In this document: one piece after another, positions 1 to 32,000 of the stretch
Numbering within the stretch: position 1 is the first letter of the stretch
Layout: every line of letters begins with the position of its first letter
Assembly: GCF_000981785.2 (NCBI RefSeq)
Contig: NZ_CP011304.1
Coordinates: 3,210,001-3,242,000, forward strand
From: Microcystis aeruginosa NIES-2549
GTDB taxonomy: Bacteria > Cyanobacteriota > Cyanobacteriia > Cyanobacteriales > Microcystaceae
Direction: 5' to 3'
Length of the DNA stretch: 32,000 nt
Translations under genes and position numbers: made by a program
Notes under the pieces: model-generated
Seen by the model: the letters and a program-made list of their open reading frames with translations, nothing else
Databases searched by the model: none
Told to the model about the DNA's origin: nothing

Positions 1-1604
1 TCCGACATTCCCAGACGCGTTACCATCTGTCGGGCCAGATAGGTAATTTTTTCAATATCATTACCAGCACCGGTGGTCACTTCATCCTCACCGAAGACAC
101 ATTCCTCCGCCACCCGTCCCCCTAATAATCCCGCAATTCGGGCCAATAACTGGGAACGACTGGTTAAACCCTGTTCCTCATCGGGAGTGAACCAAGTTAA
201 CCCCTGCGCTTGACCTCGGGGAATCAGGGTAACTTTTTCCACTTGATCGTGACCGGGACAGAGAGTACCGACAATCGCATGGCCGACTTCATGATAGGCG
301 ATCAAACGCTTGGCTTTACTATCAACTAAAGCGCGCCCTTCCATACCGGCCACAATCCGATCAATCGCATCGTTGACTTCCTCCATGGTAATCGCCTCTT
401 TCCGTCTTCTAGCGGTAAAAATCGCTGCTTCGTTGAGCATATTAGCCAAATCTGCCCCAGTAAAACCGGGGGTGCGACGGGCGATCGCCTCCAAAGCCAC
501 ATCGGCAGCCACCTTTTTATCGCGAGAATGGACCTCTAAAATGCCCAAACGTCCCTTAAAATCTGGATAATCCACCACCACCTGTCGGTCAAAACGACCC
601 GGACGCAGCAAGGCCGAATCCAAAACATCAGGCCTGTTGGTGGCGGCAATGACGATAATGCCAGTATTTCCCTCAAAACCGTCCATTTCCGTCAATAATT
701 GGTTCAGGGTTTGTTCCCGTTCATCATTACCTCCCCCATAACCGATCCCTCTTTGACGACCAACGGCATCAATTTCATCGATAAAAACCAAACAAGGGGC
801 ATTTTCCTGGGCTTTTCGGAACAAATCTCGCACTCGCGACGCACCAACCCCGACAAACATCTCGACAAATTCCGACCCGGAGATGCTGAAAAAAGGCACT
901 CCCGCCTCTCCTGCGATCGCTTTAGCCAGCAAAGTTTTCCCCGTCCCCGGGGGACCAATTAACAGGACTCCCTTGGGGATTTTTGCGCCAATAGCCGTAA
1001 ATTTTTCCGGTTGTTTGAGGAATGTTACTACTTCCTGTAGATCTTCCTTGGCCTCATCCACACCCTCCACATCATTGAATTGTATGCCAGTTTTCGCCTC
1101 CATCTGAAACCGCGCCCTTGATTTACCGAAGTTCATCGCTTGACCGGAAGCATTGGCAGAACGACGGATAATAAACACCAATAATCCCAAGACGAGAATA
1201 ATCACTAACAGGTTAGTGAGAACATTGATCAAGGCCGAATTGTCAGTGCTGGGGAGAATGCCGTACTCAATTTTTTCAGCATCGAGTTTCTTGATTAATT
1301 CGGGATTTTGGTCAAATAAATTGACTTCTTTCGGGGGATCCTTATCCGTTTGACCGACGAGGGTAACTGCTGCCTGCTGCAAAGAAGGATTGATTTCCAC
1401 CTTTTTTACCTTGCCTTGGTCAATCTTCTCTAACAATTCACCGTAGGTGAGGGTATTTGGGTTTTTTTGACTCCAAGCAGGAGTGACATGGCCAAAGGTT
1501 TGCAGAATCATCCAAGTGCTGACAATCCCTTTCCATACTTGCCGATTACCACGATTCTTAGCTGACTTGGCTCTAACTACGATGAGCGGAGATTTTTGAT
1601 CCAT
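1..1604 (-). CDS. ftsH: ATP-dependent zinc metalloprotease FtsH (N-terminal ~534 codons; C-terminus runs off the left window edge)
   Basis: Absent from the ORF track because it is open at the window edge. The reverse complement reads [10 protein letters not shown]..., then a TM segment ([18 protein letters not shown]), Walker A ([23 protein letters not shown]), Walker B region ([17 protein letters not shown]), the second region of homology ([21 protein letters not shown]) and the zinc site AYHEVGHA, ending ...[19 protein letters not shown] at base 1. ATG at 1604-1602. The plus-strand ORFs 310-1353 are its shadows. Confidence 0.95.
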
Positions 1605-1723
1605 AATTGACTCTATATCTAGTTACCCTGTATTCATTGTGACAGATCGACTCGATCGTGACCACTGTTCTGTTTTTGCCCCGGCACGACCCTGAGGGCA
1701 AATAGTGATGACGGTTTTTTGCT

Positions 1724-1729
1724 ATACTG
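1724..1729 (+). promoter_or_regulatory. candidate -10 hexamer TATACT upstream of the rimP leader
   Basis: TATACT sits about 90 nt upstream of the rimP ATG in the ftsH/rimP divergent intergenic region. No convincing -35 was found. Sequence pattern only. Confidence 0.25.
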
Positions 1730-1783
1730 TATTCAGCTAGGTGGTCTAACCACTGCCTATCCCAATCACTAACAGTTTAGGGA

Positions 1784-1807
1784 AGTGGGTTTCGCCCGCT
1801 TTTTTTA
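1784..1807 (+). terminator. intrinsic-terminator-like hairpin plus T-run in the rimP leader (possible attenuator)
   Basis: AGTGGG-TTTCG-CCCGCT forms a 6-bp stem (one G-U pair) and is followed by TTTTTTTA. It ends 12 nt before the rimP ATG at 1819. Confidence 0.4.
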
Positions 1808-1818
1808 TTGTCCAAATC

Positions 1819-2289
1819 ATGACCCATCCGCTCATTCCCGACCTGCTGCACCTAGCCACCCCTATCGCTGAAAACTTGGGGCTAGAAGTGGTCGATATCG
1901 TTTTTCAAACCAATAAAAGGCCTCCCGTCCTGCGCGTCGATATTCGCAATCTTGCGGGAGATACTGGTTTAGAGGACTGTGAGCAGATGAGTCGGGCCCT
2001 AGAAACCGCCCTCGACAGTCAAGAAATCTTACCCGGGGCCTACGTTTTAGAAATATCTAGCCCTGGCATTTCTCGACAACTGAGCAGCGAGCGCGAATTT
2101 CAGTCTTTTAAAGGTTTTCCCGTCATCGTTACTGGCCAGGATAGCCAGGGAAAATCGCAAGAATGGCGCGGAAAACTGCAAGGTAGAGATGAGCAATCTA
2201 TTTATCTTAACCAAAAAGGTCGCTCCCTGACCATCGATCGCACTACCGTCATCAGCGTCCGTTTAGATGAGCAGCGCAATAATCAGTAA
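1819..2289 (+). CDS. rimP: ribosome maturation factor RimP
   Basis: 156 aa with a RimP-like N-terminus (IAENLGLEVVDIVFQ..PVLRVDI) and LEISSPGI. It is the first gene of the conserved rimP-nusA-ylxR-infB order. Confidence 0.9.
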   Translation: MTHPLIPDLLHLATPIAENLGLEVVDIVFQTNKRPPVLRVDIRNLAGDTGLEDCEQMSRALETALDSQEILPGAYVLEISSPGISRQLSSEREFQSFKGFPVIVTGQDSQGKSQEWRGKLQGRDEQSIYLNQKGRSLTIDRTTVISVRLDEQRNNQ

Positions 2290-2318
2290 ACAGTAATCAG
2301 TGATCAGTAAACAGTGAT
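2284..2318. repeat. heptanucleotide tandem repeat CAGT(A/G)A(A/T), 5 units, overlapping the rimP stop codon
   Basis: cagtaaa cagtaat cagtgat cagtaaa cagtgat, read directly. The same unit family recurs at 27013-27061. Confidence 0.9.
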
Positions 2319-2373
2319 CAGGGATAAGGATGAAGATAAATAACTCACTAACTGATTAACTTAAAACTTACAT

Positions 2374-2415
2374 CTGATAACTGATAACTGATAACTGATA
2401 ACTGATAACTGATAA
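2374..2415. repeat. perfect heptanucleotide tandem repeat (CTGATAA)x6
   Basis: Six exact head-to-tail copies read directly. The reverse-complement unit occurs at 7148-7175. Confidence 0.95.
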
Positions 2416-2465
2416 GCTGACGGCTAAAAAAACTAATAACTCAAAAGTAAGGAGAAAAAATAACT

Positions 2466-3662
2466 ATGGCTACTGTTAATTTGCCTGGGTTAAAAATAAT
2501 GCTCGAAGAAATTAGCCAACGACATAATCTGCCCAAAAATGCCGTACAGGAAGCCTTGCGTGAGGCACTTCTCAAGGGTTATGAACGTTATCGACGCGCC
2601 CAAAGTTTAGAAAAAGCCGCTCAATTCCATGAAGATTATTTCAATAACTTTGATGTGGAATTAGACGTAGAAGAAGAAGGCTTTCGCATCCTTTCTACAA
2701 AAACTATTGTCGAAGAAGTGACTAATCCCGACCATCACATCGGTCTCAAAGAAGTGCAAGAAGTGGCCGATGAGGCCCAATTAGGGGATGAAGTAGTTCT
2801 GGATGTCACCCCCGACCAAAAAGAATTTGGTCGCATGGCGGCGATTCAAACTAAACAGGTTTTACTGCAAAAACTGCGGGATAACCAACGTAAATTGATT
2901 CAAGAGGAGTTCCAAGATCTGGAAGGAACCGTTTTACAGGCCCGGGTCGTCCGTTTTGAAAGACAGGCCGCTATTGTCATGGTACAAAGCACCTACGGTC
3001 AACCGGAAGTGGAAGCAGAACTACCCAAACGGGAACAACTGCCCAACGATAACTATCGCGCCAACGCCACCTTTAAAGTGCTGCTCAAAAAAGTCCTGGA
3101 AGGTTCTCACCGCGGCCCGCAATTAATCGTTTCCAGAGCGGCGGCGGGTTTGGTAGTATATCTGTTCGCTAACGAAGTTCCCGAAATCGAGGAGGAAATC
3201 GTGCGGATTGTCGCCGTCGCTCGAGAAGCCAATCCCCCCTCCCGTCACGTTGGTTCGCGCACAAAAATCGCCGTCGATACCTTAGAGAGAGACGTGGATC
3301 CGGTTGGGGCTTGTATTGGGGCTAGAGGTTCGCGGATTCAAGCCGTGGTGAACGAATTGCGGGGCGAAAAAATCGACGTGATTCGCTGGTCTCCAGATCC
3401 CGCCACCTACATCGCCAATGCCCTTAGTCCCGCCCGTATTGACCAAGTTTTGTTCACTAATGCCGAAGAAAGACAAGCACTGGTACTGGTTGCCCAGGAT
3501 CAATTAAGTTTAGCGATTGGTAAAGAAGGACAGAACGTGCGTTTAGCCGCCCGTCTGACGGGCTGGAAAATCGATATTAAGGATATAGCCCTCTATAAAG
3601 GCGAACAAGAGGTAAAAACCGATGAAAACGACTCAGAATATCAGGATTTAGACCGAGAATGA
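2466..3662 (+). CDS. nusA: transcription termination/antitermination factor NusA
   Basis: 398 aa with an S1-like region (GTVLQARVVRFERQAAIVMV) and KH motifs (PVGACIGARGSRIQAVVNELRGEKIDVI; LSLAIGKEGQNVRLAARLTGWKIDI). AAGGAG lies upstream of the ATG. Confidence 0.95.
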   Translation: MATVNLPGLKIMLEEISQRHNLPKNAVQEALREALLKGYERYRRAQSLEKAAQFHEDYFNNFDVELDVEEEGFRILSTKTIVEEVTNPDHHIGLKEVQEVADEAQLGDEVVLDVTPDQKEFGRMAAIQTKQVLLQKLRDNQRKLIQEEFQDLEGTVLQARVVRFERQAAIVMVQSTYGQPEVEAELPKREQLPNDNYRANATFKVLLKKVLEGSHRGPQLIVSRAAAGLVVYLFANEVPEIEEEIVRIVAVAREANPPSRHVGSRTKIAVDTLERDVDPVGACIGARGSRIQAVVNELRGEKIDVIRWSPDPATYIANALSPARIDQVLFTNAEERQALVLVAQDQLSLAIGKEGQNVRLAARLTGWKIDIKDIALYKGEQEVKTDENDSEYQDLDRE

Positions 3663-3940
3663 ATCCCTTCGTCAATTATCGACGCTGTATTAGCTGCCGT
3701 CTCTTCGCCCCAAAAGAATCTTTTTGGCGAATTGTCCGACTACACCCGTCCGGACAGATACAATTAGATCAAGGCATGGGCAGGGCCGCCTATATCTGTC
3801 CGCAGCCCCACTGTCTGCAACTAGCTCGGCAAAAAAATCGTCTCGGACGCGCCCTAAAAGCCAATATTCCCGAAAAGATCTATGAGTCCTTGCAAGAGCG
3901 ACTCGGGCCCGCCGGGCAATTCAGACCAAATCAGGATTAA
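3659..3940 (+). CDS. ylxR: YlxR/RnpM-family (DUF448) RNA-binding protein
   Basis: 93 aa with RRCISCR...GRAAYICP, typical of YlxR. Its ATG overlaps the nusA stop (ATGA), and it holds the conserved position between nusA and infB. Confidence 0.85.
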   Translation: MNPFVNYRRCISCRLFAPKESFWRIVRLHPSGQIQLDQGMGRAAYICPQPHCLQLARQKNRLGRALKANIPEKIYESLQERLGPAGQFRPNQD

Positions 3941-4052
3941 AATTGACGATCATAGCCACAAAATCGTTAGCATAGGAATGGGGCAGTCTTGACAGGATAA
4001 AAAAATCAGCCAACTTATTAGGATCACTAACACTTTAGCCGGGGGATAATGG

Positions 4053-7000
4053 ATGAGTAACACGAAAGTCAGAATTTACGATTTATCAAAAGAATTGAAT
4101 CTAGACAACAAAGACATTTTGGACATCTGTGACCAGTTGAACATCGAGTACAAGAGCCACAGTAGCACGATCAGCGAAGAGGAAGCCCAACGCATCAAGG
4201 CGATCGCCGCGAAGGGAGTTACCTCGGGTATCAGTAAAAATAGCACGGGTCAGCGAGAATCGGCTAGTCCTGCCGAAGAAAAAAAACAAAAGATTTTAGC
4301 CCTGCATAAACACAACCGCCCCGAAACCGGCGAAGATGGGCTAACCTATCCCGGTTCGGTCGGTTCCTCGGCCAAACCGACTTTAATCAGTCCCCCTCGT
4401 CCCCCGGTTAAACCCCTTGTCGCTCCCCCGGGGCGCGACGCTGTGGCCGAAAAAACTCCCCCCACCGCTGCGGAGATGCCATCTCAGGCCCCCAGTGTTA
4501 AAGAAACCCCGACCGAAACCCCGCTAGTGCCAGAAGTATCCCCCACCTTAATCGCGCCCCCTAATCGACCCTCCCTCACCCCGAAACCACGCCCGGGCAG
4601 CGCCTCGGACCGGCCAGAACCCCGACCTAAAAATGCCCCTGGCAGTAACGACAGGCCTCCTTGCCCTGAGCCAAGTCGAAGGGGGGGAGAAAAACGCGAG
4701 CGCGGCGAGAGCGAAAACGCCCCTAGTCCTGAGCGCAGGGTTAGCTTGGCTAAACCAGAAAAACCGACCCTCAACCGCAAACCCGACGGAAAAAGCCCGA
4801 AACTGGCGGAACCAGCTAGAGAAGTGCGGGAGACGGCGGAATTGAAGCGCCCGGTTCGCCCTGGTATGCCCGCTAAAATCTCGGCTACTGGCGAGGAAGA
4901 AACCGACACCACCAAGAAATCCGGTGTTGATGGCACAGAAATCGATACAGATACCGGATTGCTCGGAGCAGACGGACCCAAAAAACTCAAACGACCGACC
5001 ATGCCCCCTCGCATGGCCAAAAAATCTACCTGGGAAGAAGAAGAAGAAGAAGAGAAAAAAGCGGCCAAAACTGCCAAAACTGCCGGCAAAAACAAACGCC
5101 GCACCCAAGCCCTCTTTGAAGATGATGATGATCTAGAATCGGAACTATCCGGGTTAATTAATACCCCCAGTTTTACCCTTTCCACCGCTCGTCCCCCCAA
5201 ACCGCCCAGCGCTAAAGCAACCACCCCCGGCACCCCAACAGCAGTCAAAGTTAAGCGCCCCAGTAAACCAACCGCCCACACCGGCAGCCCGAAAAGCGAG
5301 CGCCAAGAACCCCAAGAGGAAAAACGCCCGGAAAGCATCATCATCACTGGTAGTCTAACCGTGCGCGACCTCTCGGAATTGATGAAAGTCCCCGAAACCG
5401 AGATCATCAGAACCCTATTTTTTAAAGGGATGGCGGTTAATATCACCCAAACTCTCGACGTGGACACGATCGAAATGATCGCCAGGGACTTCGAGATGAC
5501 CGTGGAAACCCCCAGCACCCAGTCGGCGGCGATCAAAACCACGGAAATGATCGATGTCTCCGACTGGGAAAGTCTCCAGCGTCGTCCCCCCGTCGTCACC
5601 ATTATGGGTCACGTTGACCACGGTAAAACCACTCTCCTCGACTCGATCCGCAAAACCAAAGTCGCCCAGGGGGAAGCCGGCGGCATCACCCAGCATATCG
5701 GTGCTTACCACGTCGATGTGGAACATAACGGCAAACCGGAACAGATTGTCTTTTTGGATACCCCCGGCCACGAAGCTTTTACCGCCATGCGGGCCCGCGG
5801 GGCGAGAGTCACCGATATAGCGGTGCTGGTGGTGGCCGCCGATGATGGCGTACAACCCCAAACGAAAGAGGCAATCAGTCACGCCAGGGCCGCCGAAGTC
5901 CCCATCGTGGTGGCGATTAACAAAGTCGATAAACCCTCGGCTAACCCCGACCGGATTAAACAGGAATTGACCGAACAGGGACTGGTGGCCGAAGATTGGG
6001 GCGGTGAGACGATCATGGTTCCCGTTAGCGCCCTGCGGGGTGAAAATCTCGATAATCTGCTGGAAATGATCCTCTTGGTGGCAGAAGTAGAGGAATTGGT
6101 CGCTAACCCCGATCGCCTGGCCAAGGGAACCGTCATCGAAGCTAACCTCGATCGCACCAAAGGTCCCGTGGCTACCCTGCTCGTCCAGAATGGCACTCTC
6201 CGCGTCGGTGATAGCATCGTCGCTGGTTCCGTTTTCGGCAAAATTCGGGCCATGATCGATGATCGCGGTCAAAAAGTCGAAGCGGCCACCCCCTCCTTCG
6301 CCGTGGAAATCCTCGGTCTTAGTGATGTCCCGGCCGCCGGCGATGAATTCGATGTCTACGAAAGTGAGAAAGAGGCCCGGTCGATCGCTGATCAACGGGC
6401 GATCGAACAACGCAACACCCGTTTACAACAGGCCCTCTCCTCCCGTCGCGTTAGCCTTAGCACCCTCTCTATCCAAGCTCAAGAAGGACAACTCAAGGAA
6501 CTTAATCTCATCCTCAAGGCAGATGTGCAAGGTTCCGTCGAGGCCATCCTCGGTGCGCTTAAACAGTTACCCCAAAACGAAGTGCAGATTCGCGTTCTCC
6601 TCGCCTCTCCGGGGGAAATCACCGAAACCGATGTGGATCTGGCCGCCGCTAGTGGTGCGGTGGTGGTGGGCTTTAATACCACCCTGGCCAGTGGGGCCAG
6701 GGCTGCCGCCGATCGGGAAGGAGTAGATATCCGCGATTACAATATCATCTACAAGCTCCTCGATGATATTCAAGGGGCGATGGAAGGTCTTCTCGACCCC
6801 GAAGAAGTGGAAGAACACCTCGGTTTCGCCGAAGTGCGTGCCGTCTTCACCGTCGGCCGGGGAGCCGTGGCGGGCTGTTATGTCCAATCTGGTAAACTGG
6901 TGCGGAATCGCTTCCTGCGCGTGCGTCGCGGCAAGGAAATTGTTTATCAGGGAGTTCTCGATTCCCTCAAACGGATGAAGGAAGATGCCCGGGAAGTAGC

Positions 7001-7109
7001 CACCGGTTTCGAGTGCGGTGTCGGTGTTTCTAAATTCAATGACTGGAAAGAAGGCGACATTATCGAAGCCTACGAAATGGTCATGAAACGCCGCACTTTA
7101 TCCAGTTAA
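4053..7109 (+). CDS. infB: translation initiation factor IF-2
   Basis: 1018 aa with a long P/E/K-rich N-terminal low-complexity region, then the GTPase motifs [20 protein letters not shown] and NKVD, and the IF-2 C-terminal domains. Confidence 0.97.
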
Positions 7110-7123
7110 TTACACTTGAACCG

Positions 7124-7241
7124 TCGGGAGTCGGGAGTCAGCCTTAAATCAGTTATCAGTTATCAGTTATCAGTCATAATTCCCCCACTCCCCCACTCCC
7201 CCATCTCCCCACTTCATAATTCATAATTCATAATTTATAAT
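7124..7241. repeat. composite block of four different short tandem repeats downstream of infB
   Basis: (TCGGGAG)x2 at 7124-7137; (ATCAGTT)x3 plus ATCAGTC at 7148-7175; the octamer TCCCCCAC x2 plus two variants at 7181-7212; (TCATAAT)x3 plus TTATAAT at 7214-7241. Confidence 0.9.
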
Positions 7242-7255
7242 TCTCATTTCCCTCT

Positions 7256-7825
7256 ATGAAATCAGAACCTTTTTTGTGGATTCATCTGGCAGGGTTAGCG
7301 GCTTTGCCAATCTTTTTACAAATCGCTTGGATTGGTTTAGCTGTGGGTGATCCCTTGCCTTTTCTTTGGCTAGAATGGCTATTTCTGGGAGCGATCGCCA
7401 TCGTCCCCGTTTTTTGGATGCAGTGGACAAAACCTTTTGATATCTTTAGTCTTTTGTTGGTCGCTCTGAAACCGAGTCAACTCACCCCCGAACAGTTAAA
7501 AATTCTCTCTCTTTTTCAACGTCCTCGCCATCGTCTTCTTACTCTTTTGGGAGTCCTCCTCCTAATTCTCATCGCTTGGCCCATCTATAATTTTGCCCCT
7601 CTAGCGGCTGCCGTGGCCGCCTATCTCCCCCAATGGCGGCTTTTAGGTTTAGCAATCGCTGGGATCGCTCTCCTCTTAAGTCACCTATTTCTACAGGTTC
7701 CTCTGAGTGTTCTGGGGGTTTTAGCCACGAAGGAAAGTGACTGGACAGCCACCGAAGCTTTAGTTATTGAGCGCATTCCTGAGTTATTTACCATTGTTGG
7801 TCTAAAAGTTAATAAAATTATCTAA
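7256..7825 (+). CDS. multi-pass membrane protein of unknown function (conserved-cyanobacterial type)
   Basis: 189 aa with at least four long hydrophobic segments (FLWIHLAGLAALPIFLQIAWIGLAV, etc.) and GC content like the backbone. No enzymatic motif recognised. Confidence 0.55.
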   Translation: MKSEPFLWIHLAGLAALPIFLQIAWIGLAVGDPLPFLWLEWLFLGAIAIVPVFWMQWTKPFDIFSLLLVALKPSQLTPEQLKILSLFQRPRHRLLTLLGVLLLILIAWPIYNFAPLAAAVAAYLPQWRLLGLAIAGIALLLSHLFLQVPLSVLGVLATKESDWTATEALVIERIPELFTIVGLKVNKII

Positions 7826-7851
7826 ATTAGCCAAAATGCCGACAATTTCGC

Positions 7852-8580
7852 CTAGGAATGCCAGATTGATCGCCCGTTTAAGGGTTGAATATTCCTCGCA
7901 TTACTCGGAAAAATCACGGCCAATTGTTGCAGTTGTTGGGGAGAAATTTCGATCGCATTTTGCCAGACTAACCAGAGAACATCCTCGCTACAGGGGGGAG
8001 TGGACAAAGACCCCCGATATTCATAAAAACCGCTATTTTCCGGCAGTAAAAGCCCAGCATTGACCCAAGTATCGGGGATAATCATTTCAGGAGAAGGTTC
8101 TTGGGGCAAATAATCCCAAATGGTTTGTAAATAGGGATTAAAAGCGCCGATTTCGGCTAAAATGCCCACAACTGCTAAATTTCCCCTCTCATTCCCATGC
8201 ACTAAATGAATTTCCAGAGGGAAAGACTGACCTTTAATCCGATGTTCGCTGGGGTGATGAAAATGGAACTGCAATAAATGCCAGTTTTCGCCGTGAAAAC
8301 TCATGTTTCCACCTTTTTCGGTCTGAACTAAGATTGTACGACCGTTATGGCGAATTTTTAGGGGTACAGGACGATAATTAAAGGTGGGGTGGTATAGCTC
8401 TTTTTCAGACACTATACTCAGATCGATCGGTGTTTGTTGCTTTCCCGTAGTGCAGAGGCGATAATTCCTTGATAATTCGCCCCAATGGTCAATATTTTGA
8501 TAATTCCAAGCAAATTCTGGATTAATAGCCCCAAAAAGAGCCTGAGAGCCTATAAATTGCAGTAATTCTCGTCTATACAT
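7852..8580 (-). CDS. ecaA: alpha-class carbonic anhydrase, probably exported
   Basis: Contains QTPIDL, the zinc ligands in LLQFHFHHPSEH and PLEIHLVH, and YEYRGSLSTPPCSE. The N-terminal YRRELLQF resembles a twin-arginine signal. Confidence 0.9.
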   Translation of the reverse strand: MYRRELLQFIGSQALFGAINPEFAWNYQNIDHWGELSRNYRLCTTGKQQTPIDLSIVSEKELYHPTFNYRPVPLKIRHNGRTILVQTEKGGNMSFHGENWHLLQFHFHHPSEHRIKGQSFPLEIHLVHGNERGNLAVVGILAEIGAFNPYLQTIWDYLPQEPSPEMIIPDTWVNAGLLLPENSGFYEYRGSLSTPPCSEDVLWLVWQNAIEISPQQLQQLAVIFPSNARNIQPLNGRSIWHS

Positions 8581-8608
8581 GGGATTAAATCTAGCAATTA
8601 TCAGATAA

Positions 8609-9340
8609 TCAGAAATTTTCTTGGGGATTTATGCCCAATTCCCGCAGTTTAGCCGCTAATTTTGCGGCTTTCTGCCTTTCCTGTTGGACTTGATTTTCTG
8701 CTTCTACAGCCCGATTTTCTGCCTGTTGTGCCGCTTCTGCGGGAGTGGGTACTAATTCGCCTTCGGGGGTAAAATAGCGCAATTTATTGGCAGCTAAACC
8801 CAAATATAAGCCTAATTGTTGACTCCAGAGCCATCCCTGCGGATTGGGAGCAATCGGTTGATATTGACCGCTAATTAGGGTAAATCCTTGAAATTCTAAG
8901 CTTTCTGGGTCAAACCAAAAATAATCGGGAGTGCGAAATATATCTTGATAAATTTGTTTTTTCTCCTCTCGGTCAACTTTGGCGGTACTATCGGAGAGAA
9001 TTTCGATAATTAAATTGGGATATTTACCCTCTTCTTGCCAAACTACCCAACTTCTGCGGTTGGGATTGGGATTTGTCCCCAAAACGACGAAAAAATCGGG
9101 ACCACGGCAGAATTCTGGCTTTTTCTGGTTGGGACTGTAATAAATGGTTAAATTGCCGGCGGCAAAATAATCTTCTCGCTCGCGCCACCACCATTCTAAA
9201 CACTGAATTAATAAAATAATTTGTTGTAGATGTAGGTTACTTTCCAAAGGGGGTTCATCACTCCAAAATTCCCCTTCTGGGAAGATTATCTCAGGGTTTA
9301 CATGAGACTCGACTAGGGGTAAGCTTTGAGCGATAGTCAT
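8609..9340 (-). CDS. Uma2-family (DUF820) PD-(D/E)xK endonuclease with C-terminal coiled-coil tail
   Basis: The motifs PDFFVV...SWVVWQEEGKYPNLIIEILSDST...K..IY...PDYFWFDP are typical of cyanobacterial Uma2 proteins. The tail reads AENRAVEAENQ...LAAKLRELGINP. Confidence 0.8.
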   Translation of the reverse strand: MTIAQSLPLVESHVNPEIIFPEGEFWSDEPPLESNLHLQQIILLIQCLEWWWREREDYFAAGNLTIYYSPNQKKPEFCRGPDFFVVLGTNPNPNRRSWVVWQEEGKYPNLIIEILSDSTAKVDREEKKQIYQDIFRTPDYFWFDPESLEFQGFTLISGQYQPIAPNPQGWLWSQQLGLYLGLAANKLRYFTPEGELVPTPAEAAQQAENRAVEAENQVQQERQKAAKLAAKLRELGINPQENF

Positions 9341-9520
9341 GGTTTTCCAACAGAGATAGGTTGATAATTAATTATAAACTAAATTTGTTACAGCAGTTAG
9401 CAATCAGTCCTCAGCCCTTAACTATTTCACTGTAGATTTATCAATGTTTTAACCTTGCGAATCAGTGCTATTTTTGGGAAGTTGTTGATATTTTTTCTAT
9501 TCGATTTGACTAAACTAGAG

Positions 9521-10789
9521 CTACCTTTTCTCTAAAATTAGTAAATATTCGGATTTCATGCCATCAGGATTTTTATTCTTGCGAGATTTGAATAACTGTC
9601 TGGTTTTAATTCTATCCTCAAAGACGGTATCAAAAACAAAGCCATTTTCCTGAAAATATTCCTTTAATATTCGCCAAGTTTCTACTTCCACTCCATCCAC
9701 TTTTGGATTACCGACAAAAATGCAAGCTTTGCCAGCTTGTTTTAATTTTCTGGTGGCATTTTCTAAAGCGTTGATAGTGTGACAAAAATAGGAATCGAGT
9801 ATTTTATGTAAATTCTCTTTCTCTAAACTTGATCTCACTCGATTTAAGGTTTCAGTTTCGATTAATCTGGTAGCCTGTCGGTAGGGAATTTCTAGCTTAG
9901 AGATTTTTTGCACTTCTTTTTCTGTATATCCTAACCAATATAAATCTAGTTTTGCTGTTCTGATATATTCTTGTGCTTGCAGATAGGGGGGTGAACTAAT
10001 TAAACAATCTAACTCTAGATTTTGATCGATCTCAAAAGTGGCACTATCTACTCCTCCATAAAAAAGCACTTGATTACAATTATGCCAAGTTACGGTAATA
10101 TATTGATTGACGCTGGTTAAAGTTTCAAAACTCATATCTTTAATCGTTCGTTTTAATTCCTCTTGCCAATCTCTTTGTAATAGTTCTTGTATATCTGATT
10201 TTTTGTATTTCGATTGAAATAATTTTGGTTTCGTATGTTCTGCATAGGAAAACTGTTTACTAACTTTCACTAAAACCGCTTGAATGATCTGGGAATACAA
10301 ATCAGGTTCTAGACTTTTTTGACCTGCCCAAAGTTTCTGTAAAACTACTAAAATCTCCTCTGGATACCAATAGTTTAAATTTGACCACTGAGGGATAAAT
10401 TTATCCTTGCTGGCAAAAACTTCTAAGATTTTTTTATCTAACTCTGAGTAACTCAATGGTTCTTGGTGTTCTGTGATCTTAATCGGTATAATATGGTTTA
10501 AAAGATAATTCAGGTCAGTTAAAACCGCATTTCTTTGACAAAGTTTAGCCTCTAAACCCACCGTACCCGAACCCGCAAAAGGATCGATAATCCAATCATC
10601 CTTTTTACTGTAATTATCAAGGCAAAATCTCACCACTTGGGGAATAAATTTAGCAGGATAATAATAGATGCCATGGGTTAGATAACTGGTGCTGGTGATT
10701 TCTGGTACTAAATCTCGAAAAGAAACTAATCGCGGGGTTCCCCGATTAAATTCTTCTAAATTATTAGAATCGAAAAGTTCTAGCTGCAT
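9521..10789 (-). CDS. DNA methyltransferase, amino-MTase with motif order I..TRD..IV (alpha-like); the SPPY motif suggests N4-cytosine
   Basis: 422 aa with YYYPAKFIPQ, motif [14 protein letters not shown] near aa 70 and motif IV SSPPYLQ near aa 265. Very AT-rich (one 60-nt line hand-counted at about 30 % G+C). No endonuclease ORF is adjacent except the Uma2 gene downstream. Confidence 0.8.
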   Translation of the reverse strand: MQLELFDSNNLEEFNRGTPRLVSFRDLVPEITSTSYLTHGIYYYPAKFIPQVVRFCLDNYSKKDDWIIDPFAGSGTVGLEAKLCQRNAVLTDLNYLLNHIIPIKITEHQEPLSYSELDKKILEVFASKDKFIPQWSNLNYWYPEEILVVLQKLWAGQKSLEPDLYSQIIQAVLVKVSKQFSYAEHTKPKLFQSKYKKSDIQELLQRDWQEELKRTIKDMSFETLTSVNQYITVTWHNCNQVLFYGGVDSATFEIDQNLELDCLISSPPYLQAQEYIRTAKLDLYWLGYTEKEVQKISKLEIPYRQATRLIETETLNRVRSSLEKENLHKILDSYFCHTINALENATRKLKQAGKACIFVGNPKVDGVEVETWRILKEYFQENGFVFDTVFEDRIKTRQLFKSRKNKNPDGMKSEYLLILEKR

Positions 10790-10971
10790 GATTCGGCTAT
10801 CAATTCTCCCTAGGGTGGATCGGCCAATTAAAATAAAGATTAAAACCGTAGTCGATCAATATTCTAACTTATCGTCCCCTAACCTAACCGACAACTCAGC
10901 TTTTTTGCTTTTTACTTTTTACTTAACGTGATATACTGCCAAAGGAAAAAATGACGTTTTAATTAGTCTGC

Positions 10972-12243
10972 GTGAATAGCCAATCCTCGACAATTATAGA
11001 ACAGGTTAGAGTCCTTGACCCCCTGACACAAACCGATCGCATTGCCGATGTCTGGATTGAGGAGGGGGTAATTAAAGCGATCGAATCTCAGCTTCCCCCA
11101 AGAGAAAATAGTAACTATATTTCCGGTCAAAACTGTATTTTTGCCCCCGGATTAGTCGATCTCTACAGTCATTCCGGGGAACCCGGCCACGAGGACCGAG
11201 AAACCCTCGCATCTCTGATCGAAGCTGCCACGGCCGGAGGCTGCACCCGGGTGGCAATTCTCCCCAATACTCTCCCACCCCTCGATCACCCCGCACTTCT
11301 TAGCACATTACAGCAAAAAAGTCAAGGGTTTTTTGACTCAAAATCGACTCGTCTGCATTTTTGGGCAAGTCTCACCCTAGGAAGACAAGGGCAAAAAATG
11401 ACGGAATTAGCCGATTTAATGCCTGTAGCGGTGGGTTTTACCGATAATCGCAGCCTGGAAGATTTGGGACTGTTGCGGCGCTTATTGGAATACCTAAAAC
11501 CCTTCGGCAAAAATATCGCCCTTTCCCCGGTAAATCAGCAATTAAAGGGTAATGGAGTCATGCGTGAGGGAGAAACCTCGATTCGCCTAGGTTTACCGGG
11601 GGATCCTGCTATTTCCGAAACCACTGCTTTAGCCACAATTTTAGAAATCGTCGGCGAAATTAATACACCTGTTCACCTAATGCGAATTTCCACCCGTCGG
11701 GGAGTGGAATTAATTCGCGAGGCAAAAATGCGGGGATTGCCGATAACCGCTAGTGTGACGTGGTTGCATCTGCTCTTAAATACAGGATCGATCGCCAGCT
11801 ATCATCCCAGTTTACACCTCGCTCCACCCTTAGGCCACGAAAGCGATCGCAAGGCGTTAATTGCGGCAATTAAGGAGGGAATTATCGATGCAATCGCGAT
11901 CGATCATCGTCCCTATACCTACGAAGAAAAAACCGTCTCTTTTGCAGAAGCACCCCCCGGCGCGATCGGGTTAGAATTAGCTTTACCGCTACTCTGGGAA
12001 AAATTAGTAATAACTGGGCAATTATCAGCTTTACAATTGTGGCAAGCGCTTAGTCTCAATCCCTGTCATTGTTTACAACAAAAACCGGCATCTCTCAACC
12101 CCGGTAATCCCGCAGAAGCAATTCTTTTTCATCCCCAAGCAAGCTGGAAAGTAACGGCAAATAATCTTCACTCTCTCAGTCATAATACTTTCTGGTTAAA
12201 TCAAACAATTACGGGAAAAGTCTTAGAAATGTGGAATTTTTAA
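10972..12243 (+). CDS. dihydroorotase-like cyclic amidohydrolase (PyrC / PyrC-prime type) with a degenerate first metal-binding motif
   Basis: 423 aa with a GTG start. GLVDLYSHSGEPGHE aligns to the canonical D-x-H-x-H..R.PG but reads Y-S-H. AIAIDHRPYTYEEK aligns to TDHAPH..EEK. GC is backbone-like and it contains a HIP1 site at 11843. Confidence 0.75.
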   Translation: MNSQSSTIIEQVRVLDPLTQTDRIADVWIEEGVIKAIESQLPPRENSNYISGQNCIFAPGLVDLYSHSGEPGHEDRETLASLIEAATAGGCTRVAILPNTLPPLDHPALLSTLQQKSQGFFDSKSTRLHFWASLTLGRQGQKMTELADLMPVAVGFTDNRSLEDLGLLRRLLEYLKPFGKNIALSPVNQQLKGNGVMREGETSIRLGLPGDPAISETTALATILEIVGEINTPVHLMRISTRRGVELIREAKMRGLPITASVTWLHLLLNTGSIASYHPSLHLAPPLGHESDRKALIAAIKEGIIDAIAIDHRPYTYEEKTVSFAEAPPGAIGLELALPLLWEKLVITGQLSALQLWQALSLNPCHCLQQKPASLNPGNPAEAILFHPQASWKVTANNLHSLSHNTFWLNQTITGKVLEMWNF

Positions 12244-12327
12244 AGGGTGGCCGATTTCTATCTTGAGACTCTCCTAGTTTTTTGGATAATGATCGGCTAG
12301 AATTCTAGAGAGAACTAGAGTAATGAC

Positions 12328-13488
12328 ATGGAAAAAGAACTGGTATCGGACAAGCGCGGTTATCTGCTTCGCACGGTGGCAGAAGCTAAAGAAATTGTCC
12401 TTAATTGGTTGCGGGAAATAAATTTAGTTAATGCGATTAAATTAGGTTTACCAGAAGTGGATGACAGATATCATATTTGGCGAGTTCCTTTATGTAATGA
12501 ACAGAAAAAAACCGTTGGGGAAGTGGTGATCGATGCCTACACCAACGAAATTTTAGCCGATAGGACAACCCGGACTGAAATTATTATCGCTCGTCTGTTA
12601 AAACAGGATGAATCTAAATTAGAAAACTGCAAGAAACCCAAAAAAGAATATAAGCTTTCCTCTCTGAGAAATACCATCGGATTTGGTGATTGTAGCGAAC
12701 TTTTGGAGGAAATGCCCGCAGAAAGTGTTGATTTAATCTTTACCTCACCACCCTATTTTAATGCTCGTCCGGAATATTCGGAATTTGAAGAATACGAAAG
12801 CTATCTATTGAAGCTGCGACAGGTGATCAGAAAATGTCATCGAGTTTTGAGTGAAGGACGTTTTTTTGTCATTAATATTTCTCCCGTGCTGTTGCGTCGC
12901 GCTTCGCGTAATCAAGCTTCTAAACGTATTGCTGTTCCCTTTGATTTGCATCGAATTTTTATTGAAGAAGGTTACGACTTTATTGATGATATTATTTGGC
13001 TAAAACCAGAGGGAGCAGGGTGGGCAACTGGTAGAGGGCGCAGATTTGCCGCCGATCGAAACCCTCTCCAATACAAAACCGTGCCAGTGACTGAATACGT
13101 TTTAGTCTATCGTAAACACACGGATTTACTCATCGATTGGCATATTCGCAATCATCCCGATCAAGAAGTAGTAAAAGCCTCAAAAATTGCCGATGGTTAT
13201 GAACACACTAATGTTTGGAAGATTAACCCAGTCACCAACTCAAAACATCCCGCCGCTTTTCCCGTAGAATTGGCAGAAAAAGTGATTAATTATTACTCTT
13301 TTAAAGGTGATGTGGTTTTAGATCCCTTTGCTGGTTCAGGAACCGTGGGACTAGCGGCCGCTTCTTTAGATAGACGTTTTGTTTTATTCGAGAGTAATTT
13401 TAATTATATTGAAATGATACGAAAGCTAATTACTGAAGGCAATCAGACTGATTTAGACTCAATTATTTGGCTTAATTGTCCGTTATAA
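12328..13488 (+). CDS. DNA methyltransferase, beta-class order (IV..TRD..I), SPPY motif, with ~110-aa N-terminal extension
   Basis: 386 aa with motif [13 protein letters not shown] near aa 135 and motif [14 protein letters not shown] near aa 333. The N-terminal extension ([29 protein letters not shown]) is of unknown fold. Confidence 0.8.
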
Positions 13489-13514
13489 CACTAACAATAA
13501 GCAAGATAAACCCC

Positions 13515-13760
13515 ATGACAGCCAGTAAAAGTCACGCTTATTTTACTCCAAAAGACTATCTAGAAATAGAGAAAATTAGCCCCATTAAACCTGAATATAT
13601 GCGAGGGCAAATCTTGGCAATGGCTGGGACAAGTAAAGCCCATGTTATCATCACGGGTAATCTTTCAGCCCAACTAATTAACCGTAACCTTTCAGGGGTG
13701 AACAGAAGCACTGTATTGGCTAAAAAAAGAAAAAGCTCCCACCATGAAAGTGACAGCTAA
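13515..13760 (+). pseudogene. truncated Uma2-family endonuclease remnant
   Basis: From ATG 13515 it reads MTASKSHAYFTPKDYLEIEKISPIKPEYMRGQILAMAGTSKAHVIITGNLSAQL, which matches the Uma2 N-terminus (YTpeEYL..E....K.EY..G.i.aMAG.s..H..I..NL). Similarity is lost after about 58 aa and the frame stops at about 82 aa, against about 190 aa expected. Confidence 0.55.
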
Positions 13761-13852
13761 CTTGATTCTCTATTTGCACTGAATACAATTTAATTTGCTA
13801 TCAGAATCCTAATGTCTTGGAATTCATGACCGACGCAATAGTTACCGACAGT

Positions 13853-16024
13853 TTATTTATGGAATTGGTGAAGTAGATCGCGAAATTCCGGAAAACTAAT
13901 CTGATTATCGCGACTTGTATCGGCCTGTTGTAACATAGCTTCGATTTCCTTGTCTGTCACCCCCGGTTCGATCGCCTGAAGACAAGCTTTCAACTCCTCA
14001 AGGCTAATTTGTCCAGAGCCATCACTATCGAATAGCTGGAATCTTTCCAATAAAATCCTTTCCTGTTGATCACGATCGCTGTCACTACTAAAAGATAGAC
14101 GATCGAAGACCTGAAAAGCGCGGGCGATATTTTGCCATAATTGATGGGCCAAAGGACGATGGAGAATCGTTTCTTCCTCCTGACCAGTAACTCCGTACTG
14201 GCGACGCAAAGACTCGACAGTTTCCGTTTCTGCAGCCGGCAATTCCGTCAATAAATGCTCGATCGCCTCCCTGGAACTCTTACCGGTTAACACTTCCAGC
14301 AATTCCGACCCCACTTTGCGATCGGGGTCTTTTTTCCAAGTCACCAAGAGACTTTCTAACAAAGCATCGCGATAACTCTGCAAACGTAACCAATCCTCGC
14401 GACTATACTGCTTTTCCGGATCGAGAAGTTCGGCCGATTCCACACCCAACTCTGTGAGAATTGCCTGATGTTCTGCCTCGGTAATCGTCAACTCTAGGCG
14501 CATTTGTTGCAGGATTTCGAGGCTGTGGCCGAAGTCAGTATATCCCTCCTCCAAAGCCTCTTTTAACACGGCTTTATAGGCTTTTAAACGCTTCTGGTGG
14601 GTGAAATCCGGCAGTATCTTGGCTAATACATACACCTCATCCGCCTGCAAAGCTTCCAGCGATCGCCCATCGAGATATTTAGCTGTATCGAGACCCAGTT
14701 TACCCAACTGTTTACGCAATCTTCCCGCTAGTCCTTCCCGTTGGTAAAGACCCGGATTCCTTGTCCAGGTGCGATATAACCATAAACTACTCAAAACCGC
14801 CAGTAAAATACTAGCGAAATAATGCCAAAATTTTGGCAAAAGATTAATAAAAGGACGACCACCGAAAATAAAGAAGAAATTGAAAATCAGAAAAGTTCCG
14901 ACAGTAAAGACGCGGTGACGGATAATTTCGGTCGGTAAGGGCGACTTTTTGCGAATTCTATAGACTTTATAGGCATTTTCCACTTTTTTACCGAGAAAGT
15001 AACCCAAAAAAGTGCAGATTGCCAAAGTTAAGGGAACAGCTACCAACTTCGGAATCGCAATTGCCTGACCGGCAAGATAAAAACCCGGTTTAAAGAGGGA
15101 TTCTAGTTGATTTTCGTCGTGCGCCCAAGCTCCAGAGAAATAATAGTCCCAATTGCCAGCATAAAGATAATAATAGATAAAATAGCCAAAAACTAAACCA
15201 AAATAACCGTAATAAAGCCATTGGCGATCGCTGTTAGTTATCCCGTCCCAATAGGATCTTTCCGCATCGATATCGATACAGGGACTCTGACAGGCAACAC
15301 AGGCACTTTGTTCGCTACCATCTTCATGGACAATGCGACACATGGATTGAGTAATGCCACCGCGACTGTCTTCGTGAGCGGTGCTATTTAGTAAACCCCT
15401 TGGTTCACCGTAAATCCTCTGAACCGGACTCATGGGACAAAAATAATTACACCAAGATTTGCCCCCATACCAATAACCGACAAAGATCGCCGCTAGAATA
15501 GTAAAGGTTAAAAAGCTACCCAAGAATAAGCGATCGGAATTATAAAAGAGAATCCGTCCGCATAAACCCAAAAATAACAGACTGAATTGTAGATAGAGAT
15601 AATTCTGGGCTAACCAAGAGTTTTTCGGCACTTTATAGATTTCAGAGCGGACTTTTCCCGATTTATCGGTCTGTTTTTTCTGACGCTGTTTACCCAAAGC
15701 GCGTGGTATTTGAGAAAGAAAGGATAAAGGACAGATACGCCGCCAGAGTTCGTGACCGAATACTAATAAGATAAAAATGCCACTAGGAACCACTATTCCC
15801 CAAAAAATCGGCGCACCTAACTGATAGGAGGATTGGGGTAGGCAAACTCCCTGGACTTTAATGCACACATCGGGATCAACTCTCAGGGGACTAGAAAGAT
15901 TGTTAGGATCGGTTAATTTTGCTGAAATAGGGTCAAAAAACAGAGAAAATATCAGAATTAACCAAGCGATGGTCACAACCCATCGCAGATAGTGCATTGA
16001 GCGTTCGGGAATTTGTGCAAACAT
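13853..16024 (-). CDS. NapH/MauN-like polyferredoxin-type membrane protein fused to a C-terminal EF-hand pair
   Basis: 723 aa with multiple TM segments. Contains WRRICPLSF and KSWCNYFCPMSP (WCxxxCP-type), CVACQSPCIDID, helical repeats, and then a canonical EF-hand loop DSDGSGQISLEELKACL plus a second one DTSRDNQISFPEFRDLL. Confidence 0.7.
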   Translation of the reverse strand: MFAQIPERSMHYLRWVVTIAWLILIFSLFFDPISAKLTDPNNLSSPLRVDPDVCIKVQGVCLPQSSYQLGAPIFWGIVVPSGIFILLVFGHELWRRICPLSFLSQIPRALGKQRQKKQTDKSGKVRSEIYKVPKNSWLAQNYLYLQFSLLFLGLCGRILFYNSDRLFLGSFLTFTILAAIFVGYWYGGKSWCNYFCPMSPVQRIYGEPRGLLNSTAHEDSRGGITQSMCRIVHEDGSEQSACVACQSPCIDIDAERSYWDGITNSDRQWLYYGYFGLVFGYFIYYYLYAGNWDYYFSGAWAHDENQLESLFKPGFYLAGQAIAIPKLVAVPLTLAICTFLGYFLGKKVENAYKVYRIRKKSPLPTEIIRHRVFTVGTFLIFNFFFIFGGRPFINLLPKFWHYFASILLAVLSSLWLYRTWTRNPGLYQREGLAGRLRKQLGKLGLDTAKYLDGRSLEALQADEVYVLAKILPDFTHQKRLKAYKAVLKEALEEGYTDFGHSLEILQQMRLELTITEAEHQAILTELGVESAELLDPEKQYSREDWLRLQSYRDALLESLLVTWKKDPDRKVGSELLEVLTGKSSREAIEHLLTELPAAETETVESLRRQYGVTGQEEETILHRPLAHQLWQNIARAFQVFDRLSFSSDSDRDQQERILLERFQLFDSDGSGQISLEELKACLQAIEPGVTDKEIEAMLQQADTSRDNQISFPEFRDLLHQFHK

Positions 16025-16070
16025 AGACCTAAGTAGTGATGTAGAAGCGACTTTTAAGGGAGATAGGTGT

Positions 16071-16350
16071 CTAATTGTTGAATTCTAACGCTTTTCCAGG
16101 AATGGCGGCGAAAAACTCTCCTTTTTGATAGACTATATTACCATTAACAATAGTTACTGCTGGCCATCCCGTCAAACTCCAACCCTCAAAAGGACTCCAA
16201 TCAGATTGAGATAAATTGATGGGTCTGGTGGAAGCAAGGAAACCCGACACAAACCTCTTATTTGTTTACTTAGTACAAATGCTTGCTTATTCCTAGTGCG
16301 CTGAGGAAATTTGTCTAGAGGATTCTGAGTCAGCATTTCCAACCAAAACG
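16071..16350 (-). pseudogene. C-terminal remnant of a dihydroorotase/cyclic amidohydrolase, frameshifted and 5-prime truncated
   Basis: The reverse complement reads ...NLSQSDWSPFEGWSLTGWPAVTIVNGNIVYQKGEFFAAIPGKALEFNN*. This fits the DHOase C-terminal pattern S...sPF.G..L.G.p..TivnG.ivy. The upstream part (LEMLTQNPLDKF...LLPPDPSI) is in another frame, which is the track ORF 16172..16369. The remnant ends against CRISPR-type repeat A. Confidence 0.5.
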
Positions 16351-16356
16351 CAATAG

Positions 16357-16468
16357 CTTTCTTATTCAACTAATTTCTCTGGCGAGTAGAGAGAGTTTCG
16401 TTAACCAATGCGTCGGGAAGCATACCCTACAGTTTCCATTCAACTAATTTCTAAGCGCGAGTAGAGAG
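16357..16468. CRISPR. mini-array 1: degenerate repeat A (16357-16393), 38-nt spacer, consensus repeat B (16432-16468)
   Basis: B is GTTTCCATTCAACTAATTTCTAAGCGCGAGTAGAGAG (37 nt). A is CTTTCTTATTCAACTAATTTCTCTGGCGAGTAGAGAG. The spacer is unique. The reverse complement ends ...TTGAATGGAAAC, as in many cyanobacterial type I-D/III repeats, which suggests minus-strand transcription (inference). Confidence 0.7.
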
Positions 16469-16522
16469 TCAATTGCAAGAGTGTCTACCCTCACCTGTAA
16501 ACTTAAATGCGTCCTAACTTAT

Positions 16523-17758
16523 TTAAGAAGGATTAATATTTTGTGGCGTGCCACAATGATAACAATAGGGCATAAATTTATAAGTTAAATTATGACAATG
16601 AGGACATTCGACATATTGAGCATAACCACAATGAGGACAATGTGAATGATCATTATGAATTTTTTTACCGCAATTTAAACAACGAGATTTTTCGACTCTT
16701 TTACTAGCTTGAGTTTTAGGATTAAAAACAATTTGTTGGAAAAATTTGATGATACCAAAACCAATGGCAGGGATTAAAAATATATATAAATAATTAATTA
16801 AAAATACTAAACCACCGAAAATAACGGTAATAATATCAAAAATAAATTCAAAAATAACTCCTACCTGCAAAAATTCAAATATTTTAATTAGTAATGGAAT
16901 AAAAAAGATAACTAATAAATGCCAACTCATTAAAGAAAGCAATCCATATCCCTTTTCTATGGATAATTTATGGACAAATAAACTAATAAAGATTAGAGGT
17001 AATAAGAAGATAAGTTGGAAAATAATTTGAATAGATGGATACCAAAATGAAGCTTTTTCATAACCTTGTTTAACTTCACTAAATTTAACCTCTGAATTTA
17101 ATAAAGAAAGAAAACTGACGGTTTCAGAAGTGGCTAATAATTGTTGTTTTAATTCCTTAATTTCTGTCTTGAGATTATTAATATTAAGGTTATTTTTATC
17201 TAATTCTTGCTTTGCTTTTTGGGCTTCAACTTCATTGATGGATAAATTACTAGGTTGACCTACAATTTGTTCTAATAAACTAGAGTCATATTGACTGCGA
17301 ATAGTACGATTTTTTTCTTGAAGGGAAGTTACTTGTTTTTGCTTATCTTCTATGGTAGTGAAAATTAGCTTATTATTCGGTTGATTTATATTATTTTTAA
17401 GACTGGCAAAATTAACACAAATAGGAGATACTTTTCCTAAGTGTCTTTCTGGAGATTGGTCATAATTTTCGGGGATATAGGGAACTCTATTTAAATTTAA
17501 GATTTCACTTACTATTAAAAAATCTCGATCGCTATTTTTATTTTGTTGATAACTTTGCCATTGATCATAACAAGGATAGGCTTGAGAAGGACTTAAATAC
17601 CATCTACTAATACTATCTAATCCTAAAAAAACGTTAATGAGAATAAACAAATCAATAACAATAATAACCGTTAAACTGATTTTATTAACTGGTTCATTAT
17701 TAATGTTTCTTGATTTTGTAAAAAATAGATCAATAAAATTTCTTATTTTTCTGAACAT
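16523..17758 (-). CDS. AT-rich membrane protein with central coiled coil and C-terminal double zinc ribbon (unknown function), nested between CRISPR-type repeats
   Basis: 411 aa with an N-terminal TM (LTVIIVIDLFILINVFLGL), an N/K/Q-rich coiled segment, three or four TM segments at about aa 240-340, and then CLNCGKKIHNDHSHCPHCG...CPHCHNLTYKFMPYCYHCG. One 60-nt line hand-counted at about 20 % G+C. It is the only long ORF in the region. Confidence 0.6.
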   Translation of the reverse strand: MFRKIRNFIDLFFTKSRNINNEPVNKISLTVIIVIDLFILINVFLGLDSISRWYLSPSQAYPCYDQWQSYQQNKNSDRDFLIVSEILNLNRVPYIPENYDQSPERHLGKVSPICVNFASLKNNINQPNNKLIFTTIEDKQKQVTSLQEKNRTIRSQYDSSLLEQIVGQPSNLSINEVEAQKAKQELDKNNLNINNLKTEIKELKQQLLATSETVSFLSLLNSEVKFSEVKQGYEKASFWYPSIQIIFQLIFLLPLIFISLFVHKLSIEKGYGLLSLMSWHLLVIFFIPLLIKIFEFLQVGVIFEFIFDIITVIFGGLVFLINYLYIFLIPAIGFGIIKFFQQIVFNPKTQASKRVEKSRCLNCGKKIHNDHSHCPHCGYAQYVECPHCHNLTYKFMPYCYHCGTPQNINPS

Positions 17759-17775
17759 CTTGAGTTTTTAATATG

Positions 17776-17884
17776 GGTTACATCCAACTAATTTCTCCAG
17801 CGAGTGGAGAGATTCCAGCCTTCCAGTAGAGAGCAACATCTCTATTTTGTTTCCATTCAATTAGTTTCTCCAGCGAATGAAGAG
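17776..17884. CRISPR. mini-array 2: degenerate repeat C (17776-17811), 37-nt spacer, degenerate repeat D (17849-17884)
   Basis: C is GGTTACATCCAACTAATTTCTCCAGCGAGTGGAGAG. D is GTTTCCATTCAATTAGTTTCTCCAGCGAATGAAGAG. By hand alignment each is roughly 75-80 % identical to repeat B. The spacer itself contains a partial repeat tail (CCAGTAGAGAG). Repeat C ends 17 nt from the start codon of the 411-aa ORF. Confidence 0.6.
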
Positions 17885-17999
17885 GTCAATAAAGCGATTG
17901 AAGAAAAAGGAGCTAGACTAATTTATTTACCCCCTTAATCTCCCGATTTTGCCCCGATTGAAAATTTTTAATCAAAAATCAAGTCAATCTTGAGAATAG
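17885..17999 (+). pseudogene. IS630-family transposase C-terminal remnant (about 38 codons, two in-frame stops)
   Basis: Reads VNKAIEEKGARLIYLPP*SPDFAPIENF*SKIKSILR. This matches the conserved IS630 DDE segment ..LIFLPPYSPDLNPIE..WSK.K. TAA codons replace the conserved Tyr (17936) and Trp (17969). No IS ends are visible. Confidence 0.6.
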
Positions 18000-18161
18000 G
18001 ACTTTCCTTGATTTGTAAATCTCTTACATCTGCAACCCCCTCCCTTTTAGCAATTTCTTCAATAATATCTTTAACAAAATCGGGTTCTAGGCTGACAATT
18101 TCGGCTTCGCTGTTCCCAAAAATACCCAAGGTTATATTCTTCCTTTTTTTACAAAAAATAA

Positions 18162-18198
18162 GTTTCCATTCAACTAATTTCTAAGCGCGAGTAGAGAG
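18162..18198. CRISPR. solo repeat E, 37/37 identical to repeat B
   Basis: GTTTCCATTCAACTAATTTCTAAGCGCGAGTAGAGAG read directly. No further repeat follows within the next 360 nt. Confidence 0.65.
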
Positions 18199-18560
18199 AA
18201 TGAATATTTACCCTTTGGGGGACATTTGGCTAGAGTCTTTATCCTGCCTACCTTTAAACCTCTTTGTCACCCCTTGAGTCTATTAACACATCTCCCTGAC
18301 TAAATTCGCCATCGGGGAAGAGTATACGGGCTTGACAAATTAGTAGTGATTTGGTAGACATAGGAAAATTGCCCGAAAAATATTGTTGACGTTGCCAATA
18401 TAACTATAGCAAAGATCGGGGTGGTTAGGACAATCAATCGCTGAAACCCTTGACCGATAAGAGTTTGAAAATTGAAAGCGTCCTAAATAACCCATTTTTT
18501 GCTATAAACTAGAAAATTAAAGAGCGCATTAGCTTAATCCTTCTCAAAAGTTAAAATTCT

Positions 18561-19163
18561 ATGGCTGAAAGCTTGAACCATAAATCCGAAAAACCTTCTC
18601 CCCCTCCCGTCCCCCAAGAAAACCCTTGGCTAGAAGCAGTTAAAACCATTGTCACGGCTGGAATTTTGGCTTTTGGCATCCGCACTTTTGTGGCCGAGGC
18701 CCGTTATATTCCCTCTTCTTCCATGGAACCTACTCTCCAGATTAACGATCGCCTAATTATCGAGAAAGTTAGCTATCATTTTCATAAGCCAGAACGGGGT
18801 GATATAGTGGTTTTTAGTCCGACAGCCGCTCTGAAAGCTCAAAATTTTCAGGATGCTTTTATTAAACGGGTGATTGGACTGCCGGGGGATAAGGTGGAAG
18901 TCAAAAACGGTCTAGTTTACGTCAACGGTAAAGTTTTAGCGGAAAAGTATATCGCCGAAGAACCTAATTATGCTTACGGACCGGTGACAGTTCCCCCCGA
19001 TCAATATCTGGTTTTGGGCGATAATCGCAATAATAGTTATGATTCCCACGCTTGGGGCTTCGTTCCCCGGGAAAACTTAATCGGTCGCGCCGTGGTGCGT
19101 TTTTGGCCCTTCAATCGTCTGGGAGGACTTGACAACCCCGACGCTGCCACAAATCAGAATTAA
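18561..19163 (+). CDS. lepB: signal peptidase I
   Basis: 200 aa with an N-terminal TM, the catalytic Ser box [10 protein letters not shown], the Lys box KRVIGLPGD, and [16 protein letters not shown]. Confidence 0.92.
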
Positions 19164-19449
19164 TGTCAAGAAAATTTAGTCATTCTCAATAAATTCTAGA
19201 CATTCTTGACCGGTGAAAGCCTCCACTGGTCTAATATTGGTCTTCTCAATTGCGATCAAAATGACTAGAGATTTTTCAGTATCATGAGGTACAGTAGCTA
19301 ATATCAGTTATCAGTTTTTTAGCCATCAGACTTGGGCGTGAGCTTTTGTCGAACGCTTGTTTCTCCCCCTTCCCTAAAACTGGAGACTTTGTATCTCACC
19401 AGTATCAGAATTGCGACAATATTTGGAAAACTTTTGTAACTCTAGTTTT

Positions 19450-20322
19450 CTATAAATCTAAATTTTCAATATTGCTTTGGGCCATAGACAAATGATCAAG
19501 ATCCAGTGGATCACTGTCAACATAATCTTTTGCGGTCATATCTTCTAAGCTTACTACTAAACCATCAGACTGAAAACGTCCAGAGTTAGGTAATAAATTT
19601 AACCACTTATCTAGCCATTTGTCCCATCCAATGTCATTATAGTCCTCTTGTTCTTCTTCACGAATAAAATAAAACATAAGTTCAGGATTTTCATCATTCC
19701 ACGAAGGTCTTGCACTAACTCTAATTTCCCGCAAAGCTCGTAAGGCTTCCCCTTCATCACTTTGTTTAGTATGCTTATCTTGCATCCGTTTTTGAAGTTT
19801 ACTGACAAATTGAACAAAATCATCTGGAAAAGCAAAACGGATTCTTTTTCTTGCTATCGCTTGTGCTAAGAGTCTTTTTTCTTGATCAGTTACACAACCC
19901 TGTTGACGATTCCATTGTAAGATCAATGCTTTTTCGACTGTCATTACCCTATCGAGATCAGCTACTAAGTTTAGTTTGGCAACTCCTTCAATGTAAACGT
20001 ATTGAGGTCGTCTGCCTTTTTTTATCTCACTAATTTTTTCAGCTTCAATTTCTACCAGAGGAACAACTTCTAGAAAAGGACGTTCACAACAATAACGGAC
20101 AATATCGCAAGTTTGTGTAACAACAACTAGACCTTTTACTTCCGATTTTACAAGATCATTTTCTTCAGCATCTTGCTTTGTAGAATCAGGTGTAAGAGGA
20201 AATTGAGGATTAAATCGATGAACAAACCGCTGTTCTCCTAAAACAAAATCCCCTTGACACCATGTTTGTAACTCATTGTTAATGAGATCAATCTGTTTGC
20301 TTTCCACTGCGATTTTGACCAC
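19450..20322 (-). CDS. hypothetical protein, third gene of the AT-rich three-gene cassette (candidate effector/toxin)
   Basis: 290 aa. The only plausible starts are GTG 20322 or GTG 20307, and both lie inside the 3-prime end of the upstream ORF. No family recognised. Motifs: GDFVLGE...GLVVVTQTCDIV...LEVVPLVEI, KRIRFAFPDDF, and an acidic, W-rich C-terminus. Confidence 0.6.
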   Translation of the reverse strand: MVKIAVESKQIDLINNELQTWCQGDFVLGEQRFVHRFNPQFPLTPDSTKQDAEENDLVKSEVKGLVVVTQTCDIVRYCCERPFLEVVPLVEIEAEKISEIKKGRRPQYVYIEGVAKLNLVADLDRVMTVEKALILQWNRQQGCVTDQEKRLLAQAIARKRIRFAFPDDFVQFVSKLQKRMQDKHTKQSDEGEALRALREIRVSARPSWNDENPELMFYFIREEEQEDYNDIGWDKWLDKWLNLLPNSGRFQSDGLVVSLEDMTAKDYVDSDPLDLDHLSMAQSNIENLDL

Positions 20323-20962
20323 TACTCAATGTTTTAGCAGGTCTAGAACGTCCAACATCATGATGAATAGAATCTTGTAAAGCATCAATTAATATCTCCG
20401 GTGGTAAAGGCCTACGAAGCTCACTCTCCTCCTCAGACAAAGGTCTTAATTGCGGTCTTTTGGGTGGATTACCACGCCCAAGATTCTCTCTTACTTTATC
20501 ATATTCTCCTGATATTAATTGGTCTAAAGGCAGTTCCCCATCAGCATTAGGCTTCAATAATAACTTACGGTTAAGACTTGCACTTCCTCGATCAATATAT
20601 CTAATCACTCCCAGTAATCTATTTAATTTCTCCTCATTGTCACTAGCTAGAGGCTGTCCACTTGCCCAAAAATGAATGCTTCGACGTGAAACATTAAATA
20701 GTTTGGCAACTTGCTCCCAGGTCAGTCCACTGGTTTTTCTGAGTTCATTAATCGCTTTTTGACTATCTTGAAAAAGATGAGGATTGTGCTTCGGAATAAC
20801 TATTCCGCTATTAGTTCTTTCTGAAATCGCTAGTAACTTTTGAGCGTCAAGACTACCAGAGCTAATGGTACTGGATTCCGCAATACCAGCAAACATTCTA
20901 AATGGTTTTTGAGGATTGATTGATCTAAAAGTATTTGAACGTTCAAGCACTGAGTTACTCAT
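20288..20962 (-). CDS. Xre-type helix-turn-helix protein, antitoxin-like (second gene of the cassette)
   Basis: 224 aa with the HTH LTWEQVAKLFNVSRRSIHFWASG, followed by EEKLNRLLGVIRYI...LLLKPNADGELPLDQLISGEYDKVRENLGRG. The ATG overlaps the upstream stop (ATGA at 20962-20959), with GGAGG 6 nt upstream. Confidence 0.7.
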   Translation of the reverse strand: MSNSVLERSNTFRSINPQKPFRMFAGIAESSTISSGSLDAQKLLAISERTNSGIVIPKHNPHLFQDSQKAINELRKTSGLTWEQVAKLFNVSRRSIHFWASGQPLASDNEEKLNRLLGVIRYIDRGSASLNRKLLLKPNADGELPLDQLISGEYDKVRENLGRGNPPKRPQLRPLSEEESELRRPLPPEILIDALQDSIHHDVGRSRPAKTLSSGQNRSGKQTD

Positions 20963-21774
20963 TGTTCACCTCCAAAGCGTCTGAGAAATTCTTCGGTTAC
21001 TGACCATCGGAAAAAAGTATAAATTCTTTCAGAAAATCGTTTTGTATCCTCTAAAATTTTTTCAACGTCAAATTCTTGATTCTCTGAAATAGACATATCT
21101 AAATCAAGAAACCAACTCGGTTGATCAATCGGTTCAAAGACATTTGGATCAAAAGTAGCGTTACCTGGAATCAATCCCCATCTTGCTAAAAGTGTCTCTT
21201 TGGTATCAGGTAACTGAAACAGAGATTCATTATAACTTTGAATAATATGTTCTTGAAATGTTGACGCGGTGATATTTATCAGTTCTGATCTGACTAAATT
21301 AGAAATATTCCCTACATCAATACCCTCAATACGATCAACATATCTAATACCGATTCGCTCAACAAGGTTGGGTTGAATATGTTCATTAACCGCAGTTAAA
21401 ACTTCTCTCATTCGCTCTAAAAAGTCCTGACGACTGACATACTTTGATGTGTCTAAGGTGACAAAATTAGATGCTAATGAGACTCGCCAATGATTATTGA
21501 CATCTGTAAATCGCCAGATAACCTCAGCTTGAGATCTGACGGCATCTTTTTCTTGATTATCAAAAGTTAATTGATAAGTTCGTTCCTGCCGTAACTTAGG
21601 ATACTTTGTTCTAATAGCTTCCTGAAATGGAGTCACAAATTTCCTATCCTCAACGGCCAGAATTTGTGGGAACCGTACTTGTCCAAGCACACACACTAGA
21701 GGTGCATTAGTTAAGTGAACCTCTGGAGGAGTTGGATCGATCAGTGGATTGTTAATACCGACCACTTTGGACAT
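20959..21774 (-). CDS. TIGR04255-like uncharacterised protein (first gene of the cassette)
   Basis: 271 aa. The N-terminal LTNAPLVCVLGQVRFPQI and the central RIGIRYVDRI match my memory of the TIGR04255 family pattern (aPL.ev..el.F ... RiGLRYiN.i). AGGAG lies upstream of the ATG. Confidence 0.65.
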   Translation of the reverse strand: MSKVVGINNPLIDPTPPEVHLTNAPLVCVLGQVRFPQILAVEDRKFVTPFQEAIRTKYPKLRQERTYQLTFDNQEKDAVRSQAEVIWRFTDVNNHWRVSLASNFVTLDTSKYVSRQDFLERMREVLTAVNEHIQPNLVERIGIRYVDRIEGIDVGNISNLVRSELINITASTFQEHIIQSYNESLFQLPDTKETLLARWGLIPGNATFDPNVFEPIDQPSWFLDLDMSISENQEFDVEKILEDTKRFSERIYTFFRWSVTEEFLRRFGGEQ

Positions 21775-22009
21775 TTTAGGCTATTTATCTCCTATATTAA
21801 GCGTTTTTAGCTAATAGAACACAATAACTATCGGAATAACTGTTCTGCATCTCCATTGTACGGCAAGACTGTGAAATAACCAGTGAAGTTTAAGAATTGC
21901 TATATTTAATTTTCCGATCGATTCTCTCTCTACACCTTCCCCCTCTCTCTGCGAGATGGAGTGGTTGATAATGCCATTAACCCACCCCATTTCCACAGAA
22001 AAGGGCTAA

Positions 22010-22039
22010 ATATCAAAATTCCCCCTAAAACTAGGGGGA
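22010..22039 (-). terminator. rho-independent terminator of prs
   Basis: On the minus strand, 9 nt after the prs stop, TCCCCCTA-GTTT-TAGGGGGA forms an 8-bp stem with a 4-nt loop and is followed by ATTTTGATATTT. Confidence 0.7.
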
Positions 22040-22048
22040 TTCGGCCAT

Positions 22049-23041
22049 CTATTTGAACATATTACTCACGGAATTGTCCTCATGGATGCGCCATATAGCC
22101 TCACCCAGAATCGGGGCAACTGGCAAGACTTTCAGTTGCGGGAAAAAATGTTCTTGGGGGACGGGAATCGTGTTAGTAACGATCACCTCCTCGACTATGC
22201 CACTGGATAAACGCTCGATCGCAGGGCCGGAAAAAACCGGATGGGTGGCACAAGCATAAACCTGTCGCGCCCCCTTGGCTTTCAGTAACTGCGCCCCTTG
22301 AGCGATCGTACCGGCCGTATCGATCATATCATCGACCAAAACCGCCGTTTTATCCTTAACATCGCCGATCAAGTTCATCACTTCCGCCACATTATGGGTT
22401 TGCCGGCGTTTATCAATAATTGCTAGGGGCGCATCATTGAGTTTTTTGGCAAAAGCCCGCGCCCTAGCCACCCCACCCACATCGGGAGAAACCACCACGA
22501 TATCGGGTAATTGTTTACTGAGAAGATAGTCCACCACCACTGGGGAACCGTAAACGTGATCGAAGGGAATATCGAAATAACCTTGAATTTGGGCTGAATG
22601 CAAATCCATGGCCAACACGCGACTTGCCCCCGCTTCCGTGATCAGATTAGCCACCAGTTTGGCGGCGATCGATTCCCGGCCGGCGGTTTTGCGATCGGCG
22701 CGAGCATAACCATAATAGGGAATTACGGCGGTAATTTGTCGGGCAGAAGCACGACGACAGGCATCAATCATGATCAACAATTCCATCAAATGATCGTTGA
22801 CGGGATTGCAACAGGGTTGAATTAAATAGACATCACAGCCCCGGATCGATTCCTGAATCTGGATGTACAATTCACCATCGGCGAAACGTTTACGAATCAT
22901 CGGACCCACATCCATACCCAGATAACGGGCTACCTCTTGGGCAAGAGATACATTAGCGGATCCCGAAAAGAGACGAAGACGATTGCTGTCCGACGCGGCG
23001 GGAAACATCGGATGTCGCATCAAAGTAGCAGAATAGCTCAC
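22049..23041 (-). CDS. prs: ribose-phosphate pyrophosphokinase (PRPP synthetase)
   Basis: 330 aa with LFSGSAN..LA.EVA..LG, the PRPP-binding loop VLVDDMIDTAGT, and DLHSAQIQGYFDIP. The track start is GTG; an ATG 7 codons downstream (MRHPMF) is an alternative. Confidence 0.95.
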   Translation of the reverse strand: MSYSATLMRHPMFPAASDSNRLRLFSGSANVSLAQEVARYLGMDVGPMIRKRFADGELYIQIQESIRGCDVYLIQPCCNPVNDHLMELLIMIDACRRASARQITAVIPYYGYARADRKTAGRESIAAKLVANLITEAGASRVLAMDLHSAQIQGYFDIPFDHVYGSPVVVDYLLSKQLPDIVVVSPDVGGVARARAFAKKLNDAPLAIIDKRRQTHNVAEVMNLIGDVKDKTAVLVDDMIDTAGTIAQGAQLLKAKGARQVYACATHPVFSGPAIERLSSGIVEEVIVTNTIPVPQEHFFPQLKVLPVAPILGEAIWRIHEDNSVSNMFK

Positions 23042-23577
23042 AGCAGATTCTTTACCCTCAAACTCAAGGCACTTTTTTCTATCATCTCAGTTTTGTTGAA
23101 AATCTGAGTGGATTTCTTTGTTAGATCTCAATCTTAACCAATTACCGATCATCGGAAATTTTGGGTCTGAAACCCCGCCGTTCTAGGTTGGCTTTACGTT
23201 AGAATTAAAAGGCCAGTCTCGAAAACCAAGTGGACGGCGCAGCACCTTGAAAACTCGGCTTAGGGGGTTCCGACCAGAAAAGCTTGGCCGGGTAAAAAGT
23301 CGCGCGCAACAAGTACAAGAAGCTATAGGCGGTCAACGTACCGTGGGACACACGGAATCGGGCTTCTGAAATGGGGCGAAAGTCTGTGGACTCTGTGTAA
23401 GACAGTACATGGTTTTTTAACTGTGGTATGCGACGGTGGTGGAAGCAGAAACTTAAATCGTGAGGTTTAGGAATCGCCGCACTTTTAGGGCGGCGAGGAT
23501 GTCAACTTCGAGTCATTGCTGCCCCTTTTAGCGGCAATGGCCATGGCCAAATTGCCGCTGGATTTTGTCAAAACCGA

Positions 23578-25371
23578 TTAACGTTTGGCTAACTTTTTCA
23601 CTGGTAATTTACGCAGACGGATCGATTTCGGGGTAATTTCTACCAACTCATCTGGTCCAATGTATTCCAGGGCGCGTTCGAGACTCATATCCACGGGGGA
23701 CTGTAACTGAACCAATTCATCCCCAGTGGCGGAACGATGGTTAGTTAACTGTTTAGTTTTGCAGATATTGATCTCCACGTCCTGGGGCCGGTTGCTTTCG
23801 CCGATAATCATGTTTTTATACACTTTTGTCCCCGGAGTAATAAAGAATACCCCCCGGTCCTCGGCGTTTTTGAGAGCGTAGAAAGTGGCCACTCCTTCCT
23901 CAAAGGCAGTAATCACGCCATTGTAACGGGTGGCTAATTCCCCGGAGAAAGGACGATATTCGAGAAAACTATGGTTCATAATCCCCTCACCGCGACTCAG
24001 ACGGATAAATTCGCCCCGGAAACCGATTAAACCCCGGGCCGGAATCACGAATTCCAATTGAGTACGGCCATTGCTGCCCGTCTGCATATCCTGCATTTCC
24101 CCTTTCCGTTGGCCGAGACGTTCGATACTGGAACCCACCGCTTCTTCGGGTACATCTAAAACGAGGTATTCGTAGGGTTCGCAGGGTTGACCGTTAATTT
24201 CCCGATAGATAACTTGCGGCTGCGACACTTGGAATTCGTAGCCTTCCCGACGCATGGTTTCGATGAGAATGCCTAAATGCAGTTCTCCCCGTCCCGAAAC
24301 TAGGAATTTCTCGGCAGAATCACTTTCTTCCACCCGTAGGGCGACGTTAGTTTCTAATTCTCGCATCAGACGATCGCGAATTTGCCGCGAGGTGACAAAA
24401 GTGCCTTCCTGACCGGCAAAGGGAGAATCGTTAACCGAGAAGGTCATTTGTAGGGTCGGTTCATCGACTTTAATTAGGGGTAAAGCCTGCGGGTCATCGG
24501 CTAAAGTTACGGTTTCCCCGATGTTAGCGTCGGCAAAACCAGCCACAGCAACGATATTACCGGCGCTGGCTTCGTTTAGTTCCACCCGTTTGAGGCCTTC
24601 AAAACCAAGAAGTTTTGTTATTTTACCCTTGACAATTGCGCCCGTATCCTTTACTAAAGCGGCCTGTTGACCGGCTTTAATTACGCCGTTATGGATGCGG
24701 CCGATAACGATGCGTCCTAAGTATTCCGAGTAATCGAGGGTGGTTACTTGCAGCTGTAGGGGTTTGTTAACGTCCCCGGCCGGTGGTGGAACGTGGTGTA
24801 AAATCGCCTCAAACAGGGGCTGCATATCTTTGTCTTCATCTTCGAGGCTTTCTTTGGCGAATCCTTGCATCCCGGAAGCGAACAGAGTAGTAAAATCACA
24901 TTGGTCGTCATCGGCGCCCAGTTCCACAAACAGATCGAAAACTTTGTCCACGGCTAGGTTAGGATCGACGTTAGGGCGATCGATTTTATTAACCACGACA
25001 ATCGGTCTTAATCCCTTTTCTAGGGCTTTTTTCAGCACAAAACGGGTTTGGGGCATCGGCCCCTCGTTGGCATCGACAATCAGGATACAACCGTCCACCA
25101 TACCTAAAACCCGTTCCACTTCGCCACCAAAGTCGGCGTGACCGGGAGTATCGACGATGTTAATCAGGGTGTTTTGGTAACGAACGGCGGTGTTTTTGGC
25201 CAGAATGGTGATACCGCGTTCTCTTTCGAGGTCATTGGAATCCATGACGCAGGTGGGTACATCTTCCCCTTCTCGAAAGATTCCCGACTGTTTGAGGAGT
25301 GCATCGACGAGGGTGGTTTTCCCGTGGTCAACGTGAGCAATGATAGCAACGTTACGGATAGGCAGAGACAT
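23578..25371 (-). CDS. typA: translational GTPase TypA/BipA
   Basis: 597 aa starting [19 protein letters not shown], with [14 protein letters not shown] and NKIDR, and TypA-specific C-terminal domains. Confidence 0.95.
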
Positions 25372-25522
25372 AAAATATTGAAGTAGTCTTAGGTTTATTT
25401 TTACAAGTAAACATTTCTTAAAATTCTAGCTTAGACTGACCAGCACCGTTAGCAAATCTTTATTTTTCCTTGGTTTCCCATCAGCAAGCTCTACTGATTA
25501 CTGTTGACAGACTCCCCAAACC

Positions 25523-26227
25523 CTAGGCAAGCAACCCACCCTCGCAGGAGTCGAGACGATAGAAAAGACGACTGGAGGCAGGGGGTAGGGGTAAATTAAA
25601 GCTAGAGTGAAAATCCTCTTGAACTTTGTAGGTTAAGCGGGGGGAAACTTGGCGAACAATTTGTGTCAACAGTTTATCACCGGTTTTTTGGAGAATGGAA
25701 CGGGGAATCTTATAAATAAACTTGGGAAACTTAACCATAACATTCATACGCAGTTCCCAGGTGACTTGGGTGATAACCGCCGGAATATCCAGTCCCTGTT
25801 GCCGAAAAATTGCCTCAATTTCCTGACTAGGAGAAGATAGTGGCATTTCCTCTAGTTTCATAATTGCCTGATAATCCACTAGATAGCCCAAAAACGGTTG
25901 ATCGGGAATGGGTACACTGCGAGTATGATAGACTCCATTGACGGGAAGTTCCAGAACCACAGCGATTTTCGGCTCCAGTTCATAGCCAAAAGCTCCATAT
26001 TTACCGATGGTGATAATATAACCATTGTCACCGAAGGGCAGCGTTTTCATCGGTTCGGCACAACGACAAAACCAACCTTCGTGAGCGCCCAGATAATCGG
26101 CAACCGTCTCCTGATTGCTATACATATCCATACATCCGGCAAAATGGGTTTGAAAACCGAGAAATTGATTGTCTTCTTTGACTTCTACAGATTCGCGAGC
26201 TAGGGAGTTAATGGGGGGACGCTGCAT
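25523..26227 (-). CDS. conserved cyanobacterial/plastid-type hypothetical protein (DUF1997-like)
   Basis: 234 aa, soluble, backbone-like GC. The overall pattern resembles DUF1997 as I remember it, and that assignment is unverified. Confidence 0.5.
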   Translation of the reverse strand: MQRPPINSLARESVEVKEDNQFLGFQTHFAGCMDMYSNQETVADYLGAHEGWFCRCAEPMKTLPFGDNGYIITIGKYGAFGYELEPKIAVVLELPVNGVYHTRSVPIPDQPFLGYLVDYQAIMKLEEMPLSSPSQEIEAIFRQQGLDIPAVITQVTWELRMNVMVKFPKFIYKIPRSILQKTGDKLLTQIVRQVSPRLTYKVQEDFHSSFNLPLPPASSRLFYRLDSCEGGLLA

Positions 26228-26351
26228 GACTTATAAACCTGGAAAATGATACTGTCAGAAAAATTTGGCGATTAACCGCCAAAGGATCAGGGAAATTTGT
26301 AGAATCGAGATTAGTGTAACGTATTGTTAAAAACCATTTGGTCAAGAAGCG

Positions 26352-27011
26352 ATGAAAGCATTTGTAGCAGGAGCCACGGGGGAAACGGGACGGCGAATCG
26401 TTGCCCAATTAGTCGAACGTCAGATTCCCGTGCGCGCTTTGGTGAGAAACCGCGAGAAAGCGGCGGAAATTTTGCCAGCAGGGGTGGAAATCGTCGTCGG
26501 AGATGTCCAACAGGCCGATAAGTTAGAGGCACTCATCGCTGATTGTAGCGTTTTGCTATGCGCCACGGGAGCCAGACCGAGTTTTAATCCCACGGAACCT
26601 TTGTTAGTGGACTACTTGGGAACTAAAAATCTCATCGATGCCGCCAAAAAGAAAGGAATCGAGCATTTTGTTCTCGTTACTTCCCTCTGTGTATCGAACT
26701 TTTTCCACCCCCTCAATCTCTTTTGGTTAATTTTATTCTGGAAAAAACAAGCGGAAGCCTATTTAATCAATAGTGGACTAACCTACACGATCGTGCGACC
26801 CGGCGGCCTTAAAAACGATGATAATCTTAATGCCATTAAAATGTCATCCGCCGATACCCTGTCTGAGGGCAATATTCCCCGCACGAAAGTGGCCTCGGTT
26901 TGCGTAGAATCCCTATTTTATCCCGCCGCTAACAATAAAATTCTCGAAATTGTTGCCCCCTCAGACGCTCCCAATCTCGATTGGTCACAATTGTTTCAAA
27001 GTGTCACCTAA
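26352..27011 (+). CDS. atypical SDR / NAD(P)H-binding Rossmann-fold protein (NmrA/Tic62-like)
   Basis: 219 aa starting MKAFVAGATGETGRRIV (GxxGxxG), with ...YTIVRPGGL typical of the PF13460-type family. Confidence 0.85.
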   Translation: MKAFVAGATGETGRRIVAQLVERQIPVRALVRNREKAAEILPAGVEIVVGDVQQADKLEALIADCSVLLCATGARPSFNPTEPLLVDYLGTKNLIDAAKKKGIEHFVLVTSLCVSNFFHPLNLFWLILFWKKQAEAYLINSGLTYTIVRPGGLKNDDNLNAIKMSSADTLSEGNIPRTKVASVCVESLFYPAANNKILEIVAPSDAPNLDWSQLFQSVT

Positions 27012-27012
27012 A

Positions 27013-27061
27013 CAGTAATCAGTGAACAGTAATCAGTAAACAGTGATCAGTGAACTGATAA
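27013..27061. repeat. heptanucleotide tandem repeat CAGT(A/G)A(A/T) x6 plus CTGATAA, starting 2 nt after the stop codon
   Basis: cagtaat cagtgaa cagtaat cagtaaa cagtgat cagtgaa ctgataa, read directly. Same family as 2284-2318 and 2374-2415. Confidence 0.9.
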
Positions 27062-27118
27062 CTCAAATCTGGAAACTAAAAACTCATATCTGTTAACGAA
27101 TGCAGGAGGCAGGAGTCC

Positions 27119-27180
27119 GTTTTTGTAACGGGGATTTATGCCCCGCTCCAAAAACTTTTCGCCTTACAAGGCGAGGTTTT
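27119..27180 (+). terminator. tandem hairpins downstream of the SDR gene; the second has a T-tail
   Basis: GTTTTTGTAACGGGG-atttatg-CCCCGCTCCAAAAAC spans 27119-27155 (12/15 pairing). TCGCCTT-ac-AAGGCGA spans 27159-27174 and is followed by GGTTTT. Confidence 0.45.
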
Positions 27181-27201
27181 AGACCCGATTTTTTCGATAA
27201 T

Positions 27202-27312
27202 AATTAACCTCAGTTCGGGTTAAGGCTATTTTCCTACTCATTCCACAAAAGAATAGGGTTTACAGCGAACGAGAAAATTAGGGTTTTAGCTTATCCCGAA
27301 CTCAGGTTAATT
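27202..27312. repeat. 23-nt imperfect inverted repeat pair enclosing 65 nt (MITE-like or long hairpin)
   Basis: AATTAACCTCAGTTCGGGTTAAG (27202-27224) pairs with the reverse complement of CTTATCCCGAACTCAGGTTAATT (27290-27312), with 21/23 matching. Confidence 0.6.
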
Positions 27313-27338
27313 TATGCCAAAATTATCGGAGATAGGGC

Positions 27339-27773
27339 TTATTTTAACTCTCTGGTTAAGATTTTCGCCTGTTCAATCCAAGCTAACATCACCGCAATAT
27401 CGGGACATAAATCGCGTCTTTGCAGATTAGCCACCTGAAAGCGGAGAATCTGTCGGTGCAGTTGCTGAATTGATGTCTGTGCCAATTGCGGGATGGAAGC
27501 AATACCAGCATGAACCAGCAAACCGCAGTATTGACAACCCACGGCGGGAATAGAGGCTAATTCCGCCATTGCCACCCACTTATTAATATGTTTAGCCTGA
27601 ATTTGCATTCTTACTGCTAATTTTTCCTTACCCAATTGCGGACGAACTTTTTGCAAAAGTTGTGCGGTGCTGTCGATACCGCAATCCTTTAATTTTTGGC
27701 AATCTTGGTCACTTAACCCCGGCAAATGTTCAATTAACCAGCTTTGCCTGTGGATAAGTTGCGATCGATTCAT
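27339..27773 (-). CDS. DUF4332-like protein
   Basis: 144 aa. IEHLPGLSDQDCQKLKDCGIDSTAQLL and a second IPAVGCQYCGLLVHAGIASIPQLA resemble the duplicated helix-hairpin-helix-like units of DUF4332 proteins. Confidence 0.6.
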   Translation of the reverse strand: MNRSQLIHRQSWLIEHLPGLSDQDCQKLKDCGIDSTAQLLQKVRPQLGKEKLAVRMQIQAKHINKWVAMAELASIPAVGCQYCGLLVHAGIASIPQLAQTSIQQLHRQILRFQVANLQRRDLCPDIAVMLAWIEQAKILTRELK

Positions 27774-27933
27774 CGAAATTATTAACTATTGATAAGTAGA
27801 TTATAGCAGTTATCTTCAGTCCCAGATTAGCTGGTCGATGTCTGGTGAGAATCGATCCCCCTAGCTTCGGCATCTTCTTAAAAAAGGGGAAAAAGGAGGA
27901 ATTTGATGTGTAGTTTTTATGAATTATACACAG

Positions 27934-27969
27934 AAAAAAAGTTGATAGAACCAAAACGGTCTATCAACT
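27934..27969 (-). terminator. rho-independent terminator of the DEAD-box helicase gene
   Basis: On the minus strand, AGTTGATAGA-ccgttttggt-TCTATCAACT forms a 10-bp stem and is followed by TTTTTTT. It begins 29 nt after the stop codon. Confidence 0.75.
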
Positions 27970-27998
27970 CTTAAAATTATCTATTCAAGAACTAAAAA

Positions 27999-29438
27999 TT
28001 AACGTTCTTGAAAGACGATTTTTTTGTCCAGGGAAGGACGGTTATTCGACTTAGAGGGATACTTATTACCACCACTGCGGGGAGTTTTATTAATCACCGG
28101 TTTACTGCTCGTCGGTGCGGGAACTTCCCAATCGGTTTTCATCCACTGGGGACAATTTTGATCGTAGATCATTTGCAGGGCAGCCGCTGCGATCGCTTGG
28201 GGATCGTATTCTTCACTTAAATCCCGCACTAAAGGCAAGAAAGAAGCCATACGTTCCCCCGATAAAGCCTCTTTTAGCTGATTTTGCAGCTTGGCCAGAC
28301 GTTTTGCTTCTACTTCCGCACGACTAGGAATGGGACTAGATTCCAGACGTTGACGCAGACGCTGTTCAATCTGACGTAATAAACGCCGATCGATCGGTTC
28401 TACTAAAGATATAGCAGTTCCCGTTTTACCGGCGCGGCCCGTGCGGCCAATGCGGTGAATATAGGTTTCGGCATTATCCGGCAGATCATAGTTAATAACG
28501 TGGCTGAGATTTTCCACATCTAGACCGCGGGCCGCGATATCTGTGGCTACCACTAATTTAATTTTGCCCTCGCGGAAACGTTGCACCAGTCGTTCCCGTT
28601 GCACTTGGCTTAAGTTACCGTGGTATTCATCCACAGTTTGCCCCGCTTCTTGCAGTTTGCTGGTTAATTCGGCCGCGGTTTGCTTGGTGCGGACGAAAAT
28701 AATCGCCGATTCTAGGGGTTCGATCTCTAACAGGGGTTGCAGGACTTTTAATTTCGTCCAACCGCGAGGGATCAGATAAATTTTCTGCTCGATCTTAGCA
28801 GGAGCGGCCTGGGGTTGAGAAACCGTCACAGAAACGGGAGATTTCAAGAAATTAGCGATTAAATCGCGGATTTCCCGGGGCATAGTTGCCGAGAAACAGG
28901 CGGTTTGACGGGTGGAGGGGGATGCTTGCAGAATTTTCTTCACATCATCGATAAAACCCATACTGAGCATTTCGTCCGCTTCATCGAGGACTACCCAGTT
29001 TAGGGATTCGAGATGGAGTTTTTTGCGATCGAGCAGATCGATTACCCGGCCGGGAGTCCCGACCACAATCTGGACACCTTTTTCCAGACTGCGGATCTGA
29101 CGTTCCATGGATTGACCACCACAGACTGTCAGGATAAAGAGACGACGATCATCAGAGAAATCTTTGATGGCGCTGGCCACCTGTTGGGCTAATTCCCGGG
29201 TGGGGGTGAGGATTAAAGCTTGAACGTTAGGATTTTTGGTGTCCATGCGTTCCAGTAAAGGCAGGGAATAGGCGGCGGTTTTGCCGGTTCCCGTTTGCGA
29301 CATTCCTACCATGTCATGCCCTTCTAGAAGGAGAGGGATGGCTTTGGTTTGAATTTCCGTGGGGGTGGTGAATCCAAGCGTTTCTAGGTGTTGAAGACGG
29401 CTATCGGATAAACCTAAATTGTTGAAACCAGTGGTCAT
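27999..29438 (-). CDS. crhR: DEAD-box ATP-dependent RNA helicase (CrhR-like)
   Basis: 479 aa with the Q motif GFTTPTEIQ, then SQTGTGKT, PTRELA, VLDEADEML, SAT and HRIGRTGRAG, plus a C-terminal extension. Confidence 0.9.
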   Translation of the reverse strand: MTTGFNNLGLSDSRLQHLETLGFTTPTEIQTKAIPLLLEGHDMVGMSQTGTGKTAAYSLPLLERMDTKNPNVQALILTPTRELAQQVASAIKDFSDDRRLFILTVCGGQSMERQIRSLEKGVQIVVGTPGRVIDLLDRKKLHLESLNWVVLDEADEMLSMGFIDDVKKILQASPSTRQTACFSATMPREIRDLIANFLKSPVSVTVSQPQAAPAKIEQKIYLIPRGWTKLKVLQPLLEIEPLESAIIFVRTKQTAAELTSKLQEAGQTVDEYHGNLSQVQRERLVQRFREGKIKLVVATDIAARGLDVENLSHVINYDLPDNAETYIHRIGRTGRAGKTGTAISLVEPIDRRLLRQIEQRLRQRLESSPIPSRAEVEAKRLAKLQNQLKEALSGERMASFLPLVRDLSEEYDPQAIAAAALQMIYDQNCPQWMKTDWEVPAPTSSKPVINKTPRSGGNKYPSKSNNRPSLDKKIVFQER

Positions 29439-29479
29439 AGGGATTGTTTTGTGGGAATTAAATTAGAAAAATGGAAAAA

Positions 29480-30793
29480 TTAGACTATTTCGCCGTAGAG
29501 ATCGTAGGTATCGGCCGCAGTGATTCGGACCGGTACGATCGCACCTAGAATCGCCTCCCCTGTCACATAAACCAAGCCATCTACTTCTGGGGAAAAACGA
29601 GCGGAACGCCCGATTAATTCGCCTGTTTCCGGGTTTTCCTGTTCGATGAGAACATCGACAGTGTGACCGATATAAGCTTGATTTTTGCGCTCCGAGATTG
29701 GTTGCTGAGTTAACATCAACCTTTCGCGGCGTTCGTCCATAATTGCCTGTGGCACTGGATCGGGCAGGTCAAAAGCGGCTGTACCTTCTTCGGCGGAGAA
29801 GGTAAACACCCCGACGTGATCGAACTCATGACGCTTGACAAATTCCAGCAGATGGCTGAAATGTTCCTCGGTTTCTCCGGGGAAACCGACGATAAAAGTC
29901 GTTCGTAAAACCGCGTTCGGGATAGCTTGCTTGATCCGCTCGATAATGCCATCGTTGACCTGTCCTTGCCAGGGACGGTTCATCGCCCGCAGGATGTGGG
30001 GATGGGAATGTTGTAGCGGCAAGTCTAGATAGGGTAAAACATTCGGGGTCTCTCGGATCGCCTCGATAACCTTTGGCGTTAACCCGGTCGGGTAAGCGTA
30101 GTGAACGCGAATCCAAGGTATATCGACTTCTCCCAGCGCTCGCAAGAGTTCCGCTAATTTGGGTTCGCCATATAAGTCTAACCCATAATTGGTTGTTATT
30201 TGCGAAATGAGAATTAATTCTTGGACTCCTTGGTCGGCTAATTGTCGCGCTTCGGCCACAATCGACTCGATCGATCTCGATCGCTGATCGCCGCGCAGGT
30301 GGGGAATAATACAGAAAGCACAGCGATAATCGCAGCCTTCGGCCACCCGCAGATAGGCGACTCCCTCGCTGGTGGTGCGATAACGGGGCAGATTTTCATC
30401 GGCGATAAAAGTGGGATCGGTGCTGACTTCTTTGACTCGTTCTCCCGTCTCTACCCGTTCGACGATCTCGACGATTTTCTGATAATCCCCTGTACCGACA
30501 ATGGCCACGGCTTCCGGCAATTCCGTCAGCAGTTCATCTTGGAAATGTTGGGCCATACAGCCGGAGATAATAATTTTTTTATTAGCTTCCGCCAGTTCCA
30601 CGAGGGTGCGAACGGATTCTTCTCTAGCTGCTTGAATGAAACTACAGGTATTAACGATAACGTAATCGGCCAACTCCTCGTCATTATCTACGGGATAGCC
30701 GGCCTTGGCCAGCAGTCCTAACATATGCTCGGAGTCGATCCGGTTTTTCTCACAGCCTAGGTGTGAGATAGCGATGGTTGGCTTATTGCCCAT
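29480..30793 (-). CDS. rimO: ribosomal protein S12 methylthiotransferase RimO
   Basis: Has the MTTase N-domain ([12 protein letters not shown]), the radical-SAM motif [11 protein letters not shown], and a C-terminal TRAM domain. The track starts at TTG 30829. ATG 30793 ([14 protein letters not shown]) is the more likely start. Confidence 0.9.
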
Positions 30794-30932
30794 GCGATCG
30801 AGTATCAACCAAATCTTAAACTTCTTCAATGTTAAGACATTTTAACGGATTCCGGAATTGATAAAATCATTAGCAGTTAAAATAATTTCCCCCCCGGTGG
30901 CCCGTGGCTAGGCCTTCACCCTGTTAAAATGG

Positions 30933-31826
30933 GTGAGCGGCGCATGGTTTGGGACGCTAAGAGTAGTAGACGCTGTGAACTTAATTGCAACTTTCAAGAC
31001 AAAAAACCCGATTATTGGCGTGGTTCATCTCGCCCCCCTGCCCACTTCCCCCCGTTGGGGTGGCAGTCTCAAGACGGTGATCGAGCGGGCTGAACAGGAG
31101 GCGACGGCTTTGGCTGCCGGTGGTGTTGATGGTTTGATTATCGAGAATTTTTTTGATGCCCCCTTTACTAAGCAACAGGTGGATCCCGCCGTGGTTAGTG
31201 CCATGACGTTAATTGTTGATCGCATTAAAAATCTGGTGGTCTTACCGATTGGTCTTAATGTTCTCCGCAATGATGCCCATAGTGCTTTAGCGATCGCTAC
31301 CTGTGTTAATGCCCAATTTATTCGGGTTAATGTGCTAACGGGGGTTATGGCCACCGATCAGGGCATTATTGAGGGTCAAGCCCACGAACTCCTGCGTTAT
31401 CGGCGCGAATTGGGGTCTGAGGTCAAAATTTTAGCGGATGTTTTGGTTAAACACGCCCGCCCCTTGGGAACCCCTAATCTGACCACGGCGGTGCAAGATA
31501 CGATCGAACGGGGACTAGCAGACGGGGTGATCCTCTCCGGTTGGGCTACCGGTAGCCCCCCCAGTTTTGAGGATTTGGAACTGGCAGTGGCGGCGGCCAA
31601 GGGAACACCGGTTTTTATCGGCAGCGGGGCTGATTTGGACAATATCGGGCGGTTGCTGCCGGCTGCCGATGGGGTGATCGTGGCTAGTTCCCTCAAGCGT
31701 CATGGCAAAATTACTGAACCGGTGGATCCGATCCGGGTGTCGCAATTTGTGGAAACGGCCCGACAGATCAACGATCAAAGGGCAAAAATTGATAATTCGC
31801 TGCCTTCTTTGCCTCTGTCCACATAA
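30933..31826 (+). CDS. btpA: BtpA/SgcQ-family photosystem I biogenesis protein
   Basis: IGVVHLAPLPTSPRWGGSL...GGVDGLIIENFFDAPF is characteristic of BtpA. The track start is GTG 30933. GTG 30975 (VNLIATFKTKNPIIGVVHL) fits the usual N-terminus better. Confidence 0.88.
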   Translation: MSGAWFGTLRVVDAVNLIATFKTKNPIIGVVHLAPLPTSPRWGGSLKTVIERAEQEATALAAGGVDGLIIENFFDAPFTKQQVDPAVVSAMTLIVDRIKNLVVLPIGLNVLRNDAHSALAIATCVNAQFIRVNVLTGVMATDQGIIEGQAHELLRYRRELGSEVKILADVLVKHARPLGTPNLTTAVQDTIERGLADGVILSGWATGSPPSFEDLELAVAAAKGTPVFIGSGADLDNIGRLLPAADGVIVASSLKRHGKITEPVDPIRVSQFVETARQINDQRAKIDNSLPSLPLST

Positions 31827-32000
31827 CCCCTTGCTAGAATGGCGGATAGTTATCGGCCGTGGTGCGATCGTGATCCTAAGTTTTTAGGAATTGAAAATGC
31901 CCTAATTAACGAGATATCGTTACGGAATTTTTCCTTTCAACAAAGTACATTTAGATATCCCTCCTGACCCCTCAATTCTGCTGTAATTTAATCTAAATAA

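Follow-up and report, generated by a model that had tools for sequence, protein, structure and literature searches.

A probable remnant of a DR3-family CRISPR array in Microcystis aeruginosa NIES-2549 encloses an intact gene of Geminocystis-like origin

A small group of CRISPR-type repeats lies in the genome of Microcystis aeruginosa NIES-2549 at a site inside a dihydroorotase-like pseudogene, between lepB and a gene for an EF-hand membrane protein. In the 32,000-nt stretch of DNA analysed here (the window), five copies of 36-37 nt are present, all of them on the minus strand in the orientation CTCTCT...GGAAAC, and two of them enclose an intact open reading frame (ORF). The features of the locus are as follows, L045 being a locus from a divergent Microcystis lineage.

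16071..16253, minus strand: C-terminal remnant of the cyclic-amidohydrolase (dihydroorotase-like) pseudogene, matching the C-termini of dihydropyrimidinase/dihydroorotase chains (E = 1e-5 to 1e-4)
16358..16393, minus strand: repeat A, 36 nt, degenerate, terminal (trailer end), CTCTCTACTCGCCAGAGAAATTAGTTGAATAAGAAA; the same degenerate repeat ends the L045 array
16394..16431, minus strand: A-B spacer, 38 nt, a normal spacer length
16432..16468, minus strand: repeat B, 37-nt variant CTCTCTACTCGCGCTTAGAAATTAGTTGAATGGAAAC, the same as repeat E
16469..17775, minus strand: inter-repeat insert B-C ('giant spacer'), 1307 nt, made up of a 17-nt 5′ leader, the intact ORF and a 51-nt 3′ tail
16469..16519, minus strand: 3′ tail of the insert, 51 nt, absent after the ORF in every sampled donor-like contig
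16523-17758, minus strand: ORF of 411 aa, ATG at 17758, intact, GC 26.7%
17776..17811, minus strand: repeat C, 36 nt, CTCTCCACTCGCTGGAGAAATTAGTTGGATGTAACC, with a mutated 3′ handle
17812..17848, minus strand: C-D pseudo-spacer, 37 nt, with a partial repeat copy inside
17849..17884, minus strand: repeat D, 36 nt, CTCTTCATTCGCTGGAGAAACTAATTGAATGGAAAC
17885..18161, no strand assigned: D-E interval, 277 nt, the second over-long inter-repeat segment
17885 to ~18020, plus strand: internal fragment of an IS630-family transposase pseudogene, directly abutting repeat D and followed by ~140 nt of other sequence up to repeat E
18162..18198, minus strand: repeat E, 37 nt, identical to repeat B
18257..18361, minus strand: N-terminal remnant of the same amidohydrolase pseudogene
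18405-18506: MITE-like element next to the array

Read along the minus strand, the order is repeat D, the 37-nt pseudo-spacer, repeat C, a gap of 17 nt (17759-17775) and the ATG of the 411-aa ORF, just as an earlier note on this DNA had described it, and the copy of the repeat tail that the note had seen within the pseudo-spacer, CCAGTAGAGAG, is found at 17822-17832. Between the stop codon and repeat B there are 54 nt (16469-16522), as the note implied, but its way of dividing them, into 17 nt and a stretch of spacer length, is arbitrary. Two further features were not taken up in the note: the A-B unit, whose spacer has 38 nt, and the D-E interval of 277 nt. Repeats B and E are identical 37-mers, and the 36-nt variants A, C and D deviate from a DR3-like consensus at 4-6 positions; in repeat C the 5′ hairpin is preserved via a compensatory pair. 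The A-B and C-D units, with spacers of 38 and 37 nt, have a canonical period of 73-75 nt, and the B-C and D-E segments measure 1307 and 277 nt. A 16-nt core of the repeat, with up to 3 mismatches allowed, occurs five times in the window against a mean of 0.61 in shuffled sequences, none of 100 shuffles reaching five, and within the 32 kb the repeats are confined to the array locus.

To which family do these repeats belong? In Microcystis, the repeat DR3, CTCTCTACTCGCTAGAGAAATTAATTGAATGGAAAC, always occurs with III-B cas sets (Yang et al. 2015, PMC4428289), and the FACHB-524 Cluster 4 system, which carries a DR3-type repeat, has been reconstituted as a Cmr complex (PMC11855584). The window repeats are one to a few bases off DR3 and share with Microcystis DR3 arrays the 3′ handle ATGGAAAC, the spacer length (37-38 nt in the two normal spacers) and, in repeat C, the 5′ hairpin. 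Long, genuine arrays built on the final 21 nt of the repeat occur in Hydrococcus and in several cyanobacterial metagenome-assembled genomes (MAGs), with up to 106 copies per 8-kb locus, and these arrays adjoin cas1, cmr2 and cmr3, or RAMP genes. In Microcystis M015S2 (L011) the array stands beside cmr2 and cmr3, and the array of strain T1-4 (L018), a homologue of that of M015S2, has as its last repeat an exact copy of B and E. Taken together, these matches show that the window repeats, by sequence, are members of the DR3 family of Microcystis, which serves type III-B (Cmr) systems. Microcystis genomes abound in small repeats, and a MITE-like element lies next door at 18405-18506, so that one might take the repeats for a dispersed element of that kind rather than for CRISPR. 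Their agreement with the published DR3 and with genuine arrays of such copy number, the canonical period of two units and the restriction of the repeats to a single locus in the window leave practically no probability for this reading.

The window array differs from Microcystis DR3 arrays in several respects: it has just five heterogeneous repeats, over-long segments of 277 and 1307 nt and no cas genes within 32 kb, no cas domain having been detected by Pfam in any sizeable ORF of the window, and its site, inside a pseudogene, is unoccupied in several other strains. It also differs in having no recognisable leader, and a comparison for leader homology gave none. An Rfam search of the whole window gave no family at the gathering threshold, and in the E-value mode for 16200-18400 it gave chance-level matches only and no CRISPR-DR model. 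The short spacers had no phage matches by BLAST against 50,697 phage records, and the repeat core had no match among IMG/VR viral contigs. The A-B spacer matches typA at 24243-24255 exactly over 13 nt, which is too short for a type III target.

The product of the ORF is laid out as an N-terminal transmembrane helix, an extracytoplasmic coiled-coil region, a helical membrane bundle and a C-terminal double zinc ribbon. It belongs to a family with more than 1000 homologues across cyanobacteria, in which it is a single-copy chromosomal gene, and it retains every residue that is invariant in an alignment of 25 family sequences. The earlier note had named relatives that have the ORF without repeats as evidence against its proposal, and such relatives are what we found: at all 16 non-Microcystis loci examined the family gene has no repeats beside it and its neighbours are housekeeping genes. 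On the ORF, Pfam gave zinc-ribbon models only, all below threshold, and PADLOC returned nothing either for it or for a neighbouring three-gene island. No CARF, SAVED or nuclease domain was found in the ORF, and comparison of its AlphaFold model (pLDDT 74) with the PDB by Foldseek, together with a profile search of PDB sequences, yielded only generic coiled-coil/zinc-ribbon noise. Type III systems often have membrane-bound ancillary effectors, and a membrane protein encoded between type III-family repeats could be thought to be one of them, functionally part of the array. The absence from the ORF of CARF, SAVED and nuclease domains and of any PADLOC match, the lack of cas genes nearby, and the family's other loci, 16 without CRISPR association and among housekeeping genes, make such a role extremely improbable. 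A homologue search seeded with a Pleurocapsa protein of the family had no Microcystis sequence among its best 120 matches. In a plasmid search with the ORF the sole homologue, at 49%, was on a plasmid of Synechocystis PCC 6714.

One of the two possibilities offered in the earlier note was a CreTA-like module, that is, an addiction module of the CreTA/CrePA kind in which D-spacer-C would yield a crRNA-like CreA, and a Cas effector directed by it would keep the neighbouring ORF, a toxin, repressed. The layout is similar, with a degenerate repeat, a 37-nt pseudo-spacer and a second degenerate repeat followed by an ORF 17 nt downstream, and protein toxins under CreA control exist, CrePA being an example (bioRxiv 10.1101/2024.01.05.574328). 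The search for complementarity to the pseudo-spacer that the note had recommended gave nothing: exact matches in the window reach no more than 9 nt, less than the 10.3 nt averaged by shuffles, a gapless comparison over 16000-18700 gave 19/37 at best, and there is no target near the ORF. Known modules use type I effectors and are located in cas loci (PMC8501985, PMC9458426), whereas the window repeats are of type III, from a family that serves the RNA-targeting type III-B rather than a Cascade-type DNA-binding effector, and there is neither a cas operon nor any cas gene in the window. Furthermore, the window gene encodes a conserved membrane protein that is widespread without repeats, it would share a transcription unit with the repeats, which precede it, rather than have a promoter matched by the guide, and a family that is single-copy and chromosomal in more than 1000 cyanobacterial sequences does not appear toxin-like. 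The two units that precede the ORF in L045 have different spacers, and there is therefore no conserved guide. The repeats are thus not a regulatory CreA-like guide for the ORF, and we regard a module of the CreTA/CrePA kind as very improbable here. A degenerate mini-array beside an ORF need not mean a CreTA module.

Where, then, did the ORF come from? Its GC content is 26.7%, against ~41-43% in the Microcystis loci compared, and its DNA is 96.5% identical to one group of Geminocystis-like contigs (L028-30, over 16519-17761) and 95% identical to another (L031-33, over 16520-17775). Its neighbours in both groups are the NAD kinase and Raf1 genes, and no repeats are present there. Composition and identity show the ORF to be a foreign gene from a Geminocystis-like source. 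The homology to the donor-like contigs sets in precisely where repeat C borders the insert and stops 3-4 nt past the stop codon. At the 5′ junction, the window has the end of the repeat, ...GTAAAC, followed directly by CATATTAAAAACT, where the donor has ATAATTAT followed by CATATTAAAAACT; this alignment shows a junction exact at the repeat edge. The other possibility raised in the earlier note, that a mobile gene had come to rest in an array, is thereby supported and made more precise: the gene is foreign and fills the slot between two repeats. No transposase or terminal inverted repeats (TIRs) were found in the insert (TIR score 10, shuffle mean 8.9), and nothing marks the ORF itself as mobile. 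The insert starts 4-5 nt after the TATAAT of the donor.

The other end of the insert is more complicated. About 40 nt of the 51-nt tail resemble an L031 sequence just 3′ of another gene (38/45 match), and this similarity to a donor-lineage element extends to ~12 nt from repeat B; among the sampled donors none has the tail that would define the 3′ junction. A donor with the 51-nt tail straight after the ORF was sought among the closest homologues (P0008-P0014), and none was found. A scan of metagenome contigs with the ORF gave only relatives at 54-60%, with no donor and no further Microcystis loci; viral contigs gave nothing for the ORF, nor did a phage BLAST give anything for the whole insert. 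Two origins were considered for the tail or the insert and set aside. For the tail as a MITE, no inverted repeat was found either in it or at the similar L031 site. An RNA origin of the insert via RT-Cas1 would suit the start just after the donor TATAAT but is at most remotely likely, the 3′ end having neither a terminator nor a U-tract and no RT being reported for the Microcystis DR3 locus in PMC11855584.

In six other Microcystis loci the EF-hand gene and lepB are only 293-495 nt apart, without repeats, which shows that the whole structure is absent from several other strains and, by this comparison, accessory. NIES-3806 and NIES-3787 are among the carrier strains. L045 shares the inter-repeat insert, at ~98.4% identity to the window, and this exceeds the identity of the repeats (83%), of the flanks (83-90%) and of a shared spacer (31/36). 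Alignment of the two loci thus shows the insert to be conserved more highly than its surroundings in a second lineage. The dN/dS of the ORF is 0.24 against the L045 copy, a value built on 9 synonymous and 9 nonsynonymous differences, and 0.31 against L028, from which it is separated by a dS of 0.07.

Is the ORF of any use to its present host? It could be a silent passenger, brought into dead DNA by illegitimate recombination with a junction that meets the repeat by coincidence, and neither expressed nor useful. The surroundings, consisting of a pseudogene, an IS630 relic, a MITE-like element and heterogeneous repeats, would suit such an event, and no sigma-70-like promoter was found on the minus strand from the ATG to 18560. 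The transfer is recent, in that the GC content has not shifted toward that of the host and the dS to L028 is 0.07, and the intact frame may therefore need no selection to account for it. On the other side stand the dN/dS of about 0.24 between two copies that both reside in Microcystis, the greater conservation of the insert than of repeats, shared spacer and flanks, and the orientation of the ORF, which is the sole one that permits expression from transcription of the array. By our own estimate, only a few in a hundred random insertions into a unit of ~73 nt would have a junction no more than 1 nt away from a repeat edge. On balance we consider a silent passenger unlikely, and we infer from the residues retained, the substitution pattern, the conservation of the insert and the orientation of the ORF that the gene is probably functional in Microcystis.

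If so, how is it expressed? The TATAAT box of the donor lies just outside the transferred piece. Since the donor promoter region was not transferred, co-transcription of the ORF with the repeats is a reasonable supposition, and since the ORF is co-oriented with the repeats, its transcription is probably upstream read-through, starting at the former promoter of the pseudogene or belonging to transcription of the array; the repeats would consequently form its 5′ UTR. Minus-strand transcription would most likely enter the array from the promoter region of the pseudogene, which is divergent and shared with lepB.

We think it probable that the locus is an orphan, eroding DR3 array, one spacer slot of which holds a Geminocystis-like fragment with a promoterless gene, probably expressed by read-through. 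An outline of the proposed course of events is as follows: a remnant of a Microcystis DR3-family (type III-B) array, orphaned in the dihydroorotase-like pseudogene, would be decaying, and a 1.3-kb fragment of a Geminocystis-like chromosome would have come to occupy one of its spacer slots, bringing exactly one intact gene and leaving the gene's own promoter behind. The gene, laterally acquired in this way, would then be read through from upstream transcription, and a DR3-type Cas6, should the strain possess it, could cleave the repeats in its 5′ UTR. As for the route of insertion, either the adaptation machinery may have integrated an over-long prespacer or a break may have been repaired at a repeat-spacer junction.

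The first of these routes can be extended into a bolder proposal, which we put forward tentatively and think improbable as a whole. Cas1-Cas2 would have integrated the 1307-nt fragment as an over-long prespacer, the array thus serving as a gene-capture site; the gene would be expressed in the pre-crRNA, possibly released by Cas6 at C and B, and would have passed from one Microcystis lineage to another as a cassette bounded by repeats; and the 277-nt segment with the IS630 fragment would be a second product of loose length control. With respect to boundaries, the 5′ one is exact at repeat C, and the flanking repeats B and C would since have diverged or been exchanged. Cas1-family integrases, as in casposons, can insert kilobase-sized DNA with free 3′-OH ends, and an oversized spacer is therefore mechanistically conceivable; unlike a casposon, the window insert lacks TIRs and a casposase and, apart from the CRISPR repeats themselves, shows no target-site duplication. 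Integron cassettes offer an analogy and no more: they are promoterless ORFs between short recombination-prone repeats, depend on an upstream promoter and are exchanged between lineages as units, and the window ORF is likewise promoterless, repeat-bounded and part of a unit shared by lineages. The window, in contrast, has no integrase, attC or attI and presents a single instance, with repeats that are CRISPR repeats.

Neither orphan arrays nor over-long 'spacers' derived from transposons are new. The long 'spacers' of at least 100 nt tabulated by Kupczok et al. 2015 are mostly transposon-like (PMC4524480); the window insert resembles them in being an inter-repeat segment far over spacer length with preserved repeat boundaries, and differs in being an intact, non-mobile chromosomal gene of another genus, without transposase or TIRs, co-oriented with the array and showing signs of purifying selection. 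By comparison with that set, the presence of such a gene in a spacer slot appears unusual. What adds to its interest is that the captured gene was placed right at a repeat edge, points in the direction needed for read-through, bears those signs of selection and seems to have spread between lineages. If the adaptation machinery carried out the insertion, CRISPR integrases could place kilobase-sized DNA in vivo and arrays could act as gene-acquisition platforms; even on an ordinary reading, the 96.5% DNA identity makes the locus a clean, datable case of recent intergeneric gene flow into Microcystis.

The array and its flanks vary in smaller ways as well. The D-E segment gave IS630 matches in plasmid searches. 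In L045 the C-terminal remnant of the amidohydrolase is present on both sides of the array, that is, duplicated, and in some sister strains one extra repeat-spacer unit stands upstream of repeat E.

An orphan CRISPR array of DR3, a Microcystis repeat type, has one spacer slot taken by a promoterless foreign gene that is co-oriented with the repeats. Besides this locus, the window, part of a Microcystis aeruginosa chromosome, contains rimP-nusA-infB, a carbonic anhydrase gene, two DNA methyltransferase genes, pyrC, lepB, prs, typA and a DEAD-box helicase gene, and a Pfam search found no cas gene within its 32 kb. All five repeats, each 36-37 nt long, are located between an EF-hand membrane-protein gene and the divergently oriented lepB:

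13853-16024, minus strand: EF-hand membrane-protein gene, one border of the repeat region
16071-16253: C-terminal fragment of an amidohydrolase gene
16358-16393, minus strand: repeat A, a typical degenerate terminal repeat
16432-16468, minus strand: repeat B, same sequence as repeat E
17776-17811, minus strand: repeat C, directly 5′ of the insert
17849-17884, minus strand: repeat D, adjoining the D-E interval
18162-18198, minus strand: repeat E, same sequence as repeat B
18257-18361: N-terminal fragment of the amidohydrolase gene, a remnant near lepB
18561-19163, plus strand: lepB, the other border

The 16-nt repeat core, allowing up to 3 mismatches, occurs 5 times in the window against 0.61 expected, a count reached in 0 of 100 shuffles. 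The 411-aa ORF (16523-17758, minus strand) starts 17 nt past repeat C and ends 54 nt short of repeat B. The earlier note had placed it 17 nt downstream of a two-repeat mini-array, and the coordinates of repeats and ORF agree; the partial repeat copy that it had described inside the C-D pseudo-spacer is also present.

The 3′-terminal 21 nt of the repeat (AGAAATTAGTTGAATGGAAAC) are found again in true arrays of cyanobacteria: up to 106 copies per single 8-kb locus in Hydrococcus rivularis, 17 repeats, each CTCTCTACTCGCTAGAGAAATTAGTTGAATGGAAAC, in a Cyanophyceae MAG, and further examples in other cyanobacterial MAGs. Arrays of this type adjoin cas1, cmr2 and cmr3 in one comparison locus (L022) and a RAMP protein gene in another (L015). 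A short array of this family adjoins cmr2 and cmr3 in Microcystis sp. M015S2 (L011), and its homologue in Microcystis sp. T1-4 (L018; 86.5% identity across the upstream region) has a terminal repeat that does not differ from B and E. The repeat has been named DR3 (CTCTCTACTCGCTAGAGAAATTAATTGAATGGAAAC), and DR3 arrays are reported to occur always together with subtype III-B cas sets (PMC4428289); Cluster 4 of FACHB-524, a DR3 system, has been reconstituted as a Cmr-crRNA complex (PMC11855584). A 6-bp hairpin close to the 5′ end of the repeat is a family trait, kept in repeat C by a compensatory change (UCUCCA/UGGAGA). The orientation of the repeats (CTCTCT...ATGGAAAC) implies transcription of the array on the minus strand, the same strand as the ORF. 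At several spacer positions of the cmr-adjacent arrays (L018 1095-1150 and L011 5090-5215) there are near-palindromes (GTAGGGTTAATTCATGAATTAACCCTAC and variants), which resemble copies of a dispersed element of REP or MITE type more than they do ordinary spacers. A lone DR3-family repeat (GTCTCTTTTCATAAGAGAAATTAGTTGAATGGAAAC) with no array around it lies near a priA-like helicase gene in a Microcystaceae MAG (L016 985-1020).

The GC content of the ORF is 26.7%, against 41-43% in the compared Microcystis loci. At the DNA level, the ORF matches L028-30 with 96.5% identity over 1243 nt and L031-33 with 95% over 1256 nt, all donor-like Geminocystis-like contigs, and Geminocystis sp. NIES-3708 with 85%. 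Its neighbours are an NAD kinase gene on one side and a Raf1 gene on the other in L028-33, and a prolyl-tRNA synthetase gene and Raf1 in NIES-3708; these are housekeeping contexts of low GC (31-34%). The first base homologous to L031 and two further contigs (L046 and L047) is 17775, directly past repeat C: ...GGATGTAACC is followed by CATATTAAAAACTCAAGATG in the window, and ...TTTATAATTAT by CATATTAAAAACTAAATATG in the donor, whose TATAAT box lies just beyond the edge of the transferred piece. At the other end, donor homology stops 3-4 nt past the stop codon, and no sampled donor-like contig has, behind its ORF, the 51-nt tail that reaches to repeat B. Within this tail, about 40 nt resemble L031 sequence directly 3′ of another gene's stop codon (38/45 positions), and the motif GTTAGGACGCAT has no further occurrence in the fetched Microcystis loci, so that, judging from these comparisons, donor-derived DNA probably comes as close as about 12 nt to repeat B. 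The suggestion that a mobile gene had landed in the array thus holds in that a foreign gene occupies a spacer slot; its mobility finds no counterpart, as no terminal inverted repeats of the insert were found, and it has no transposase, its single ORF matching zinc-ribbon models only.

Outside the insert, the array is eroding. The 277-nt D-E interval includes an IS630-family transposase pseudogene, an internal fragment flush with repeat D, whose translation (AIEEKGARLIYLPP*SPDFAPIENF*SKIKSILR) matches DDE_3 (E = 1e-10); no source was recognised for the remaining ~140 nt. Three features of the locus agree with what Cas1-Cas2 integration of the insert at a repeat border would produce: one junction lies no more than 1 nt from a repeat edge, a second is probably no more than 12 nt from the next repeat, and this small array has another over-long segment flush with a repeat. 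We regard such an integration as unlikely; break repair plus coincidence could have produced the insertion, and later repeat-repeat recombination could have produced the arrangement. No sigma-70-like site was detected on the minus strand in 17759-18560. Transcription on this strand would enter from upstream, the sole candidate being the former promoter region of the amidohydrolase pseudogene, facing away from lepB, and the transcript would pass E, D and C before the ORF. Provided that the strain has a DR3-type Cas6, cutting 8 nt short of the end of repeat C would yield an mRNA with a 25-nt leader. The lepB-proximal promoter region contains a MITE-like element of 102 nt (18405-18506; 27-nt imperfect terminal inverted repeats, TATAGCAAAGATCGGGGTGGTTAGGAC / GTCCTAAATAACCCATTTTTTGCTATA), which is missing from the Microcystis locus L041; the 51-nt tail begins with sequence similar to the GGTTAGGAC(GC) end of the element. 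The A-B spacer (16394-16431) shares a 13-nt exact match (ATGCGTCGGGAAG) with typA/bipA (24243-24255), a length reached in 0 of 200 shuffles; it is too short for a type III target and may be due to chance.

The array-ORF structure is accessory (some strains have it, others do not), and its conservation exceeds that of the surrounding DNA. A lepB protein identical to the window's is found in many assemblies, and in six distinct loci only 293-495 nt, with no repeat, separate the EF-hand gene from lepB; one is that of strain T1-4, which has an empty site here and a DR3 array elsewhere. Relative to L041, the extra DNA is 16136-18293. Remnants of the cyclic-amidohydrolase gene occur at filled and empty sites alike, the C-terminal fragment matching dihydropyrimidinase and dihydroorotase C-termini (E = 1e-5 to 1e-4). 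In all ORF-carrying Microcystis contigs, both its locus and its junctions are those seen in the window, and L004-L007 have one extra repeat-spacer unit upstream of repeat E. In L045, from a more divergent lineage (EF-hand gene start 89.8% identical), the array is a different one, ordered pseudo-repeat, spacer, repeat, spacer, repeat, ORF, 51 nt and an A-like terminal repeat. Its spacer beside the ORF-proximal repeat resembles the extra spacer of L004 at 31/36 positions, which indicates common ancestry of the arrays. Two copies of the amidohydrolase 3′ end (L045 1-126 and 2155-2261; 89.7% identical) bracket the whole array-plus-ORF block, a pattern that would be expected from single-crossover (Campbell-type) integration of DNA with a homologous gene fragment. 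Between the window and L045, the insert is ~98.4% identical, the adjacent repeat 83% and the flanks 83-90%, which suggests that the insert either was exchanged between lineages later than its surroundings or is much more constrained. The dN/dS ratio is 0.24 for these two ORF copies (9 synonymous and 9 nonsynonymous differences), 0.31 for the window ORF and L028, and 0.30 among donor-like lineages.

The ORF belongs to a strongly conserved cyanobacterial family (1109 matches), with 56-60% identity to members from Nostocales, Cyanobacterium, Pleurocapsa and Leptolyngbyaceae and a mean column identity of 69% in an alignment of 25 diverse members. Exactly this protein is encoded on 19 contigs, among them M. 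aeruginosa assemblies and one contig of 4.29 Mb, and NIES-3806 and NIES-3787 have near-identical copies. The N-terminal transmembrane helix of the protein is followed by an extracytoplasmic region, which has two invariant cysteines and a long coiled coil, then by a helical membrane bundle and, at the C terminus, by a double zinc ribbon with eight invariant cysteines. Pfam gave zinc-ribbon models only, all below threshold, and PADLOC and NCBIfam nothing useful; comparison of an AlphaFold model (pLDDT 74) with the PDB gave no significant neighbour, nor did a profile search of PDB sequences give a match. A 49%-identical member lies on a 103-kb plasmid of Synechocystis sp. PCC 6714 (NZ_CP007544.1, 71958-73190); a search of 72,556 plasmid records gave no other plasmid-borne homologue.

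The earlier note had also proposed a CreTA-like module. In CRISPR-repressed toxin-antitoxin modules (CreTA and CrePA), a degenerate mini-array accompanies a toxin gene, and its pseudo-spacer is a partial match to the promoter of that gene; such modules need type I effectors and sit in cas loci (PMC8501985, PMC9458426, bioRxiv 10.1101/2024.01.05.574328). The ORF locus fails each of these defining traits: target, effector type and cas neighbourhood. The pseudo-spacer complementarity that the note had proposed to look for in the locus amounts to 9 nt at most in the whole window, less than the shuffle mean, and to a best gapless match of 19/37 near the ORF. Unlike in the known modules, the repeats are of a type III-B family, cas genes are missing from the neighbourhood and the product is a conserved chromosomal membrane protein. 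The window and L045 share the ORF but not the spacers upstream of it. Finally, all 16 examined non-Microcystis loci encoding ORF homologues lack a repeat of this family or any CRISPR-like periodic repeat, a situation that the note itself had named as speaking against its proposal. A CreTA-like module is very unlikely here.

Orphan arrays are already known. Long 'spacers' of at least 100 nt have been reported, most of them transposon-like (PMC4524480). Here, the spacer slot is filled by an intact, non-mobile gene of another genus that shows signs of selection and of lateral spread, which makes the locus an unusual variant of these known arrangements and not a system of a new kind.

A three-gene minus-strand island (19450-21774) between lepB and prs encodes a TIGR04255-family protein (271 aa), an HTH-domain protein (224 aa) and a 290-aa protein of no assigned family. 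It is present in the window, L035, L036, L039, L040 and L043 and absent from L001, L037, L038, L041 and L042, which does not follow the presence of the ORF insert; PADLOC gave no match on it, and it may be an accessory or defence-like module not yet characterised. The two N6/N4 DNA methyltransferase genes (9521-10789, within a 32-37% GC stretch, and 12328-13488) flank pyrC; no restriction partner was identified in the window, and a Uma2-family endonuclease gene adjoins (8609-9340). Intergenic tandem repeats with a 7-nt period (CTGATAA / CAGTAAT types) occur at 2266-2429, 7139-7183 and 26995-27110.

Follow-up and report, generated by a model that had tools for sequence, protein, structure and literature searches.

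A strain-variable three-gene cassette between prs and lepB of Microcystis aeruginosa NIES-2549 belongs to a widespread trio that looks like an uncharacterised toxin-antitoxin or defence module

This study examined a stretch of 32,000 nt from Microcystis aeruginosa NIES-2549, referred to here as the window. Between prs and lepB it carries an insertion of 2,831 bp that holds three mutually overlapping minus-strand genes, termed ORF1, ORF2 and ORF3, together with a promoter, a putative operator and a conserved leader. The features of the locus, with the basis on which each was assigned, are listed below.

19176..22006, minus strand: the whole inserted cassette (empty-site alignment)
19450..20307, minus strand: ORF3, 285 aa from GTG 20307, putative effector/toxin (homolog alignments, AlphaFold)
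19453..19902, minus strand: ORF3 C-terminal domain, about aa 136-285, alpha/beta (secondary structure of the model)
19903..20307, minus strand: ORF3 N-terminal domain, about aa 1-135, with a predicted MazF/PemK-like fold (Foldseek)
20104..20118, minus strand: TQTCD motif of ORF3 (121-member alignment)
20288..20962, minus strand: ORF2, 224 aa, putative repressor and antitoxin (HTH profiles, alignment)
20642..20761, minus strand: Xre-type HTH of ORF2, aa 68-107 (profile match)
20959..20962, minus strand: ATGA overlap of the ORF1 stop and the ORF2 start (sequence read)
20969..20973, minus strand: GGAGG ribosome-binding site of ORF2, inside the 3' end of ORF1 (sequence read)
20959..21774, minus strand: ORF1, 271 aa, TIGR04255 family (NCBIfam profile)
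21775..21854, minus strand: conserved leader, probable 5' UTR of ORF1 (Microcystis/Crocosphaera identity)
21855..21860, minus strand: -10-like hexamer TACAAT of the cassette promoter (sequence read)
21870..21888, minus strand: putative operator, two tandem direct repeats, CTTCACT and TTTCACA (motif conservation)

A first-pass annotation of the window had described three minus-strand ORFs without intergenic space, and these were present at the positions given above, overlapping one another. The proposed coupling signals were also confirmed, namely the ATGA (20962-20959) shared by stop and start and, 6 nt before it, GGAGG (20973-20969); the same 4-nt overlap of ORF1 and ORF2 occurs in four other loci (L001, L002, L004 and L105). 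Both candidate start codons of ORF3, GTG 20322 and GTG 20307, lie in frame inside the 3' end of ORF2, the stop codon of which is at 20288. Homolog alignment favours 20307, and ORF3 overlaps ORF2 by 20 nt; a start at 20322 would give a protein of 290 aa. The prs terminator hairpin mentioned in the same annotation was found at 22039-22020.

When the window was aligned with an empty site (L087), both cassette breakpoints mapped to a single L087 position, 6035. The cassette was missing from about half of the Microcystis assemblies sampled, in which prs and lepB of the empty junction are separated by 53 bp, and the roughly equal frequency of occupied and empty junctions bears out the expectation that it is not core in the genus. 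It is accessory in Microcystis, as a clean presence/absence polymorphism with a single breakpoint. Neither terminal inverted repeats at the cassette ends nor a target-site duplication beyond a 4-nt ATTT microhomology were found. At 37.6% GC, the insert lies below the window (44.7%) and also below lepB and prs (47-51%), so that its description as AT-rich holds, although 11% of equal-sized windows within the 32,000 nt are equally AT-rich. The reported lack of GCGATCGC in the cassette is uninformative, as just 0.8 sites are expected, and HIP1 absence combined with AT-richness was rejected as too weak to serve as evidence of an island. All three genes gave dN/dS values of 0.22-0.34 against Crocosphaera.

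The assignment of ORF1 to the TIGR04255 family was fully upheld, with an NCBIfam match of 178.2 bits (cut-off 30; E=2.5e-52) in which residues 21-268 align to positions 2-252 of the 252-position model. Pfam and PADLOC gave no match to ORF1, single and profile searches of PDB sequences found nothing, and PHROGs returned one weak match, to a PHROG of unknown function. Literature searches on TIGR04255, the InterPro names and homolog accessions found no mention of the family. What is new here is that TIGR04255 members almost always open the three-gene unit, as seen in 13 of the 15 plasmid loci with context confirmed or examined. In a single instance (L121) a TIGR04255 gene was found with other partners, adjoining a ubiquitin-like/ThiF cluster. 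ORF3 is swapped out in Rhizobium sp. CB3060.

In ORF2 the N-terminus is variable and is followed by an Xre-type HTH and a C-terminal region that is conserved and rich in proline. That it is an Xre-HTH protein is supported by its family rather than by the window protein, which lies below the Pfam cut-offs for HTH_3 (21.7 bits against 23) and for Xre-like-HTH, PF20432 (14.7 against 25.8); among its homologs, HTH_3 was matched by 30 of 30 and PF20432 by 29 of 30 at E<=0.1 (best 2.5e-5). MbcA matched ORF2 weakly over the HTH part (E=0.055), and a PADLOC match to mad1 (E=0.032) was a chance-level HTH match. The first-pass annotation had also assigned ORF2 a DUF2384-like C-domain, which was not borne out: DUF2384 / Xre_MbcA_ParS_C (PF09722) matched neither the window protein nor any of the 30 homologs, and the analogy with ParS and MbcA is likewise unsupported. 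By eye, the ORF2 pattern LLxPNxDGxLPxDLL is loosely DUF2384-like, which is not counted as evidence.

ORF3, regarded earlier as an orphan, proved to have 2,051 homologs at E<=1e-3, in 1,403 clusters at 50% identity. An AlphaFold model made with 25 close homologs reached a pLDDT of only 59.5, whereas a 121-sequence alignment raised this to 93.7 (pTM 0.86). With Foldseek, the best 26 matches of this model in the PDB were all MazF toxins (E down to 7e-4, probability 0.93-1.0, target TM 0.45-0.62), and PemK-like proteins ranked first in BFVD. The N-terminal domain is accordingly predicted, from the model, to be a MazF/CcdB-type SH3-like barrel, and ORF2 can no longer be described as an HTH protein paired with two complete unknowns. 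Beyond the MazF fold there were weak Foldseek matches only, and the C-terminal domain, which ends in a conserved acidic tail (LDLDxLS), had no convincing structural match. Homology to MazF is not supported by profile comparison. PF02452 (PemK_toxin) matched neither ORF3 of the window at E<=1 nor the 121 family members at E<=0.1, and hhalign of the ORF3 profile gave a probability of 0.3% against a small template of five MazF/PemK sequences, one of them verified with its PDB entry. ORF3 was matched by nothing in Pfam, NCBIfam, PADLOC or PHROGs, and single and profile searches of PDB sequences found nothing. The claim that the partner of the HTH protein is neither RES nor ParT-like was sustained, as no RES or ART profile matched ORF1 or ORF3.

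MazF and PemK toxins are recognised by a catalytic Arg at the start of strand 2, a Thr/Ser at the end of strand 3, and sequence-specific RNA cleavage. Across the 121 aligned members of the ORF3 family, the invariant residues are Q18, D20, G59, C67 (the Cys of TQTCD) and R157; distant homologs carry the variants SHDCD and SQSCT. Judged by secondary-structure register, Q18, D20, C67 and R157 do not fall on the MazF catalytic Arg/Thr positions. This invariant Gln/Asp/Cys/Arg set, so unlike the MazF pair, suggests that the chemistry of ORF3 may differ from RNA cleavage.

Upstream of ORF1, the TACAAT box pointed out previously was confirmed at 21860-21855, 81 nt before the ORF1 ATG. The two repeats of the putative operator, ACTTCACACTnTACTTCACA, start 12 nt apart in the window and end 9 nt upstream of this -10 box. 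The pattern TTCAC-N7-TTCAC was present in 70 of 75 ORF1 upstream regions, with 0.07 expected from shuffles, and its spacing is 12 nt in every locus that has it, with a TAnnAT box at a constant offset. In divergent loci, phased repeats were found in 11 of 17 (0.04 expected); here the phasing is retained while the orientation of the repeats is often flipped, which fits an operator bound by protein. They are missing from L121, the one locus without ORF2 and ORF3 homologs. In 70 of the 75 loci the repeat pair overlaps the promoter, and its conservation marks it as a putative operator of the cassette, to which ORF2 may bind. The leader is about 88% identical between Microcystis and Crocosphaera, compared to 71-74% for the proteins, and an Rfam search with it gave no match. 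Over 18 nt the leader (21831-21848) resembles a palindrome that lies within ORF2 (20791-20808), a similarity dismissed as being at about chance level.

Homologous trios were counted by HMM searches of stop-to-stop segments. The three genes were complete, in one order and on one strand, at 72 of 80 genome loci and also at L084 (73 of 80), and at five more they were cut by contig ends. The order ORF1-ORF2-ORF3 spans at least seven phyla, with a sporadic spread at about 50% identity through Cyanobacteria, Myxococcota, Gammaproteobacteria, Acidobacteriota, Gemmatimonadota, Actinomycetota and Deinococcota. At about 25-30% identity, it is intact in plasmid loci of Acinetobacter, Vibrio, Klebsiella, Gloeocapsa, Paenarthrobacter, Rhizobium, Kocuria, Sphingomonas, Meiothermus and Mesorhizobium. 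Plasmids with an ORF3 homolog are rare (6 of 72,556), and E. coli genomes, searched at DNA level with the trio of Klebsiella, gave no match. Of the few viral contigs, all those long enough for a verdict retained the trio, and tblastn of phage records gave no match to the family. The genes are thus conserved as a unit in other genomes, across phyla, plasmids and viral contigs; by the first-pass annotation, a lack of such conservation would have spoken against a module. For toxin-antitoxin or defence systems all three proteins are unusually conserved, a point that speaks against such a role.

Three degraded loci depart from the full set: in L041 ORF1 is missing while ORF2 and ORF3 remain, in L123 ORF2 remains but ORF3 is missing, and the sole ORF3 without ORF2, in L048, is itself clipped by an IS insertion. 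Few as they are (n=3), these fit dependence on an antitoxin. The trio occupies unrelated sites in different lineages, while its flanks are syntenic within genera, which indicates that it moves rarely. Its neighbours include integrases, relaxases and IS elements, as well as defence and toxin-antitoxin genes (VapBC, PIN, AbiEii, type I restriction, AbiL/AriA-like ATPases and CapP-like peptidases). The neighbourhood census, made with no control set, was heterogeneous (183 Pfam families among 147 neighbours), and the association with defence islands is anecdotal. No system model of PADLOC-DB v2.0.0 was matched by ORF1 or ORF3. None of the three genes was placed in a housekeeping pathway by profile searches (Pfam, NCBIfam, PADLOC, PHROGs), again in line with the earlier proposal.

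The explanation we regard as best, with about an even chance of being right, is that the cassette is a copy of a widespread, horizontally transferred and self-regulated tripartite module of toxin-antitoxin type. One promoter would drive the three translationally coupled genes. The pair of (C)TTCACA repeats, phased by 12 nt and overlapping the -35 region, is most likely bound by ORF2, the only DNA-binding candidate of the trio, by which the operon would be autoregulated. ORF2 has an HTH of the type found in Xre antitoxins and occupies the usual antitoxin-before-toxin position, and its conserved C-terminal extension most likely keeps ORF3 inactive. ORF3 would be the effector, with a predicted MazF/PemK-fold domain fused to a second domain; presumably it is toxic and is neutralised by ORF2. 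ORF1 would complete the set as an obligate partner that acts either as sensor or trigger, or by stabilising the complex. The trio may serve in phage defence or in the maintenance of mobile elements. On either reading, toxin-antitoxin-like or defence, it looks like an unstudied and uncharacterised three-gene unit. The accessory, operon-coupled and undescribed module of this kind that had been proposed therefore survives in outline (a unit, accessory and outside housekeeping pathways), while the details of an orphan ORF3, a DUF2384 domain and two unknown partners do not.

The trio resembles MazEF, PemIK and Kis-Kid in the predicted fold of the ORF3 N-terminal domain, in the overlapping gene for a putative DNA-binding partner directly upstream, and in an operon that is apparently autoregulated, accessory and horizontally mobile. 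It differs in that ORF3 is without sequence or profile similarity to MazF/PemK, exceeds them about 2.5-fold in length and carries a further C-terminal domain, and conserves Q, D, C and R instead of the catalytic Arg/Thr; moreover, ORF2 is of Xre type rather than AbrB/MazE type, and a third obligate gene, TIGR04255, comes first. The antitoxin-then-toxin order is that of ParST, MbcTA, Xre-RES, HigBA and HipBA, and the ORF2 family shares with Xre-HTH antitoxins its matches to PF20432 and, weakly and over the HTH, to MbcA. However, ORF2 is about twice as long as ParS and MbcA and lacks their DUF2384 / Xre_MbcA_ParS_C match in all members, none of the NAD-using toxins RES, ParT and MbcT is its partner, and the operator is made up of direct repeats rather than a palindrome. 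A toxin-antitoxin pair extended by one more co-transcribed gene is also the layout of TAC/CmdTAC, omega-epsilon-zeta and PaaR-PaaA-ParE, and the omega-epsilon-zeta repressor likewise binds arrays of short repeats. In contrast to these tripartite systems, the trio has its extra gene at the head of the operon instead of the end, a single protein apparently serves as both regulator and putative antitoxin, and ORF1 has no SecB-like (as in TAC) or other Pfam signature. A precedent for a divergent MazF-fold protein, recognised by structure prediction only, as the effector of an anti-phage system is GajC, the split MazF-like effector of type II Gabija, which was studied in E. coli and has the UvrD-type helicase GajB as its partner (PMC13069673). 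That system, unlike the trio, has neither an HTH nor a TIGR04255 protein.

Other explanations draw on much of the same evidence. ORF2 could be a mere transcription factor, like CapH or BrxR, in a defence or stress system where ORF1 and ORF3 act as sensor and effector and nothing is neutralised. ORF1 and ORF3 are the two best-conserved proteins of the trio, the conserved operator indicates that regulation matters, the surroundings repeatedly include defence genes, CapP-like M78 peptidases among them, and in L121 a TIGR04255 gene stands with other partners beside the ubiquitin-like/ThiF cluster. We nevertheless consider this unlikely, given that ORF2 lies between ORF1 and ORF3 with translational coupling to each, a layout suggestive of a stoichiometric complex, that it has a long conserved region past the HTH, and that L041 retains the ORF2-ORF3 pair without ORF1.

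The cassette could instead be a non-toxic accessory regulon, in which the HTH protein regulates a pair of enzymes or binding proteins, such as a Cys-dependent hydrolase or transferase, that act on a niche metabolite or stress-related substrate. The invariant Gln/Asp/Cys/Arg of ORF3 resembles an enzyme active site more than the MazF pair, profile similarity to toxins is absent, cross-phylum conservation of all three proteins is strong, and in some genomes (L004 and the window) the trio sits among housekeeping genes. The sporadic, HGT-like distribution with presence and absence inside one genus, the recurrent mobile-element contexts and the lack of any consistently co-occurring transporter or pathway genes in the census make this improbable; to our knowledge, the MazF-type fold has no metabolic members either. 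That the trio is itself the machinery of a small integrative or transposable unit, which inserted itself between prs and lepB, appears highly improbable. The clean 2.83 kb insertion contains nothing besides the three genes and their flanks, and the sites differ between lineages, but the ends show neither inverted repeats nor duplication beyond ATTT, no recombinase, transposase or nuclease domains were detected with Pfam and NCBIfam, synteny within genera points to rare movement, and the conventional integrases, relaxases and IS elements adjoining the trio elsewhere can explain its transfer.

Returning to the toxin-antitoxin-like module, a more specific form of it is possible, though we hold it only tentatively: the trios would be an unrecognised, phylum-spanning abortive-infection or addiction family, with a MazF-like scaffold, repurposed around a Cys-centred active site and thus of other chemistry than MazF RNA cleavage, as effector, the TIGR04255 protein as sensor of the trigger, and a conserved operator of 12-nt-phased direct repeats. 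If the trio is a toxin-antitoxin or defence system, it would add to these a tripartite family of wide distribution, in which the effector joins a MazF scaffold to an unusual, invariant cysteine. TIGR04255, until now an NCBIfam name without a function, is tied to a fixed three-gene architecture, its ORF3 partner, representing about 1,400 sequence clusters, gains a predicted toxin-type fold, and the unit gains a testable operator sequence. The Klebsiella, Acinetobacter and Vibrio homologs could make the family tractable in standard laboratory hosts. For Microcystis, the cassette provides a clean strain-variable marker at a housekeeping junction, and it could bear on cyanophage susceptibility in bloom populations.

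The three minus-strand ORFs that the first-pass annotation had described between prs and lepB were all found, together with an upstream region carrying a promoter-like box and a pair of repeats:

19450-20322, minus strand: ORF3, 290 aa from the first GTG (285 aa from the second GTG, at 20307)
20288-20962, minus strand: ORF2 (Xre-type HTH), 224 aa
20959-21774, minus strand: ORF1 (TIGR04255), 271 aa
21860-21855, minus strand: -10 box TACAAT, from sequence reading (TAnnAT in the consensus)
21888-21870, minus strand: putative operator repeats, from the alignment of ORF1 upstream regions

Sequence reading likewise recovered the reported ATGA stop/start overlap of ORF1 and ORF2 (20962-20959) with GGAGG at 20973-20969, the in-frame GTGs at 20322 and 20307 upstream of the ORF2 stop (20288), the TACAAT box, and the prs terminator hairpin (22039-22020). 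Homolog alignments pointed to the second GTG (20307) as the start of ORF3, giving a 20-nt overlap with ORF2. A perfect palindrome with 7-nt arms, CGGAATA-GT-TATTCCG, lies within ORF2 (20791-20808) and is identical at 16 of 18 nt to part of the ORF1 leader (21831-21848), a likeness estimated to be near chance level for 3 kb of AT-rich DNA.

HMM searches showed the genes to be conserved as a unit: the complete trio ran ORF1-ORF2-ORF3 on a single strand in 72 of 80 fetched loci and in L084, and in five further loci of the 80 the trio was cut by contig ends. In L048, an IS insertion had deleted ORF1 and ORF2 and shortened ORF3 at its N-terminus, and in the Anabaena lutea locus L041, ORF2 and ORF3 were intact and ORF1 was replaced by an unrelated, translationally coupled ORF of 167 aa (4754-5257 of that locus, sharing 17 nt with the start of ORF2). 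In L084, a fragment at 342-515, some 4 kb upstream of the complete trio, matched ORF3 profile positions 150-207 and may be the remnant of a second copy. Flanking genes were syntenic within genera and different between them, giving 56 independent contexts.

The description of ORF3 as an orphan did not survive a word-indexed search, which returned 2,051 homologs at E<=1e-3. An exhaustive profile search gave 1,403 clusters (50% identity), almost all of them single proteins of about 280 aa, and species-representative genomes contained the family in 175 species, across Cyanobacteria, Myxococcota, Gammaproteobacteria, Acidobacteriota, Gemmatimonadota, Actinomycetota, and Deinococcota, with about 50% identity between phyla. 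Plasmid records rarely carried it (6 with ORF3 and 17 with ORF1, of 72,556), and phage records lacked it. Plasmid TIGR04255 genes of Acinetobacter, Vibrio, Klebsiella, Gloeocapsa, Paenarthrobacter, Rhizobium, Kocuria, Sphingomonas, Meiothermus, and Mesorhizobium, only 22-40% identical to ORF1, all had an HTH gene next in line and an ORF3-family gene after it, an order shared by those family-carrying viral contigs long enough to judge. The single clear exception was the plasmid of Rhizobium sp. CB3060 (L121). There, the TIGR04255 gene precedes genes for two proteins of 288 and 218 aa unrelated to ORF2 and ORF3 (3471-5644). Adjacent are an IS110 transposase and a multiubiquitin/ThiF/DUF6527 cluster. 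TIGR04255 may be a modular component that has exchanged its partners here.

Within Microcystis, the junction was compared among assemblies encoding proteins identical to the Prs and LepB of the window. The trio lay between prs and lepB in L085, L086, L088, L090, L092, L094, L095, L097, L099, and L100, and the junction was empty, with a gap of 53 bp, in L087, L089, L091, L093, L096, L098, and L101-L104; the two states were about equal in number when similar places not shown individually are counted in. Alignment of an empty site to the window defined an insert of 2,831 bp (19176-22006), both breakpoints of which fell at one position with a 4-nt microhomology. This makes the cassette an accessory insertion and not part of the genus core. 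The composition argument proved weaker than previously held: the insert is indeed AT-rich (37.6% GC; whole window, 44.7%), but 11% of segments of that length are no less AT-rich. The absence of HIP1 was uninformative, since only 0.8 sites were expected in the insert.

Other strain differences were seen nearby. A very AT-rich 411-aa ORF across lepB (16523-17758; 26.7% GC, with a faint double-zinc-ribbon match), accompanied by small ORFs up to about 18500, was present in L088, L099, L100, and L103, the last without the cassette, so that the two occur independently; in L087, L095, and L097 it was absent and a 723-aa EF-hand gene directly adjoins lepB. The prs terminator loop is inverted between strains, reading TAGTTTTA in the window and TAAAACTA in L087, L005, and L094, on an unchanged G+C stem (22020-22039, versus 6003-6022 in L087). 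The window and L088 also carry 23 nt (GAGAGAGAATCGATCGGAAAATT; about 21903-21925, minus strand), upstream of the putative operator, that L005 and L094 lack, an indel polymorphism immediately upstream of the cassette promoter.

Aligned ORF1 upstream regions shared two tandem direct repeats, (C)TTCACA, spaced exactly 12 nt start to start, with the consensus ACTTCACACTnTACTTCACA followed by about 9 nt and a -10-like TAnnAT. The pair occurred in 70 of 75 loci and in all phyla sampled (0.07 of 75 in shuffles), with 84 matches across the 1.6 Mb of whole loci. Divergent plasmid and viral loci had the same phased pair, often in opposite orientation (TGTGAAG-N5-TGTGAAG, TGTGTAA..., TGTAAAG...); a narrow pattern was present in 11 of 17, against 0.04 in shuffles and one match in 169 kb elsewhere in those loci. 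Constant phasing with changing orientation is more in keeping with an operator bound by a protein than with an element acting as RNA or as part of the core promoter. L121, the sole locus without ORF2 and ORF3 homologs, had no TTCACA repeats, and ORF2 is the only candidate DNA-binding protein for the putative operator. Leader and promoter together (about 130 nt) were about 88% identical between Microcystis and Crocosphaera, above the conservation of coding DNA, and gave no Rfam match. A second leader segment, about 20-40 nt downstream of the -10 box (21826-21848 in the window), was conserved in cyanobacterial loci such as L019, L001, and L021, as ATAGnnATAGGGAACGATAG in many cyanobacteria and GCAGAACAGTTATTCCGATAG in Microcystis; it was not conserved across phyla and had no Rfam match.

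No family model matched ORF3 in any of 121 members. A confident AlphaFold model from a deep alignment (pLDDT 93.7, pTM 0.86) retrieved MazF toxins as all of its top 26 PDB matches by Foldseek (E to 7e-4, probability 0.93-1.0, target TM 0.45-0.62), over roughly the first 135 residues, and PemK-like proteins ranked top in a viral structure library; the C-terminal ~150 residues had no convincing match. No similarity to MazF/PemK sequences emerged from a profile-profile comparison, so only the predicted fold links ORF3 to MazF. Q18, D20, G59, C67 (in a TQTCD motif, SHDCD or SQSCT in distant homologs), and R157 were invariant and, by secondary-structure register, do not coincide with the catalytic Arg and Thr of MazF; the chemistry may therefore differ. 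ORF2 of the window scored below Pfam cut-offs for its HTH, while family members matched HTH_3 (30/30) and an antitoxin-type Xre-like-HTH model (29/30), and MbcA, an antitoxin, was a weak hit in the PDB over the HTH. The recognition-helix region of ORF2 was invariant among 30 close homologs, and the HTH is followed by about 100 residues of conserved, proline-rich sequence. No member matched DUF2384, leaving that part of the proposed antitoxin analogy unsupported. ORF1 is a full-length TIGR04255 member with no Pfam, PDB, PADLOC, or informative PHROG match, as single sequence or profile. No paper on TIGR04255 or the trio proteins was found.

The 147 nearest neighbours from the 56 contexts were heterogeneous in family content. 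The most recurrent families (Uma2, M78/CapP-like peptidases, AbiL/AriA-like ATPases, type I restriction R subunits, AbiEii, and PIN) are defence- or toxin-antitoxin-related, a pattern that is only suggestive because the census had no control. Purifying selection acts on each of the three genes (dN/dS versus Crocosphaera 0.22-0.34), and values within Microcystis were noisy and above that of prs. Individual loci adjoin integrases, relaxases, IS elements, VapBC, Fic/AlpA, or phage tail genes; at the insert ends, no terminal inverted repeats were found, nor any target duplication beyond the microhomology in the empty-site alignment.

The reading with the best support, to which we give about an even chance, is that the trio forms a tripartite module that regulates itself, moves horizontally and follows toxin-antitoxin-like logic. 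ORF2 would act as repressor and probable antitoxin, ORF3 as an effector with a predicted MazF fold and atypical conserved residues, and ORF1 as an obligate third partner. Among the alternatives, a defence system in which ORF2 is solely a regulator and a regulon that is accessory and non-toxic, with an enzyme dependent on Cys, are each unlikely, and a self-mobile element is very improbable. The nearest precedent is GajC of type II Gabija, a split MazF-like effector (PMC13069673). Comparative evidence defines the trio well, and its function as such a module is putative.
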